Below are positions 1 to 64,000 of a stretch of 64,000 nucleotides of DNA, in pieces. The notes beneath the pieces are model-generated. The model did no database searches and was not told the origin of the DNA. It saw nothing but the letters and a program-made list of their open reading frames with translations. The position numbers were made by a program, and so were the translations under genes. Source of the DNA: Bacteroidota bacterium. GTDB lineage: Bacteria; Bacteroidota; Bacteroidia; Bacteroidales; JAAUTT01. Each line of letters starts with the position of its first letter. Within the stretch, counting starts at the first letter, position 1. The stretch lies in contig JAUZOO010000005.1 in the NCBI GenBank assembly GCA_030706405.1, positions 312,376 to 376,375 on the forward strand, in the 5' to 3' direction.

Positions 1-537
1 CTCGGCCTTATTGGCGCGACTGTCGTCAATATTCTGTCCGGACTGACCTCCGGGAGCGCCGTGCATATCAATGATGACATACAAATGATATTTTTTGCAC
101 CACTTAATCAGATCGTCCAACAGGCTAAATCCCTCATCGACAAACTGTTTATTTTCTCCCTCGGTAATGAAAAGCCGGGAATTTAATGCCGGACGAACCG
201 AATTAAACCTAAGCTCCGCGATACGTTTTATATCGGCCTCGGTAATGAAGTTTTTACGATACATTTTCCAGAATTTTTCGGCTTTTTCCGGACCAATATA
301 ATCAGCAATGATCTTTTCGATTCTTCGCGGACGGTCGCCAAGCTTCCCGAATTTCCACATATAACCTTCAGGAAGCATCCAGTTGCCAAGTCCTACGCCT
401 TGTAGGTAAACCTTTTTGCCATTGCTGTCGACAATATCCTGCCCGCTGGTTTTCAAAAACGATTGAGCCGAAATGTTTTCTGTTAAACAAATCAAAAACG
501 CCAAATAAACAAATCTCTTCAACCCGATTCTATTCAT
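1..537 (-). CDS. glycoside hydrolase family 5 (cellulase/mannanase-type), N-terminal part, truncated by the window edge
   Basis: Not in the ORF track because it runs off the window. The reverse complement from the ATG at 537 reads MNRIGLKRFVYLAFLICLTENISAQSFLKTSGQDIVDSNGKKVYLQGVGLGNWMLPEGYMWKF...KKYHLYVIIDMHGAPGGQSGQNIDDSRANKAE. This is a signal peptide followed by GVGLGNW and DMHGAPGGQ motifs typical of GH5 TIM barrels. Confidence 0.7.
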   Translation of the reverse strand, partial: MNRIGLKRFVYLAFLICLTENISAQSFLKTSGQDIVDSNGKKVYLQGVGLGNWMLPEGYMWKFGKLGDRPRRIEKIIADYIGPEKAEKFWKMYRKNFITEADIKRIAELRFNSVRPALNSRLFITEGENKQFVDEGFSLLDDLIKWCKKYHLYVIIDMHGAPGGQSGQNIDDSRANKAE

Positions 538-565
538 AGATTTGATTAATATTTCTACCAAAACC

Positions 566-2950
566 CTACTCTGCAAAATTCGTTCTAATTGTTACGGTTG
601 CAGATTTTAAACCCGCAGCACTCGCATTTATTTTTATTTCTCCCGGCTTCCGGGAGGCGCGAACTACCAATTGGCAAGTTCCGTTGTAAACACTCCGGGA
701 GTTGGCCTGCCAAAGCTCATCGCTTGTAATGTCGCCGTTTCCAACTCCGGCATTGGTTCCTTCACCGGAAACCTTAAAGTTAATTTTGTTGTCGGCAAAA
801 GGAACAATAATTCCGTTGTTATCAACAACTTTAACGGCAATATATGCAAGGTCAAGACCGTCAGCCTTAATCATATTTCTGTCGGCTTCCAGAACAATCC
901 GTTGGGCTTTTTCGGCAGTGCGGAGAATATCTTCGGAAACGACCTTTCCTCCTATTCTTCCCTGAGCTTTTATTTCGCCCTTCTGGTAATTCACGTTCCA
1001 GGTCATTTTATGGTTTTCGCAGTTTGCCATGCTCTTTACCCCTTGCGATTTCCCGTTTATCAATAATTCGAGGCTATCGCAACTGGAAAAGGTTTGAACG
1101 GTAAGTGGTTCGCTTTCTTTCCAGTTCCAATGAAAACACATCGGTAACCATTTTATTTTGAAGTCGTTCCAAAGTTTTTCCTTAGCGTCATTTTTGGCAT
1201 ATACGGCAATTTTAACCATTGGGTCGGTCCGGTAAAAACTGGCAATGCTAAAGGCTACCGGTTTTAAATTGTTGCACAGATCAATAGCCCCATTGATCCA
1301 TCCTTTGGAAGGCCAGCCAAACGATTCACCGAAATATTCGGTTCCACCCCAGTAAAACTGTCCGCAGGCATAGGAATGATCGTATCCGAAGAAGCCATAG
1401 CCACCTTCGCCGGTTCCTTCTTCACTTAAAAGATATGTAAGCTGAGGGTATTTAAGCTTGTCCTTTTTAAAGAATCCAGCCTGGTAATTAACGCTCATCA
1501 CATCCATGTAAAAAGCCATCTGATGTGGTGCCGAGGTATAATAAGCAGAATTATTGTACTTTACCGCATTGTACCGCGCCGGATATAACGCACAGGTTAC
1601 CTTGCGGGTAGGTTCGAGCTGATGGACAAAATCGACCATCTTTTTTAACTGAGGTACCCCGAATGTAGTGTCCTCGCCGGTATACTGATTTATAACCTCA
1701 TTACCAACGCTCCAGATGAAAACCGAGGGATGATTGCGATCCCGTCTGATAAAAGTTCGTACATCGGCTTGCCAGTAATCGTCAAACGAATTTCCCGGGC
1801 CATAATATTGGGAGTTCCATTTATCATAAGCTTCGTCGAAAACGAGGATACCATTGCGGTCGCACCAATCCAAAACAAATTTGGGATAAGGGTTATGGCT
1901 CAGCCGGATGGCATTGCAACCCATCTGATTTTTCAGTACGCCAAGGCGTTTTTCCCAGCCAGCATCAAAAGCTGCTGCTCCGAGCGGACCGAGGTCGTGG
2001 TGAAGGCAAACGCCGTTGAGAAAAACTTTTTTACCATTAAGCAGAAAACCTTCCTCGGGCGTAAACTCAACTTCGCGGATTCCAAAATTCGTTTCGTAAC
2101 GGTCGGTCAATTGATCGCCGTTGTAAACTTTGGATACAGCTTTATATAAATTGGGCGTTTTCAAATCCCACAACAACGGATCGGAGACCTTGGCTTCCTG
2201 GCGAAACGTAAACATTTCCTTTGCGCCCAGCCGGACAACAGATATTCTGGAAGCCACGACACTCCCGGCAGGAGAAACGATGTCCGTAACCAGTTTACAA
2301 ACTGTCGAATCCGTCTGGTCATTCTCCACTTCCGTTTCGATATTGACCCTAGCGTATTTATCGGTAATTTTTGGCGTAGTTACGTAAGTACCATAACGGG
2401 CTACATGCATATTATCGACAATAGTTAACCACACATTCCGGGTGATTCCCTCGCCGGTGTACCAGCGGGAACTAACCTGATTGGTATTATCATAGCGTAC
2501 GGCAACCACATTGTCGCCCTGCTTTATCAAATCAGTAATATCACATTGAAAATCAATATATCCGTTTAAATATGTACCACAATGTTTGCCATTCACCCAA
2601 ACATCGGAGGCTCGATAAACCCCTTCAAAATCGAGATAAACTTTCTTCCCTGTCAGGTTTTCGTTAATCGACAGATGTTTCCGATACCAGCCGATATGCC
2701 GGGGGCGATAACCGTTCAGCTTGGTTCCGCCTAAGGTATCCTTTACAAAAGGCCCATAAATGCTGGCATCGTGCGGCAAATTGACAACCTGCCAATTTTC
2801 ATCGTTAAATGCTGCTTCCTTCGCCTCCGGATGATCATTCAACTGAAATTTCCAGTCGAAATTAATCAATATTCTTTCTCTCGCATTTGCTGAAAAGACT
2901 GACAAAATTAATAAAATGGCTACAATGCCAAACATTTTCTTCATGAGCAA
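566..2950 (-). CDS. glycoside hydrolase family 2 (beta-galactosidase-like)
   Basis: 794-aa ORF with a signal peptide. GH2 sugar-binding motifs are NFDWKFQL, WYRKHL and VYLDFEGVYRASDVWVNGKHCG. Catalytic-barrel motifs are NAIRLSHNPYP and WSVGNE. C-terminal Ig-like modules are present. Confidence 0.85.
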   Translation of the reverse strand: MLMKKMFGIVAILLILSVFSANARERILINFDWKFQLNDHPEAKEAAFNDENWQVVNLPHDASIYGPFVKDTLGGTKLNGYRPRHIGWYRKHLSINENLTGKKVYLDFEGVYRASDVWVNGKHCGTYLNGYIDFQCDITDLIKQGDNVVAVRYDNTNQVSSRWYTGEGITRNVWLTIVDNMHVARYGTYVTTPKITDKYARVNIETEVENDQTDSTVCKLVTDIVSPAGSVVASRISVVRLGAKEMFTFRQEAKVSDPLLWDLKTPNLYKAVSKVYNGDQLTDRYETNFGIREVEFTPEEGFLLNGKKVFLNGVCLHHDLGPLGAAAFDAGWEKRLGVLKNQMGCNAIRLSHNPYPKFVLDWCDRNGILVFDEAYDKWNSQYYGPGNSFDDYWQADVRTFIRRDRNHPSVFIWSVGNEVINQYTGEDTTFGVPQLKKMVDFVHQLEPTRKVTCALYPARYNAVKYNNSAYYTSAPHQMAFYMDVMSVNYQAGFFKKDKLKYPQLTYLLSEEGTGEGGYGFFGYDHSYACGQFYWGGTEYFGESFGWPSKGWINGAIDLCNNLKPVAFSIASFYRTDPMVKIAVYAKNDAKEKLWNDFKIKWLPMCFHWNWKESEPLTVQTFSSCDSLELLINGKSQGVKSMANCENHKMTWNVNYQKGEIKAQGRIGGKVVSEDILRTAEKAQRIVLEADRNMIKADGLDLAYIAVKVVDNNGIIVPFADNKINFKVSGEGTNAGVGNGDITSDELWQANSRSVYNGTCQLVVRASRKPGEIKINASAAGLKSATVTIRTNFAE

Positions 2951-3076
2951 TGATTTATTTTAATTCGCTTTTTAGTAAAATTCACCTCTATTTGATAATT
3001 ATTAAACCTTTCACAACCCCTTGAAAAGCAGAAAATTCTCCTCCAAACGTAATTATAAACCCGACAATCAATTAAA

Positions 3077-4645
3077 CTATTTAACAATAACATTAAACAA
3101 TGTTAACCAACCTGTTGATGTTAAATTAGCTTTTACCGAAAGATTGATCCCTTTCTCGTTGTTTTTGGTCGTGTCGACGATAGCCACCGCCCAGATATAT
3201 TCTCCGGCAGGAACATTCTGAATGTCGGGAGTAAATTCATACGAAGTCGGGGTTCCGTATAGCCATTTGGAAAGGTCTGTATTGGTATCTACATATATAG
3301 ATTTTACCTCATTGGTACTTTTATCCAATAAAGCAAAGGCTACCTTATACTTTTGATTCCACTGTGGTAAGTTGGTAGGGCAATAGCCCATTCCCAGGTT
3401 TTTCCAACGATGAACAATCTTTATTTTAGAATTATTATTAACCGTTTTAGGTAACGACAGTTGATCAGGATACAGACGATATCCACCGGTAGCAATAAAC
3501 TTTTGAATCAGTTTATAGGCTGTCGAGAACCACGAACTTGTTTCGGTGATATCCCGGAGATCCATCATATTGACACGCGCTGCCATGGCATCGTCATATT
3601 CTCCCTGCCAGACATCTCCCCAGGTGAGGTATTTCCGAGAGTCCGCCAAATAGCCATTACCATTGTGCAGCCAGCCTCCTTCGCAGATTACAGGCCGGGA
3701 AGGAAACCACTCTTTAGCAAGTGCCTTTTCCCAACTCTGGTAATAGTCGGTCATTCCAAAGGCATCGTGCCGCAACATGTAACCTTTGTTAAAAGCACTG
3801 ACCAACATCGTTTTCGAATCCGGATCGGGACTGCTCCAACCCGAACCTGCGCCAATAAGCCGGTGATAATTGATAGCCAGCGGCACTTTGGTAAAATATT
3901 TCAGATATAGGTTTACTATCCAGTCGAATACCGGTTTTCTGTTTGCTGCATTCAGATAAATCATCGTATGACCTTCGCCCCATTTTCCGAGGCCATAGCC
4001 ATCGATAAAATCCACCACGTCCGGGTCATTAAATTTCGCAGCGAAAGCCTGAAGAAATTTTTCGTACTTTGCCTGAAAGATAGGATCGTCAGGGTATGGC
4101 GACCATACCGTTGCGCTTCCGGTTTGGGTTTCGTACCCTTGGGCTCCGGCATCTCTTACATATGTTGGAGTCTGATTATTATGTTTATCCCGGCTGTCAA
4201 CCGTAATTCTAAACGCAAGCTTCAAACCTCTTTCCTTAGCTCCATTTATCAACATTTTGAAAATATCGCTATTATCCCAGGCATACTTGCCTTCTTCGGG
4301 TTCCCAGTCGGACCAGCCTGTACGGATATATAGGACATTGGCGTAATCGGTGGCTCTCAGTTGGCTGCCATTTATGTTTTCAAACTTTGTCCAGAAATCA
4401 CTTGTTGCGCCGGCACTTCCGTAGATAGCCCAGCCGGTTAACGGATTTCGTATTAGTTTCTGGGTTTCGGGTTCAATAGTGGTAATATAATTCCCGGGAA
4501 CAGCGCTATCTGCAGTTGGCGAATCCGCAATTACCTCATCTTTCTCTTTCGAACTGCAAGCAAAGAAGCTAGACGATAATATCAGTATCAGAAACAGGTT
4601 GAATATTCTAGTCTTAGAACAGACTATGTATTTAGTACTTTTCAT
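3077..4645 (-). CDS. lipoprotein, putative glycoside hydrolase (GH42/GH35-like TIM barrel, DUF4832-like)
   Basis: 522-aa ORF with a lipoprotein signal (LSSSFFAC). WSDWEPEEGKYAWDN resembles the W..xEPxxGxYdf motif of GH42/GH35-type barrels. The family assignment is from memory only. The PUL context supports a carbohydrate-active role. Confidence 0.5.
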   Translation of the reverse strand: MKSTKYIVCSKTRIFNLFLILILSSSFFACSSKEKDEVIADSPTADSAVPGNYITTIEPETQKLIRNPLTGWAIYGSAGATSDFWTKFENINGSQLRATDYANVLYIRTGWSDWEPEEGKYAWDNSDIFKMLINGAKERGLKLAFRITVDSRDKHNNQTPTYVRDAGAQGYETQTGSATVWSPYPDDPIFQAKYEKFLQAFAAKFNDPDVVDFIDGYGLGKWGEGHTMIYLNAANRKPVFDWIVNLYLKYFTKVPLAINYHRLIGAGSGWSSPDPDSKTMLVSAFNKGYMLRHDAFGMTDYYQSWEKALAKEWFPSRPVICEGGWLHNGNGYLADSRKYLTWGDVWQGEYDDAMAARVNMMDLRDITETSSWFSTAYKLIQKFIATGGYRLYPDQLSLPKTVNNNSKIKIVHRWKNLGMGYCPTNLPQWNQKYKVAFALLDKSTNEVKSIYVDTNTDLSKWLYGTPTSYEFTPDIQNVPAGEYIWAVAIVDTTKNNEKGINLSVKANLTSTGWLTLFNVIVK

Positions 4646-4664
4646 GTTAGAGATTTATTATAGA

Positions 4665-5855
4665 TTAGTTAGCGTTCTTTTGAAAATAATTATTCGCAAA
4701 GGCTATAAACTGTTGCCAGTCATAGGGTGTCATATTATGTTTCCCTTCCCGGTTATGAAAGCCCATGTGCGAACGGAAAACCCTTTCGTTTACCGCAGGC
4801 ATTTCAGCAGGTAAATCTGTTTCAAATCCATACAAGCCATAAACAGGTTGGGCGCAGACTAACGAGAGATACTGCCCCTTGGGATCGGCCCACAAATCTT
4901 CGGCGGCATTGCCAACATATACTCCGCGGGGAGCTATTAGTGCCAGAAGCATGTGCTGATCGACCGGAAGTTTATCTTCATTGTCAATATATTGATGGTA
5001 ATTTTTACAGAACCAGTATGGAAAAGTCCGAAGAATATCTTTTATGGTTTCTCCAAAATTTCTTCGGGAAATAGCAGCTCCCGATTCTCCGGAGTCGTTC
5101 GAAATCGCAATGACCACGCGTTTGTCCTGCGCACCGCACCATAGCGAAGCTTTCCCGCCACGGGAATGGCCAACGGTCATTATTTTTTTCGCATCCACGG
5201 CTTTGTCCTTTTCCAAATAATCGATGGCCCGGCTTGCGCCCCATGCCCATGCACTTAGGACTCCCATTCCATTGTTAATTTTCAGTTGTTCAGGATATAA
5301 TTCTAAAACGCCTTTTACATACGCGGTTTTATTATCAGGTGCAGCATCTTTAACATCAAATCCGGCAATTCCATATCCGGCATCGATAACTTCTTCGGCC
5401 GGCCAGAAACCATCTTTGCGTTCCCGGGTTGCATCCATCGTCCTAATTCCCCGGTTGTTAATAACCAAAAATATCGGAACCGGTTTTTTAACCTTGTTCG
5501 GAACAAACATGACCAGGTTTATGGTTACCGATTTACGATTTCGGGATACCGTAATGCCAACTTCTTTTAAGGTTGCCTTGCCTCCCATTGCCGTTTTATC
5601 TTCTTTTTTCAGTTCGAACTTAATCTGGTCAAAATCCTTTGGAACCTGGCCATATATGTTGTCTTCAAAAAGTTTGAGGATCTCCGGACGACGGATCTTT
5701 TCCCATTCCTTAATCGTAGTTACTTTTTCCCTGGCCTGAGTTTGCAAAAGTTCGGGCAACTTGTAAGGCAACACTTTCGACTCATCATAATTTTGAGCCC
5801 AAAGCGTTTGCAACGAAAAAAGGATGACGGTTATGTTCGTTAGAATTCGTGTCAT
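4665..5855 (-). CDS. CE15-like glucuronoyl esterase (alpha/beta hydrolase)
   Basis: 396-aa ORF with a signal peptide. The N-terminal LPYKLPELL...KVTTIKEWEKIRRPEILKLFEDNIYGQVP and the nucleophile elbow VGHSRGGKASLW resemble the G-C/H-S-R-x-G-K motif of CE15 enzymes. Confidence 0.65.
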   Translation of the reverse strand: MTRILTNITVILFSLQTLWAQNYDESKVLPYKLPELLQTQAREKVTTIKEWEKIRRPEILKLFEDNIYGQVPKDFDQIKFELKKEDKTAMGGKATLKEVGITVSRNRKSVTINLVMFVPNKVKKPVPIFLVINNRGIRTMDATRERKDGFWPAEEVIDAGYGIAGFDVKDAAPDNKTAYVKGVLELYPEQLKINNGMGVLSAWAWGASRAIDYLEKDKAVDAKKIMTVGHSRGGKASLWCGAQDKRVVIAISNDSGESGAAISRRNFGETIKDILRTFPYWFCKNYHQYIDNEDKLPVDQHMLLALIAPRGVYVGNAAEDLWADPKGQYLSLVCAQPVYGLYGFETDLPAEMPAVNERVFRSHMGFHNREGKHNMTPYDWQQFIAFANNYFQKNAN

Positions 5856-5888
5856 TGTGGTTATGTTTAAATGCCGAGGCGCATTCGC

Positions 5889-8084
5889 CTATTTAACTTC
5901 ATCAATTTTAAGCACAACACTCGCCCGGTTTGAATTCACGCGAGGGTTTAAACCTACAGTCATCAAAAAATCGCCAGAATAAACGGCGTTAAGACCACCT
6001 GCTGATTTTGTTCCCGGATAAAGGTTAATTTCCTGAACACGGTACTTTTTACCGGCATCAAGACCTTTGAGCGGCACTGCAACCTTGCTCCCGGCACTGT
6101 AACGATTATTGACCAGGTAATTGAACATCACAGCCGAGGTTTTATCCGCATTCACGTACATCAAAGAAGCAAAATCGCTATTCCACGGACTTACCAACCG
6201 GAATTGATCGCCATGCCACACAATCTCCTTAAAACCATTATAGGACACTACCGTTTGTTGACAAAATTTAAGATCTGTTTCATTGAGTTTTTCCGTAGCG
6301 ATATCGAACCCGAGTTTCCCCATCATGGCTACATCGGCCTTGAATTTCAGCGGTTGTTTTCCCCAATCGGTTATGTGGTTGGAGGTGGCTATTGCCGGAT
6401 AAAAATAAGAATACTCCCACTGAATATACACCCGTTCCAACGGATCGGTATTGTCGCTGGGCCAGAACTCTGTAAAATATTTCAGGGCAGCGTAATCGAC
6501 TCTTCCGCCACCTCCGGAACATAGCATCATGGGCACTTCGGGATATTTCGCTCTAATCCGCGCCAGAACACGGTACAGCCCTTCGACATACGCTATGTAT
6601 AAATGAGATTGTTTGTCTAAATGCGTAGAATATGCGTTGTAAATAACTGCGTTACAATCCCATTTAATGTAAGCCAATCCGGGATTTTTAATAAAAAGAC
6701 TATCAATGGTGTTGAAAATGAAATCCTGTACCTGGGGATTACTTAAATCGAGCACCAACTGGTTACGATAAAGATGTTCGGGCCGTTGGGGTTGTTTAAT
6801 CACCCACTCGGGATGCTTAAAATATAGCTGACTAACCGGATTTACCATTTCGGGTTCGAGCCAGATACCGAATTTAACGTCGTTGGCACGGGCCTCCTTA
6901 ACCAGTGAAGCGATTCCATTGGGCAGTTTTCGTTTATTCTCCTGCCAGTCGCCCAATCCGGCTTTATCATTATTTCGGGGGAATGTATTTCCAAACCAAC
7001 CGTCATCCAGCAGAAAAAGGTCGACCCCTAACTTTTTTGTTTCTTTAAGTAATTGTTTAAGTTTAGCTTCATCAAAATTAAAAAAGGTGGATTCCCAGTT
7101 GTTAAGCAACGTTAACCTGTTGCCGTTACCGTTCAGAATCCTGTAATTGCGAGCCCATCGTTGTAACTTCAGGCTGGCATCGCCCTTACCCTTATCCGAG
7201 AAGGTATATAAAAATGCAGGCGTGGTAAATTCTTCATTCGGTTGTAATGCATATTCTGAAGCATGATTATTTATTCCGGCAATGATGCGCAGATTATTGA
7301 GCGGATCAAGTTCCAGATCAATCCTGAAATTGCCCGACCATTCCAAGCAACCGTAAAGCACTTTCCCGTCATCCTCATTGGCCGGCTGATTCAGCGAAAT
7401 CATAAATACCGGAGGCTGGTAAAGATCGGCACGTGTACCCAACTTACTGTCGAGCACTTTGATGCCATGCGTCAGCTTCGATTCTTCGGGCTGCATTTCT
7501 TTGGCCCAATCGCCATGAAATTGCTTTAGCCAAAAATTATCGGCTTTCAAATAAAGGTTGGCAGAGGCAAATTTATGTAAGGTTACCGCACCCTTTTCCT
7601 GGTGCCGGATTGCAGTCCACTGTTCAATAACATCATCATTTTTATAGACTTTATAAAACAGTGTAACTTCGAAAGGATAAACCGGATCTTTAAGAAGAAT
7701 GGATGTTTGGGTCACATTATCATCAATCGGCTTAGTTTCATAACTCACATAATGCAAATCCAGTGAAGTATTCCCATCGGCATGGGTAACTGAAAGGGCC
7801 GGCTCTACCAAATTATGCGTGCCCGATGGAGTGTAAGCCGCATTTAAAATCCCGGAATAATCATCGCCCTGATTGCACATCCCGGCAACTTTGCTGTATT
7901 CTTCTTTATTCTGTAGCTTTTTCCCAAAGTACACGATCCGTGGCACTCTTCCATTATCGGCTTGTAAAACCAAAACGTTGTTCCGACTTTCGATCGGGAT
8001 ATAGGTTGACTGCGCATAAATTCCGCTTGTTCCGAGAACAAAAAACAGGACAAGAAAAATTTTAAAATAGCGTAACTTCTTCAT
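5889..8084 (-). CDS. alpha-galactosidase, glycoside hydrolase family 36
   Basis: 731-aa ORF with a signal peptide. The motifs FLLDDGWFGNTFPRNNDKAGLGDWQ and AYIKWDCNA are the GH36 hallmark regions. Confidence 0.85.
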   Translation of the reverse strand: MKKLRYFKIFLVLFFVLGTSGIYAQSTYIPIESRNNVLVLQADNGRVPRIVYFGKKLQNKEEYSKVAGMCNQGDDYSGILNAAYTPSGTHNLVEPALSVTHADGNTSLDLHYVSYETKPIDDNVTQTSILLKDPVYPFEVTLFYKVYKNDDVIEQWTAIRHQEKGAVTLHKFASANLYLKADNFWLKQFHGDWAKEMQPEESKLTHGIKVLDSKLGTRADLYQPPVFMISLNQPANEDDGKVLYGCLEWSGNFRIDLELDPLNNLRIIAGINNHASEYALQPNEEFTTPAFLYTFSDKGKGDASLKLQRWARNYRILNGNGNRLTLLNNWESTFFNFDEAKLKQLLKETKKLGVDLFLLDDGWFGNTFPRNNDKAGLGDWQENKRKLPNGIASLVKEARANDVKFGIWLEPEMVNPVSQLYFKHPEWVIKQPQRPEHLYRNQLVLDLSNPQVQDFIFNTIDSLFIKNPGLAYIKWDCNAVIYNAYSTHLDKQSHLYIAYVEGLYRVLARIRAKYPEVPMMLCSGGGGRVDYAALKYFTEFWPSDNTDPLERVYIQWEYSYFYPAIATSNHITDWGKQPLKFKADVAMMGKLGFDIATEKLNETDLKFCQQTVVSYNGFKEIVWHGDQFRLVSPWNSDFASLMYVNADKTSAVMFNYLVNNRYSAGSKVAVPLKGLDAGKKYRVQEINLYPGTKSAGGLNAVYSGDFLMTVGLNPRVNSNRASVVLKIDEVK

Positions 8085-8141
8085 ACAGATTTATAGGTGT
8101 TAAGTATCTAATTGAACTATTTCTAAAAAATGTGAGAGCGA

Positions 8142-10382
8142 TTAATCCACCAATTCGAACCCGCTGTTTAGCCGGATATCGTTCGATGCACTACCTATCA
8201 TCAGCTCAAACCGGCCGGGCTCTGTTGTCCTTTTCATCCGCTGGTTGTAGAACGAAAGCTTCTCCTTGTCAATCGTAAAACTCAGTGTTTTGCTTTCGCC
8301 CGGTTCCAGCGAAATCTTGATAAAGTCCTTCAGCTCCTTCACGGGACGGGTAACACTTGCCACCATGTCGCGCAGATAAAGCTGAACGACTTCTTCGCCT
8401 TTGTATTTTCCGGAATTGGTTAGCGTAAAACTCGCTATTAGCGTTTCGTTGTTATGAATAGCCGCTTTACTCAGTTTAAGGTTGCTGTATTCAAATGTTG
8501 TATAGCTTAAACCATAACCGAACGCAAATCGGGGAGTGTTGGGCGAATCGGTATAGGCCGATTTATAAAGGATTTCCTTTTCCTTAATAACCGGGCGGCC
8601 TGTATTTTTATAGCTATAATAAACAGGAATCTGTCCTTCGGAACGAGGGAAGCTCATTGTCAGTTTGCCGGCGGGATTATAGTCCCCGAACAGAACATCG
8701 GCCATGGCGTTGCCTGCCTCCGAGCCTAACCACCAGGTGTATAATATTGCCGGAACATTATCGGCAATCCAGTTAAATATGGTTGGACGTCCGGCCATCA
8801 GCAACACAACTACCGGTTTGCCGGTTGCCTGTATCGCTTTAACCAAATCTTCCTGAACTCCGGGGATGTGAATATTGGTTTTGCTTTTCGACTCACCGGT
8901 CATATCGGCCGATTCGCCAACAGCCATGATTACAACATCGGCTTTTTGTGCCACGGCAACAGCTTCCGCGAAGCCGTTCCGACTGGTATCTTTAATGCCG
9001 CAGCCTTTGGCGTATGATAAGCTAACATCGTTGCCTACTTTATTTTTAATTCCATCGTAAAGTGACACCAGGTCTTTGTCATCTTTTCCGTCCCAGTAAA
9101 CAGACCAAGCCCCCTTCATATCATTTTTTGATTTGGCTACCGGACCAATGATGGCTATGTTTTTTACAGATTTTGACAAGGGCAATAACTGTTTCTCATT
9201 CTTTAACAGAACGATACTTTTTGCGGCCACCATGCGTGCTGCCTTTTTACTTTCCGGCGAATTTAAAACCGCCTGTTCGCGCTGCTCGTCGCAAAAACGG
9301 AAGGGATCATCAAACAGCCCAAGCTCAAATTTCTTTCTCAAAATCCGGCGAACGGCATCGTCTACCAGCTTAACCGGCACCTTACCGTCGTTTACCAGTT
9401 GCACAAGGTTTTCGGTATAAGCACGGCTTTCCATATCCATATCATTACCGGCCGTAAGAGCCACTCTGGCAGCTTCGTACTTGTTCTCCACAAAACCATG
9501 AGCTATCATCTCTCCTATTGAGCTCCAATCGCTGACAACAAAGCCCTGAAAATTCCATTTTCCCTTTAAAATATTGCGTTGCAAATAACTGTTTCCCGTT
9601 GCCGGGATGCCGTTAAGCTCGTTAAACGAATTCATAAAAGTTGCGACACCAGCGTCAACCGCAGCTTTGAAAGGAGGAAGATAGGTTTCCCATAGTTGCC
9701 GGTCGCTCATATCAACGGCATTGTAATCCCTGCCACCAATGGCTGCGCCGTATGCCGCAAAATGTTTGGCACAGGCCATTACGGCATCGGTGTTACCCAG
9801 CCCTTTACCCTGAAAACCCTTTACGCGGGCTTTGGCGATTAACGATCCGAGGTAAGGATCTTCACCTGCGCCTTCCATCACTCTGCCCCAGCGTGGGTCA
9901 CGAAAAATGTCGACCATGGGCGCAAATGTCCAGTGCAAGCCAGATGCTGCGGCCTCGGTAGCTGCTGTGCGGGCAGAAAGTTCAATGGCTTCCATATCCC
10001 AGCTTGAAGCCTCGGCCAGTGGAACCGGGAAAGTTACCCGATAACCGTGAATCACATCAAGTCCAAAAATCAACGGTATTTTTAAGCGCGACTGCATGGC
10101 AACTTCCTGAACCATACGGGTATCTTTCGCCCCGCGCACGTTCAGCATCGAACCGACATGCCCTTTTTTAATTTCCTCAAGTTTATCGGCGCTTTTGCTT
10201 AGAGGACCTGTTGCTGCCCTGTCGCCGGTATATTGATTTAATTGTCCGACCTTTTCGTCTAAAGTCATTTTGGCCAGCAAGGCGTTAACTTGCTTATCGG
10301 ATGCTTTTGAAGGTTGCGCGTACAAGCCTTGTAAAACACTAAACTCCAAGCCAATAAAAATAAAAAGGGCGATTTTATGCAT
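8142..10382 (-). CDS. beta-glucosidase/exo-glycosidase, glycoside hydrolase family 3
   Basis: 746-aa ORF with a signal peptide. GH3 motifs are KHFAAYGAAIGGRDYN and the GFVVSDWSSIGE nucleophile region. A C-terminal Fn3-like domain is present. Confidence 0.9.
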   Translation of the reverse strand: MHKIALFIFIGLEFSVLQGLYAQPSKASDKQVNALLAKMTLDEKVGQLNQYTGDRAATGPLSKSADKLEEIKKGHVGSMLNVRGAKDTRMVQEVAMQSRLKIPLIFGLDVIHGYRVTFPVPLAEASSWDMEAIELSARTAATEAAASGLHWTFAPMVDIFRDPRWGRVMEGAGEDPYLGSLIAKARVKGFQGKGLGNTDAVMACAKHFAAYGAAIGGRDYNAVDMSDRQLWETYLPPFKAAVDAGVATFMNSFNELNGIPATGNSYLQRNILKGKWNFQGFVVSDWSSIGEMIAHGFVENKYEAARVALTAGNDMDMESRAYTENLVQLVNDGKVPVKLVDDAVRRILRKKFELGLFDDPFRFCDEQREQAVLNSPESKKAARMVAAKSIVLLKNEKQLLPLSKSVKNIAIIGPVAKSKNDMKGAWSVYWDGKDDKDLVSLYDGIKNKVGNDVSLSYAKGCGIKDTSRNGFAEAVAVAQKADVVIMAVGESADMTGESKSKTNIHIPGVQEDLVKAIQATGKPVVVLLMAGRPTIFNWIADNVPAILYTWWLGSEAGNAMADVLFGDYNPAGKLTMSFPRSEGQIPVYYSYKNTGRPVIKEKEILYKSAYTDSPNTPRFAFGYGLSYTTFEYSNLKLSKAAIHNNETLIASFTLTNSGKYKGEEVVQLYLRDMVASVTRPVKELKDFIKISLEPGESKTLSFTIDKEKLSFYNQRMKRTTEPGRFELMIGSASNDIRLNSGFELVD

Positions 10383-10476
10383 AGTTATGATTGTCTTTAT
10401 TTTAAGTTCGGTTCGTTATAAAAATAGACTATTTATAATATATTAATTATCAACTGTTTGTAAAAAGCTTAAAGAC

Positions 10477-10554
10477 GAGCTGAATTACAAGTTCAGCTCA
10501 GCGCTTCGTATCAAAAAACCGTGCGTTGCGCTCGACGGAATTTGTAATTCCGCC
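10477..10554. repeat. pair of short palindromic hairpins, a member of the GGAATT-TGT-AATTCC repeat family
   Basis: GAGCTGAA-TTACAAG-TTCAGCTC lies at 10477-10499 and CGGAATT-TGT-AATTCCG at 10536-10552. The same palindrome core recurs at 12931-12951 and 30742-30762. Confidence 0.7.
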
Positions 10555-10579
10555 AAAAAATCATACTTTTTAGATAACC

Positions 10580-12883
10580 TTATTTCCCGGGTTTATATTC
10601 ATCAATTGTAGTTGGAGGATGCAAAACAGAATGTACCTTTTCGGTGACAACTGTATTTTTTAATATTAACGAAGCCGTTTGTTTTACCTGTCTTGATGAA
10701 GTAGCAACTTTTAAGATATAATTACCCGCTTCGGCAATCCACGCATTTTTATCGTTGTAAAAAGAAGCAAGATCATCTACGGGTATCTTAAATGTCAATT
10801 TTTGAGATTCCCCGGGTTTCAGGAGTTTTGTTTTTGCGAAAGCTTTTAATTCCTGTACCGGCTTATCGATGGTTTTCGCAGGCGCTGAAATGTAAACCTG
10901 AACAACTTCTTTGCCATCAACCGATCCTGTATTTTTTACCGTAGTCGAGAATTCGATGGTATCTTTGATTATCGTGGAGTTCAGTTTTATGGCGCCTATG
11001 CTGAAATTGGTATAGGATAAGCCATAGCCAAATTCATAGACGGGAGGAATTTTAAAGGTATCGTAATAGCGATAACCTACGTAGATTCCCTCCTGGTACA
11101 CCACTTCGGTGGGATTTGCGGCGGGCAATCCCGGAAAGTTTTTAGCCGAAGGAACATCTTCGTACTTCTGGGAGAATGAGGTAGCCAGTTTACCCGACGG
11201 ATTAACCTTTCCGCTCAGAATATCGGCAATGGCATCGCCGCCCTCCTGCCCTGGCTGCCAGGCAAGTAAAATAGCATCGGGAATATCCTTCCAGTCTTTG
11301 GTATCAATAACTCCGCAAATATTCAGGACAACCACCAGCTTTTTCCCTTTATCATGAAAAGCAGAGGCTAGGCGTTGAAGGAGTTCTTTCTCGTTGGGTT
11401 TCAGACAATAATTATTGTCGATTGCCCTGTCTTTTGTTTCCCCGCTGTTTCGTCCAATGGTAAGCACCGCCACATCACAATCATTGGCCAGACGGTTGAT
11501 TTGCTCGTTGGTAATAACCAGTTCGTTGGGCCAGTTCTTATAGTTTTTGGCATATTCCCCATAAGCGGCATCCATCTCCTGGTCGAGCTGGTATCCGGCG
11601 TTTTTCAGTCCGCGAGCCAACGAAATAGTGTAAGCTTTATTTACATCTCCGCTTCCATATCCACCGGCAATCAGCGCATAGCTGATATTGCCAAAAAGAG
11701 CAACCTTTTTTACATTTTTTGCAAAGGGTAAAGCCTTTTTCCGGTTTTCGAGCAGTACCATACCTTCGGTTGCTGCCATGCGCGAAACCTGGGCATGAGC
11801 TTTAAGGTCGGGATTATTAGAGTATTGATAATGGTTAAAAGAAGGAGATTTTAACACAATTCGTAATATGCGCTCAATATTTTGGTCCAGCACTTTAACG
11901 TCAAGAGAGTCGTGCTCAACGAGCGACATTATTCGCTTTATCTGCTTGGTACTTCCGGGCATTATGACATCGTTCCCGGCTCTCATCTGATCAAGTAAGT
12001 TGAAGGCCGAGCCTCCCCAGTCGGTCATCACATAACCCTGATAACCCCATTCTTCCCGTAAAATAGTCGAAAGGAGGTCTTTTCTTTCCGAGGTGTGCTT
12101 GCCGTTTATCAGGTTATAGGACGACATCACCGTCCACGGCTCAGATTCTTTGATGGCAATTCGAAAGCCTTTTAAATAGATTTCTCTCAAGGCTCTTTCT
12201 GAAATAATGGCATCGATGGTGGAGCGATTCGTCTCCTGATTATTGGCTGCAAAATGCTTGATGGAGGTTCCTATGCCATTTGACTGCAAACCGGTGATGA
12301 TGGCAGAAGCTATCTTCCCTGAAACCACCGGGTCTTCGGAATAATATTCGAAGTTGCGACCGGTTAGCGGGTTACGGTGAATATTAACGCCGGGAGCTAA
12401 GATTATATCGGCTCCATATTCAAGGACTTCGTTTCCAAAAGCCTCTCCTACTTTTTTTACCACGTCGGGATTCCAGGTGGAGGCCAGTGTTATCCCTGCC
12501 GGGAAAGCCGTGGCAAAATAGGTACGGGTTTCGCCTTTTCTTCGGGGGTTTATGCGTACACCTGCCGGGCCATCGGCAAGTACCATCGATGGTATGCCCA
12601 AACGGGGAATGGCATTGGTAATGCCGGCAGCACCAGGCACCCGGAAGTCTGTCTGCCCGATCATCGACCCGTCGGCAAAAGCAGAAGGAGCTGCATTACG
12701 CCCGCCTCCAATCACCATATATGCTTTTTCCTGAAGCGTCATTGCTGCAATCACTTCCTTGATTGTATTTTTCCCAAGCTGGGGTACATTGGTTGATATA
12801 TTCTGGGCATTAACCGACAGAAAAAATCCACCTAACAGGCAAGCACCTGATTTTATGAGATAACCCATTATTTTATTTGTCAT
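10580..12883 (-). CDS. glycoside hydrolase family 3 (beta-glucosidase/beta-xylosidase-like)
   Basis: 767-aa ORF with a signal peptide. GH3 motifs are KHFAANNQETNRSTIDA and GYVMTDWGGSA. A C-terminal Fn3-like domain is present. Confidence 0.9.
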   Translation of the reverse strand: MTNKIMGYLIKSGACLLGGFFLSVNAQNISTNVPQLGKNTIKEVIAAMTLQEKAYMVIGGGRNAAPSAFADGSMIGQTDFRVPGAAGITNAIPRLGIPSMVLADGPAGVRINPRRKGETRTYFATAFPAGITLASTWNPDVVKKVGEAFGNEVLEYGADIILAPGVNIHRNPLTGRNFEYYSEDPVVSGKIASAIITGLQSNGIGTSIKHFAANNQETNRSTIDAIISERALREIYLKGFRIAIKESEPWTVMSSYNLINGKHTSERKDLLSTILREEWGYQGYVMTDWGGSAFNLLDQMRAGNDVIMPGSTKQIKRIMSLVEHDSLDVKVLDQNIERILRIVLKSPSFNHYQYSNNPDLKAHAQVSRMAATEGMVLLENRKKALPFAKNVKKVALFGNISYALIAGGYGSGDVNKAYTISLARGLKNAGYQLDQEMDAAYGEYAKNYKNWPNELVITNEQINRLANDCDVAVLTIGRNSGETKDRAIDNNYCLKPNEKELLQRLASAFHDKGKKLVVVLNICGVIDTKDWKDIPDAILLAWQPGQEGGDAIADILSGKVNPSGKLATSFSQKYEDVPSAKNFPGLPAANPTEVVYQEGIYVGYRYYDTFKIPPVYEFGYGLSYTNFSIGAIKLNSTIIKDTIEFSTTVKNTGSVDGKEVVQVYISAPAKTIDKPVQELKAFAKTKLLKPGESQKLTFKIPVDDLASFYNDKNAWIAEAGNYILKVATSSRQVKQTASLILKNTVVTEKVHSVLHPPTTIDEYKPGK

Positions 12884-12930
12884 TTTCTTTCTATTGGATA
12901 GTTATTCCGAAATTGAAATTTGAATTTTAA

Positions 12931-13197
12931 GGCGGAATTGCAAATTCCGCCTAACTCAAGGTCTGAGCGCTTGCGCTCGTTTGTAACGAGTGCGTTTTGC
13001 ACGGCACGCATTACAACTTAGCCGAAACCGATTTCACCGGAGGTAAACCTCCCCTAGCCCCTCCTTTTCAAGGAGGAGATTCTCATCTTTCCCAAGGAAG
13101 GCTCTGAAGAGTTATTTTTAGTTTCTTATAAAACCAAAATTTTCATCGAACTGGCGTAAAGTCACCTCTACGAAGCTTGCAACAGCTTCGCAGAGGT
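12931..13197. repeat. cluster of at least six short palindromic hairpins (REP/BIME-like) in the PUL spacer
   Basis: The palindromes are GGCGGAATT-GCA-AATTCCGCC (12931-12951), GAGCGC-TT-GCGCTC (12965-12978) and CTCGTT-TGT-AACGAG (12976-12990). They continue with GGAGGT-AA-ACCTCC (13039-13052), CCTCCTT-TTC-AAGGAGG (13060-13076) and ACCTCTaCGAAGCT-TGCAAC-AGCTTCGcAGAGGT (13164-13197). Confidence 0.75.
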
Positions 13198-13215
13198 AAC
13201 ATATCTACACTCAGC

Positions 13216-14871
13216 CTAATATTCGGGATTTTGACTTAAATTACTTGCCTTGTTAATTTCGGTTTGAGGAACCGGGAACAGATAATTCTTTTTGCTGAAA
13301 AGCCGGGTTTCAACAACAAACGGCGTATAGGTTAAGGTTGTTCCGCTTTTGGTGATCTTCATTCCACGTACCGGAGCATTCAGATAGGTTTCACCTTCAT
13401 TCCACCGGCGTAAATCATAAAAGCGTTCTTCCTCAAAGCAGAGTTCAACCCTACGTTCATTTTTAATACGGTCGCGCATCTGGGGCTGAGTTAAACCTAC
13501 CGGCAATACTGGCATACCAGCTCTAACTCTAACCGCATTAACAGCCCCATACACCTCTGTTGTAGGTCCAACGGCTTCGTTTAATGCTTCGGCATAGATA
13601 AGCAATATCTCAGCGTATCGGAAAAACACCCACGGTCTACGCACGTTAGTTACACTGGTGATGTTATATGTTGCACTGGTACTTAAAAATTTACGCATGT
13701 AATACCCTGTCTTGGTGCGATTCGCGTTGGTTGACACGTTGTCCAAACCGCCATCGAAAGTTTCTACGGCACGCGATAAGCTTCCGGTTTTGAAGGTTGA
13801 TCCATTGAATACGATAAATAGGTTCAACCTAGGGTCGCGATTTAAATAAGGATTTTTAGGATCATATCCCGAAGTTGGGTCGCTAATCGGTTTCCCAACC
13901 TTCATTTCAAAAGCATCCACCAAATCCTGGGTAGGATTGGTGCGTCCTAGCCCGCCGGTAAACCCAATAGGTGCATTATATGATTCAATGGTGTTGGTCG
14001 ATCCTGCCGGAGTAGCAAATATCACTTCCTTGTTGTAGGCAGTGGCAGTATTGCTGTAATTCCAGAGATTGGGATAGTCGGTAGCGCTGAGCAAACTGTG
14101 CTTATTTAAATCCATCAGAGCCTTAGCGGCATCGGCAGCTTTTTGCCAACGGGCTAAATCGTTGGTTGTGTTATAATACGGACTGGCATAAATCAACAGG
14201 GTTTTGGCTTTAAGTGCCATTCCTGCGGCTTTGGTAGCCCTTCCGTAATTTGCAACATCCCAATCTGATGTAGCAGCCTGAGGAATTTGTTTAATAACAG
14301 AATCGCAATCCATAACAATTGAATTCACTACCTCTTCGACCGTATTCCTGGGAAGATTCAGATTCTCGGTAAATTCGAAGGTGCGGTTAGCCAACACGAT
14401 GGCGCCATATCGTTTAAACAGTTCGAAATGGTACATTGCCCTTAAAAAGAAGGCTTCGCCTCGTAATCCGGAGAGATCGCTTGCAGGGAATATCACACTC
14501 TTGGGCGATTTTTCCAGAAACATATTAACTACCCGCAAACCGGAATATAAATTTGAATATTGGCTGTCGAAGATTTTCAAAGGCCCCCAGGTCCCATTGT
14601 TAATGCAATTAATACTGCTGCTCAGGTTGGAGTTTACCGCTTCGTCGCATGCACTTGCCAACAAAGCTCCGTTACCATCCACATTGTACCGGCCCAGAAG
14701 GTAATTATATCCGTTATTTAAAAATTCTCTCACCCGACGGTCGGTAGTCCATATAGCGTCTTCGGTGATCGGGCCTTCGGTATAAGACGGTGTAAAGAAA
14801 TCTCCGTTGCAAGCCGTAAGGAGCATGATAACCAACATCACTCCATATATTCTATACAATTTCTTTTTCAT
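13216..14871 (-). CDS. susD: SusD/RagB-family nutrient-binding outer-membrane lipoprotein
   Basis: 551-aa ORF with a lipoprotein signal (LLTACNGD). The TPR-like SusD architecture is present, including C-terminal RRVELCFEEERFYDLRRW. It lies immediately downstream of a SusC-like gene. Confidence 0.9.
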   Translation of the reverse strand: MKKKLYRIYGVMLVIMLLTACNGDFFTPSYTEGPITEDAIWTTDRRVREFLNNGYNYLLGRYNVDGNGALLASACDEAVNSNLSSSINCINNGTWGPLKIFDSQYSNLYSGLRVVNMFLEKSPKSVIFPASDLSGLRGEAFFLRAMYHFELFKRYGAIVLANRTFEFTENLNLPRNTVEEVVNSIVMDCDSVIKQIPQAATSDWDVANYGRATKAAGMALKAKTLLIYASPYYNTTNDLARWQKAADAAKALMDLNKHSLLSATDYPNLWNYSNTATAYNKEVIFATPAGSTNTIESYNAPIGFTGGLGRTNPTQDLVDAFEMKVGKPISDPTSGYDPKNPYLNRDPRLNLFIVFNGSTFKTGSLSRAVETFDGGLDNVSTNANRTKTGYYMRKFLSTSATYNITSVTNVRRPWVFFRYAEILLIYAEALNEAVGPTTEVYGAVNAVRVRAGMPVLPVGLTQPQMRDRIKNERRVELCFEEERFYDLRRWNEGETYLNAPVRGMKITKSGTTLTYTPFVVETRLFSKKNYLFPVPQTEINKASNLSQNPEY

Positions 14872-14882
14872 GATTTCAAGTG

Positions 14883-17690
14883 TTAAAATTTAACATTAAG
14901 ACCTACAGTGAAGGTCCGTACAAAAGGATAGCTGGTTCCTCGTCCGGCTGAGGGGGCTTCCGGATCGATGCCCAGATCTTTCACCTTTGAAAAGGTCAGG
15001 AGATTATATCCGGCCACATATAACCGTGCGCTTTTTATAAAGTGGAACCGTTGCGGTGTTGAGATACCGAGTTCAATCGTGCGCAGTTTCAAAAAATCGC
15101 CCGAGCGAAGCCAAAAATCGGAAGATGCGGTGTTGTTTCCGTTATCGGTAATACCAATTCTTGGATATTTAGCTGTGGCAGCCGTTTCAGCAGTCCAGCT
15201 ATCTTTTGACAATTGGTTTAATCCGTTGGGACCGGAATGAACAATAGAGTTGATGTCGATGGTGCGTCCGTGAATACCCTGGAATTGCATACTAACATCA
15301 AATATTTTGTATTTTACACTGCAACCAAAACCATAATAGATGTTGGGGATATCGGTGTAATTGGTTGCAACAACGTCATTGCTGTTAATAACGCCGTCTT
15401 CATTAATATCCTTGTATTTAATGTCACCCGGCACTACCAAGCCCGACAATGTTTGCGTTGGACTGGCATCTATCTCTGCCTGGCTTTGAAAAATACCTTG
15501 CGAGATATAACAGCTTTTGCTGCCCACATTAAATCCTTCGGTAGACTGATAAGGCATTGTAACGGTTGAAGAGCGCGCCAATACGGTATTTTTGGCATAC
15601 GTGAAGTTGGCGTTAAGTGCTATTTGCACCTTATTGATCTGCTTTTCGTAAATACCACTCAAATCAACCCCTTCACTACGAACTTTGCCCGAATTTACCT
15701 GGCTGAGTTCTACACCGAGAATCCCGGGAGCATTGGCATTACCCAAAATATCGGTACGTAGATCGTGGAAGTAATCGGCCGAGAGCGACAGGGCATTGTT
15801 GAGCACTCTTACATCAGTTCCAACATTCAGGCGGTCAATCTTTTCCCAGGTAGTTAACATGTTACCGGCAGGGCTGATTTCATACGCCGTAGTTGTGCCA
15901 GAGAAAGAAGTTCCCAAAATAGGGCCGGCGCCACGGGTAAACAACGACCGATATGGGAGTCTTACACGGTTACCATTGGAGTCGTAGGTTGGAGCCTCAT
16001 TACCGGTACGGCCGTACGAAGCCCTAAATTTGAGATAATCGATAAATTTAACGGCTTTAAAAAAGCTTTCGTCAGAAGTTACCCATCCGGCAGATGCAGC
16101 CGGGAAAAATCCAAAACGACGATCCGAAGCATAATTCTCGGTTCCGGAATAACTGCCGGTAAAACCAAGGAAATAGCGGTTTTTAAAACCATAGTCGGCA
16201 CGGGCAACCAACATTCGTCCACGGTAGTCAATACGATCTATGGCAGCGCTGACACTCTGTTGCGCACGGGCTGAAACCGTAATTTTATGATTCTGCGCGA
16301 AAGTACGGTCATAGTCCAAGCCTACCCATAATTCGTTATTCTTGGTATTGGTACCAAAAGCTGCGGAACGATAAGCCAGAACAGCAGCGGTACGATATGT
16401 TTGGGCCGGGGTGACCGTTTGATCAACTACGTTATAATTTTTAGTCAAGCCATCGGTGTAATCGCCATACCCATCATAAGAGAAAAAGACATTGGCTGAT
16501 AGCCCTTTGGTGATAAAATCCAGCTTCTGTTTAGCCGACAGCGACGCAAGTAAAGCATTGGTTGTAACCCGCGAATATCCGGTTGACTGCAACATACCTA
16601 AAGGATTTTCCTGATACACGGATGTTCCTCCGTACGTTCCATCGGCATTCGAAATAGGGAACGCGGTGGGTGGCAGGTTGTATATCAAATTGAAAACAGA
16701 GGCAGAACTATTGCCAACATCACTTCTTATTTCACTCCGCAATCCTCCGAGCAACGACACTGTCAAGGTTGGGGTTACTTCATAATCCAGGTTTACCCTG
16801 AAATTAAACCGTTTGTAATCAAAGTTTGAATTATAATCATCTGTTTTAGTTTCCTTGAACAAGCCGGGCTGGTCATAAAAACTAAGCACACTGTAATATT
16901 GAACTTTATTACTTCCCCCGCCAAAAGAAAGCGAGTAGCGTTGTAACGGGGAAACTTTGTTCAAAAAACGGTCTATGTAATTGTTGTCCGGATAACGATA
17001 AAGGTCAGAATGGCTCTGATAAGCATCCAACGCCGTTTGGCTGAAGGCCGGAGCCTGCCCCACATTGGACTGGCCCTGATTATACAGGGTTGCATAATCA
17101 TAAGCGTTTAATGGCTTTATGAGATTATCCGTTTGTTGAAACCCTGTTTGAACATCCAGACTGATAAAATTCTGCATGGGTTTTCCGTGCCGGGTATTGA
17201 TCAATATCGCCCCGTTTCCGGCATTTAAGCCATACCAGCTCAATGAAGCAGCATCTTTAAGCACGGTAATGCTTTCTATTTCATTCATATCCATATCAAC
17301 AAAATCTCTTGCCACACCGTCAACCAATACAACAGGACCGGCATCGGAGTATGTTGATTTTCCTCTGACCAGAAATGACGTATTAGACGTTCCCGGCTGA
17401 TAGCCGTTGGTTTGAACATACAACCCGCTGAGCCGTCCTGCAAAGACGCTGGACAAATTGCTTAATGGCGATTGCGGAAGGGACTCCGTATTCATTGAGC
17501 TTACAGCGTAGTTCAGCTCCCGTTTTGTACGCTTGCCAAAGGGAATATTGACATATTCATCTTCGGGGGCATTACCTTTTGTAGTAATTACAGAATCTTT
17601 TTTCTGAGTGACATCCTGGGCTTGTGCATTTAAGCTTATCAAAACAGTAAACAAGCTTAAAACCACTCCGGAATATTTTATATATTTCAT
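14883..17690 (-). CDS. susC: SusC-like TonB-dependent outer-membrane transporter
   Basis: 935-aa ORF with a signal peptide. It has a plug domain (IESITVLKDAASLSWYGLNAGNGAILINT), a long beta-barrel and a terminal aromatic residue (NVKF). It is paired with a SusD gene. Confidence 0.9.
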   Translation of the reverse strand: MKYIKYSGVVLSLFTVLISLNAQAQDVTQKKDSVITTKGNAPEDEYVNIPFGKRTKRELNYAVSSMNTESLPQSPLSNLSSVFAGRLSGLYVQTNGYQPGTSNTSFLVRGKSTYSDAGPVVLVDGVARDFVDMDMNEIESITVLKDAASLSWYGLNAGNGAILINTRHGKPMQNFISLDVQTGFQQTDNLIKPLNAYDYATLYNQGQSNVGQAPAFSQTALDAYQSHSDLYRYPDNNYIDRFLNKVSPLQRYSLSFGGGSNKVQYYSVLSFYDQPGLFKETKTDDYNSNFDYKRFNFRVNLDYEVTPTLTVSLLGGLRSEIRSDVGNSSASVFNLIYNLPPTAFPISNADGTYGGTSVYQENPLGMLQSTGYSRVTTNALLASLSAKQKLDFITKGLSANVFFSYDGYGDYTDGLTKNYNVVDQTVTPAQTYRTAAVLAYRSAAFGTNTKNNELWVGLDYDRTFAQNHKITVSARAQQSVSAAIDRIDYRGRMLVARADYGFKNRYFLGFTGSYSGTENYASDRRFGFFPAASAGWVTSDESFFKAVKFIDYLKFRASYGRTGNEAPTYDSNGNRVRLPYRSLFTRGAGPILGTSFSGTTTAYEISPAGNMLTTWEKIDRLNVGTDVRVLNNALSLSADYFHDLRTDILGNANAPGILGVELSQVNSGKVRSEGVDLSGIYEKQINKVQIALNANFTYAKNTVLARSSTVTMPYQSTEGFNVGSKSCYISQGIFQSQAEIDASPTQTLSGLVVPGDIKYKDINEDGVINSNDVVATNYTDIPNIYYGFGCSVKYKIFDVSMQFQGIHGRTIDINSIVHSGPNGLNQLSKDSWTAETAATAKYPRIGITDNGNNTASSDFWLRSGDFLKLRTIELGISTPQRFHFIKSARLYVAGYNLLTFSKVKDLGIDPEAPSAGRGTSYPFVRTFTVGLNVKF

Positions 17691-17860
17691 GAGAAAATAT
17701 TTTAATTAATTTATTGGCCTCATGGCACTTCCACATGCAAGACCTGAACTTTTATTAATTTTCATACCCTTTTGTTCTTAACAACTTTGAAATAAAATGC
17801 ACAAGCACGGAAGTTTCATCATCTTATTTCTCAATTTAATTGTGAACAATATGAAACGCA

Positions 17861-19534
17861 TCACCATCCGGGATTTTGTTTTAATTTCCCAGAGGTCTTA
17901 TTCATTTCAGTCTGGGGAATAGGATATAAATGCATGAAATCTTTAAAGACTTTTTGAAATGCAGGGAGTTGCACAACAGTATAAGTATAAGTGCCGTTTG
18001 CATTTTTTATAACCTTCATTCCCGTCATCGGTTGAGCCACAATTTCAACACCTTTCTTCCAGCGGAGGATATCCCACCAACGCATATCTTCAAATGCAAA
18101 CTCAACAGCACGTTCATTACGGATGCGATCGCGCATCTGGGTCTGAGTTAAACCAGCCGGCAATTCGGGCATTCCTGCTCTAAGCCGGATTGCCTTTATG
18201 GCATCGTAAACCTGGGTATTGGGGCCAACTGCTTCATTCAAAGCTTCGGCGTAATTAAGTAACACCTCACCGTACCGGTGATAGATATAATAAATGGGCG
18301 CAGAAGCCGAGGAGCCTGCTTTTACCGTTTCGGGCCAGAGGCGTTTTAAATAATAACTGGTTTTAGTAACCGAAATTGCGGTGCTAATGTCAGTTCCATA
18401 AGTAATTACGCCGTTGGCATCGGGTACTGTTTGCCAGGTTTGCACTGCCCTTCCCTGCCAGATTACGCCGTTATACAAAATATTAACATAAAACCGGGGG
18501 TCGCGATTAAGATAAGGATTCTGAGGATCATACCCGGAAGTAGGGTCTGTAATTGGCTTTCCGTTCTTCATCTCATACAAATCAACATGGTTTTGTGTAG
18601 GCGACAAGTTTGACTGCTGACCTCCGTAGCTGGTTGGCACCAAAAAATCCTGGATATAAGTACCGATAAACCCTCGGCCTCCGCGCACTTTGATCATGAT
18701 ATACTCAGGGGAGTTGCCGTTGGTTAAGATATTGGCATAACTGGGTTCCAACGAATATTTATTGAGATCCATTACATCCTTGGCGGCATCGGCGGCTTTC
18801 TGCCACTTGGTAAGATCGTTACCTGGATTATTCAACGGGCTTGCGGCATATAAAAGTGCGCGTGCTTTAAGCGCCATCGCAGCAGCTGCTGTTGCCCTGT
18901 TTGCCTGAGCGGCAGGGTTAGGCCAGTCACTATTGGTTGTAGGCAAAAGAGCTTTCGCCTGATCCAAATCGCTCAATATCTGCGCTAATGTTTCGTCAAA
19001 TGTGCTTCTGGGCAAATCTACGGTAGCTTCGGTAAATGGCTGAGGCGTTGTCAGGAGCACAACTCCTCCAAAACGTTTCATTAACTCAAAGTAGTAGTAT
19101 GCCCGTAAATACAGTTGCTCGCCTTTAATGTAATTAACATTGTATGTCGAGGTCCATGGCGTTTTATCCATGTTGGCCAATGTGATGTTAATGTTACGTA
19201 TGCCTTTATACATCTGCCCATAGATACCGACTACATCGGCGGCTCCGGCATCCAGGAACAGACCTGTATTCATGGTAGCAACTTCGGTCTGGGCATTATT
19301 CGCAAGAGATTCATCGGAAAACTGGGATGTCATTCCCTTGTACCCGCTCAACCGGCCATAATCTGTAATTAAATAGGAATAGCTATTGTCGGCATATTGC
19401 GATGCTAATAATGGATTCTGAAATATTTGATCGAGTGTTATCTGCACCCCCACATCACGTTGCAAGAAGTCCTTTTGGCATGAGATAACAGACAGGGTAA
19501 TTACAGTAATTAATAAATATCTTAAAGTTTTCAT
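17861..19534 (-). CDS. susD: SusD/RagB-family nutrient-binding outer-membrane lipoprotein
   Basis: The tracked ORF extends to 19612. The internal ATG at 19534 gives MKTLRYLLITVITLSVISCQKDF, a lipoprotein signal, and removes the overlap with the upstream SusC stop at 19551. SusD-type C-terminus is RAVEFAFEDMRWWDILRW. Confidence 0.9.
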   Translation of the reverse strand: MKTLRYLLITVITLSVISCQKDFLQRDVGVQITLDQIFQNPLLASQYADNSYSYLITDYGRLSGYKGMTSQFSDESLANNAQTEVATMNTGLFLDAGAADVVGIYGQMYKGIRNINITLANMDKTPWTSTYNVNYIKGEQLYLRAYYYFELMKRFGGVVLLTTPQPFTEATVDLPRSTFDETLAQILSDLDQAKALLPTTNSDWPNPAAQANRATAAAAMALKARALLYAASPLNNPGNDLTKWQKAADAAKDVMDLNKYSLEPSYANILTNGNSPEYIMIKVRGGRGFIGTYIQDFLVPTSYGGQQSNLSPTQNHVDLYEMKNGKPITDPTSGYDPQNPYLNRDPRFYVNILYNGVIWQGRAVQTWQTVPDANGVITYGTDISTAISVTKTSYYLKRLWPETVKAGSSASAPIYYIYHRYGEVLLNYAEALNEAVGPNTQVYDAIKAIRLRAGMPELPAGLTQTQMRDRIRNERAVEFAFEDMRWWDILRWKKGVEIVAQPMTGMKVIKNANGTYTYTVVQLPAFQKVFKDFMHLYPIPQTEMNKTSGKLKQNPGW

Positions 19535-19550
19535 GATCGGAATTTTAAAA

Positions 19551-22500
19551 TTAGAATGAGAGTTGCAATCCGAAATTGATAACCTTGGTAGTAGGAATAA
19601 CTGTTGTTGCATAGTTATAAGTTCCTCCTACGATGTTATTCTCGGGATCTACACCATAAAACTTCGTCCAGGTCTTTAGGTTTTGCCCATTTACATAAAG
19701 TGTCAGATTACTCAGGTGTAACCAGCTCGTGATATTCCGGGGAAAAGTGTAGCTCAACTGAACATTCCGCAGTTTAATATAGGAAGCATCCTGCAAGGTA
19801 AAATCGTTTTGGGATGAATTAGGGTTTGGGTCCAAACCTGGACGTACCGCCGGCCACGACGCATTGGTATGGGTTGGGGTCCATCTGTCCATCATGGGCT
19901 CGTAATATTGCCGTCCCTGAAATACGATGTTGGAACTTACATTAGCTACAGCATTGAATAATGCCGATAACTGAAAGCCTTTATATCCCACCTGAAGATT
20001 TAAACTCGCATTATATTCCGGAATATCGGGATGACCGATGGGCATTTGGTCCAAACTGGTAATCATTCCATCGTTATTAACATCCTGGTATTTTAAATCG
20101 CCCGGAATTGAGTTTACACTGGTCAGTTTATTTACCGGACTGTTATTAATGTCATTCTGATCGGCATAAAAACCCAGCACATGATATCCAAAATAGGTTC
20201 CGATAGGAGTTCCGCTGGTTCTAAGGTTTGGTAACATTCCCGGGGCTTCGTCCCTTATCTTCCGGATGTTTTTGGCGTAGCTTACATTAGCGGTTGCTGA
20301 ATAGGTGAAATCCTTAACCCTATCGCGGTAAGTAGCCGATATTTCGTAACCGTGATTATAATTCTCGCCATAGTTTGTACTTGGAACGCTGGCGCCATAA
20401 GTTGCAAACGTAGTTGAACTCATGGTGGTAAGAATTCCGGTCCGTCGGTCGTCAAAAATATCGAATGTAAAGTTCAGTTTATCATGAAGTAAGGAAGCAT
20501 CGAACCCGGCATTTCTTTTCAATGATTTTTCGAAAGTCACATAAGGATTCCCGTATTGAGACTGATAATATACCGGGGCGCTGAAAATACTGCTGGGACT
20601 ACCGAACGATATTGCCGTACCGGCAGCAAACTTATCCTGGTAATAGAAACGTCCGGTTCCGGGACTCGGAATACCAACTTTACCAATTGAAGCACGGAAC
20701 TTTAACATACTGATCCAGGTCACATCTTTCATGAATTTTTCGTTAGCCAGATTATATCCGACAGACATGGAGGGAAAAAAACCATAACGATACCCCGAGG
20801 CATAATTTTCGGAACCATTATATGTTCCACTACCTGTGAGGAAATAGCGGTTATCATAATTATAGGTTACTTCGGTAACAATACCCTGGTTGGCATAAGG
20901 TGCTGCGGCAGCCTCAGAGCCTTTTAGTTCCCGCTGTCCAACTACGGTAGCTGTTACATTATGTTTGCCAAAGGAGCGGTTGTAGGTCAAAAAGAGCTGA
21001 AGGTTGGTTTTGTCATATCCACTACGGGTATAAGCCGGAGCCCCTAAAAAATCGTTGTACGTTGTAGAGTAAGGGATTAACGCCAACGTTGTCCGGTTCA
21101 GATTATAATACCCAACACTTCCGCGTTGAAGTTTTCCGGATTTAAGGGTTGCATCGTATCCGAATTGAGCTTTAAATGCCAATCCTTTGGTAACAAAATC
21201 GAGTTTCTGACTCAGCGTAAACACCGTTTCAGCAATGTTATTATCGGTAAAGGCATATCCGCCATAAGTCAAAAAGGCGTATGGGTTAACTGAGTTTGTT
21301 CCCAAAACATCATAATTCACAATATGGTTATAGGTCGCATCCAGCGCCATAATCTGAGGATCGGAGGAGTTGGTGTATTGCGGGAAATAGGGTAATCCGA
21401 AAGAAGGAACAAGCAAGGTCCGGCCTACCAAACCTTCGATCCCGTTGCTTACAACACCTGCCGGATCGTTATATTCGCTCATCCCTGCCGGGCAATACCG
21501 GTGCTCGTTACGTCCGGCAAGGTTAACCTCAAAGTTGGTCGACTTGGTAATGTCCATACTAACTCTTGCCCTGAAGTTATAACGTGTATAACTGGGCGTT
21601 GTACTATACCCCAGCGGAGTATCAAATTCTTTAAAGTTTCCGTCTTCAAACTGATGACCAAACGAAGTGAAATACTTAATTCTTTGGGTACCTCCCGAGA
21701 TCGTCAGGTTTTGCTGGTTCTGCGTCCACGATTTCCGGATTAAGGCATCGTACCAGCTTACATCAGGATATAACAGGGGGTTGCCCGTTTTATCTTTAAA
21801 AATCTGCACGTCGGCATCCGAAAATGTTCGTGCTTCGCCCACATTATCCTGAGCTTCGCTTAATATTAAAGCACTCTCATACGCATTTAAAATACCGGGG
21901 CGGCTCGTTGCACTTACAATACCTACATTATTACTGAATGTAACTTTAGCAGCGCCCTCTTTACCTTTTTTGGTGGTGACTACAAAAACGCCGTTGGCTC
22001 CCTTTAAACCATACAATGCGGTAGAAGCAGCGTCTTTTAACACGTTTATGCTCTCTATTTCATTCGGATCAATATCCCCGAAACTCGTCCGTTCCACCCC
22101 ATCAACAATGACCAGGGCAGTGGCATCCGACGAAACTCGTCCGCGTATATATAAATCAGAACTGTTAAACCCGGGACGGCCCTGTTTCTGCTGAACAACC
22201 AGACCGGGAATGTTACCGGCCAGGGCATTCGTAACATTGGTAACCGGAGAAGCTAATAATGTTTTTCCGGTAACGGTACTGATTGCGGCGGTTACCTGCG
22301 ACCGTTTTTGCGAAGAATATCCATTAACAACAACTTCGTTTAAAGCGTTTTGCTTTGAATTTAACGAAACTGTTAATGAATTAACGTTATTAACTGCAAT
22401 TTCTTTTTGTTCATATCCAACAAAGGAAAATACTAGAACATCGCCTTTGGTAACATTAATGGTAAATTGACCATTAATATCTGTTACCGTTCCTTTGGTT

Positions 22501-22757
22501 GTTCCTTTAATCATTACGCTGACCCCTGGAATTGGCTGATCATCATCCTTTACAGTTCCCTTTAACGGACCATTTGGTTGTAAAGCGAGTACTTTATTGT
22601 GTTCCGGAGGTTTTACAGCCTTTTTTGCCGGGTTATCATAATTGGCAAAAAGCTGAACGTTAATACAGAAAATTAAAGTAAATGCCGTAACCACAGACAT
22701 TACCCTTCTAATTAAACGATTGATAGAAATTGTTTTTTTGCATGAATACATTTGCAT
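19551..22757 (-). CDS. susC: SusC-like TonB-dependent transporter with an N-terminal carboxypeptidase-regulatory-like domain
   Basis: 1068-aa ORF. It has a CarbopepD_reg-like segment (GTVKDDDQPIPGVSVMIKGTTKGTVTDINGQFTINV) and a plug (IESINVLKDAASTALYGLKGANGVFVVTT). It also has a beta-barrel and a terminal F. Confidence 0.9.
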   Translation of the reverse strand: MQMYSCKKTISINRLIRRVMSVVTAFTLIFCINVQLFANYDNPAKKAVKPPEHNKVLALQPNGPLKGTVKDDDQPIPGVSVMIKGTTKGTVTDINGQFTINVTKGDVLVFSFVGYEQKEIAVNNVNSLTVSLNSKQNALNEVVVNGYSSQKRSQVTAAISTVTGKTLLASPVTNVTNALAGNIPGLVVQQKQGRPGFNSSDLYIRGRVSSDATALVIVDGVERTSFGDIDPNEIESINVLKDAASTALYGLKGANGVFVVTTKKGKEGAAKVTFSNNVGIVSATSRPGILNAYESALILSEAQDNVGEARTFSDADVQIFKDKTGNPLLYPDVSWYDALIRKSWTQNQQNLTISGGTQRIKYFTSFGHQFEDGNFKEFDTPLGYSTTPSYTRYNFRARVSMDITKSTNFEVNLAGRNEHRYCPAGMSEYNDPAGVVSNGIEGLVGRTLLVPSFGLPYFPQYTNSSDPQIMALDATYNHIVNYDVLGTNSVNPYAFLTYGGYAFTDNNIAETVFTLSQKLDFVTKGLAFKAQFGYDATLKSGKLQRGSVGYYNLNRTTLALIPYSTTYNDFLGAPAYTRSGYDKTNLQLFLTYNRSFGKHNVTATVVGQRELKGSEAAAAPYANQGIVTEVTYNYDNRYFLTGSGTYNGSENYASGYRYGFFPSMSVGYNLANEKFMKDVTWISMLKFRASIGKVGIPSPGTGRFYYQDKFAAGTAISFGSPSSIFSAPVYYQSQYGNPYVTFEKSLKRNAGFDASLLHDKLNFTFDIFDDRRTGILTTMSSTTFATYGASVPSTNYGENYNHGYEISATYRDRVKDFTYSATANVSYAKNIRKIRDEAPGMLPNLRTSGTPIGTYFGYHVLGFYADQNDINNSPVNKLTSVNSIPGDLKYQDVNNDGMITSLDQMPIGHPDIPEYNASLNLQVGYKGFQLSALFNAVANVSSNIVFQGRQYYEPMMDRWTPTHTNASWPAVRPGLDPNPNSSQNDFTLQDASYIKLRNVQLSYTFPRNITSWLHLSNLTLYVNGQNLKTWTKFYGVDPENNIVGGTYNYATTVIPTTKVINFGLQLSF

Positions 22758-23751
22758 ACATTATCTTTTTAAAAGAATTAGTCAGTAGAATTCATTTAAT
22801 ACTTAAGCTAAGCTTAAAAACATACTAGTGGCGAAAAAATTGGGTTCTAATCGCCCACTCAAGAGAACCTCGGGATAATATACTTATCTCCGTTACCTAA
22901 TGTTGATGTATAATCAACATTATTTCTAACTAATCCCGCGAAAGGATAAATATTTTTAAAATAACCCCTCGCTTGGAGTGTTGTCTCATTTGTGCATGAA
23001 GCCATGTTTGTAAATAGGTAGAACGGAGCAGTTGCAAATCGTCAATCATAATTTAAGTTTTTTAGTGGATAATTAGTTCATATTGGTAAGGCAAACTTGA
23101 CAAATAATTTGAACTTGAAAGGAGCACAAATCAACCAATCTTGGGATGCTTTTTAAGCAAAACAGAATCGTAAAACAGTATTATCCACAGTTAACAATAC
23201 AAGATAACTCATTAATTTACAATTATAAACATACTAAAACAACAGATTTCAAGCAAATGAAGGAGATATTATTAAGGTAATAACCGGGCATTTTTCACCC
23301 GAACTCATTTTACGATCTATTTTCGGATGAGGTTCGAAATAAACCCGGTATTCTTTGGGTTATAGTTCCGGCAAAAACGACGATAATTCTGAACGGACAG
23401 GTTGGCGGAGTTACGGAGTCGGTTTAAAACTTCACATTAGCATATGAGTAATCTCAATAAATAAAGATTTATCGCTAATCGCTCCATCTGTCTTCGGGAA
23501 ATATCCAATTATCGTTCTTCTACTAAAAGACAATCCATCTCTGCATCCATTTTATTTTACCGCTACAGCCTTGCCCACAAACAAGTAAACTCATAAACCA
23601 TTAAACCTAAACATACTAAGAACATCAAAACCATTCGAACCGATATTTTCAGTCCAAATTTTTGATTAAAATGCACCTCCTGAATGGTTGATTTGCATCC
23701 CACCAATTACACAATTATGCCTCAAATTGCCGTTTTAAATTATATAGTTTT

Positions 23752-24873
23752 ATGAGAAAGGATAAATCCTATATGTTTCGGCTTTTATGCTCAGCATGCC
23801 TGATTTTTACTATTAACCTAACAACTACGGCTCAAAATAATGGATTTAGTCCGGGAGCACTGTGGCCAGATAATAATGCCGTTCATATAAATGCACATGG
23901 AGGAGGCATATTATATCAAAAAGGCACTTATTACTGGTTTGGGGAACATAAAATACCGGGCGAAGCCGGTAATACGGCTCAAGTTGGTGTACATTGTTAT
24001 TCGTCTAAAAACCTCTACAATTGGAAAGATGAAGGCATTGCTTTAAAAGTCTCAAATGATACGGCCAACGACATTGCAAAAGGATGTATCTTAGAACGAC
24101 CCAAAGTAGTTTATAACAAACTCACTAATAAATATGTAATGTGGTTCCACCTGGAACTGTTGGGCAAAGGCTATGATGCAGCCCGAACCGGAGTTGCTAT
24201 CAGCAATAATGTTGCCGGTCCCTATACGTTTTTAAAAAGTTACCGGCCTAATGCCGGATTTATGCCATTCTATATGCCCGGCACTCCCGAAAATGAAAAA
24301 ATAAACAAACAACATCCGGCCAATAAGAGCGACAGCATCTTCTTCCGCGATTTCCCTACAGGACAGATGGCTAGGGATATGACAATTTTTGTTGATGACG
24401 ACGGCAAAGCTTATCATATTTTTTCTTCAGAAGAAAACAACACCTTGCACCTGGCTGAACTTACCAATGACTATACCGGCCATACCGGCAAATTTATACG
24501 CATTTATATCGGTCATTCAACCGAAGCTCCGGCATTATTTAAACGCCACGGAAAATATTACATGATTGGCTCAGGCTGCACCGGCTGGGCTCCCAATGCA
24601 GCACGCTGGTTTTCGGCAAACTCCATTTGGGGGCCATGGACTTATCAGGGCAACCCATGCAAGGGCGACCGGGCCAAGCTTACCTTCGGAGGGCAAAGCA
24701 CATTTGTTTTACCGGTAGCCGGCAAAAACGACGCATTCATCTTTATGGCAGATAAATGGGCTCCCAAAGATGCCATTGATGGCCGCTATATCTGGCTTCC
24801 CATTACATTTAACGGAGATAAACCTGAAATTAAATGGCTAAACAACTGGAATTTAGATGTATTTCAGAATTAA
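23752..24873 (+). CDS. glycoside hydrolase family 43 (five-bladed beta-propeller)
   Basis: 373-aa ORF with a signal peptide. HINAHGGGILYQKGTYYWFGEHK and later propeller-blade repeats (STEAPALFKRHGKYYMIGSGCTGW) resemble GH43 enzymes. The subfamily was not determined. Confidence 0.7.
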   Translation: MRKDKSYMFRLLCSACLIFTINLTTTAQNNGFSPGALWPDNNAVHINAHGGGILYQKGTYYWFGEHKIPGEAGNTAQVGVHCYSSKNLYNWKDEGIALKVSNDTANDIAKGCILERPKVVYNKLTNKYVMWFHLELLGKGYDAARTGVAISNNVAGPYTFLKSYRPNAGFMPFYMPGTPENEKINKQHPANKSDSIFFRDFPTGQMARDMTIFVDDDGKAYHIFSSEENNTLHLAELTNDYTGHTGKFIRIYIGHSTEAPALFKRHGKYYMIGSGCTGWAPNAARWFSANSIWGPWTYQGNPCKGDRAKLTFGGQSTFVLPVAGKNDAFIFMADKWAPKDAIDGRYIWLPITFNGDKPEIKWLNNWNLDVFQN

Positions 24874-24937
24874 TTATAGTTCAAACCCAAACAAGCCCGC
24901 CGCCCCCCTGTCAACCTCAACCAACACTTTGCCTGGG

Positions 24938-24973
24938 AGCCGGGAATTAGAAAAATCCTGGTTCCCGGCTTTT
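24938..24973 (+). terminator. Rho-independent terminator downstream of the GH43 gene
   Basis: AGCCGGGAA (24938-24946) pairs with TTCCCGGCT (24962-24970) and is followed by TTT(G). Confidence 0.6.
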
Positions 24974-25124
24974 GACTTTACATTTTACTTAAACCAATAT
25001 TCTTAATATATTTAAGCTTTATAACCATTCCTTAGATCCACTAAAACTCATATCCGGTATGACATTAAACAAGCTACTACTGACCGGTGTTGAACCTATT
25101 ATTTATCGCTGAAATAGTCGAAAA

Positions 25125-28100
25125 ATGAAAAAATTATTAGAGCACTCTTTCATTATGAAGTATCTGCATCTGCTAAAAACAAATTGTCTGGTATGTGTCT
25201 CAATTTTTTACCATTTATCGGCTTTGTCTGCACAAAATATAACTCCTATAGATTATCTTGGCATTGAGCACGGTCTCTCCAATAGTGCCGTAACCTGTAT
25301 TTATCAGGATCACAACGACTTTATATGGTTTGGCACATACGATGGGTTAAACAGGTACGATGGTTACGACTTTAAAATTTTCAGAAACCGCTACGGCGAT
25401 GCAAACTCGCTAATCCATAACTGGATCATCACTATTACAGAAGACCAGAAGCACAGGCTTTGGGTTGGAACCCGCCAGGGCGTGTGTGTTTACAACATGG
25501 TTTCAGACAATTTCACCCCCACCAGTTATCATCTGCCCAATAATAAAAACCTTTTACCTGTAACCGGTTATACCAAAGATATAAAGATCGACCGCTCCGG
25601 TAATGTTTTTATAGCAATCGAATATGAGGGCCTGCTATTGTTTGATAAAGACAATTTCGAAACTGGCACATTACTGCCATTCCCGGCGATGGGATCTAAG
25701 GCAGAGCATTACAATGTGACGGCATTATGCGTTAGTCCCGACCAAACCTTATGGATGGTTGTCGAAAATAAAGGATTATGCATCTTCGACCGGAAACAAA
25801 AATGTATCCGCCTTATTAATCCGGAAATCCGTTCCGCTTATTGTATGCTGTTTGACAAGAACTTCCTTTGGATTGCCAATTCAACAGGGCTAAACCGGTA
25901 TAATGTAAGTTCAAATAAAATTGAACTGACTTACACCGTATCTACCAATCAATTAACATCATCGCACATTTCCAGTTTACTAAAAAGCAACAACAACGAA
26001 TTATGGATAACCACAGACGGCGGAGGGATAAACATTTTAAATATAAACTCGGGCCAATTTAAATATATTTTAAGCGGAAACGACAAATTCTCGCTGACCA
26101 GCAATGCGATAAGCTCACTTCTTTGCGATAAGGAATCCAGAAAATGGATAGGTACTTTAAGAGGAGGCATCAACATTGTGGATCCTAACAAATCAAATTT
26201 TTTAAATATCTCCCATAATCCGGCTTCTGCAAATAGTTTAACGAACAACTTTGTGCTTTCATTATGCGAACAATCTCCCGAAAAACTATGGATTGGTACC
26301 GATGGCGGAGGTGTGAGTGTATGGAACAGAAAAACCAACCAATTCACTAATTACAAACACATTCCGGGAGATGATTCTTCGTTGCCCAGCAAATTTATAA
26401 CCAAAATTATAAAGGACCGGTATGGCGATATGTGGCTGGCTACTTATGATGGCGGTATCAGTCGTTTTATCCCTTCTTCCGGCAAATTCATAACCTACTT
26501 GGGAATCAATCCCGGCAATGCCCCTCCTTCCGCTATATTTTGGCAAATATACGAAGACAAGGATGGCAATCTTTGGGCTGCATCGATTCAGTACGGTATG
26601 TTCCTTTTTAACCGAGAGGCTAACCGCCTGGAACTGTTTGACCCTTTATTGAAAGATATACTCGTTTTGAAGGAAGATAAAAGTGGCCAGCTATGGGGAG
26701 GCGATTGGACCAGCCTCATCCGTATCGATATGAAACATAAAAAATACCAGCACTATCCGATGAATAAGCCGGTGCGTTCGATCTTTGAAGACCGCAAAGG
26801 TAATTTTTGGGTTGGAACAGGTGCCGGACTGGTTCTATTTGACCGAAAACAGAACAAACCAATAAAAAAATACACCACCGAAAACGGTTTAGGCAGCGAT
26901 CAGGTACTTAACATCCAGGAAGACAGGGTTGGAAATTTATGGCTTAGCACCTACAACGGGTTATCGTGTTTTAATGTAGCCAAACAAACCTTCCGGACAT
27001 ATTCTCCAACCGATGGCCTGCCCAGCAAAGAATTTAATTTTAATGCATCCCTAGCATTGCAGTCTGGCGAACTCGCTTTTGGATGTATTAAAGGGCTTAG
27101 CCTTTTTTATCCCGATAAAATTTCTCAGGTAAGGAATGACCCCAATATCGTCATCTCCGGATTAAAGATTAACAATCTCCCCGTATCTCAATCTCGTAAG
27201 TATATTTCCAAACGAAACAATGACGAAGTTCTGGAACTGAAAGTTCCGTATAACGAGGCCATCTTCACGTTCGAATTCACCGCTATTGAATACCCTTACG
27301 CCGAACGAATAAATTACCGTTACAAGATGGAGGGCTGGGATCGTACCTGGATCAACCCCGGCAGTGTACGAAGCGCTACGTATACCAACCTGGCCCCTGG
27401 CAATTATACTTTTGTTATCAATTGTACGAATCGGGATGGTGCCTGGATTAAAAAACAGGTCGCTATCCACATCATCGTATTGCCTCCCTGGTACAAAACA
27501 TGGTGGGCATTCCTCATTTACACACTCATTTTTATTGCATTAATATACTGGTACCTGACCTACAAGCTCAAACAAACCCGGCTGGAGTACGAAGTTAAAC
27601 TGGCCCGGGCAAACGAGAAAAAACAAAAAATCATACAGGAAAAAGAACGAGAAATTCACGAAAATCGCCTCGATTTCTTTACCAGCATCTCGCACGAATT
27701 CAGGGCGCCTTTATCACTGATTATAAACCCGATAAAAGATATGTTAACCCGGCCGCATACCGGTGACGATCAGGATTTAAAAATCATTTATCGCAATGCC
27801 CGCCGCTTGTTAAGTCTTGTAGACCAGTTACTTTTGTTTCGAAAGGCCGATTCTGGAAGAATCCAGATGAAAGTTGTGCCACTAAACATTTACCAGCTTT
27901 GCCGGGAAGTTTATTTATGCTTTAACCAGCAGGCAAAATCGGCCAATATTCATTATGATTTTCTAACAGAATATGAAGACATTACCATATATGCCGATCG
28001 CGAAAAACTGGAAATAATTCTGTTTAACCTCATCTCGAACGCTATTAAATTTACTCCGTCCGAAGGTTCCGTTTCCCTCAAATTGGTTGAAACGGAAACC

Positions 28101-29261
28101 GGCGTAGAAATACAGGTAATTGATACCGGATGCGGAATACCTACCGAAGCGGACAGTCAGCTTTTTGAAAAATTCTACCAGTCGCGTTCAAAAGGCAGGC
28201 CCGTCAAAAAAGGGTTTGGTATCGGGCTGTATCTTTCCCGGAAATTTACGGAGGAGCATCATGGCACACTGACTTATAAAAGTGAGGTTAATCAGGGAAC
28301 TACATTTCAATTAACGCTATTAAAAGGCAAGGATCACTTTCCACCCGAAGTGATTAGCACCGAGGATTCCTCCGAATCGTTATTCCTGGAGGAATTGGTT
28401 GACGAAAATCCTGTTTTAAATGCTGATACCCCTGTTGAAGAAGAGTTTAAACCTGATAATATATTTACGGAAAGCAAAACCATTTTAACCATTGACGACG
28501 ATAAAGAAATCAGAAATTATATCCGCTCTGTTTTCAGCCCTCAATACATCGTTTATGAGGCCGCAGATGGTAACGAAGGGATGACCGTTGTAAAAGAAAA
28601 AACACCCGATCTGGTTATATGCGATGTGATGATGCCCGGAATGAGCGGTATTGAATGGTGTAACTGGCTCAAGCAAGACCCCGCGCTGAGCTATATCCCC
28701 GTAATACTGCTAACCGCCAGCTCCTCGCCCGAAAATAAACTCAAAGGCTTGGGCTGCGGCGCCGATGATTATATTTGCAAACCGTTTGAAAAGGACATGC
28801 TGCTTGCACGTGTAGCCAATCTTTTAACAACACGGCATAACTTGCGGAGTTACTTTTACAACGAAATTACCCTGCAATCCAAAAGCATTGCCATTTCTGA
28901 GGAGTATAAAGTCTTCCTGCAAAAGTGTATGGAAATCGTTGAAAAACATATTACCGACGATAATTTCAATATTAAAGTACTGGCTTCGGAAATCGGAATG
29001 AGCCATTCGAACTTATACCGAAAAGTAAAATCGATGTCGGGCTATAATATAAACAGCTTTATCCGGCTTATTCGGTTGCGAAAAGCTGCTGAAATCCTCA
29101 TTAACAGCGACCTTCAAATAAGCGAAGTAGCTATTAAAACCGGGTTTAGCAATGTTAAATATTTCAGAATTCAATTTGTCAAGTTGTATGGCGTAAATCC
29201 TTCTGATTTTGCCAAACGAAACCGTGCTGTATTTAAAAAACGCATTAACGTTAATTTATAG
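25125..29261 (+). CDS. hybrid two-component system (HTCS) sensor histidine kinase/response regulator with an AraC-type HTH
   Basis: 1378-aa ORF. It has N-terminal beta-propeller sensor repeats and a TM segment (WWAFLIYTLIFIALIYWYLTY). The kinase part has the H-box SHEFRAPLSLI and an HATPase region (GFGIGLYLS). The receiver is ILTIDDDKEIRNY...DLVICDVMMPGMSG. The C-terminal AraC HTH is HSNLYRKVKSMSGYNINSFIRLIRL...GFSNVKYFRIQFVKLYGVNPSDF. Confidence 0.92.
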   Translation: MKKLLEHSFIMKYLHLLKTNCLVCVSIFYHLSALSAQNITPIDYLGIEHGLSNSAVTCIYQDHNDFIWFGTYDGLNRYDGYDFKIFRNRYGDANSLIHNWIITITEDQKHRLWVGTRQGVCVYNMVSDNFTPTSYHLPNNKNLLPVTGYTKDIKIDRSGNVFIAIEYEGLLLFDKDNFETGTLLPFPAMGSKAEHYNVTALCVSPDQTLWMVVENKGLCIFDRKQKCIRLINPEIRSAYCMLFDKNFLWIANSTGLNRYNVSSNKIELTYTVSTNQLTSSHISSLLKSNNNELWITTDGGGINILNINSGQFKYILSGNDKFSLTSNAISSLLCDKESRKWIGTLRGGINIVDPNKSNFLNISHNPASANSLTNNFVLSLCEQSPEKLWIGTDGGGVSVWNRKTNQFTNYKHIPGDDSSLPSKFITKIIKDRYGDMWLATYDGGISRFIPSSGKFITYLGINPGNAPPSAIFWQIYEDKDGNLWAASIQYGMFLFNREANRLELFDPLLKDILVLKEDKSGQLWGGDWTSLIRIDMKHKKYQHYPMNKPVRSIFEDRKGNFWVGTGAGLVLFDRKQNKPIKKYTTENGLGSDQVLNIQEDRVGNLWLSTYNGLSCFNVAKQTFRTYSPTDGLPSKEFNFNASLALQSGELAFGCIKGLSLFYPDKISQVRNDPNIVISGLKINNLPVSQSRKYISKRNNDEVLELKVPYNEAIFTFEFTAIEYPYAERINYRYKMEGWDRTWINPGSVRSATYTNLAPGNYTFVINCTNRDGAWIKKQVAIHIIVLPPWYKTWWAFLIYTLIFIALIYWYLTYKLKQTRLEYEVKLARANEKKQKIIQEKEREIHENRLDFFTSISHEFRAPLSLIINPIKDMLTRPHTGDDQDLKIIYRNARRLLSLVDQLLLFRKADSGRIQMKVVPLNIYQLCREVYLCFNQQAKSANIHYDFLTEYEDITIYADREKLEIILFNLISNAIKFTPSEGSVSLKLVETETGVEIQVIDTGCGIPTEADSQLFEKFYQSRSKGRPVKKGFGIGLYLSRKFTEEHHGTLTYKSEVNQGTTFQLTLLKGKDHFPPEVISTEDSSESLFLEELVDENPVLNADTPVEEEFKPDNIFTESKTILTIDDDKEIRNYIRSVFSPQYIVYEAADGNEGMTVVKEKTPDLVICDVMMPGMSGIEWCNWLKQDPALSYIPVILLTASSSPENKLKGLGCGADDYICKPFEKDMLLARVANLLTTRHNLRSYFYNEITLQSKSIAISEEYKVFLQKCMEIVEKHITDDNFNIKVLASEIGMSHSNLYRKVKSMSGYNINSFIRLIRLRKAAEILINSDLQISEVAIKTGFSNVKYFRIQFVKLYGVNPSDFAKRNRAVFKKRINVNL

Positions 29262-29319
29262 ACATCTCCGAATTCGTCCTAAAAAGATATTTTTTACATG
29301 TAGCATTAATTCATTTTTT

Positions 29320-30714
29320 ATGAAAACAAAAATTTTATTACTTTTTTTCTATGCATCAACAGTTTTAGTATCAGCTCAAAGCAATGTAGTTCCGATAGAT
29401 TGGTCCAAATTCAAAAAAGCACCGCCTACTGATGAGGCATCGTTAATACTTACCCAGAATATTCTAAACGCCAATAAGTACATGCTAAACACCTGGTGGA
29501 ATCAGGTAAAAAAGTTCGACACCATCCCGGCCGACCAATATCTTAACTTCGGAGGTATTGGGGAGCACAACATCCGCCCTTGTGCAACAGAGGCCGAGTG
29601 TTTGGCTATTTCGTTGAAATTAGGCGTGTACCGCGCCGACTATACCGGCGTATCTGTTAAAGAGGCCACGCTTCGTTTAACCAAATTAATTAGCTCTCTG
29701 GCTTACAGACATAAAGCTGTTTCAGAAAAGGGCTGGGGAAATGTTTGGCAAAGCGCGCTGTGGACAGGGTCAATGGGAACTGCAGCCTGGCTCATGTGGC
29801 CCGACCTCGACGCCAACAGTCAAAAAATGGTACAACAGGTTATCGAATACGAAGCCAACAGGTTTAACGAATACAAGGTGCCCTACTACAAAGATCGCAA
29901 CGGCAGCATCAAATTTTCGGGAGATACCAAGTGTGAAGAAAATGCCTGGAATTCATTCGTTTTGGATATTGCTACCGCGATGATGCCTACGCACAAAAAT
30001 TACTCGGTTTGGATGAATAAGAACATTGAGCTGATGCTCTCTGCGTTTGCAAAACCATCCGACATCACCAAAGCCGACATTTATCACGGAAAGCCGTTGT
30101 CCGAATGGTTGAACGGTTCCAATTCTTTCGAAGATGGCACGTTGGTTAACCACTCTCGTGTTCACCCCGAATATATTGCCTCCGGACTTTTCGAATTTTC
30201 ACCGGCCCGCATATACCCTTTGGCCGGCAAACCTGTTCCCAAGGCTGGTGCCTTTAATGTTACAGAAAGCTATTCCGCTTTTACTCAACGAAAATTTATC
30301 GTTGGCGAAATACTCCCCGACACAAAGCCAAATAACGGACGTGTTTTAGCTCCCGGCGGAGTTATATATAGCAAAGCAACCTCCGAGGTTAACGACCCAT
30401 CCGATATTTATTTCCCCCAGGGGAATGACTGGGGTTTGCTCGGACGTGTAAACTATGTAAATGCCGATGCCGTAGCAAGTGCAGTGGCTGCCTCCAAAGC
30501 CGTGCAAAAAAATGCCAACTTTTGGTTAACCATTCATGCACAAAAAGTCCTTAACTGTCAAAAAAGGTTCGATACCGGCCAAACCTACAAAAATGCTTCA
30601 GAATGTAATTATATGAGTCGCGAAGAAGCTTCTGCAACACAAACAGCGCGCGCTTACCTTGTCAGATGGCTCTATTATCAGGGAGCTGTCCGCTTCTCAA
30701 ACGAAAAATATTAA
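29320..30714 (+). CDS. secreted hypothetical protein of unknown family (PUL-encoded)
   Basis: The tracked ORF starts at 29209 inside the HTCS gene. The ATG at 29320 gives MKTKILLLFFYASTVLVSAQ, a signal peptide. The rest (about 445 aa, Trp-rich, e.g. GWGNVWQSALWTGSMGTAAWLMW) matches no family I can name. Confidence 0.6.
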   Translation: MKTKILLLFFYASTVLVSAQSNVVPIDWSKFKKAPPTDEASLILTQNILNANKYMLNTWWNQVKKFDTIPADQYLNFGGIGEHNIRPCATEAECLAISLKLGVYRADYTGVSVKEATLRLTKLISSLAYRHKAVSEKGWGNVWQSALWTGSMGTAAWLMWPDLDANSQKMVQQVIEYEANRFNEYKVPYYKDRNGSIKFSGDTKCEENAWNSFVLDIATAMMPTHKNYSVWMNKNIELMLSAFAKPSDITKADIYHGKPLSEWLNGSNSFEDGTLVNHSRVHPEYIASGLFEFSPARIYPLAGKPVPKAGAFNVTESYSAFTQRKFIVGEILPDTKPNNGRVLAPGGVIYSKATSEVNDPSDIYFPQGNDWGLLGRVNYVNADAVASAVAASKAVQKNANFWLTIHAQKVLNCQKRFDTGQTYKNASECNYMSREEASATQTARAYLVRWLYYQGAVRFSNEKY

Positions 30715-30741
30715 AAGCTGAATAGTTAGAATGTTGTGTTA

Positions 30742-30833
30742 GGCGGAATTTGTAATTCCGCCTATCTCAGCCGAAAGTCTCATTACAGGCTGAGCCTGTA
30801 GCAATATATTCGACGGAGGCAGAGCATCCTCCG
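30742..30833. repeat. palindromic hairpin cluster, same family as 12931-13197
   Basis: The hairpins are GGCGGAATT-TGT-AATTCCGCC (30742-30762), CAGGCT-G-AGCCTG (30786-30798) and CGGAGG-cagagcat-CCTCCG (30814-30833). The leading AGGCGGAATTnnnAATTCCGCCTA(a/t)CTCA is shared with 12930-12957. Confidence 0.7.
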
Positions 30834-31058
30834 AACGCAGGGTGCCTCAGACACAGAGAGGTTAGTCCTCATTCCCTTCCACCTCAACATTTCTCATGCT
30901 CAAAAAGCACCCCAAAGTTGATTGATTTGTTGTCCTTCCGGTAAAAATTTGTTTGTCATTTTTGCTCCCAAGCACGGACTGCCATTAACCATATCCTCTT
31001 GATTCGCCAGTTAAACCAATCCGTAATGCCGTTTTCAAACTTTTAAAACAAATTTTTA

Positions 31059-33209
31059 TTGATGAAAGAATTAAAGCTTCTTCAGAAGAACAACGCAGGT
31101 AAATTAACCGCCGGGATTAAATATTCCCTTTTATCCGTTTTTCTGTCAATTTCCATTACTATAATGGCTCAGGACAAACCTTCGTGGTTAAATACGTCGT
31201 TGAGCACGGAGGTTCGTCTCAACGATCTTGTCGGAAGGATGACGTTAGATGAAAAGATCGATATGCTGGCAGGGTACAAAGATTTCTATTTTCATCCTGT
31301 TGAACGGTTAAATATTCCGCCCATCATCATGGCTGACGGACCTCTTGGGGTTGCTTCCTGGGGAATTCACGGAAGGGCTACGGCTTTCCCAGCTGCAATA
31401 ATGGCTGCTGCAACATGGAACCGGGCGCTTATGTCTAACCTTGGCGACGTTTATGGACAGGAATGGAGAAGCCGCGGGCTGCATTACTTCCTTGGGCCTG
31501 GTGTAAACATCTATCGATCGTCAAAGGCTGGCCGGAACTTTGAATATTATGGAGAAGATCCATATCTGACGACGCAGCTCATTGTACCTTTTATTAAAGC
31601 GATACAAGCCCGGGGCGTAGCAGCTACTGTAAAACATTTTGCAGGCAACGAACAGGAGTTTGATCGTTACAAAACCGGCTCCATAATAGACGAACGGACG
31701 CTTCATGAAATTTATCTGCCTCCGTTTAAAGCTGCAGTTCAGGATGCCGGTGTGCTTTCGGTTATGGCAGCTTACAATCCGCTCAATGGCGAATGGAGTA
31801 CACAGAATCAATATACACTCGGCACCATCCTGAAAGGGAAATGGGGTTTTAAAGGCCCCGTCATGAGCGACTGGTCTTGTACCTATTCGACTGCCAAAGC
31901 CGCAAATGCCGGGCTGGATATGGAAATGGGCAGTTATAAACATTTCAGGAGAGACAGTATCCAAGTCGCACTGGACAAAAAACAACTAACCGAAGCCCGT
32001 TTAAACGACATGGTCAAAAGAATTTTCTATCCGGCCATAGAGTTGGGATTCTTTGACCGTCCGCAAAAGGATTCAGCCATTCCCGCTTTTAACAAAAGCG
32101 CTAATGAGATCGCTAAAAAAGTGGCGGAAGAAGGCATCGTTCTGCTCAAAAACAAAAACTCGTTATTGCCGTTAAAAAAAGACATCAAAACCATCGTGAT
32201 CATTGGCCAGAACGGCAATCCGACACTTTATTCCGACAGGACCCACAAACCTGCTTCGTATGTATTCGGAGGTGGTGGAAGTTCGAAGGTTCACCCGTGG
32301 TATACGGTTAGTCTGCTCGAAGGCTTATTGCAAAATGTAGGCGCAGGAACCGAAGTTTTTTTCGAAGAAGGCAAAGACATTCAAAGCGCGGTTAATGCCG
32401 CAAAAAAATGCGATGTGGCAATCGTCTGCGCGGGTCTTAACAGTTTAATCGAGCAGGAAGGCAAAGACCGCCCGTTCGATCTTCCCCAAGAACAGGATTC
32501 GTTAATTACAGCCGTAGTAAAGGCAACACCCAACAGCATCATCGTTGTAAATGCCGGCGGAGGTATAAACTTAAGCAAATGGAATGAAGACGCCGGAGCC
32601 ATTGTTCACAGTTTTTATGCCGGATCGGAAGGCGGGAATGCTCTTGCCGAAGTATTATTGGGCAAAATAAATCCTTCGGGGAAACTTCCTTTTAGCATCG
32701 AAAAAGACTGGAAAGATGCTCCGGCTTTTGGCAACTACGACGAGAACAAGGATAAAAAGATCGTAACCTATAAGGAAGGCCTTTTTGTAGGCTACCGCCA
32801 TTTCGACAAAACCGGGATAAAACCGCTCTATCCGTTTGGCTTTGGACTTTCATACACCCATTTTGATTATAAAAACATGCAAGTTAATGTCAATAGTAAA
32901 GACAATCCGACAGTTACGGTATCGTTTACAATTACCAATAATGGAGATATGGACGGATACGAAACCGCTGAGTTATATGTTACCGATTCAAAATGCAGTG
33001 TCGAAAGGCCTGTCAAGGAATTAAAAGACTTTGAAAAAGTTTGGATACCTAAAGGTCAAAGCCGGGAAATATCAATGACCTTAAAACAAGATGCTTTTTC
33101 TTTCTACGACATTAAAAAACATGACTGGCGATGGGAAAAAGGTGAATTTGTAATCAATATCGGAGCTTCCTCAGACGATTTAAGACTTAAAAAGAGTATC
33201 GAATTATAA
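31059..33209 (+). CDS. glycoside hydrolase family 3 (beta-glucosidase-like)
   Basis: 716-aa ORF. GH3 motifs are KHFAGNEQEFDRYK and GPVMSDWSCTY. A C-terminal Fn3-like domain is present. Confidence 0.9.
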   Translation: MMKELKLLQKNNAGKLTAGIKYSLLSVFLSISITIMAQDKPSWLNTSLSTEVRLNDLVGRMTLDEKIDMLAGYKDFYFHPVERLNIPPIIMADGPLGVASWGIHGRATAFPAAIMAAATWNRALMSNLGDVYGQEWRSRGLHYFLGPGVNIYRSSKAGRNFEYYGEDPYLTTQLIVPFIKAIQARGVAATVKHFAGNEQEFDRYKTGSIIDERTLHEIYLPPFKAAVQDAGVLSVMAAYNPLNGEWSTQNQYTLGTILKGKWGFKGPVMSDWSCTYSTAKAANAGLDMEMGSYKHFRRDSIQVALDKKQLTEARLNDMVKRIFYPAIELGFFDRPQKDSAIPAFNKSANEIAKKVAEEGIVLLKNKNSLLPLKKDIKTIVIIGQNGNPTLYSDRTHKPASYVFGGGGSSKVHPWYTVSLLEGLLQNVGAGTEVFFEEGKDIQSAVNAAKKCDVAIVCAGLNSLIEQEGKDRPFDLPQEQDSLITAVVKATPNSIIVVNAGGGINLSKWNEDAGAIVHSFYAGSEGGNALAEVLLGKINPSGKLPFSIEKDWKDAPAFGNYDENKDKKIVTYKEGLFVGYRHFDKTGIKPLYPFGFGLSYTHFDYKNMQVNVNSKDNPTVTVSFTITNNGDMDGYETAELYVTDSKCSVERPVKELKDFEKVWIPKGQSREISMTLKQDAFSFYDIKKHDWRWEKGEFVINIGASSDDLRLKKSIEL

Positions 33210-33357
33210 AAATTGCGACAGGGCCTCAACTTCTTAAAATAAATCAGTCTGTACTGCATGTATTGAAAAGGCAGGCTGATTTATCACTAAAAATGATTCA
33301 AAATAAAGCTCAAGTTCTCTTTTTTAACTTCCATATTAAACCTTTAATTATCAAAAG

Positions 33358-35136
33358 ATGAACAAAAAAAACATCCTTTTCCATTTGACGTTGTTTTTAT
33401 TGGCAACTAACCTATACGGCCAATCTCAAGAGAGTGCCCCTTACCGGAGAGCCCAGAATCTTGACGGCAAATGGAATGTGATAATTGATTGGTACGATAA
33501 CGGCAATATCAATATCGCTAAAAACAGACAAGCCTCAGGCAAAACTGATTTTTGGGAATTTTCGTTTGATAACAGCCAAACCCTTAATGTCCCGGGCGAC
33601 TGGAATTCTCAAAGAGCTGAACTAAAATATTACGAAGGCACCGTTTGGTACAAAAGAGACTTCAATTACCGCCCCAATCCCGGCAGTCGGGTATTTCTTC
33701 GTTTCGAAGGTGTGAGTTACCGATGCGAAGTCTACTTGAACGGAGAAAAGGCCGGAAACCATGAAGGTGGTTTTACCCCGTTCAACCTTGAGGTAACCGG
33801 AAAGGTTAAAGCCGGGAAAAATTTTGTTGTTGTTAAAGTGAACAACGAACGCCGGGAAGATGCGATACCTGCCCGTAAATTTGACTGGTGGAACTATGGA
33901 GGCATTACGCGTAGCGTGTCTATCACCGAAATTCCGGAGAATCATATTGCCGACTACTTTATTCAATTGAAAAAAGGTTCGCTCGATCAGCTCCAGGGCT
34001 GGGTTCAGTTGAGTAATAAACAAAAGCAGCTAATCACATTCGAAATTCCCGAAGCTCATATAAAAAAGAATATCGAATCAGACACCACCGGTCTTGCCAT
34101 CATCAACCTCAACGCCCGCCTTTCCTTATGGTCGCCCGAAAACCCCAAACTGTACCAGGTAAAAATCAGTACGCCAACCGATAAGATTGACGAAGAAATC
34201 GGATTCCGGTCAATAGAAGTAAAAGGCACCGATATTCTGCTGAACAAAAAGCCTGTTTTTTTAAGAGGCATCAGTTTTCACGAAGAAATACCCCAACGGG
34301 CCGGCAGGGCTTATTCCGAGGCCGACTTCAGAATGTTGTTATCGTGGGCCAAAGAGCTGGGGTGTAACTTCGTTCGCCTGGCTCATTACCCGCAAAGTGA
34401 ACAAACCGTTCGCCTGGCCGAAAAGATGGGCATCATGATGTGGGAAGAAATTCCCGTATGGCAGGGAATACAGTTCTCAAACCCTGCAATTCTCCAAAAA
34501 GCGAACACCATGCTGCACGAAATGATAAACCGTGATAAAAATCGTTGCGGTATCATCATCTGGAGCCTTTCGAACGAAACAGCGCCTTCAAAAGACAGAA
34601 ATGAAACGCTCATCCGCATGGCCTCAGACGCAAGGCTGGCCGACCCTACCCGACTGATTTCATCGGCATTTGATCATTTTAAATATCAAAAAAATGAAAT
34701 TACTATTGACGATACCTTAAGCAACTACCTCGATGTTATTGCCGCCAACAAATATATGGGATGGTACCACGCATGGCCGACCGAACCGGGCAATGTAACC
34801 TGGAAAAGCAATTTCAACAAACCACTGATAATGTCCGAATTTGGCAGTGAGGCGTTGTATGGCAACCACGGTTCAAAAGACACAGCCAGTTTATATACCG
34901 AAGAACACCAGGAACAGCTCTACAAGGACAACATTGCAATGTTTAAAAGCATCCCGTTTTTACGCGGAGTATGTCCATGGATATTAGCAGATTTTCGAAG
35001 CCCTTTCCGCATGCAGGCATTATTCCAGGAAGGCTGGAACCGTAAAGGACTGTTATCCGACAAGGGTTTTAAAAAGAAAGCATGGTTTATAATGCGCGAT
35101 TTCTATAAAGAAAAAGAACAGAATGATTCAAAATAA
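33358..35136 (+). CDS. glycoside hydrolase family 2, beta-glucuronidase-like short form
   Basis: 592-aa ORF with a signal peptide. Motifs are WYKRDF, VFLRFEGVSYRCEVYLNGEKAGNHEGGFTPFNLEV, NFVRLAHYPQSE and WSLSNE. Its length and motif spacing resemble GUS-type GH2 enzymes. Confidence 0.8.
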   Translation: MNKKNILFHLTLFLLATNLYGQSQESAPYRRAQNLDGKWNVIIDWYDNGNINIAKNRQASGKTDFWEFSFDNSQTLNVPGDWNSQRAELKYYEGTVWYKRDFNYRPNPGSRVFLRFEGVSYRCEVYLNGEKAGNHEGGFTPFNLEVTGKVKAGKNFVVVKVNNERREDAIPARKFDWWNYGGITRSVSITEIPENHIADYFIQLKKGSLDQLQGWVQLSNKQKQLITFEIPEAHIKKNIESDTTGLAIINLNARLSLWSPENPKLYQVKISTPTDKIDEEIGFRSIEVKGTDILLNKKPVFLRGISFHEEIPQRAGRAYSEADFRMLLSWAKELGCNFVRLAHYPQSEQTVRLAEKMGIMMWEEIPVWQGIQFSNPAILQKANTMLHEMINRDKNRCGIIIWSLSNETAPSKDRNETLIRMASDARLADPTRLISSAFDHFKYQKNEITIDDTLSNYLDVIAANKYMGWYHAWPTEPGNVTWKSNFNKPLIMSEFGSEALYGNHGSKDTASLYTEEHQEQLYKDNIAMFKSIPFLRGVCPWILADFRSPFRMQALFQEGWNRKGLLSDKGFKKKAWFIMRDFYKEKEQNDSK

Positions 35137-35232
35137 ATTAACCGACCTTACCTGAAAGAAGAACTATCCTATTCAACCATTTCGACATAATCCGAATTAA
35201 CTACGAATACCCTGATTACTAACCTGAGCTAT

Positions 35233-38200
35233 ATGAAAACTTATTTTAGATACACCAGCCTCATTGCCGCCATTCTATGCCTGATTTCTTCAAGCTTGTT
35301 CTCGCAACAATCGGCTTTAGATAAACGTGTTGATGATCTTGTTAACGCGATGACCACCGAGGAAAAGATCAATCAATTAATTAATGTAGGATTTGGAGGC
35401 ACTCCTGCCAATACAAGGTTGAATATTCCCGGCTTTTTAATGAGCGACGGCCCTCATGGAGTTCGTTTCACGGCCGATGGATTTGGTCGGACAGCGACAT
35501 CCTTCCCAACGGGAATAGCCATGACCGCTACCTGGGACGAAGAGTTGGCTAAGAAAGTAGGAGAAGCGATGGGTTTGGAATTTTGGGCCTTTAACCGAAA
35601 TCAAATGTTGGGCCCGTGCATCGACCTTGCTCGTGATTCCCGTGGAGGTCGAACCGCCGAAAGTGGAGGTGAAGACCCTTTCTTGTCGGGACATTTGGGC
35701 AAAGCGATGACCATTGGAGTTCAAAAATTCCCGGTAATAGCTACCTTGAAACATTTCATGGGCGAAAGCAAGCAAATAAACCGTATGAACATGAATGTTC
35801 TCGCTACCGAACGTTGGCTGATGGACTTCTCCGGCTACAATTTCCGCACCGTGGTTCAGGATGCAGGGGTATTGAGTGTAATGGGAGCATATAATTCTAT
35901 AAACGGAGCCAAATGTTCAGAAAGCTCCTTGCTATTGAACACGATATTGCGCGAACGTTGGGGTTTCCCTTTTTATGTTGTTTCCGATTGGGCCAGCATT
36001 GGAGATGCCAAGAAAGCCATATTGGCCGGAACGGATGTGTGTATGGGTTCTTCTATTTATGCCGCAGACTTACCCACCTTGGTGGCCAATAACCTTATAA
36101 CCACAGCAGACCTCGACAGGGCTGTGAAAAAAGAGTTAAAAACAAAGATATTAAATGGAATGCTGGACTATTTCCCCAAAGGGAACGCCTCCTATGCCAA
36201 AACATCCGAAATACAGGCCGTCAATAAACTGGCTGCTCAAAAGTCTATTATCTTACTTAAAAATGCAAAGAAGTCAGACAACTCCCCTATTCTTCCTTTA
36301 AAGAAAACAGGTATAACCGTTGCGTTGATTGGGCCAAACGCCATGGCCGAAAATTTGAATTGCTACGGTAGCAGCAGAACCTATCCCTCCTATGCCATAA
36401 GTGTTAAAGAAGGACTGGAAGCTAAGATAGGTGCGACGAATGTTCAGTATGCCAAAGGATGCGATGTCAATTCAACCTCAACAACCGGTTTTGATGCAGC
36501 AAAAGCCATTGCAGCGGCGGCGGATATTGTGATTTTTGCCGGAGGTATAGACTCCACACAGGAAGGAGAGGGTTACGGCACCGGTCATGACCGTACTGGC
36601 GACAGCTTTGCTCTGCCGGCAATACAACAACAATTAATTAATGAGCTGGCAGCTGTAAATCCCAATATCGTTACCGTTATACAAAGCGGAGGGGTTTGTA
36701 GTCTCAACTCCTGTTTGTCATCAATAAAAGGATTGGTTTATTCGTTTTATGCCTCTCAGGAAGCCGGAACAGCCATAGCCGATGTTCTTTTTGGCGATTA
36801 CAATCCGGCAGGCCGTATGCCACTGTCAATGCCCAGGCAGGACAGCGATTTCCCATCCTGGGAAGAAGATGTTTTTCGCCGATTTACCGTAAACCTCGAT
36901 GGAGGCTACCGATGGCTTGACGAAAATAACATTACCCCGGAATATGCCTTTGGCTTTGGGTTGAGTTATACCACCTTTTCATACTCAAACTTGGTGATGC
37001 CAACCGCAGTTGCTGCCGGAGAACCTTTTACGGCAACTGTAACCGTTACCAACACCGGATCAATTGCCGGAGAAGAAGTCGTACAACTCTATGTATGCGC
37101 CCCTTCGGGCACATCGTTATGGATGCCCAAAAAACAATTACGCGGATTTCAGCGTATAGCCCTGGCAGCCGGGGAAACCAAAACCGTTACTTTTAATTTT
37201 TGTGCCGATCATTTTTATTACTGGAACGAAACCTCAAAAAAATACGAAGTTCAACCAGGAAGTTATGTATTTAAAGTAGGAGGATCTTCCGACAATCTCC
37301 CGCTTTCGCAAACAGTTACCTTTAACGACGGGGCAAAGAAGCCCGATCTCCGCATAACCCAAATCTATACGATGCCTCGTTACCCGATAAAGGGGCAACC
37401 TGTAAGCTTTTATGCACTGGTAAAAAATCAGGGAAATGCAACTACCCAAACACCTTATAACATATCCTTCAAAGTATCCGGGAAGGAAGTTGCCACCGCT
37501 TCACAAATTACCACCACAATTGCCCCCGGACAAGTTCAGTTGATTGCTTCGGGCAAGGAATGGAATGCCGATAATATTGAAAAGACGACATTGTCCGCCC
37601 AGGTATCTTTTGAGACCTCCGGTACCGAATGGGATTCTGAAAACAATAACTTCGCCCGTGACTATGAAGTGTTTAGTCCTGCCGTAGATTCGACCCTTAC
37701 GAACCTGGCTTACATGAAAAATGTTACGGCATCGTCCGAGTACAAAACAAATTACAGCAGCTTCATTGTCGATGGCGACTTGTCTACCCGTTGGGAATCG
37801 GGCAGAACGGACAACGAAAGTGTAACTATAGACCTGGAAGCCATTGGCGAAATAAAAAACATTACCATATACTGGGAGGTTGCTTATGCGCAAAAATATA
37901 GCATCGAAAAGTCAATGGATGGAAAGACCTGGAATGAAATAAAAAACATCATGACAGGAGCCGGTGGAGTTACCTCTTATGATTTTGATAAGTTCCAAGC
38001 CCGGTATATCCGTATCAAATGTTTGGAAAGAACAACTATCAATTCCTATAAATATGGTTTTTCCATCTACGAAGTGGAAGTAAACGGCACGCTTGTGCAA
38101 AGAATGCCGAGTGTGAAAATTGTGCCGATTAAAGACCCATTGATCCTTCCGTATGCAAAAACATATTTGGACGGCACACTATCAACAAATCCGGACCCAT

Positions 38201-39327
38201 CTGAAATGACATATCTTTGGAAACAAGTATCCGGACCGGCCCAGGCTGTTATCGAAAATCCGAATTCAGCGCTTTCGGTGGTGAATTTTAATACAGCAGG
38301 CACTTATGTTTTTCAATTAAGTATTTCAAACGGTACCAATACCGATTCAAAAGAAATTTCGATTGTAGTAAAATCTGTCGATGCCACTATTGATTTGGCA
38401 TTCAAGAAACCAACATCAGCCTCAAGTTCCGAAAAGATTTCGACATATCCGCAGGCTGCCGTAGATGGAGACGATGCAAATACCCGGTGGTCATCTTCGT
38501 ATAATAATAATCAGTGGTGGCAGGTCGATTTACTTCATCAGGTAACGCCATCTTCCATATCCATCATCTGGCAAACGGCGTATGCCAAGAAGTTCAATGT
38601 TCAAATTTCGGCCGATGGCACAACCTGGAATACTTACGCTACGAACGATGCTTTTACCGGCGGAACGTCAACCCTGGCCAACATCAATACCGTTACCGGA
38701 CGTTACGTAAGAGTAAACTGCGTGGAACGTCAAACAACGTATGGCTCTTCTTTCTTTTCGTTTAAACTGTTTGGCACCTTCCCTGGCACCAATCAGATAC
38801 CCAAAGCCAAAGCGCAAAGCAGCCTAAATACATTGGACAAGACCATAATTTTAGACGGAACAACCAGTACCGATGCCGACGGCGATGCCCTAACCTATAA
38901 ATGGGAACAACTGTCAGGCCCAACCTTTGTAAACATCGCCAACGCACAAAGTGCTGTGGCTTCGATAACGGGAATAAAGAATGGCTTTTATTCATTTAAA
39001 CTAACCGTTAATGATGGCAAAGACTTAGATTTTACGATAATCAATGTGTCTATGGGCCTAAATACCCAAACACCTCAAATCAATGGAGGGGAGAGCGCAA
39101 TAAAGGTCTACCCTAACCCGGTAAAAAATATGCTATACATAAGAAATTCGGGAGTAACCAAAGCCGACAGAGTAGATATTTATAGCATTACCGGAACATT
39201 AGTCATGTCCCAAAGAATTACCGAAGATAATATTTCAGTTTACCATCTTTCGGCGGGGATATATTGTGTTCGCATTTTCTCGCGGAACAAAGTGATCGGA
39301 ATCATGACTATTATTAAAGAAAATTAG
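35233..39327 (+). CDS. multidomain GH3 exo-glycosidase with CARDB-like, two F5/8-type-C (CBM32-like) and two PKD-like modules and a T9SS C-terminal sorting domain
   Basis: 1364-aa ORF. GH3 motifs are LKHFMGESKQINR and FYVVSDWASIGD. The CARDB-like segment is PDLRITQIYTMPRYPIKGQPVSFYALVKNQGN. Two discoidin-like segments carry DGDLSTRWES / DGDDANTRWSS. Two PKD-like segments read YLWKQVSGP / YKWEQLSGP. The terminal IKVYPNPVKNMLYI...SAGIYCVRIF matches the type-A T9SS CTD pattern. Confidence 0.88.
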   Translation: MKTYFRYTSLIAAILCLISSSLFSQQSALDKRVDDLVNAMTTEEKINQLINVGFGGTPANTRLNIPGFLMSDGPHGVRFTADGFGRTATSFPTGIAMTATWDEELAKKVGEAMGLEFWAFNRNQMLGPCIDLARDSRGGRTAESGGEDPFLSGHLGKAMTIGVQKFPVIATLKHFMGESKQINRMNMNVLATERWLMDFSGYNFRTVVQDAGVLSVMGAYNSINGAKCSESSLLLNTILRERWGFPFYVVSDWASIGDAKKAILAGTDVCMGSSIYAADLPTLVANNLITTADLDRAVKKELKTKILNGMLDYFPKGNASYAKTSEIQAVNKLAAQKSIILLKNAKKSDNSPILPLKKTGITVALIGPNAMAENLNCYGSSRTYPSYAISVKEGLEAKIGATNVQYAKGCDVNSTSTTGFDAAKAIAAAADIVIFAGGIDSTQEGEGYGTGHDRTGDSFALPAIQQQLINELAAVNPNIVTVIQSGGVCSLNSCLSSIKGLVYSFYASQEAGTAIADVLFGDYNPAGRMPLSMPRQDSDFPSWEEDVFRRFTVNLDGGYRWLDENNITPEYAFGFGLSYTTFSYSNLVMPTAVAAGEPFTATVTVTNTGSIAGEEVVQLYVCAPSGTSLWMPKKQLRGFQRIALAAGETKTVTFNFCADHFYYWNETSKKYEVQPGSYVFKVGGSSDNLPLSQTVTFNDGAKKPDLRITQIYTMPRYPIKGQPVSFYALVKNQGNATTQTPYNISFKVSGKEVATASQITTTIAPGQVQLIASGKEWNADNIEKTTLSAQVSFETSGTEWDSENNNFARDYEVFSPAVDSTLTNLAYMKNVTASSEYKTNYSSFIVDGDLSTRWESGRTDNESVTIDLEAIGEIKNITIYWEVAYAQKYSIEKSMDGKTWNEIKNIMTGAGGVTSYDFDKFQARYIRIKCLERTTINSYKYGFSIYEVEVNGTLVQRMPSVKIVPIKDPLILPYAKTYLDGTLSTNPDPSEMTYLWKQVSGPAQAVIENPNSALSVVNFNTAGTYVFQLSISNGTNTDSKEISIVVKSVDATIDLAFKKPTSASSSEKISTYPQAAVDGDDANTRWSSSYNNNQWWQVDLLHQVTPSSISIIWQTAYAKKFNVQISADGTTWNTYATNDAFTGGTSTLANINTVTGRYVRVNCVERQTTYGSSFFSFKLFGTFPGTNQIPKAKAQSSLNTLDKTIILDGTTSTDADGDALTYKWEQLSGPTFVNIANAQSAVASITGIKNGFYSFKLTVNDGKDLDFTIINVSMGLNTQTPQINGGESAIKVYPNPVKNMLYIRNSGVTKADRVDIYSITGTLVMSQRITEDNISVYHLSAGIYCVRIFSRNKVIGIMTIIKEN

Positions 39328-39404
39328 CCCTGTTAACCCGAGGCTATAAAATAGGAGTTCGGTGGATGGTTCTACCTTAGCCGAACGAAGAGACCTCGAG
39401 TTTT
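39328..39404 (+). repeat. 77-nt direct repeat, copy A (box CCCTGTTAACCCGAGGCTATAAAATAGG plus a GTTCGG..CCGAAC hairpin)
   Basis: It starts at the first base after the GH3 stop codon (TAG at 39325-39327). It is 76/77 identical to 41383-41459; the single difference is ACCTTAGCC versus ACCTAAGCC. Confidence 0.9.
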
Positions 39405-39551
39405 CTCAAAAACGATCCGTAACCACAAACTATGCACCATTGTTTTCAAAAACAGGTATCATAACCTTTCAATATAAGCCGCATAACTGATAAAGTCAAC
39501 AACACCGGGTTACAAACAAACCTCTTGAACTTCAACATAGGCTGGATATAG

Positions 39552-39662
39552 TAGCGAAGTGAGTATCTTAAACTAGCGAAGTGCACCACGTATACTATCG
39601 AAGTGAGCATCTTATACCATCGAAGTAGACCTCGGAGAACACCGAAATGACCTTATAGAAAG
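39552..39662 (+). repeat. tandem array of about five 22-bp units
   Basis: The units are TAGCGAAGTGAGTATCTTAAAC (39552-39573), TAGCGAAGTGCACCACGTATAC (39574-39595) and TATCGAAGTGAGCATCTTATAC (39596-39617). They are followed by CATCGAAGTAGACCTCGGAGAAC (39618-39640) and a degenerate ACCGAAATGACCTTATAGAAAG (39641-39662). The period is not a multiple of 3 and the units carry stop codons. Confidence 0.85.
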
Positions 39663-39744
39663 AAATAATCCCCGCTAACCCGAGGCTACAGCATAAGCAG
39701 AAAACTTTTTAACCTATGGCTAAACAATAATAGCTCATAATGTT

Positions 39745-39752
39745 TACATTTG
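39745..39752 (+). promoter_or_regulatory. possible Bacteroidota -7 promoter box (TAnnTTTG) upstream of the TIR-like gene
   Basis: TACATTTG fits the TAnnTTTG consensus and lies 155 nt upstream of the ATG at 39907. No clear -33 TTTG was found. A match this short is expected by chance about once per 4 kb per strand. Confidence 0.25.
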
Positions 39753-39906
39753 GTCGTAACTAAAAACTAACGGTTAATGCAACATCGGTTATATATGGTG
39801 GCTAACGATTACGGGTTAGGGATTCATTTTGCTGCGGATGTAATAGAGATATGCGCAATGCGTATGTACAGATGTTGTTTGTAATTACATATCATTCATA
39901 AGCACT

Positions 39907-41217
39907 ATGAACCATACAATTTTTTTTTCTTGGCAATCCGACTTAGAAAACAAATACAATCGTTCTTTTATTCAAGATGTACTCGAGAAAGCATCAAAAG
40001 CATTTTCAAAAGATAAAAATTTTTCAATAAATGCTGTAATAGATAGAGATACTTATGGTTTGGCTGGAAGTCCCTCCATTGTTGAATCAATAACTGATAA
40101 AATTGCGAAATCAGATGTTTTTATTTGTGATATATCAATAATAAATGCATCATCCAATGAAAGACCAATGCCAAACCCAAATGTCTTGTACGAATTAGGT
40201 TTCGCATCAGCAATTTTAGGTTGGGAAAGAATTATTCTAATACAAAACACTGCATATGGAAATGTGGAATTATTACCTTTCGACCTTCGTGGTAGAAGAA
40301 TTCTTCAATATAAATTAGACCAAACAATTAATAATAAATCTGAGGAAAAAAATAAATTAAAACAAACGTTAATAGAAATACTAAAACATGCATTAAGACA
40401 TTATAAATCAGATTATATTTCTAAAGAAAAAATTGTATGGTGGGGCAAATGGAATATCGAATCTAAAACAAAAGTCCGTGGAGGACAACTACACATTAGT
40501 AGAGTTTCATCTGATGCTTTTTTCTTCAACATTAAAATATTTGATGGTGCGCGTTCCGGTGATATTAGTGGAAAAGCACAAATTATCACACCAAATTCAG
40601 CATATGCAAGAATTAATAATATTGATAATAATTATTGCGAAATTATTTTTAGGAGGAGGTTAGAAGATGGCAATTGGTGGATTAATGTCGAAGAAAATGA
40701 ATTTTGTCGTAATTTTTGTGGTTTGAGTGCAACATTTGAAGGTTCTTATAAGCACGAAACAGAATTAGCTATTAACAATGGTTATTTAGATGAAATTGAT
40801 CTTAATGAAATTGAACGAATAGCAGGGAAGTACCTTCAACCATTCTTAAATAATTTTCAACAAATAAATTACTATACTGAGAATGATTATACAATATTAA
40901 TAGGAGGAGTAAAAGGGTTATATACAATAATGGAATCTATTGTCGTATTTAATAATTGGGGGTTAATTTGGTGCGCATTCCTCGATCCAAACGAAGATGA
41001 TGTTGTTGTACGATATTTTTCTAATATAATAAGTAAAGATTTGGAAAAACCTAAAGCGATAAAAGAATGGTTGTCAAATTTTTCAGACAAACCTTTATTT
41101 GAAAATGAAAACAATCAACAATATGATGCTTTTGAATTGTCCCCATTAACCCCGTTAACACGAGGCTATAAAATAAGAGTTCAGCGAACGGTTCTACCTC
41201 CGCCGAACTTATTATAA
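39907..41217 (+). CDS. TIR-like / nucleoside 2-deoxyribosyltransferase-like N-terminal domain protein with an uncharacterised C-terminal domain (candidate defence effector)
   Basis: 436-aa ORF. The N-terminus reads MNHTIFFSWQSDLENKYNRSFIQDVLEKA...SDVFICDISIIN...PNPNVLYELGFASAILGWERIILIQN, with Glu96 at 40192-40194. This fits the recalled pattern of prokaryotic TIR-like (COG4271/PF10137-type) domains. Residues about 170-436 are unrecognised. The gene is strongly AT-rich and has its own terminator. The last ~22 codons are derived from a copy of the flanking repeat box. Confidence 0.6.
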   Translation: MNHTIFFSWQSDLENKYNRSFIQDVLEKASKAFSKDKNFSINAVIDRDTYGLAGSPSIVESITDKIAKSDVFICDISIINASSNERPMPNPNVLYELGFASAILGWERIILIQNTAYGNVELLPFDLRGRRILQYKLDQTINNKSEEKNKLKQTLIEILKHALRHYKSDYISKEKIVWWGKWNIESKTKVRGGQLHISRVSSDAFFFNIKIFDGARSGDISGKAQIITPNSAYARINNIDNNYCEIIFRRRLEDGNWWINVEENEFCRNFCGLSATFEGSYKHETELAINNGYLDEIDLNEIERIAGKYLQPFLNNFQQINYYTENDYTILIGGVKGLYTIMESIVVFNNWGLIWCAFLDPNEDDVVVRYFSNIISKDLEKPKAIKEWLSNFSDKPLFENENNQQYDAFELSPLTPLTRGYKIRVQRTVLPPPNLL

Positions 41218-41236
41218 CAGACTATAGTCTGTTTTT
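41217..41236 (+). terminator. Rho-independent terminator of the TIR-like gene
   Basis: ACAGAC-TATA-GTCTGT (41217-41232) overlaps the stop codon and is followed by TTTTT (41232-41236). Confidence 0.7.
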
Positions 41237-41285
41237 AAAAAACGGCTTAAGCAAAGCTAAAGCTAACGAGAGGAGGCCTCCTCCC

Positions 41286-41459
41286 CCGCTAAGCTTAATG
41301 TTTGGAGCTGCTAAGCGGTCAATTATATTGCCGCTTGGAACATGGCCGAATTTGCAATTCGGTATTTAAACCAACAATAACTCCCTGTTAACCCGAGGCT
41401 ATAAAATAGGAGTTCGGTGGATGGTTCTACCTAAGCCGAACGAAGAGACCTCGAGTTTT
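41286..41459 (+). repeat. composite repeat module D (about 95-nt leader module plus the 77-nt box)
   Basis: 41318-41380 is 63/63 identical to 42257-42319 and contains the CCGAATT-TGC-AATTCGG hairpin. 41383-41459 is 76/77 identical to 39328-39404. Confidence 0.9.
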
Positions 41460-41528
41460 TCCCAAAACGGTTCTTTACTTTTAAACTGCTTGGGAAAATA
41501 TTTTGATTTAACGTTAATTTAGTTTTTC

Positions 41529-41584
41529 GAATAATAGCTAGTGCCTCGTTCCGCTAAGCTCCATTTCTGCACTAGCTATTATTC
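41529..41584. repeat. perfect 16-bp inverted repeat (stem-loop)
   Basis: GAATAATAGCTAGTGC (41529-41544) pairs with GCACTAGCTATTATTC (41569-41584). The 24-nt loop contains CCGCTAAGCT, the motif that also opens repeat modules D and E. Confidence 0.85.
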
Positions 41585-41710
41585 CTTTAAATCCTGTTTG
41601 CACAATCTTCTTTATACGCCCTCTTTATACTACCATTTTTAACGGCTCTCGGATAATCAATAGCATCTCTTGAGTGATCAGAGGCATCTCTTGAGTTAAA
41701 AAAGTTTCAT

Positions 41711-41878
41711 TGCTAACCAACAATGCCGTATTGCTAACCTGCAATATGGCATTGTTGGTTAGCATAAGCGTATTGTAGGTTTACAATGCCGCTTCGTAAA
41801 CCTACAATAGAGCTCTGTATGTCTACAATTTTGCTCCGCAAACCTGCAATGCCGTTTCGCAAACCTACAATTTTGCTC
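41711..41878. repeat. iteron-like array: eight contiguous 21-bp units with the core motif AAACCT(A/G)CAAT
   Basis: The units start at 41711, 41732, 41753, 41774, 41795, 41816, 41837 and 41858. The core is direct in six units and inverted in units 3 and 4. A perfect 17-bp IR lies at 41711-41727/41748-41764 and an 11-bp IR at 41774-41784/41796-41806. Confidence 0.85.
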
Positions 41879-42224
41879 CGCATGACTTGTCCTAAATTAG
41901 CTTGACAGATTATTACTGTTTTTATAGAAGAGATAACAAACATAATTTATAATCCTGTTATCTCCAACTGTGTTTTATTTAATACGGATTTAATCAACCG
42001 TCTTATTAGCAAACTGCTGATTATGCCTGCAAAATTTAACCTTTTTGCTGACCAGAACCACAGTTTTTCACCTAATTCCTGAATTCTTATACACTTCTTT
42101 TTTTAATACTTTTTCTGAGGACATTGCTTTTGTTATGCGCTGTTTTGCCAGACAGATCATTTGATGCAAGGATTTTACCTAAAATACTACCCGAGGTACA
42201 ACGGCAGAGATTTTGGATAAAACC

Positions 42225-42383
42225 CTGCTAAGCTTAATATTCGATGCAGTTAAGCTGTCAATTATATTGCCGCTTGGAACATGGCCGAATTTGCAATTCG
42301 GTATTTAAACCAACAATAAAGCCCCCGTTAACCAGAGGCTATAAAATAATCGTTCGGCTGAGGCAGAGTCCATAGCCGAACGA
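42225..42383 (+). repeat. composite repeat module E (diverged copy of module D)
   Basis: 42257-42319 is identical to 41318-41380. It is followed by CCCCCGTTAACCAGAGGCTATAAAATAA and a perfect 10-bp hairpin, TCGTTCGGCT..AGCCGAACGA (42350-42383). Confidence 0.85.
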
Positions 42384-42479
42384 TTATCAAAACGCACAAA
42401 AAAGTATTTCCTCACAATAACACAACTCACCAGTTGTTTTCCCAGCTAACCTTAGCTTTAATTTTGTAAACAAATTAGT

Positions 42480-44837
42480 TTACATCACCAGTAAATTATT
42501 TTCACCTTTTAATTTGTACGTTATTCCCTTCCAGATAAATATTCCCGTTGTATTTTGAGGAATACTAATGTTGATGTTCCATTTGTTATGTTTTAAGACA
42601 TAGCTTACACTAATCTTTCCATTTGGGTGCGGTATCTCGCCGCTAATTTTAGTCAATTTGCCTAAATGTGGTTCAATCTTTATTTTACTAAATCCCGGCG
42701 AATAACTATCGATACCTAACACCGTTCTGAAAAGCTCTACATTAGGGCCGCTCGCCCATGCGTGGCAATCGGAGCGTGTGGTATTGAGGTTTGGTTCCTC
42801 TGCCCAGGTAGTCAGGCCTATCTTTAAGCTTTCGCGCCATGGGTTTAACCAGTTCATATAATCGTCACCTAACCCGCCTTTTATCAGAGCCTGATGCAAA
42901 TAATAGCTAAAATACATACTGCATTTCGTCAGGCTACTGTCGTTGATAAGGCGTTTACTGAATGCCAGCTTATTCTCATCACTTACCACACCTGTGAGCA
43001 ATGCAAGTGCATTACAATGCTGCGAAAATGTTGTTCGTTCCCTGGTGTCGGCGTAAAGCCCTTTTGCTTCGTCCCAATATTTTTTACGAATAGTTTGCTT
43101 TAACTGATCCGCTTTTTTACGATAAAGGTCGGCATATACGGATAACCCGGACTGAGTTTCCATCTCAGCAGCCCATTCATATCCCCAAAGCAAGTGCATG
43201 TCGATAAGAGCCGATTCCCCATCGGCGCTTTTTGGCGGCGAACCAAAGTCCCAACCCTTAGCATCTGCCCAGTCAACAAAATTCCAGTACGGTGTGTTGT
43301 GCAACGAACCATCCGCTTGCTGGTATTTACTAAAAAAGCCGAGAATCGCTCTTACACTGGTCAGTTTGTCTTTGATGAACGAGGTGTCGTTCCGGTACAT
43401 CCAGTAATCGTGTAACATTCCGATGTAAAGCAATGAGAATGTAGGTATAATCTGTGTGGATTGGGTGGGGTAACGGCTGAGGGTAACACCTTCTGGTAGG
43501 CGCGATTCGTCTATTTGTTCGAGTGCATTGCGCGTCAAACGGTTGTCACTACTGTAAAAATAGCTGATCATCGCCTGTATGCGGGCATCGCCAATATATT
43601 GCAGCCGCTCATAATACTGACCTGTAAAATAATTGTCGTATGCGTTAAGTCTTGCCGTGCGCCATCCTGTATTTAATATTTCCGGTATCTCATTATTGTC
43701 CGAATTAAATGCAGCCTCTGCTTTGAACGGATATGCCGTAAAGGTTCCATATAGGCTATCAATAACCAAAGGCTCATTTGAGGTTTGCACTAGCAGCTGC
43801 ACATACCGGAAAGTACGAAAATTGAAAGAAGTATATGACTGTCCGGGTTGACCATTGGACGTAATGCTGTCCTTGAGTCCCCTGAATTCCATTCCCTCAA
43901 CCTCGTTGCGGTTACCTTTTCGCTTGAAATTGCTACCTTTTTCATAAAGAGCCTCGGCATAACCTAAGGATAGTCCGGCTCCCTTTCCGCCGCTGAACGT
44001 TATTGTCGGATATGCATTGGTCTCATGGGTTTGATCCAATAGAATGACAACTTTTTTATTTGCAGATATGGTCAATGGCAATTTGAGTGCTGAAAAACTA
44101 TCCATTCCTTGCACCTTTCGTACAACCGTGATGGGTTGGTAGGTCATTTCCATGGGAGGCAATGGCGATGGAACCAGCATATAGCCAAAGCCATCAGATA
44201 ATCCCTTTGGTTGACCACCCCAAAGATTTACTGCATTAGGCCACGAATTTTCGTCAACCTCTGACGAATTCCAATTGCTGACCGTTTTGTTCATATCAAC
44301 AAATTGTCCGTTAATGGAGGCAAAGTATCCAAAAATTGGAGAAAAGGCCTTATCCTCTACGCACTTCCAGGTATTATCGGTATTCAGAATCTCCTCTACT
44401 GAAGTGTTGCCTTGGATTATAAAACTTGTCCGAAGACTAACCTGGTATTCGGGACGGTATTCCGCTTCATTCCATACCATCGCCACCACCGTGTTTTTAC
44501 CAGCTGCAAGTAAACCGGAAATGTCAACCGTTTCATAATGCCAATAATGAAGATCACCCCGTGAAGGGCCTATCGATGCCAGTTTGCCATTGACATATAG
44601 TTTATAATGATTATCCGCCGATACGTGAATAATGAATTTAGACGGTTTGTCCTTAAGCTGTATGCTTTTGCGGAAATAATAAACGCCATAACTTGTACCT
44701 CGGTCAAAAGCTCTGTTAAATCCTATCCATTGCGCATTCCAAAGTCTGTTAGTGCGAAGTGTGTCAGTAATCTGACCGTAACTGTTTCCGGTCAAAAACC
44801 AACAAATAATTGATAAAATCAGAAAGTGCTTTTTCAT
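42480..44837 (-). CDS. alpha-L-rhamnosidase-like glycoside hydrolase (GH78-like six-hairpin enzyme)
   Basis: 785-aa ORF with a signal peptide. The N-terminal WNAQWIG...FIIHVSADNHYKLYVNGKLASIGP and the central YFTGQYYERLQYIGDARIQ / DCHAWASGP resemble Bac_rhamnosidase N and six-hairpin domains. The assignment is from memory. Confidence 0.6.
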   Translation of the reverse strand: MKKHFLILSIICWFLTGNSYGQITDTLRTNRLWNAQWIGFNRAFDRGTSYGVYYFRKSIQLKDKPSKFIIHVSADNHYKLYVNGKLASIGPSRGDLHYWHYETVDISGLLAAGKNTVVAMVWNEAEYRPEYQVSLRTSFIIQGNTSVEEILNTDNTWKCVEDKAFSPIFGYFASINGQFVDMNKTVSNWNSSEVDENSWPNAVNLWGGQPKGLSDGFGYMLVPSPLPPMEMTYQPITVVRKVQGMDSFSALKLPLTISANKKVVILLDQTHETNAYPTITFSGGKGAGLSLGYAEALYEKGSNFKRKGNRNEVEGMEFRGLKDSITSNGQPGQSYTSFNFRTFRYVQLLVQTSNEPLVIDSLYGTFTAYPFKAEAAFNSDNNEIPEILNTGWRTARLNAYDNYFTGQYYERLQYIGDARIQAMISYFYSSDNRLTRNALEQIDESRLPEGVTLSRYPTQSTQIIPTFSLLYIGMLHDYWMYRNDTSFIKDKLTSVRAILGFFSKYQQADGSLHNTPYWNFVDWADAKGWDFGSPPKSADGESALIDMHLLWGYEWAAEMETQSGLSVYADLYRKKADQLKQTIRKKYWDEAKGLYADTRERTTFSQHCNALALLTGVVSDENKLAFSKRLINDSSLTKCSMYFSYYLHQALIKGGLGDDYMNWLNPWRESLKIGLTTWAEEPNLNTTRSDCHAWASGPNVELFRTVLGIDSYSPGFSKIKIEPHLGKLTKISGEIPHPNGKISVSYVLKHNKWNINISIPQNTTGIFIWKGITYKLKGENNLLVM

Positions 44838-45064
44838 AATGTATTAATAAATTTAGTGGAATTGATAATGTCCACGATTAGATCTTTTATAAAATAACAA
44901 CCTCAAATTAATCAACAATGAGTTTGCCAATTATTTAGACAAAACTATTATACTTTCAACGGCAAAGCGAACAGTTTTTGACATATCAGGTATACTTTTT
45001 GCCTGTTCCTGTGGGATTTGAAAATATGAACTATATTTAACTTTTGCGTACAACATACTAATCT

Positions 45065-45961
45065 ATGCTCAACTTTTACAAATATCTGCCGGTATCTAAT
45101 GAGGACCAGGACTGGGGCTTGCAGCTGTTACACGCCGGCTATCATGAATATAAGCCCGGACATGAATATCCCGATGCAGATCATCCTTCACATCACCGCT
45201 TTGATTGGCAGAAAGGCAGGATACTTCAGGAATATTCATTAGTCTATATTACCAGCGGGAAGGGCACTTACCATTCGCAACAAACCGGTACGCTACCCAT
45301 TGAAGGGGGCTCAGTCATTATGGTATTCCCAAATGAACTGCACACCTATTACCCCGACCCTGATACCGGTTGGACGGAATACTGGATAGGTTTTAACGGC
45401 CCGAACATGACCAGATTAGTTCAAAAAGCCATATTTAGCCCGCTGAAGCCGGTCTTTAACATTGGCTATAATGAACCTATGGTTAATCTTTTTATGGAAG
45501 TATTGGATGCGATCAAAAAGGAAAAGCCTGGTTACCAGCCACTGGTTTGCGGTGCGGCAATGTACATATTGGGAAAACTGCACAGTTTGGCAAAACAACA
45601 AATTTTCCAGGCAGGTGACGAAGAAAATATTGTAAATCAAGCGCGGATGCTCATCAGATCAAACCTCGAAGCTGGCATTTCGCCCCAAGATATTGCCGAT
45701 CAACTCAAAATTAGTTACTCTCGTTTTCGGAAATTGTTCAAGGAATATACCGGAATGGCTCCTATACAGTACCACATTCAACTTAAATTAGAAAAAGCCA
45801 AAGAAGAATTGGTCAACACCACCAAATCCATTAAGGAAATCGCCTTCGACCTTAACTTCGAATCAAGTCAGTACTTTTCGAGCCAATTTAAAGAAAAGAC
45901 GAATCTAACACCGATTGAGTTTAGAAAAACTTTTGCCGTGCATTTACGCGAAGGTTTCTGA
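45065..45961 (+). CDS. AraC-family transcriptional regulator (cupin sensor plus HTH)
   Basis: 298-aa ORF. The C-terminal double HTH reads ISYSRFRKLFKEYTGMAPIQYHIQLKLEKAKEEL...IAFDLNFESSQYFSSQFKEKTNLTPIEFR. It is divergently arranged with the GH78-like gene. Confidence 0.85.
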   Translation: MLNFYKYLPVSNEDQDWGLQLLHAGYHEYKPGHEYPDADHPSHHRFDWQKGRILQEYSLVYITSGKGTYHSQQTGTLPIEGGSVIMVFPNELHTYYPDPDTGWTEYWIGFNGPNMTRLVQKAIFSPLKPVFNIGYNEPMVNLFMEVLDAIKKEKPGYQPLVCGAAMYILGKLHSLAKQQIFQAGDEENIVNQARMLIRSNLEAGISPQDIADQLKISYSRFRKLFKEYTGMAPIQYHIQLKLEKAKEELVNTTKSIKEIAFDLNFESSQYFSSQFKEKTNLTPIEFRKTFAVHLREGF

Positions 45962-46022
45962 AGCCCATTTTTTTGGGGGTGATGCATAAACACCAAAAAA
46001 GGAAAAACAAAAATTAGCATCT

Positions 46023-46056
46023 AAAAACGCAAAAAGCCCAGCAAACGCTGAGCTTT
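46023..46056 (-). terminator. Rho-independent terminator downstream of tRNA-Leu
   Basis: On the minus strand AAAGCTCAGC-GTTT-GCTGGGCTTT (one mismatch) is followed by TTGCGTTTTT. Confidence 0.6.
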
Positions 46057-46059
46057 CTG

Positions 46060-46143
46060 TACCCGGAGCGGGACTTGAACCCGCACAACCGCAATGGTCA
46101 CGGGATTTTAAGTCCCGCGTGTCTACCATTCCACCATCCGGGC
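46060..46143 (-). tRNA. tRNA-Leu (anticodon TAA)
   Basis: The reverse complement is GCCCGGATGGTGGAATGGTAGACACGCGGGACTTAAAATCCCGTGACCATTGCGGTTGTGCGGGTTCAAGTCCCGCTCCGGGTA. It folds as a cloverleaf with anticodon stem CGGGA/TCCCG and loop CTTAAAA. It also has a long variable arm, the T-loop TTCAAGT and discriminator A. Confidence 0.9.
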
Positions 46144-46172
46144 GGAAATATATACGAATATATAAATTTCTT

Positions 46173-46206
46173 TTAAAAAAAAGAGGACAATCTTACTTGT
46201 CCTCTT
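46173..46206 (-). terminator. Rho-independent terminator downstream of tRNA-Gly
   Basis: On the minus strand AAGAGGACAA-GTAAGA-TTGTCCTCTT (a perfect 10-bp stem) is followed by a run of T. Confidence 0.8.
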
Positions 46207-46209
46207 CTG

Positions 46210-46282
46210 AGCGGGAGACGGGACTCGGACCCGCGACCCTAACCTTGGCAAGGTTATGCTCTACCAACTGAGCTACTCCCGC
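46210..46282 (-). tRNA. tRNA-Gly (anticodon GCC)
   Basis: The reverse complement is GCGGGAGTAGCTCAGTTGGTAGAGCATAACCTTGCCAAGGTTAGGGTCGCGGGTCCGAGTCCCGTCTCCCGCT. The acceptor is GCGGGAG/CTCCCGC, the anticodon loop TTGCCAA and the discriminator T. The T-loop reads TCCGAGT, with C at position 55. Confidence 0.85.
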
Positions 46283-46437
46283 ATTTATCAGCGACTTTGT
46301 TTGTAACCCCGTCGTTGATTTTGGTGATGCAAAAATAGGCAAAATTTCATTACTCGCAATACCCCTCTGCACTTTTTTTAAATTTTTTTTCAATATTTCC
46401 GCACCTTCCCGAGCTTTCTTTCAGAAAATCAAAAAGA

Positions 46438-49065
46438 TCAAGCCCCAATAAATTTTTTAATTTCATTCAATTTATTGAGTGCTTCAATCGGTGTAAGGGT
46501 ATCAATTTCGATATTCTTAATTTCTTTACGGATTTGCTTAAGCACCGGATCGTCGAGCTGGAAAAAGCTAAGTTGATATCCTTCACGTTTTTGTCCTATA
46601 TCCGATGACGGGCGGGCGGGCATATCGCTCTTTTGAGAACTTTCCATCTCCTTTAATATTTCTTCAGCACGCTGTACCACACTCCTTGGCATTCCGGCCA
46701 TACGGGCCACATGGATCCCAAAACTGTGTTCACTTCCGCCACGCACCAGTTTTCGCAGAAATATCACCTTTTTATCTAGTTCTTTGATAGATACATTATA
46801 GTTTTTAATCCTGTCGAACGATTTTTCCATTTCGTTCAGCTCATGATAATGCGTTGCAAATAAAGTTTTTGCCTTCGCTCCGGCATGTTCATGAATATGC
46901 TCAACCATGGCCCATGCAATGGAAATCCCATCGTAGGTACTGGTTCCTCGGCCGATTTCGTCGAGCAAGATAAGCGAGCGGTGCGAAAGGTTATTTAAAA
47001 TACTGGCCGTTTCGAGCATTTCAACCATAAAGGTTGATTCTCCTGCCGAAATATTATCCGAGGCTCCCACGCGCGTAAATATTTTATCGACGATGCCAAT
47101 TTCTGCACTGGCAGCAGGCACAAAACAACCAATCTGCGCCAACAAAACAATTAGAGCTGTCTGGCGAAGCAAGGCCGACTTTCCTGACATATTGGGTCCG
47201 GTGATAATGATGATTTGCTGCTCCTGGCTATCCAAAAATACGTCGTTAGCAATATACGCTTCGTCTACCGAAAGTTGGGTTTCGATAACCGGGTGACGCC
47301 CCTGCTTGATGTCGAGTACATCACTATCCATAACTACGGGCCGTACATATTTGTTATCGAGTGCAACCCGGGCAAACGACTGAAGACAATCGAGCCGCGC
47401 CACCAGCATGGCATTCAATTGAATGGCCTGAATATAGTCGGCAATTCCGGTAATCAAATCGTTAAACAACCTGACTTCTAATTCCAGAATTTTTTCTTCG
47501 GCACCCAGAATTTTACTTTCATACTCTTTCAGCTCTTCGGTAATATAGCGTTCGGCATTCACCAAAGTTTGCTTGCGTATCCAGTCGGCAGGAACTTTAT
47601 CTTTATGCGTATTCCTCACTTCAATATAATAGCCAAATACATTGTTAAAGCTCACTTTTAACGAAGGAATGCCCGTGCGTTCGCTTTCGCGCTGCTGAAC
47701 CATATTCAGGTAATCTTTCCCGGAAGTCTGAATATTTCGCAAATCGTCCAGTTCAGAATTGACTCCTGGGGCTATTACATTGCCGCGTTGCACCTGGGTT
47801 GGAGCATCCTCACTAATTTCGCGTTCAATACGTTCGCGAATAGCATTGCAAGGATTTAACTGATCGGCAATCTGTTGCAAAGACGTCTCCCCCGAGTTTT
47901 CGCAAACTCTTTTAATTGGAGCAATCGCGTTTAAGGCATGCTTTAACTGACTGACTTCACGCGGATTTATGCGGTTCATTGCTACTTTGGAAATGATGCG
48001 TTCCAAATCTCCCACCTGACGAATTGCAGCGACTAACTCTTCGTGAGCTTCGTCGTTTTCATAGAAAAAATGAACACCATTAAGTCGTTCATTGATGCGT
48101 TTTTCTTCCTTTAAGGGCATTACAATCCAACGTTTCAACAGCCGGGCTCCCATGGGCGAAACCGTTTTGTCGATAACCCCAGTCAATGTTTTTGCACCAT
48201 CGTGCATGGAACCAATTAATTCGAGGTTACGAATGGTAAAACGGTCGAGCCAAACGTACCGCTCCTCCTCTATCCGCGACAGCCGGGTGATATGCTTAAT
48301 ATCGTCGTGCCGGGTAATGTCGAGGTACTGAAGAATTGCCCCCGATGCAATCACCCCATCGTGCAGATTGTCAACGCCAAACCCCTTCAATGTAGGAGTT
48401 TCAAATTGTTTGGAGAGCCGTTCTTTAGCCGACTCTTCGGTAAAAGCCCAATCATCAAGCAGGGAAAGATATAGTTTAGAGCCAAACTGCTCCTTAAAAA
48501 TATTCTGTTTGCTCCGCTCTACCAGAATTTCCTTGGGAGAGAAGCTATTTAATAACTTATCGATGTATTCGAAATTTCCTTCGGCTGTGAGAAATTCCCC
48601 GGTAGAAATGTCAAGAAATGCAATGCCCGCTGCCGACTTATTGAGGTGGACACAAGCCAAAAAGTTATTTTCTTTCTTCTCAAGCACATTCTCGTTAAGC
48701 GTAACCCCGGGCGTAACAAGCTCAGTAATGCCCCGTTTTACAATTTTCTTGGTAAGCTTTGGATCTTCAAGCTGTTCGCAGATAGCTACGCGCTGCCCGG
48801 CCCGTACCAATTTAGGAAGATATGTATCCAGCGAATGATACGGAAATCCGGCAAGTTCCACAAACTGGGCTGAACCATTGGCTCGACGGGTAAGGGTTAT
48901 GCCTAAAATTTCTGACGCTTTTACAGCATCGCTTCCAAAGGTTTCATAAAAGTCGCCCACACGAAACAGCAAAATGGCATCGGGATGTTGCCGTTTGATG
49001 CTGTAATACTGCTTCATTAATGGCGTTTCAACATATTTTTCACTACCGTCAGAAACCTCTGTCAT
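46438..49065 (-). CDS. mutS: DNA mismatch repair protein MutS
   Basis: 875-aa ORF. The N-terminal mismatch-binding region is [31 protein letters not shown]. Walker A is [13 protein letters not shown] and Walker B is [14 protein letters not shown]. Confidence 0.95.
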
Positions 49066-49298
49066 GTTCTATTTATTAATTTTATGATCCGTTCAAAAAT
49101 AGCCGATTAATAATTATGAAAAAATTTAAGTTATCAACTACCTTTCAACAGGGCTAACGATCTATCTTTTTACACGTTGTTACCTCTTTGTGACAAATTA
49201 TTACAATTTCAATTGCAGCCATTTAAGGTATTTTCAGTTTCTTTACATCAGAGAATAATTAAAGGCATTATTACTTAAGATTAAGATACGATATATAA

Positions 49299-49338
49299 GA
49301 AAGCCCCGTTCCGCAAAGGATATGGGGCTTTCTTTTTT
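49299..49338 (-). terminator. hairpin terminator between the methyltransferase gene and the mutS upstream region
   Basis: GAAAGCCCC (49299-49307) pairs with GGGGCTTTC (49324-49332). It is flanked by a T-run on the plus side and TTATATAT on the minus side, so orientation is ambiguous. Confidence 0.5.
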
Positions 49339-49347
49339 CTTACCTTT

Positions 49348-50058
49348 TTAAAAAAACAGATAAAATTCGCTGGTGAGTTTTTTATAATCTTCGGAATACT
49401 CTCCCTCTCCGTCCCGGATAAGCAGTTCACTTTCCATATTTTTTTGCCGGGTACGGGAAAATGTCATCAAAACACGGTTAGCTTTTTTGTGAGGAGCCGG
49501 AATAATATTGACCTTTTGCACGCAATAAAGTCCGTGCATGACAGCATCTACAATAAACAATTGCGACTCTACATAGGGTAGGATAACGCAAAAGCGGCCA
49601 TCAAGGGATAATATCTTAACCACTCCGACTAACAGCTTAGAAGGCAGTAGCCCATCATTGTGCCGGGCCATGGAACGCTCTTTTAAGGGAGCTTTTAATG
49701 AATTATTAAAATAAGGCGGATTAGACACAATCAAGTCATATTTCTCCGTTTGAATTTCGGAAAAATCCCAAAAATCGGCATGAAGCACATTTATCCTTTT
49801 TCTCCATGGACTACAAATCACATTCTCCTGAGCCTGCTCAAACGCATTAACTTCAATTTCAACAGCATCAATTGAGGCTTGCGAACGTTGAGCGAGCATT
49901 AATGCTATCAGCCCTGTGCCAGTTCCAATATCAAGAATTCTTTTTACACCCGAAACATCGGCCCATGCCCCAAGCAATACCCCGTCGGTGCCGACCTTCA
50001 TGGCGCACTTATCCTGATGAACTGTAAATTGTTTAAATTTGAAATAATGATTTGACAA
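49348..50058 (-). CDS. tRNA (adenine-N6)-methyltransferase, TrmN6/YfiC-like
   Basis: 236-aa ORF. FKFKQFTVHQDKCAMKVGTDGVLLGAW, the SAM motif ILDIGTGTGLIALMLAQ and the catalytic SNPPYF are all present. Confidence 0.8.
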   Translation of the reverse strand: MSNHYFKFKQFTVHQDKCAMKVGTDGVLLGAWADVSGVKRILDIGTGTGLIALMLAQRSQASIDAVEIEVNAFEQAQENVICSPWRKRINVLHADFWDFSEIQTEKYDLIVSNPPYFNNSLKAPLKERSMARHNDGLLPSKLLVGVVKILSLDGRFCVILPYVESQLFIVDAVMHGLYCVQKVNIIPAPHKKANRVLMTFSRTRQKNMESELLIRDGEGEYSEDYKKLTSEFYLFF

Positions 50059-50117
50059 GGCTTATGTACGTTGAATTTAAGAGCAAATTTAACTTTTTGC
50101 AGCCACTGAAGTCAGGC

Positions 50118-50888
50118 CTATTTAAACTTTTCGAATACGCCCAAACCAAACAAGGCATAATCATATTTAACAGGATCGGACGGATCATAATTGCGAAGAT
50201 TAGCCGTAACCTCCGACACAGCTCGCCAATCATTCTGTTTACGTGTTAAAAGTCCTAATTTTCGGGCAACGTTGCCGGAATGAAGGTCAAGTGGCAGGTA
50301 TAATGCCGATGCCGGAATTTTAGTCCACAGCCCGAAATCTACTCCCCTGCCATCGTTACGAACCATCCAGCGCAGAAACATGTTAAGCCGTTTGGCCGAA
50401 GCTCCCTTGTTAACATCCGAAACATGCTTGCGTGTACGGAGAAGTCCTTCTGTTTCAAAAAACACGTTTCGAAAATCAACCAAGACGTTAAACATCTCAC
50501 CATGTTGCATGTAAGATGATTCAAATACCGTCTTCAGCCCTCCGTGATTTTGATAAATATTTCGAAGTGAATGAATAAAATACAAGCAATCTACACTTTG
50601 AAAGGTACGATGAACAAAGCCTTCAAGTCGGCTTAAGTGTTCATCCCCAGCATCCAGTACAAAATCATAAGGATTATTACCCATCAAACGCATAAGTTTT
50701 TGGGCGTTATCGATGATCGCCTTACGTTGCCCCCAGGCAATGGTAGCACTCAAAAAAGCGGAGATTTCAATATCTTCCTGAAGGCTATATTGATGTGGAA
50801 TTTGAACCGGATCGGAAGTAATAAATTCCGATCGGTTATACTGATTATATTTCAGCTCTAAAAAATCCTTAAGATCTATGTTTTGCAA
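50118..50888 (-). CDS. TIGR02757/DUF2400-like protein (HhH-like motif)
   Basis: 256-aa ORF. LPLDLHSGNVARKLGLL resembles the helix-hairpin-helix segment of this family. The family name is recalled and not verified. Confidence 0.45.
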   Translation of the reverse strand: MQNIDLKDFLELKYNQYNRSEFITSDPVQIPHQYSLQEDIEISAFLSATIAWGQRKAIIDNAQKLMRLMGNNPYDFVLDAGDEHLSRLEGFVHRTFQSVDCLYFIHSLRNIYQNHGGLKTVFESSYMQHGEMFNVLVDFRNVFFETEGLLRTRKHVSDVNKGASAKRLNMFLRWMVRNDGRGVDFGLWTKIPASALYLPLDLHSGNVARKLGLLTRKQNDWRAVSEVTANLRNYDPSDPVKYDYALFGLGVFEKFK

Positions 50889-50917
50889 ATACTTCTGTTG
50901 ATATGGAAAATAGCAAA

Positions 50918-51577
50918 TTACAATAAAACTTTCCCGTCATTCATACGGATCATGCGGTCGCTCATTTCAGCAAGTCCCATATCATGAGTCACCACCACGA
51001 AGGTTTGTTTATACTTATCGCGTAAGGTAAAAAACAGATTATGCAAATCCTGTTTGTTTTTAGTATCCAAATTTCCCGAAGGTTCATCAGCAAATACAAC
51101 AAAAGGATCATTAATTAAGGCACGAGCAACAGCCACCCGTTGTTGTTCACCTCCAGAAAGCTGGTCGGGCTTATGCTCAAACCGATGTTCCAAGCCAAGG
51201 AAAGCTAACAATTCGCGAGCCTTAGCTTCTGCCTTTTTGCGCGATTGTTTATTAATCAATGCCGGGATACATACATTTTCCAAGGCGGTAAATTCGGGCA
51301 ACAAATGATGAAATTGAAAGACAAAACCAATGTTTTTATTGCGAAAACGAGCCAGTTCCTTATCTTTCAAGCTACTCATATCAACACCATTAATCCACAC
51401 CTGGCCGGAATCTGGTCTGCTTAACGTGCCCAATATTTGGAGAAACGTAGTCTTTCCTGCCCCGCTGGCGCCGACCAAAGATACAATCTGCCCTTCGGGT
51501 ATTTCAATATCAACGCCTTTAAGCACCTGCAAAGGCCCAAAAGACTTGGTAATATTTTCTGCTTTAACCATCATCAT
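50918..51577 (-). CDS. ABC transporter ATP-binding protein (LolD/MacB-ATPase-like)
   Basis: Walker A is GASGAGKTT, the signature is [15 protein letters not shown] and Walker B is [12 protein letters not shown] placed the start at the MMMVKAEN cluster (51577) rather than 51619, which removes the overlap with the tatA stop at 51588. Confidence 0.85.
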
Positions 51578-51587
51578 TCTCTTAAAA

Positions 51588-51959
51588 TTATCTGGGTTTA
51601 ACAGTGTTGTCAGGGGCATCTTTAGAAGGCTGCGGCGGCTCTTTTAAGTCCCGGACTTCCTTATAGATATCAAAAGAAGCTTCATCGGTAGTTACGGTAT
51701 CCGACACATTCGTTTGAACCTGCTGAACCTCATCTTTTACGTCCGAAGCTCCGTTAATGATATTGGATTTTATATCTTCCAAATCGTTACGAATGCCACC
51801 TGTGCTATTATTTATTTCAGCTTTAATATCGTCAGCTGCCTTTTTAAATTCGCTAATGCCTTTCCCTAATCCCCGGGCAATTTCCGGAATTTTATCTGCT
51901 CCGAAAAAAATCAGGACAAACAACATTATTAAAAATATCTCCCCACCACCTATTCCCAT
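51588..51959 (-). CDS. tatA: twin-arginine translocase TatA/TatE-family subunit
   Basis: [41 protein letters not shown] is the canonical TatA TM plus amphipathic-helix signature. Confidence 0.85.
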
Positions 51960-52128
51960 GGCTAAAATTTTTAAGGTACAAACCTACATGTTTTTTTTTA
52001 CAAGCACATCGACAGACAAAAGAATTTAAACAACAACTGTGCCTCAAAATAAATAAAGCCAATAAACCTTATTGGCTTATTGGCTTTATTAAATCTCTTA
52101 TATATTGCAGGGTTTGCCTGCGTTCATG

Positions 52129-55100
52129 TTATTTAACCTCTTTTTTCTTGCTTGTTAAACGAATAATATCGTAAGCCACCGGAGTTGCATTGAATACTGA
52201 AGAATAAGTACCAACAACCACCCCAACAAGAAGTGCAAAGATAAATCCACGAAGCATTTCACCGCCGAATATGAAAATCACCACAAGTACTACAACAGTA
52301 ATACCCGAAGTATTGATGGTACGACCCAAAGTACTGTTAATAGCTGAATTGATATTCACATCAAGTGTACGGTTAGGATACAGCTTGTTGTATTCACGGA
52401 TACGGTCGTAGATAATAACGGTATCCATAATCGAGTATCCAATAATGGTAAGCAAGGCAGCGATAAACGTCTGGTCAATTTCAAGACTAAAGGGCAATAC
52501 ACCATAGAACAACGAGAACATGGTAATAACCACCAGCGTATCGTGGGTCAGAGAAACCACACCTCCCAAACCGTATTTCCAGTTTTTAAACCGAACAGCT
52601 ATATAAAGGAAGATGATGACAAGACCGAGGAATACAGCCATAAAAGCTTTATAAATCAACTCATTAGACATAACCGGGTCAACTCGTTGAGAACTCAATT
52701 CTCCGAGCGATTTCTTATTATCTCCATGATTTGCAAACACATCATAGCTAATCGGGGTTTTATAAACACCTTTCACTCCTTCATAAAGTGCATGATTTAC
52801 AACCGAGTCTGTTTGAGACGATTTGTTATCAATCAAATATTTTGTGGTAATCTTAACACGATTCTCACTACCAATAGTTTTTACTTCAGGAGCAGAGCCT
52901 AATGTTTTAGTAAGCGACATACGAATATCCTCAGTTACTACCGGATGGTCGAATGCTACAATATACGTGCGGCCTCCTTTAAAGTCGATACTTGGATCCA
53001 AGCCACGAACAAACAATGAAACAATTCCAATGAAAATAACAACTCCGGAAGCAACGTACATAATTTTGCGAAGACCAATAAAGTCAATATTCACTTTGGT
53101 CATAGCGTTAATGGTGTGTTTGTTTCCGAGGGAAATATGAATATCCTTGTCGAGCATCCATTCAAACATCAAACGGGCTATGAAGATAGACGAGAACAAC
53201 GACAACAACAGACCCACAATAAGCGAAGTTGCAAAACCCTGTACCGGGCCAGAACCAAACAAGAACAAGACAATACCTGTTAAGATTGTAGTTACGTGAC
53301 CGTCAATAATCGCCGAATATGCATGCCAGAAACCGTCTTTAACCACCATGCGGTCGCCTTTTCCGGCCCTGACTTCCTCTCGCATACGCTCGTAAATAAT
53401 CACGTTACCGTCAACCGCCATAGCAAGGGTTAATACGATACCAGCAATACCAGGAAGGGTCAATACCAAACCCATAGAGGCAAATACGCCAAACAGGAAG
53501 AATACGTTCGTAAACAATGCAACGTTAGCTACGCTACCTGCACGTCCATAATACAACCACATATAGAGCAATACACCAATAAAGGCAATCACAAACGAGA
53601 ACAATCCGGCATTGATAGACTCTTTACCGAGCGATGGTCCAACAATTGATTCCTGAAAGATACGAGCCGGAGCTGGCATCTTACCCGATTTCAACACAAT
53701 AGCCAAGTCGTTAGCTTCGTTGATAGTAAAATCTCCGGTAATAACCGAGCTTCCGTTAGGGATCTCTCCGTTAACACGCGGAGCAGAATATACACTATTG
53801 TCCATAACAATAGCGATGCACTTATTTATATTAGCTTTGGTTAAACGAGCCCAAGTTTTGGCCCCTTCACCGTTCATTTGCATCGAAACTTCGGCAACAG
53901 CCTTGCTTTGCCCAAATTCACCACGAGCATTTACAATTACGCTTCCGTCCAAAGGAGCACGTCCGTCACGGGTAGAGGCTTTAATTGCATAGAGTTCAAA
54001 CACATCTTGTTTGGCGCCTTTTACCGGTTTTACGCTCCACAAAAAGCGAACATCCCGAGGCAGTACCGAACGAACTTGTTTCAGGCTCAAATAGGTATTG
54101 ATGCGAGCGGTATCTGATACTTTTGCAAGACCAACAGCGGCACCGGGCATCAACTGGTTGTCTTGAGTAACATTAGGACGAAGCAGCGCAAATAACGGAT
54201 ATTCCTCCATCCCTTTTTGAGTTTTGGCGGCTCCCGTAGTATCTTTTTTGCTTGAATCTTTTTCGATTTGTTTTAACAGCGAGAGGTCTTTGCTTGCAGT
54301 AGTATCTTTTTTTGCTTTTTCGGCAACAGTTGCAGCGACATCTGTCTTAGTTGAATCTGAGGCAGCTTCAGCAACAGCAGGAGCTTTCTTATATTCTTTA
54401 ATACGTTTGTTAGCTTCTACTAACCCATTGTAAACCTCTGAATTATCATAGGTTTCCCAAAACTCAAGATTGGCGGTTCCCTGAAGGAGCTTACGAACAC
54501 GTTCCGGTTCGCGAACACCCGGTAATTCAACCAGAATACGACCTTTGGTTTCGAGCTGCTGAAGATTCGGCTGAACAACCCCAAATTTATCGATACGGCT
54601 GCGGAGGATATTAAACGAATTGTCAATAGCGTCGTTAGCTTCCTTACGGATTACGTTAAGAACGTCTTTATTGGAAGAGTTAAAGTTCACACGGTCTTTC
54701 AATTCTACGGTAGAAAAGATAGCTGCCAGTTTAGCATTAGGGTCAACCTTTTCGAAAGCCTGTCCAAACAGGGTTACAAAATCTGCGCGGGAATTTTTTT
54801 CCATTTCCTGCGCCAGTTTTATGGCTTTGTTGAAGGTCGGGTCTGTGCTATAATTCGAAAGGGCACGGATTACATCAACTACCGAAACGTCAAGAATAAC
54901 GTTCATACCACCTTTTAAGTCGAGACCAAGGTTAATCTGACGTTCCTTACATTCCTGATAGGTATATTTCTTTAATCCCAGGAAATTATAAACCACTTCC
55001 CCCTTCACTGAATCGAGGTAAGCGAATTCCTTATTCAAATCTCCCTTCGAAAATTCTTTAGCCTTTGTTTCAACCCGCGAGGTAAACCAGGTGAATGACA

Positions 55101-55164
55101 ACTGGTATAAACACACCAACGCCAAGGCAATAGCGAACAGCTTTACAGCTCCTTTATTTTGCAT
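52129..55164 (-). CDS. secDF: protein translocase subunit SecDF (fused)
   Basis: 1011-aa ORF. The SecD hallmark LGLDLKGGMNVILDV and two six-TM bundles (SecD and SecF halves) are present. Confidence 0.9.
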   Translation of the reverse strand: MQNKGAVKLFAIALALVCLYQLSFTWFTSRVETKAKEFSKGDLNKEFAYLDSVKGEVVYNFLGLKKYTYQECKERQINLGLDLKGGMNVILDVSVVDVIRALSNYSTDPTFNKAIKLAQEMEKNSRADFVTLFGQAFEKVDPNAKLAAIFSTVELKDRVNFNSSNKDVLNVIRKEANDAIDNSFNILRSRIDKFGVVQPNLQQLETKGRILVELPGVREPERVRKLLQGTANLEFWETYDNSEVYNGLVEANKRIKEYKKAPAVAEAASDSTKTDVAATVAEKAKKDTTASKDLSLLKQIEKDSSKKDTTGAAKTQKGMEEYPLFALLRPNVTQDNQLMPGAAVGLAKVSDTARINTYLSLKQVRSVLPRDVRFLWSVKPVKGAKQDVFELYAIKASTRDGRAPLDGSVIVNARGEFGQSKAVAEVSMQMNGEGAKTWARLTKANINKCIAIVMDNSVYSAPRVNGEIPNGSSVITGDFTINEANDLAIVLKSGKMPAPARIFQESIVGPSLGKESINAGLFSFVIAFIGVLLYMWLYYGRAGSVANVALFTNVFFLFGVFASMGLVLTLPGIAGIVLTLAMAVDGNVIIYERMREEVRAGKGDRMVVKDGFWHAYSAIIDGHVTTILTGIVLFLFGSGPVQGFATSLIVGLLLSLFSSIFIARLMFEWMLDKDIHISLGNKHTINAMTKVNIDFIGLRKIMYVASGVVIFIGIVSLFVRGLDPSIDFKGGRTYIVAFDHPVVTEDIRMSLTKTLGSAPEVKTIGSENRVKITTKYLIDNKSSQTDSVVNHALYEGVKGVYKTPISYDVFANHGDNKKSLGELSSQRVDPVMSNELIYKAFMAVFLGLVIIFLYIAVRFKNWKYGLGGVVSLTHDTLVVITMFSLFYGVLPFSLEIDQTFIAALLTIIGYSIMDTVIIYDRIREYNKLYPNRTLDVNINSAINSTLGRTINTSGITVVVLVVIFIFGGEMLRGFIFALLVGVVVGTYSSVFNATPVAYDIIRLTSKKKEVK

Positions 55165-55257
55165 TTGAAGTTATGTTTAGATAATTTTTGATATAATTTT
55201 TCAAAGTTAGAGCGCAAATATATAATAATTTTTGGTTTCGGGTGTTAGACAATCCGT

Positions 55258-55707
55258 TCATATTTTTGTTATAATGGATTTTGGCACACGTAAACTCAGG
55301 GTTTGCGAACCATAATCGAGCTTCGCTTTATATTTCAACAGAAAATCGCTACCTATAAGTCCCCAGATGGATTTGTCGGAAACCGTTCGGTACAACTCAC
55401 TGATCGAAGATAAATCAATAAAAAGGGCTTCCATCTTACGAAGCCTCAACTCTCCCATCGAGAAGTCTTCAATCTGGCCCACATGGCTCTCCAAATGTGA
55501 TGCGGAAATACCTGCCGATTGAATGTCGGGGTTTGAAACCGGAGGCTTATCAAGTACTTGCAAAAGATAGTTCAGTGCAAATACAGTTTTAGAGGCGCCG
55601 GTATCGACAATAAAATCACAGGGACAACCATTAATTCGACCCGACACAAAAACGTGAAAACTATTATTGTCGAGTTCAACAATATCGAGAGGGATTTTTA
55701 TAATCAT
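55258..55707 (-). CDS. retropepsin-like aspartic protease family protein
   Basis: 149-aa ORF with the catalytic FIVDTGASKTVF (DTGA) motif. Confidence 0.7.
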   Translation of the reverse strand: MIIKIPLDIVELDNNSFHVFVSGRINGCPCDFIVDTGASKTVFALNYLLQVLDKPPVSNPDIQSAGISASHLESHVGQIEDFSMGELRLRKMEALFIDLSSISELYRTVSDKSIWGLIGSDFLLKYKAKLDYGSQTLSLRVPKSIITKI

Positions 55708-55797
55708 GTGGTAAAATTAAAGCAATATGCCGATGGGTCAATATATCTTGTAGTTGAAATGTATCATACTTACGGAATCCGAAATATAAAAAAATAA

Positions 55798-55839
55798 AAA
55801 GTTAAAAGGCTGGACTTTACGCCTTCACCTTTTAACTTT
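55798..55839. terminator. bidirectional-type hairpin terminator downstream of mdh
   Basis: AAAGTTAAAAGG (55798-55809) pairs with CCTTTTAACTTT (55828-55839) in a 12-bp perfect stem. It is flanked by an A-run upstream and a T-run downstream. Confidence 0.7.
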
Positions 55840-55882
55840 TTTAATAATTAAATCTGCCTTTATAGCAGAATCATCGATTCAA

Positions 55883-56824
55883 TTATAACACGTTCATTTC
55901 TTTAAGAACACCATTCATGCTGCGAACAGCATCAGCACTCTTGTTGAAAGCAGCTTGTTCTTCAGCATTAAGCTTGTAATCAACGATTTTTTCCCAACCA
56001 TTTTCGCCAATTACAACAGGAACACCCATGCAAATATCCGACTGTCCGTATTCTCCATCAAGAGCTACGCAGCAAGGGAATACTTTTTTCTCGTCACGGA
56101 TGATCGCTTCAACCAAAGCTGCTCCGGCTGCTCCGGGAGCATACCATGCAGAAGTACCTAAAAATTTGGTTAAAGTAGCACCGCCAACCATAGTATCGGC
56201 AACTACTTTATTTACAGTTTCTCCATCAAGCAACGAGCTTACAGGAATACCATTATAAGTAGCAAAACGAGCCAAAGGAATCATGGTTGTATCGCCGTGA
56301 CCGCCGATAACAACACCCTGAACATCGCTGGCAGGAACATTGAGAGCCTGGCTTAAATAGCATTTAAAACGTGAGCTATCGAGAATACCACCCATACCGA
56401 TTACACGATTTTTAGGAAGACCGGTAGATTTAAGCGCAAGATAAGTCATGGTATCCATAGGGTTACTGATAATAACCAGGATAGCATTGGGAGAATATTT
56501 CAGGATGTTCTGAGCAACATCTTTTACAATACCGGCATTGATGCCGATCAGGTCTTCACGGGTCATTCCCGGTTTACGGGGAATACCAGAAGTGATAACC
56601 ACTACATCAGAATTAGCTGTTTTGCTGTAGTCGCTGGTAACACCAATAACACGGCTGTCGAAACCCAATAAAGCAGAAGTCTGCATCATATCGAGGGCTT
56701 TACCTTCCGATACTCCCTCTTTAATGTCGAGAATCACTATTTCGCTCGCCAATTCTTTTTGTGCCATTACATTAGCACAGGTTGCGCCCACATTTCCGGC
56801 ACCAATTACTGTAATCTTTTTCAT
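55883..56824 (-). CDS. mdh: malate dehydrogenase
   Basis: 313-aa ORF. The NAD-binding site MKKITVIGAGNVGATCA and the catalytic region VIGGHGDTTMIPL are present. Confidence 0.92.
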   Translation of the reverse strand: MKKITVIGAGNVGATCANVMAQKELASEIVILDIKEGVSEGKALDMMQTSALLGFDSRVIGVTSDYSKTANSDVVVITSGIPRKPGMTREDLIGINAGIVKDVAQNILKYSPNAILVIISNPMDTMTYLALKSTGLPKNRVIGMGGILDSSRFKCYLSQALNVPASDVQGVVIGGHGDTTMIPLARFATYNGIPVSSLLDGETVNKVVADTMVGGATLTKFLGTSAWYAPGAAGAALVEAIIRDEKKVFPCCVALDGEYGQSDICMGVPVVIGENGWEKIVDYKLNAEEQAAFNKSADAVRSMNGVLKEMNVL

Positions 56825-57074
56825 AATATAATATATCTTGTTAAGACGTTTTTTTAATCGAGCGCTAAATTATAAAAAATACCTACTGAAAACTACAGGT
56901 ATGTCAGTTAAATATTTGTTAATTAGTCATTTTTTAACATTGTTATTCATATAACAATCAGTAAATAAGCTCAAAACACCAATAAAAAAAGGTGATAAAA
57001 ATATGTTATAAAGCACATTTCTATCACCCTCATCCAAAAAATAAGAAAAATCGATCTGGTTTATTACATCGCTT

Positions 57075-58577
57075 TTATTGTATCAATTTGTCGAAATCTT
57101 CAAGCAATGGTTTTTGATTGATAAAATCGAAAAGAGTTAACTGGCGTAGCGTATAAAAATACGTCCAGTAATCGCGCAATGCCCCGATATACTGACGTTT
57201 TGCCGAGTCCTTTTCTTTTAAGGCATCATTCAGGTTGAGTACATCAATTTTACCAATGAGAAACCGCTGCTTGGTTACATCGTAGCGGAATTGGCCAATG
57301 GTATCGGTTTTCGCAGCAATCATTACCTGCTCGTTTTGAAGATTAAATTGCATCACCTGAAGAAAGACATTTTGTTCGAAATCTGTTTGTTCTTGTTTTA
57401 TCTGAACATTTATAAGTTCCTGATTGGATTGCGCCATCTTTACCCTTCCGCGACCACGCCCCCAATCCATTAAGGGAACACTGATTCCTAACTGAACCTG
57501 TTGCTTATCGTTAAATGGACTCTTATAAGCCAAATCGACAGCACTCGTTTCCAAGTGGTTTTTACCGTACGATGCATATAAATTTATGGTTTTGCGGCTA
57601 CCTTTTGCCTGAGCAACATCCCGGTCAGCCTCTATCTGCCGTCGCTTCCATGCTATTACATCAGGATTATTTTTATTAGCCAAATCAAGGACATTGACAT
57701 ATTCCACTTGTAAGGTTGGAATTTTATCGGGTAATGCTAATTCAAAATCCATTTTTTCGTTATACCCAAGAAATGATCCCAAACGCGCTTTCTGCAATTG
57801 AAGATTCACATCGGCCTGAGTAAGGGCAATTTTTGAATTTAAATAACTTAACTGCATCTGCAACAAATCATTCTGAGCAATTGTCCCGATATTATAACGC
57901 CCTTGCGCAATTTTAAATAACGTATCACTATTATTGAAATTTATCTTGGCAATCCGCAGATTTAACTGAGCCTGAGCCATATCAAAAAACCGAGTTATTG
58001 CTTTCAATGTCAATTGCTCAATAGCATCAACATAATTTTTTTTAGCTTCATCATAAGCTAAGGGTTGGATCTTTCGTTCCCACTTCATGCTATTATAGGC
58101 AAACAGCGGCTGGTTATATGTGATACTAACCGGTGTTGAGAGATACTTGGTTGACGAAGAAGCTCCTAACTTATTAATTTGCTGCAAACTTGTATTTAAC
58201 GCAATATTTCCGCCGGTTAACCCAATATTCTGGTTTAATGATAATTTCCCAAAATTCGTAACACTATTTTTTTCAATAATGCTTTGGGTATTGTCATCGA
58301 ACGTGATTGACCTGTCGAAATTAGGAAGAGTCCCATCAAAAACCACCGAAGGCAGGTAGTTTGCCCGAAAGCTTCGGTATTGCCAGTAACTGGCCCTAAA
58401 CTTGTTACGCGCCAACATGGCGTCGGGCGATTGTTCTTTGGCGATGCGCATTACATCGTCCATCGAAAATTTTACCAGCTTTTGGGAAGTTGCAGGCCGG
58501 CAAAGCATTAATGCTAATATAATTATACAATATTTCATCCGTACAAAATTATTTTTCAAAGGTCGGATGCAGCTCAC
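57075..58577 (-). CDS. TolC-family outer-membrane efflux protein
   Basis: 500-aa ORF. The more likely start is the ATG at 58538, giving MKYCIIILALMLCRPATSQ. It has two-fold repeated coiled-coil/beta-barrel architecture and is the last gene of an adaptor-permease-OMP operon. Confidence 0.8.
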   Translation of the reverse strand: MSCIRPLKNNFVRMKYCIIILALMLCRPATSQKLVKFSMDDVMRIAKEQSPDAMLARNKFRASYWQYRSFRANYLPSVVFDGTLPNFDRSITFDDNTQSIIEKNSVTNFGKLSLNQNIGLTGGNIALNTSLQQINKLGASSSTKYLSTPVSITYNQPLFAYNSMKWERKIQPLAYDEAKKNYVDAIEQLTLKAITRFFDMAQAQLNLRIAKINFNNSDTLFKIAQGRYNIGTIAQNDLLQMQLSYLNSKIALTQADVNLQLQKARLGSFLGYNEKMDFELALPDKIPTLQVEYVNVLDLANKNNPDVIAWKRRQIEADRDVAQAKGSRKTINLYASYGKNHLETSAVDLAYKSPFNDKQQVQLGISVPLMDWGRGRGRVKMAQSNQELINVQIKQEQTDFEQNVFLQVMQFNLQNEQVMIAAKTDTIGQFRYDVTKQRFLIGKIDVLNLNDALKEKDSAKRQYIGALRDYWTYFYTLRQLTLFDFINQKPLLEDFDKLIQ

Positions 58578-58633
58578 ATGCCGGTTTTGTTCATGTAAGT
58601 TTGCATTCCGTGTAAAACATGCTCGGTTTATGA

Positions 58634-60001
58634 TTATTCGTATCTGAGTGATTCAATAGGATCGCGCTCCGAGGCCCGTTTGGCCGGAGAATATCCAAAA
58701 ATAATGCCCACAGAAGCAGAAACAACAAACGCCACAATAACCGAAAATGGTGAAATTATGGTAACAATGTTTGCCAAATGAGATATGAGCATTGAGGCTA
58801 CAACACCGAGCACAACGCCGATAAGTCCACCGGAAACGCTGATAAGCACGGCTTCGGAAAGAAACTGAACAACAATATCCATTTTCTTGGCGCCAATGGC
58901 CATGCGGGTACCAATTTCCTTAATTCGCTCCATTACCGAAGCAAACATGATGTTCATGATGCCTATCCCGCCGACAACCAGGGATATACTGGCAATAGCG
59001 CCAAGCACAAAGTTGAAAATTTCCTTTGTCTTTTGCTGCTGCTTGAGCAACATCTCCGGAACAGTGATGTCCACATCCTTAACATCAGAATGCCTGCGAC
59101 TGATAAGCCGGCTTACCACCTCAACTGTAGGTTGTAACTGCTCGGTTTCTTTTACCTGTACCACAATTTTATCAAGCTGGTTCATGTTTGTCTTTTTTTG
59201 AACCGTCTGTCCCATAGCGGTCTGCTCGGCGGCCTGACGAATCGTCTCGGCAGTAATTTGCCCCCGGTTTTGGTAACGTAACAACATCGTTTTCACCGGG
59301 ATAAAAATATTATCGTTAATAACGTTAACCCCGGCATTAAGATAACCGGTAAGCTTGATGTTATTTTTTTCGATAACCCCGATAACCCTCAGCCAAACTT
59401 TTCCAAACTTAATATATTGACCAACAGGATTAGACTGCGGGAAAAACTTACTTTGAATATTCGCACCAATGATACAAACAGCCATACCTTCTTCCTCCTG
59501 ACCGGGATCAAAATACCCCCCTTTTTCGAGTTTCAGGTTATAAATGTCGAAATAATCGCGAGATACCCCGAAAAGTTTAGCCTCCTGTTTCACCCCCGAG
59601 AGTATTGCATTGTTAGAAACAATAATCTCAGGACTTATCAGCTTAATAGTTGGCAAAGATGCTTTGATGGCATTAACATCATTAAGGGTGAGCCCCGGTG
59701 AAAATTTCTTGCTTTGCGAGTTCACATCGCTGGTTGATTGAGAACCCGTTCCGGAAGCAGAACCGGACTCGTCGGCCTTTTCCTCAATAATTCGTGGCAT
59801 GATAACAATATTATTTACCCCTACCATCTTTATCTGCTCCAGAATTTCCTGTTGGGCGCCGTTACCTATAGCTAGCATACTGATTACAGCTGCTACACCA
59901 AAGATAATACCCAACGCAGTAAGAAACGACCTAAGTTTGTTAGAGAGGATCGATTCAAACGCGATGTTGATGTCGTGAAAATATCGTTTTAAAAACCCCA
60001 T
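58634..60001 (-). CDS. ABC transporter permease, MacB/FtsX-like with a periplasmic core domain
   Basis: 455-aa ORF. It has an N-terminal TM, a large periplasmic domain and a C-terminal FtsX motif (MERIKEIGTRMAIGAKKMDIVVQFLSEAVLIS). Confidence 0.85.
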   Translation of the reverse strand: MGFLKRYFHDINIAFESILSNKLRSFLTALGIIFGVAAVISMLAIGNGAQQEILEQIKMVGVNNIVIMPRIIEEKADESGSASGTGSQSTSDVNSQSKKFSPGLTLNDVNAIKASLPTIKLISPEIIVSNNAILSGVKQEAKLFGVSRDYFDIYNLKLEKGGYFDPGQEEEGMAVCIIGANIQSKFFPQSNPVGQYIKFGKVWLRVIGVIEKNNIKLTGYLNAGVNVINDNIFIPVKTMLLRYQNRGQITAETIRQAAEQTAMGQTVQKKTNMNQLDKIVVQVKETEQLQPTVEVVSRLISRRHSDVKDVDITVPEMLLKQQQKTKEIFNFVLGAIASISLVVGGIGIMNIMFASVMERIKEIGTRMAIGAKKMDIVVQFLSEAVLISVSGGLIGVVLGVVASMLISHLANIVTIISPFSVIVAFVVSASVGIIFGYSPAKRASERDPIESLRYE

Positions 60002-60033
60002 TATGTACCGTATTAATATTTAAACAACAGATC

Positions 60034-61473
60034 TTATCCTCTACCTCCACGTCCACCCATATTACGTGGGCCGCTTGGTCCGCCGTTTCTCTGCGGAACT
60101 CCACCCTGTGGACTACCTCCGGGCTGTTGCATTTTAATTTCGCGTTTAGCGCGCTCTTCCTTTTCTTTTTGACGCTCCATTTCCTCTTTCTCTTTTTTCC
60201 TCTTAGCCTCTTTGGCTTTTATAAGAGGAATTAATTCCTGACCTTCCTTTTTGAATTTCTCAGGCTTTTCAGGAGTTCCGAGATAAATATCTTCGCCCGA
60301 CTTCAATCCTTTTTCAATAATTACCTGATTATCGTTCATCGTTCCAAGAAGTACAATTTGTTTTACCCCATCCTTCTTATAAACAAACGGGATAGAATCC
60401 TCGTTATGAATAGCATCTATAGGAATATATGTGACATCTTTAAACTTATTAATAACAACAGAGTTACTCGTTGTCATATAAGGTCGAAGCACCGGATCGG
60501 AGCCATTGATGCGGATAATGACCTCGAACACCTTAGTATCGCTACCCTGCATTTGTTCGCCTACATTAGATACTTTTATTACTTCGCCGGTATATTTTTT
60601 ATCGGGGAAAGCATCAACGCCAAGACGAACTTTTTGGCCAACTTTAATCTGGTTAATGTCAATTTCGCTCACATAGGTTTTCGATATCATCACCGACAAA
60701 TCGGGCAGAGTAGCAACGGTATTGTCCCAAGCGGAAACAGTTGATCCAACTTTACGTTTATCGCCACGCCGTTCCTTGGCATAGATAAGCATCCCACGTT
60801 TAGGTGCTGTAATTACAAACTTGTCCATCACCTTGTTAATCTCTTCGATTCGGCGCTCGGGCCGACGCATATTAAACTCGGCATCGCGCATATTGGCATC
60901 GGCCTGACGCACTTTGAGCTTATAATTTTTCTTGGAATTTTCATAATCGCGTTTGGCCTTATCTAATGCGATCTGAGCCTGACGGATGGTTGCTGGTGGC
61001 TCATATTTCGACTGGTCGAGCGCTATTTGTTTTTCTTCGCGGTCGTATCCCAAATTTTGAATCTGATCACGGAGATCTCTCAACTGAATTGTTGTATCGA
61101 GCTGTGTTTTTATATAATTTGATTTCTGACGATCCAGATCGTCTTGTACTTCGCGTAAACGGGTAGTAATATCGGTTTTATCGAGTGTTGCCACGTATTC
61201 GCCGGAATCTACGACCGAGCCTTCGGGAATAAGGTCCTGAATTTTAACCTGGTACACCCGTACCATATCACTCATTAATTCGGGCGGGGCAATAATATTT
61301 TCTTTGTTCATGGCTTCCAGTTCACCGGTTACGGCCACCAGCACTTCAAATTCGCCCTTTTGTACTTTAGTAAAAATCTGGGCGTCTTTTGGTTTTTTAC
61401 TCCTCGAAACGACAGTAATGGCTATCAGCAAAATAGCCACCCCGACGAGGATAAAAATCTTCTTCTTGTTCAT
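60034..61473 (-). CDS. efflux transporter periplasmic adaptor (HlyD/MacA-like) with a charged Gly/Arg-rich C-terminal tail
   Basis: 479-aa ORF. It has an N-terminal TM, a long coiled-coil hairpin and a beta-barrel domain. The tail reads AKEAKRKKEKEEMERQKEKEERAKREIKMQQPGGSPQGGVPQRNGGPSGPRNMGGRGGRG. Confidence 0.8.
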   Translation of the reverse strand: MNKKKIFILVGVAILLIAITVVSRSKKPKDAQIFTKVQKGEFEVLVAVTGELEAMNKENIIAPPELMSDMVRVYQVKIQDLIPEGSVVDSGEYVATLDKTDITTRLREVQDDLDRQKSNYIKTQLDTTIQLRDLRDQIQNLGYDREEKQIALDQSKYEPPATIRQAQIALDKAKRDYENSKKNYKLKVRQADANMRDAEFNMRRPERRIEEINKVMDKFVITAPKRGMLIYAKERRGDKRKVGSTVSAWDNTVATLPDLSVMISKTYVSEIDINQIKVGQKVRLGVDAFPDKKYTGEVIKVSNVGEQMQGSDTKVFEVIIRINGSDPVLRPYMTTSNSVVINKFKDVTYIPIDAIHNEDSIPFVYKKDGVKQIVLLGTMNDNQVIIEKGLKSGEDIYLGTPEKPEKFKKEGQELIPLIKAKEAKRKKEKEEMERQKEKEERAKREIKMQQPGGSPQGGVPQRNGGPSGPRNMGGRGGRG

Positions 61474-61693
61474 AGGTTATTTATTAGGAGATGTTTGTTA
61501 ATAATGTCTTACAGTTCAACCTTGACCACTGATTCCGGTAACATTTTGCCCATTAACCGATGCCGTATAAATCAAAGCATAATAATCGTAAAAACAGAAT
61601 GTGATTTACAATTATCAAGCCAAACTTTCAGTGAAACACAATTCGGTGTCAAATTTGTGTTACAAAAATTTAAAATACTGATACAAATTTATT

Positions 61694-61750
61694 AATACCG
61701 GGCAAGGCTCTCTTCCTCCTTACCTTAACCTCATTGCCCTGCCCGGTATT
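61694..61750 (-). terminator. hairpin downstream of glmM
   Basis: AATACCGGGCA (61694-61704) pairs with TGCCCGGTATT (61740-61750) in an 11-bp perfect stem. The loop is large (35 nt) and AT-rich sequence follows on the minus strand. Confidence 0.45.
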
Positions 61751-61756
61751 TTGTAA

Positions 61757-63148
61757 TTATATTAAAGCCTTAATATCGCCTATAATCCGAAGAGCCAAGT
61801 TGTCTGCGGCTTCTTTCGATTTACTTTCGGCATAAATTCGGATAATGGGTTCGGTATTTGATTTCCGCAGATGAACCCATTCAGCCGGGAAATCAATCTT
61901 CACCCCGTCAATATCATTAACCTGTTCATTCTTATACTTTTCTTTCATTTTTACAAGAATGCCGTCAACATCGATACCGGCGGTTAATTCAATCTTATTT
62001 TTGGAGATGTAATACTCCGGATAGCTGGCACGAAGCTGAGAGCATGTTTTCCCGGATTTTGCCAAATGGGTAAGAAACAAAGCTATTCCCACGAGGGCAT
62101 CGCGTCCGTAATGAAGCTCAGGGTAGATAACGCCTCCGTTTCCTTCGCCCCCAATAACCACATTGTTTTGTTTCATGGCCGAGACAACGTTCACTTCGCC
62201 CACGGCTGCTGCGGTATATTTACCTCCATGTTTTTCGGTAACATCGCGCAAAGCCCTAGACGACGAAAGATTGGAGCAGGTATTTCCCGGAGTTTTACCA
62301 AGAATATAATCGGCAACGGCAACCAACGTATATTCTTCGCCAAACATAGAACCATCCTCATTTACCAAAGCCAAACGATCTACATCCGGATCAACGACGA
62401 AGCCCACATGAGCGCCTTTTTCTTTGGTAACTTTGGATATTTCGGTAAGATGTTCGGGAAGCGGTTCGGGATTATGCGGGAAGCGGCCATTAGGTTCGCA
62501 GTACAACTCATAAACTTCATTCACTCCCAAAGCTTTTAATAGTTTAGGAAGGACAATGCCGCCCACAGAATTTACACAGTCGATAGCCACTTTAAAATTC
62601 ATGGCACGAATTGCGTCCACGTCAACTAGTTTAAGCTTAAGCACTTGGTCGATATGTTCCTGGGTATAATCCTTAACCGTAATATCTCCAAGCTGATCCA
62701 CATCGGCAAACTGATAATCATCGGTTTCGGCCATGGTAAGTACCAGCTTACCTTCCTTATCGTTTAAAAATTCGCCGTGTTTATTCAGCAATTTAAGTGC
62801 GTTCCATTGTTTTGGATTGTGGCTTGCGGTGAGGATAATTCCTCCGTCGGCTCTTTCGGCAGGCACAGCAATCTCCACCGTAGGGGTTGTGGCTAAACCG
62901 ATATCCACTACATCAATACCCATTCCCGAAAGGGTGCCGGTTACGATTTGCTGTACCATTTTGCCCGAAATACGAGCATCGCGGCCAACTACAATACTAA
63001 CACGTTCACCATCGGACTTGCCCGACTGTTTTTTTACCCAGGCGCCAAAAGCTGCCGTAAACTTAACGGTATCGAGAGGCGTAAGTCCTTCGCCGGGAGC
63101 TCCACCAATGGTACCCCGAATCCCTGAAATTGATTTAATTAAAGTCAT
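61757..63148 (-). CDS. glmM: phosphoglucosamine mutase
   Basis: 463-aa ORF. It has the active-site loop GIILTASHNP, the metal-binding VVDPDVDRLAL and the sugar-binding GGEGNGG. Confidence 0.88.
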   Translation of the reverse strand: MTLIKSISGIRGTIGGAPGEGLTPLDTVKFTAAFGAWVKKQSGKSDGERVSIVVGRDARISGKMVQQIVTGTLSGMGIDVVDIGLATTPTVEIAVPAERADGGIILTASHNPKQWNALKLLNKHGEFLNDKEGKLVLTMAETDDYQFADVDQLGDITVKDYTQEHIDQVLKLKLVDVDAIRAMNFKVAIDCVNSVGGIVLPKLLKALGVNEVYELYCEPNGRFPHNPEPLPEHLTEISKVTKEKGAHVGFVVDPDVDRLALVNEDGSMFGEEYTLVAVADYILGKTPGNTCSNLSSSRALRDVTEKHGGKYTAAAVGEVNVVSAMKQNNVVIGGEGNGGVIYPELHYGRDALVGIALFLTHLAKSGKTCSQLRASYPEYYISKNKIELTAGIDVDGILVKMKEKYKNEQVNDIDGVKIDFPAEWVHLRKSNTEPIIRIYAESKSKEAADNLALRIIGDIKALI

Positions 63149-63180
63149 AAATTAAAACTTTATATAGCTGATATTAAAAA

Positions 63181-63276
63181 ATTACGAATTACGAATTACG
63201 AATTACGAATTACGAATTACGAATTACGAATTACGAATTACGAATTACGAATTACGAATTACGAATTACGAATTAC
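63181..63276. repeat. heptanucleotide microsatellite (ATTACGA)x13.7
   Basis: A perfect tandem repeat of ATTACGA runs from 63181 to 63276 (96 nt). It lies between the cupin gene stop (63322) and the glmM start (63148). Confidence 0.95.
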
Positions 63277-63321
63277 TTTAAATAAATTTTAATTGTTATC
63301 CAAGATAATCGTAAATTCACT

Positions 63322-63795
63322 TCACTTTATTCCACAACGAAACAGCAAATAACTGATATACTGACTGCTCTGCGGGTCTCCTTCCTTTGGGGCCCAGGTA
63401 GCAAAATTTTTATCGTTAAGCGGAGAATACGGCCCCTCCTTGGCTTCATAAACTACGGTACCCGGTTCCAACGGAACAATACAGTGCCATGTCCGGGGCT
63501 GAATCTCGGTTCCCAATACACCATCCGCAGCCGATAATATGCAATAAGTGGTTACTTCACCGGCATCGTCAAACTCGGCTACTAAAGCCCGTCCTTTTAA
63601 TATAATAAACGCCTCTATTTTGTCGGGGTTTTCATGCTTATGCGGCTGAACGTAAGTTCCCGGCTCCATGGCATTCAACATTCGCTGAACCACAGCATCC
63701 AACGTCTCGTGAAAATTATAGTTTTGTCGTTTACGTGCCGATACTCCAGCCTGAGAAGAAACCTCAGAAAGAAGCTGACTATCAATTATCTTCAT
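63322..63795 (-). CDS. cupin-fold metalloprotein, WbuC-like
   Basis: 157-aa ORF. RKRQNYNFHETLDAVVQRMLNAMEPGTYVQPHKHENPDK fits the recalled WbuC-family cupin pattern. Confidence 0.55.
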   Translation of the reverse strand: MKIIDSQLLSEVSSQAGVSARKRQNYNFHETLDAVVQRMLNAMEPGTYVQPHKHENPDKIEAFIILKGRALVAEFDDAGEVTTYCILSAADGVLGTEIQPRTWHCIVPLEPGTVVYEAKEGPYSPLNDKNFATWAPKEGDPQSSQYISYLLFRCGIK

Positions 63796-64000
63796 AAAAA
63801 ATGTTAATTATTTCCAAACCCGAAAGGTAAAAAAATTATAAGTTATAACAAAACCAGCAGGTTAGGTTTATTTTTTTGAAGATAATTTCCGCTATTTTTC
63901 GTCCGGAAATATTAACTTTGCGCACTTTTATTCGTAAATTGAACAACCCTTGTGATAAGGGCATTAAAAAGTGATAATTTATTAACTTCCAGAACAATGA

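Follow-up and report, generated by a model that had tools for sequence, protein, structure and literature searches.

The window analysed here is a 64-kb stretch of a 398-kb contig from a soil Bacteroidota bacterium. Within it, the ~3-kb gap between the convergent genes GH3 and GH78 (the islet) is a patchwork of short, hairpin-bearing repeats. Its relatives X1 (~98% identical) and X2-X5 (a ~90% identical soil relative) are known from Logan contigs, which show presence and not absence. The features are as follows, in window coordinates.

35233..39327, + strand: GH3 glycosidase gene (Pfam Glyco_hydro_3/3_C, F5_F8_type_C, PKD, Por_Secre_tail)
39328..39404, + strand: unit A; box 39328-39353, stem 39357-39366 with 39377-39386; weaker family similarity to ~39440
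39405..39546, no strand: spacer R1, the ancestral right flank of A, joined to A in relatives' contigs
39547..39634, + strand: 22-nt tandem array, consensus TATACTAGCGAAGTGAGCATCT, 3.6-4 copies (TRF)
39653..39766, + strand: unit B, repeating the entire A junction in decayed form (repeat-family alignment); box 39670-39695
39872..39890, + strand: upstream inverted-repeat arm of the TIR-like gene family, GATGTTGTTTGTAATTACA; this member lacks the downstream arm
39907..41217, + strand: TIR-like gene, 436 aa, 29% G+C; native part to ~41136, the rest from unit C
41141..41210, + strand: unit C; box 41150-41175, hairpin 41179-41188 with 41199-41208
41216..41240, + strand: small hairpin AACAGAC..GTCTGTT, then a T run (inverted repeat and fold)
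41284..41382, + strand: module M2a; CCGCTAAGCT motif, variable linker, two-hairpin core 41309-41368, tail TTAAACCAACAATAA
41383..41459, + strand: unit D; box 41383-41408, hairpin 41412-41441
41465..41617, no strand: module M3; perfect 16-bp inverted repeat 41529-41544 with 41569-41584, CCGCTAAGCT motif in the loop
41644..41887, + strand: two 21-nt-unit arrays, 41656-41696 (2 copies) and 41700-41887 (~9 copies, CAATGCCGYTTCGCAAACCTA)
41888..42222, no strand: A/T-rich unique stretch, 98% identity in X1, absent from the X2-X5 contigs
42223..42322, + strand: module M2b; core equal to that of M2a over 63 nt (42257-42319)
42323..42387, - strand: unit E; box 42323-42348, perfect 14-bp hairpin 42346-42359 with 42374-42387
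42480..44837, - strand: GH78 alpha-L-rhamnosidase gene (Pfam), convergent with GH3

The GH3 product carries a T9SS C-terminal sorting domain, and the TAG stop of its gene abuts unit A, a junction kept in X1 and X2-X4. The 21-nt arrays hold internal inverted repeats.

The box-hairpin repeat family

Five copies (A to E) of a box followed by a hairpin had been described in the first-pass annotation, and all five were found in place, on the + strand and confined to 39328-42387. Its comparisons were equally exact: A and D are identical at 76 of 77 positions (sole mismatch 39378 T vs 41433 A) with a spacing of 2055 bp, and the second module ahead of D and E is identical over 63 nt (41318-41380 and 42257-42319). 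The similarity of that module was found to reach ~100 nt (41284-41385 vs 42223-42324, 90%). The repeat unit itself exists as claimed but proved longer: it measures ~110-120 nt, and an ..AAAACG..C.T.AC.. stretch marks the far end of its weaker similarity. All five units begin at the same base (CCCYG), 0-2 nt past a stop codon or at an ORF end, and in one orientation. Unit B consists of 17 nt like the GH3 3' coding end, the box, a ruined hairpin and a CGTAAC..AAACTA stretch, and a 9-nt partial duplication of the box start (41141-41149, CCCCATTAA/CCCCGTTAA) lies ahead of C.

The 22-nt box core (at most 3 mismatches) occurs four times in the window, always in the islet, with 0 occurrences expected from 100 shuffles. 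No box was found in the rest of the 64-kb window or downstream of GH78 orthologues (79-86% aa identity, L003-L008 and L015), and only chance matches in 185,579 reference genomes and the JGI metagenomes. With two loci in the relative's metagenome, it is not the ubiquitous REP or terminator element that the annotation had named as the contrary case, and the islet repeats are lineage-specific. A dispersed repeat of the REP/BIME type was rejected on these counts (within the 64 kb the box unit never occurs beyond the islet, and each X2-X4 run has 2 loci); dispersal is seen for the M2 core and M3, unlike the box unit. Enterobacterial REP/BIME and pneumococcal BOX elements are likewise modular mosaics that lie outside genes, at their 3' ends, and form hairpins; some terminate transcription or stabilise mRNA. 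Such families run to tens or hundreds of scattered copies whose orientation often alternates, whereas the islet box occupies one locus in one orientation.

An A/T run ahead of the hairpin on the + strand had been correctly noted, and the layout had been judged more like cassettes or att scars than ordinary terminators. That judgement considered one strand only. Since the A/T run precedes the hairpin on the + strand, it follows it on the minus strand, which is the order of an intrinsic terminator. Read in that direction, A, C, D and E display a 6-15-bp GC-rich stem and then UAUUUUAUAG, and so have in form what characterises a putative intrinsic terminator: a stable GC-rich stem-loop and a U-rich tract, downstream of a gene. 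C and E fold strongly on this strand (z = -5.1 and -5.8), and the hairpin of C folds better on it than on the + strand, with G-U pairs (-39.7 vs -22.5 kcal/mol). A simple terminator scanner missed the units because their loops exceed 8 nt. Unit E, which reads on the minus strand as the hairpin and then UUAUUUUAUAG, 93 nt downstream of the GH78 stop, is correctly placed and oriented for a candidate GH78 terminator. Ordinary intrinsic terminators differ in sharing no sequence beyond the stem and U tract and in not recurring five times in 3 kb, and the U tract of the islet units is interrupted.

From their sequence we infer terminator activity of the units; X1 RNA contigs (either strand; DNA carry-over possible) span both A and E, which counts against it. 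Hairpin pairing is held while the loop drifts (83% of cells pair vs 19-44% with partners slid), and both sides change at 3 of 10 stem pairs, e.g. 39359 T>C with 39384 A>G in X2. Covariation statistics were not above shuffle controls, so that structural selection is only suggested. The box, adjacent to the hairpin, is a quasi-palindrome around GTTAAC whose centre varies in orthologues (GTCAAC in X1, GTTAAA in X2). The small hairpin at 41216-41240 is terminator-like in sequence for the TIR-like gene, on the + strand.

Variation among relatives

In the ~90% identical soil relative the box was found only at the A and E positions, with only two loci in each of runs X2-X4. A and E are kept at both gene ends, A in X1 and X2-X4 and E in X1 and X2-X5. 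Units C and D and the TIR-like gene were not seen in the X1 and X2-X5 contigs, and no contig of X1-X5 held a counterpart of unit D. The locus is not identical in relatives, whereas identity and synteny in all of them were what the annotation had set against its own reading: in the ~90% relative the TIR-like gene is absent and the A-E interior is different. As the box is not ubiquitous and the locus differs in relatives, the proposed box - cargo - box layout is real, in the form repeat - variable content - repeat. The repeat anatomy and the strain-to-strain variation are direct observations.

Spacer R1 is continuous with A on a 2369-nt contig of the relative and, up to 39437, on an X1 contig. 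The 22-nt array spans ~310 nt in the relative, its copy number being variable, and the relative's contig departs from the window after it. An X1 contig diverges from the window at 42225, where M2b has its left edge, and an X1 contig starts exactly at 42257. Strain differences start or end at module edges: after the 22-nt array, at 42225 and at the box/E junction. The M2 core was found in at least 3 other contexts in X2-X4, with no box after it. In X2 and X5, M3 lies on other contigs with unlike flanks at ~3x depth; two of its substitutions compensate each other (41542 T>A with 41571 A>T). Pieces of the 21-nt array in X2-X5 are on separate contigs with different flanks. Unit A in X1 differs at 9 of 77 positions (88% alike), against at most 2 in ~100 in the adjoining coding DNA. 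No contig with an empty GH3-box-GH78 junction was seen in the relatives.

A foreign TIR-like gene that has lost its stop

The TIR-like ORF (39907-41217) does terminate inside copy C, as first reported: its codons 412-436 and its stop codon come from unit C. All 10 homologues (405-412 aa) stop 25 codons earlier, and the tail SPLTPLTRGYKIRVQRTVLPPPNLL is therefore repeat-derived. The ORF is foreign and has lost its own stop. Its G+C is 29%, vs 42-44%; nucleotide homology to the closest homologue (L012) is limited to 39883-41126; and its homologues occupy unrelated contexts, no box being found at homologues elsewhere. The protein matches PF10137 (27.9 bits, cut-off 24.7) and PADLOC TIR effectors (E ~1e-6). 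Its AF2 model (pLDDT 84) has a TIR/NDT-like N-terminal domain and a disordered tail (407-436), and compares with the TIR domain of TIR-STING 9lmq at an E of 1.5e-4. With this modelled TIR / nucleoside 2-deoxyribosyltransferase-like fold, the cargo is a predicted TIR-domain defence effector.

Origin of the islet

The islet looks like a recombination-prone repeat array, not a proven cassette system. We propose, and give it about an even chance of being right, that local terminator-bearing repeats, segmentally duplicated and gene-converted, act as portable homology turning over the islet contents. Each ~110-120-nt unit would be a paralogous copy of a local minus-strand intrinsic terminator, the box being its U-rich part. 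E would terminate GH78, and A, back to back with the GH3 stop, would halt antisense transcription entering GH3. The copies would have multiplied via local segmental duplication, B keeping 17 nt of the GH3 coding end and D and E each carrying M2, and gene conversion would keep them alike (A/D 98.7% vs 88% for the orthologous A in the 98-99% related strain). Gene conversion between old paralogues accounts for the near-identity of A and D just as well as site-specific recombination, and the weak homology past the 77-nt identity is as expected of a conversion tract between them.

The repeats, the M2/M3 modules and the 21/22-nt arrays would form homology patches in an otherwise unconstrained gap, and would therefore be substrates for RecA-type and illegitimate recombination, by unequal exchange, deletion or capture of incoming DNA. 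Under this proposal, contents would differ between close strains, with breakpoints at module edges, because the repeats recombine; both gene conversion and recombination as the cause of the turnover are what we infer. The low-GC TIR-like gene may have arrived with hardly any sequence beyond its ORF. Its stop codon and the downstream inverted-repeat arm would have been lost afterwards, in a deletion or junction event that fused the ORF in frame to C, which would now supply 25 disordered codons and the stop. Counting against the proposal, the shared start and orientation of the units are neater than random duplication would give, and the ORF meets the box exactly at the native stop, a precision that selection by itself would not demand. 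As 64 kb of the 398-kb contig were covered, further copies may lie elsewhere in this genome.

Alternatively, the box-hairpin unit, M2 and M3 might be non-autonomous mobile elements, MITE-, REP- or BOX-like, piled up in the islet by transposition into intergenic DNA, perhaps favouring terminators or stop-codon-proximal sites. We consider this unlikely. The M2 core and M3 do occur in several unrelated contexts of the relative's metagenome (M3 at ~3x depth), and the modules are sharp-edged and hairpin-rich and combine modularly (M2 with or without box), as also seen in pneumococcal BOX and E. coli BIME elements. The box unit, however, is at one locus only (window, relatives, 185,579 genomes, JGI metagenomes), and the units show no inverted copies, terminal inverted repeats or target-site duplications. 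The only candidate for such a duplication is the 9-nt one at the left end of C; as the unit ends have no terminal inverted repeats, and A, C, D and E have no matching pair of short direct repeats on either side, a MITE was rejected. Finally, the GH3 coding sequence contained in B speaks for segmental duplication and against transposition.

A site-specific cassette array, in which box and hairpin are the site of a recombinase encoded elsewhere in the genome (attC-like, or pdif-like with chromosomal XerC/D) and box-ended segments are cassettes, the youngest being the TIR ORF with its fused unit C, seems quite unlikely. Integron cassettes and pdif modules share with the islet the repeat - single gene - repeat layout, and in integron cassettes ORF ends abut or overlap the site, as the TIR ORF does with C. 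Modular systems lacking their own recombinase exist, the recombinase of Acinetobacter pdif modules acting in trans (PMC6449649). The sharp left unit edge directly after stop codons in the same orientation, the 2055-bp foreign single-gene segment between near-identical 77-nt direct repeats, the replacement of the ORF stop exactly at the box, and a box that is confined to one variable locus rather than dispersed, with contents varying between strains, all favour such an array.

For the cassette reading advanced in the first-pass annotation, however, no sign of site-specific recombination was found: a domain scan of ORFs of at least 150 aa, covering ~0-57 kb of the 64-kb window, gave no recombinase, and neither attC-like R''/R' boxes nor a junction from a circle or deletion came to light. 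The box is off the attC consensus (R'' RYYYAAC, R' GTTRRRY): by inspection, neither TGTTAAC / GTTTTCT on the + strand nor AGAAAAC / GTTAACA on the minus strand fits, and its GTTAAC centre varies. An integron cassette array was rejected further as the islet has no IntI gene, adjacent intI with attI, recognisable attC cluster or R''/L''/L'/R' architecture, and its copies share sequence, whereas attC sites conserve structure and not sequence. It differs from pdif modules in lacking an 11-6-11 dif-like site, in having direct, not alternating, repeats and in showing no mobility. Three of the four 'cassettes' are non-coding, and TIR homologues elsewhere carry no box. No excision circle, deletion or box-to-box excision junction was seen in the relatives' contigs; the only box-to-box joint reported (41402 to 42344) is an alignment effect, the relative's E-locus box simply aligning better to D. 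An attL/attR-bounded integrated element was likewise rejected: no integrase was found (ORFs scanned, ~0-57 kb), and the relative has after A the window's own A flank. That the ancestral right flank follows A rather than D is a poor fit to simple insertion at a single att site. That the box-hairpin is the site of a host recombinase acting in trans, the islet being a chromosomal integrase-less single-gene cassette array and the TIR-C fusion a case of cassette genesis, is in our view very unlikely. If true, such a trans-acting system would give Bacteroidota a gene-capture platform of a new kind, and would offer a rare view of an ORF becoming coupled to a recombination site.

Highly improbable, and the least probable of these readings, is tandem accretion at an att site in the GH3 3' end, with successive integrative elements each restoring the gene end, adding a box (e14 at icd is a precedent) and later decaying: B duplicates the last 17 nt of GH3 with the box, the direct repeats include decaying copies and the islet holds a foreign low-GC gene and iteron-like 21/22-nt arrays, but no integrase or other element genes are left (ORFs scanned, ~0-57 kb), the segments are no longer than 0.25-1.5 kb, E goes with the gene end on the other side (GH78), and M2 and M3 dispersed independently.

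The preferred reading, turnover through local terminator-bearing repeats, may be compared with two systems of Neisseria. In NIME arrays, dRS3 repeats separate RS elements, so that one short conserved repeat recurs between diverse modules of 50-150 bp. The arrays vary in repeat number and length between strains, and the role proposed for them is to favour recombination and the exchange of neighbouring sequence (PMC1797815). The islet likewise has a recurring repeat between diverse modules, is strain-variable and has conserved genes outside. The dRS3 sequence is absent from the islet, and the resemblance is therefore functional only, not one of family membership. dRS3 is a 20-bp inverted repeat (ATTCCC N8 GGGAAT) present in hundreds per genome and a phage integration target, whereas the islet repeat is a 26-nt box plus hairpin at one locus, with no known recombinase, in a Bacteroidota bacterium with no known link to natural transformation. 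Minimal mobile elements are different small gene sets lying between conserved genes without a mobility gene, their exchange being thought to go through flanking homology (PMC1797815). The islet, too, lies between GH3 and GH78 with strain-variable contents, and no mobility gene was found in it. However, that concept needs no internal repeats, while the islet flanks include A and E and its interior is mostly non-coding, and no single contig was seen to link GH3 with GH78 in the relatives.

If the preferred reading is true, the islet would be a clear non-Neisseria, non-enterobacterial case of terminator-derived repeats making a recombination-prone islet, able to acquire a defence gene without a mobility gene. 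Not surprising in principle, this would be useful for understanding recombinase-less defence 'hotspots'. The repeats also have a concrete cost: the captured gene no longer has a stop codon of its own, and its product ends in 25 residues encoded by the repeat.

Repeat units and modules of the GH3-GH78 islet

By domain annotation the window is chromosomal DNA with a locus for polysaccharide utilisation. The locus combines GH2, GH3, GH36, GH43 and GH78 enzymes with SusC/SusD pairs, a hybrid two-component regulator and a T9SS sorting domain, and behind it come an AraC regulator, two tRNA genes, mutS and secDF. The nearest named relatives of the GH78 protein belong to Mucilaginibacter and Niabella (63-64% amino acid identity). 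The GH3 and GH78 genes are convergent and separated by a gap of 3.15 kb, here called the islet. All the elements that the first-pass annotation had described in this gap exist: five units (A to E), each made of a box (26 nt, with a 22-nt core) and a hairpin, A and D differing at 1 base in 77, and a module M2 preceding both D (M2a) and E (M2b), with an exactly duplicated core of 63 nt. The features are the following:

35233-39327, plus strand: GH3 gene, convergent with GH78
39328-39404, plus strand: unit A
39547-39634: 22-nt tandem array (TATACTAGCGAAGTGAGCATCT), about 4 units, 88 nt
39670-39695, plus strand: unit B, degenerate
39907-41217, plus strand: TIR-like gene, 436 aa, ending inside unit C
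41150-41210, plus strand: unit C
41318-41380: 63-nt core of M2a
41383-41459, plus strand: unit D
41465-41617: module M3, perfect 16-bp hairpin whose loop contains CCGCTAAGCT
41644-41887: two arrays of 21-nt units, about eleven units, with nested inverted repeats
42257-42319: 63-nt core of M2b
42323-42387, plus strand: unit E
42480-44837, minus strand: GH78 gene, convergent with GH3

Alignment of the five copies showed that the repeat unit is really about 110-120 nt long, longer than first described, and ordered as box, hairpin, A-rich run to ..AAAACG and then a C.T.AC..AAAC stretch; the similarity between A and D extends, weaker, past the 77 nt. Unit B is a decayed duplicate of the entire A junction that still contains the final 17 nt of the GH3 reading frame, and C has a 9-nt partial box duplication directly 5' of it. 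All units have the same first base and a single orientation, the boxes starting at TAG+0 (A), TAA+1 (B) and TAA+2 (D and E) relative to a stop codon. Allowing up to 3 mismatches, the box core occurs 4 times in the 64 kb, every time inside the islet, for 0 occurrences expected from shuffles.

The 10-mer CCGCTAAGCT in the M3 loop is the one that opens both M2 copies. The period of the 21-nt arrays equals two helical turns and is iteron- or operator-like; the only ORF near them, on the minus strand at 41734-41943 (69 aa), is doubtful and matches nothing in Pfam or PADLOC. M2 was also considered as the decayed 3' end of a gene and dropped, no convincing reading frame being found, as was a mini-hairpin inside the box, inconsistent from copy to copy.

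It had been remarked that the A/T run lies 5' of the hairpin on the plus strand, which is correct, and the terminator reading had been set aside; the terminator form does hold on the opposite strand. Read on the minus strand, each unit presents a GC-rich stem (6-15 bp) and, directly after it, (N3-5)UAUUUUAUAG, the layout of a predicted intrinsic terminator. Unit E is suitably oriented and lies 93 nt past the stop codon of GH78. The minus-strand folds are far stronger than those of shuffles (z = -5.1 for C and -5.8 for E), and the stem of C needs G-U pairs, available on that strand only. Over seven copies (the five of the window and reconstructed orthologues), 83% of the stem cells pair versus 19-44% when the partners are slid, and 3 of the 10 stem pairs have changed on both sides; these figures do not exceed column shuffles, so that structural selection on the hairpin is suggested, not proven. 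A and D also have an outer stem, CCGAGG/CCTCGAG, which was rejected as a plus-strand terminator because its 3' arm has changed without compensation in two relatives, those of the metatranscriptome run X1 and of the soil metagenome run X2. Searching Rfam, at gathering thresholds and at E<5, gave nothing credible: the best match, to the OrzO-P antitoxin RNA (42430-42502, spanning the GH78 stop codon), is below threshold (37.7 bits versus 60, E 0.0012) and probably due to chance, and BTnc231 reached an E-value of 0.8.

Conservation of the islet in public collections and in relatives

The box was searched as an exact pattern with 20 specified bases. There was a single matching contig among 185,579 species genomes and another among the JGI metagenome contigs (L001 and L002); neither has a hairpin, and both are chance matches. 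The pattern was absent from viral contigs, as was the M2 core in an exact-pattern scan, and the whole islet had no BLASTN match among plasmids and phages. No box was found at ten GH78 orthologue loci (79-86% amino acid identity; L003-L011 and L015), and synteny is not conserved there, so these loci provide no empty-site comparison. The possibility that the box is a genome-wide element thus finds no evidence in the genome, metagenome, viral, plasmid and phage collections or at the GH78 orthologue loci, so the box family is young and restricted to this lineage. On four of the metagenome contigs (L003-L006), the GH78 orthologue (86% identical) is broken into ORFs of 195 and 557 aa beside a Bro-N gene, and appears to be decaying in that lineage. 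In L007, a different local repeat (AACAGGGCTACGCCCCTT.. / AACAGGGCTAGCGCCCCTT..) is found at 3300-3400, 3' of an 86% identical orthologue; other lineages may therefore have repeats of their own at the GH78 gene end.

The close relative in X1 is represented by contigs 95-99% identical to the window, covering the GH3 end and unit A up to 39437, 41891-42225 and 42257-42600. Its A is changed at 9 of the 77 positions, with adjoining coding DNA almost identical. One contig departs from the window precisely at 42225, where M2b has its left edge; another starts exactly at 42257, the start of the duplicated core, as expected from a repeat boundary in a de Bruijn assembly.

Four soil metagenome runs (X2-X5) contain a relative about 88-92% identical to the window, seen in Logan contigs, which show presence and not absence. 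There A again lies at the GH3 stop, followed by the same spacer, and the 22-nt array extends over about 310 nt (about 14 units) versus 88 nt in the window. Past this array, a 2369-nt contig continues with about 1 kb of unlike sequence, and the TIR gene was not found in the X2-X5 contigs, informative for presence only. Since the array is kept in a relative without the TIR gene, it is no regulatory element of that gene. The other end of the islet is represented by a 4011-nt contig with the M2 tail, a box, an E-type hairpin and the GH78 end, its upstream 3.6 kb being unlike the window save for one M2 core about 890 nt away. In each of X2-X4, only the GH3-end and GH78-end box loci were present. 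The M2 core occurs in at least 3 contexts in X2-X4, with no box after it. M3 was found in X2 and X5 on a contig of 6.4 kb that has threefold depth and unlike flanks, its 16-bp stem bearing a compensatory change (41542 T>A with 41571 A>T), and 21-nt arrays lie on further contigs of the same relative with different flanks. Units A and E are old and keep fixed places at the ends of the two genes; the interior of the islet turns over between strains, with changes that start or stop at module edges. The islet is a lineage-specific form of a known type of feature, a mosaic array of intergenic repeats at a variable site. Upstream of the TIR gene, two stretches of 39-42 nt (39772-39810 and 39835-39876) recur at about 88% identity on unrelated X2-X4 contigs, which suggests that more short dispersed modules exist.

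The TIR-like gene

The ORF at 39907-41217 encodes a CAP12/Pycsar-type TIR domain (PF10137, above threshold) and also matches PADLOC TIR effectors. In an AlphaFold model based on 64 homologues (pLDDT 84), the N-terminus is predicted to adopt a TIR / nucleoside-deoxyribosyltransferase-like fold, the top PDB matches being the TIR domain of TIR-STING. Residues 175-400, the C-terminal two thirds of the protein, are confidently modelled as an all-beta domain, which resembles small beta-barrel ligand binders only weakly and may be the sensor domain of a single-gene TIR defence protein. The tail (residues 407-436) is predicted to be disordered.

Nearly all of the approximately 260 homologues are 405-412 aa long, and 10 out of 10 aligned stop 25 codons earlier than the ORF of the window. 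Nucleotide homology to the closest one (L012, 82%) is limited to 39883-41126. The homologues are found in unrelated neighbourhoods, distant members being located on conjugative Providencia and Proteus plasmids, and the G+C content of the gene is 29% versus 42-44% in its surroundings. The short homologues, the ORF-limited homology, the unrelated contexts and the low G+C together argue that the ORF is foreign and came with hardly any flanking DNA; the gene looks recently joined to the repeat. The ORF/box junction coincides exactly with the native stop, and the alignments indicate that the stop codon of the foreign ORF was replaced at the start of unit C. A conserved inverted repeat brackets this gene family: one arm, GTTGTGTGCAATTG, precedes the ATG by about 32-44 nt, and its complement lies 1-5 nt past the stop (arm matches of 15/17, 13/15 and 10/12; L012 122-138 and 1406-1422, L014, L017-L019). 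The window has only the upstream arm (39872-39890), the downstream one being lost. This repeat could mark a unit of gene movement, or reflect pairing between 5' and 3' UTRs.

Origin of the mosaic

The first-pass annotation compared the layout to cassette arrays or att-like recombination scars. Its variability and modularity are confirmed; site-specific recombination is not shown. No recombinase is encoded in the scanned parts of the window, and an attC or dif-like reading of the box was rejected on sequence. Nor does the arrangement match a circle simply inserted at one att site, because the ancestral right flank of A is next to A and not to D.

A and D are 98.7% identical, against 88% between the A orthologues of near-identical strains, which means that either A or D was very recently copied from the other. 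The weaker homology beyond the 77 nt points to gene conversion between old paralogues, with a tract that stops on the left where the homology ends. Such conversion would explain the sharp 77-nt identity without a dedicated recombinase. An argument from bases derived in A and D versus all other copies was dropped, the A of X2 having the same bases at 39363 and 39379. Since conversion fits, circle insertion does not, no recombinase was found and the box is neither attC nor dif, we favour a repeat array, in a scenario to which we give about an even chance: terminator-bearing local repeats would have multiplied by segmental duplication, been homogenised by conversion, and supplied portable homology that allows unequal exchange, deletions and the capture of foreign DNA.

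Small mobile non-autonomous elements, proposed mainly for M2 and M3, seem to us an unlikely alternative. Slightly less probable again is a cassette system that acts in trans like pdif modules (PMC6449649), with which the shared first base directly after a stop codon, the common orientation and the exact junction at the native TIR stop would agree. These regularities could be due to chance, as they come down to no more than two or three independent events: B derives from A, and D and E have M2 in common. Decayed tandem accretion at an att site is improbable.

The behaviour proposed for the favoured repeat array resembles the one proposed for the neisserial NIME arrays and minimal mobile elements (PMC1797815). 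The 77 bases of A/D identity in direct orientation predict RecA-mediated loss of the 2055-bp TIR segment.
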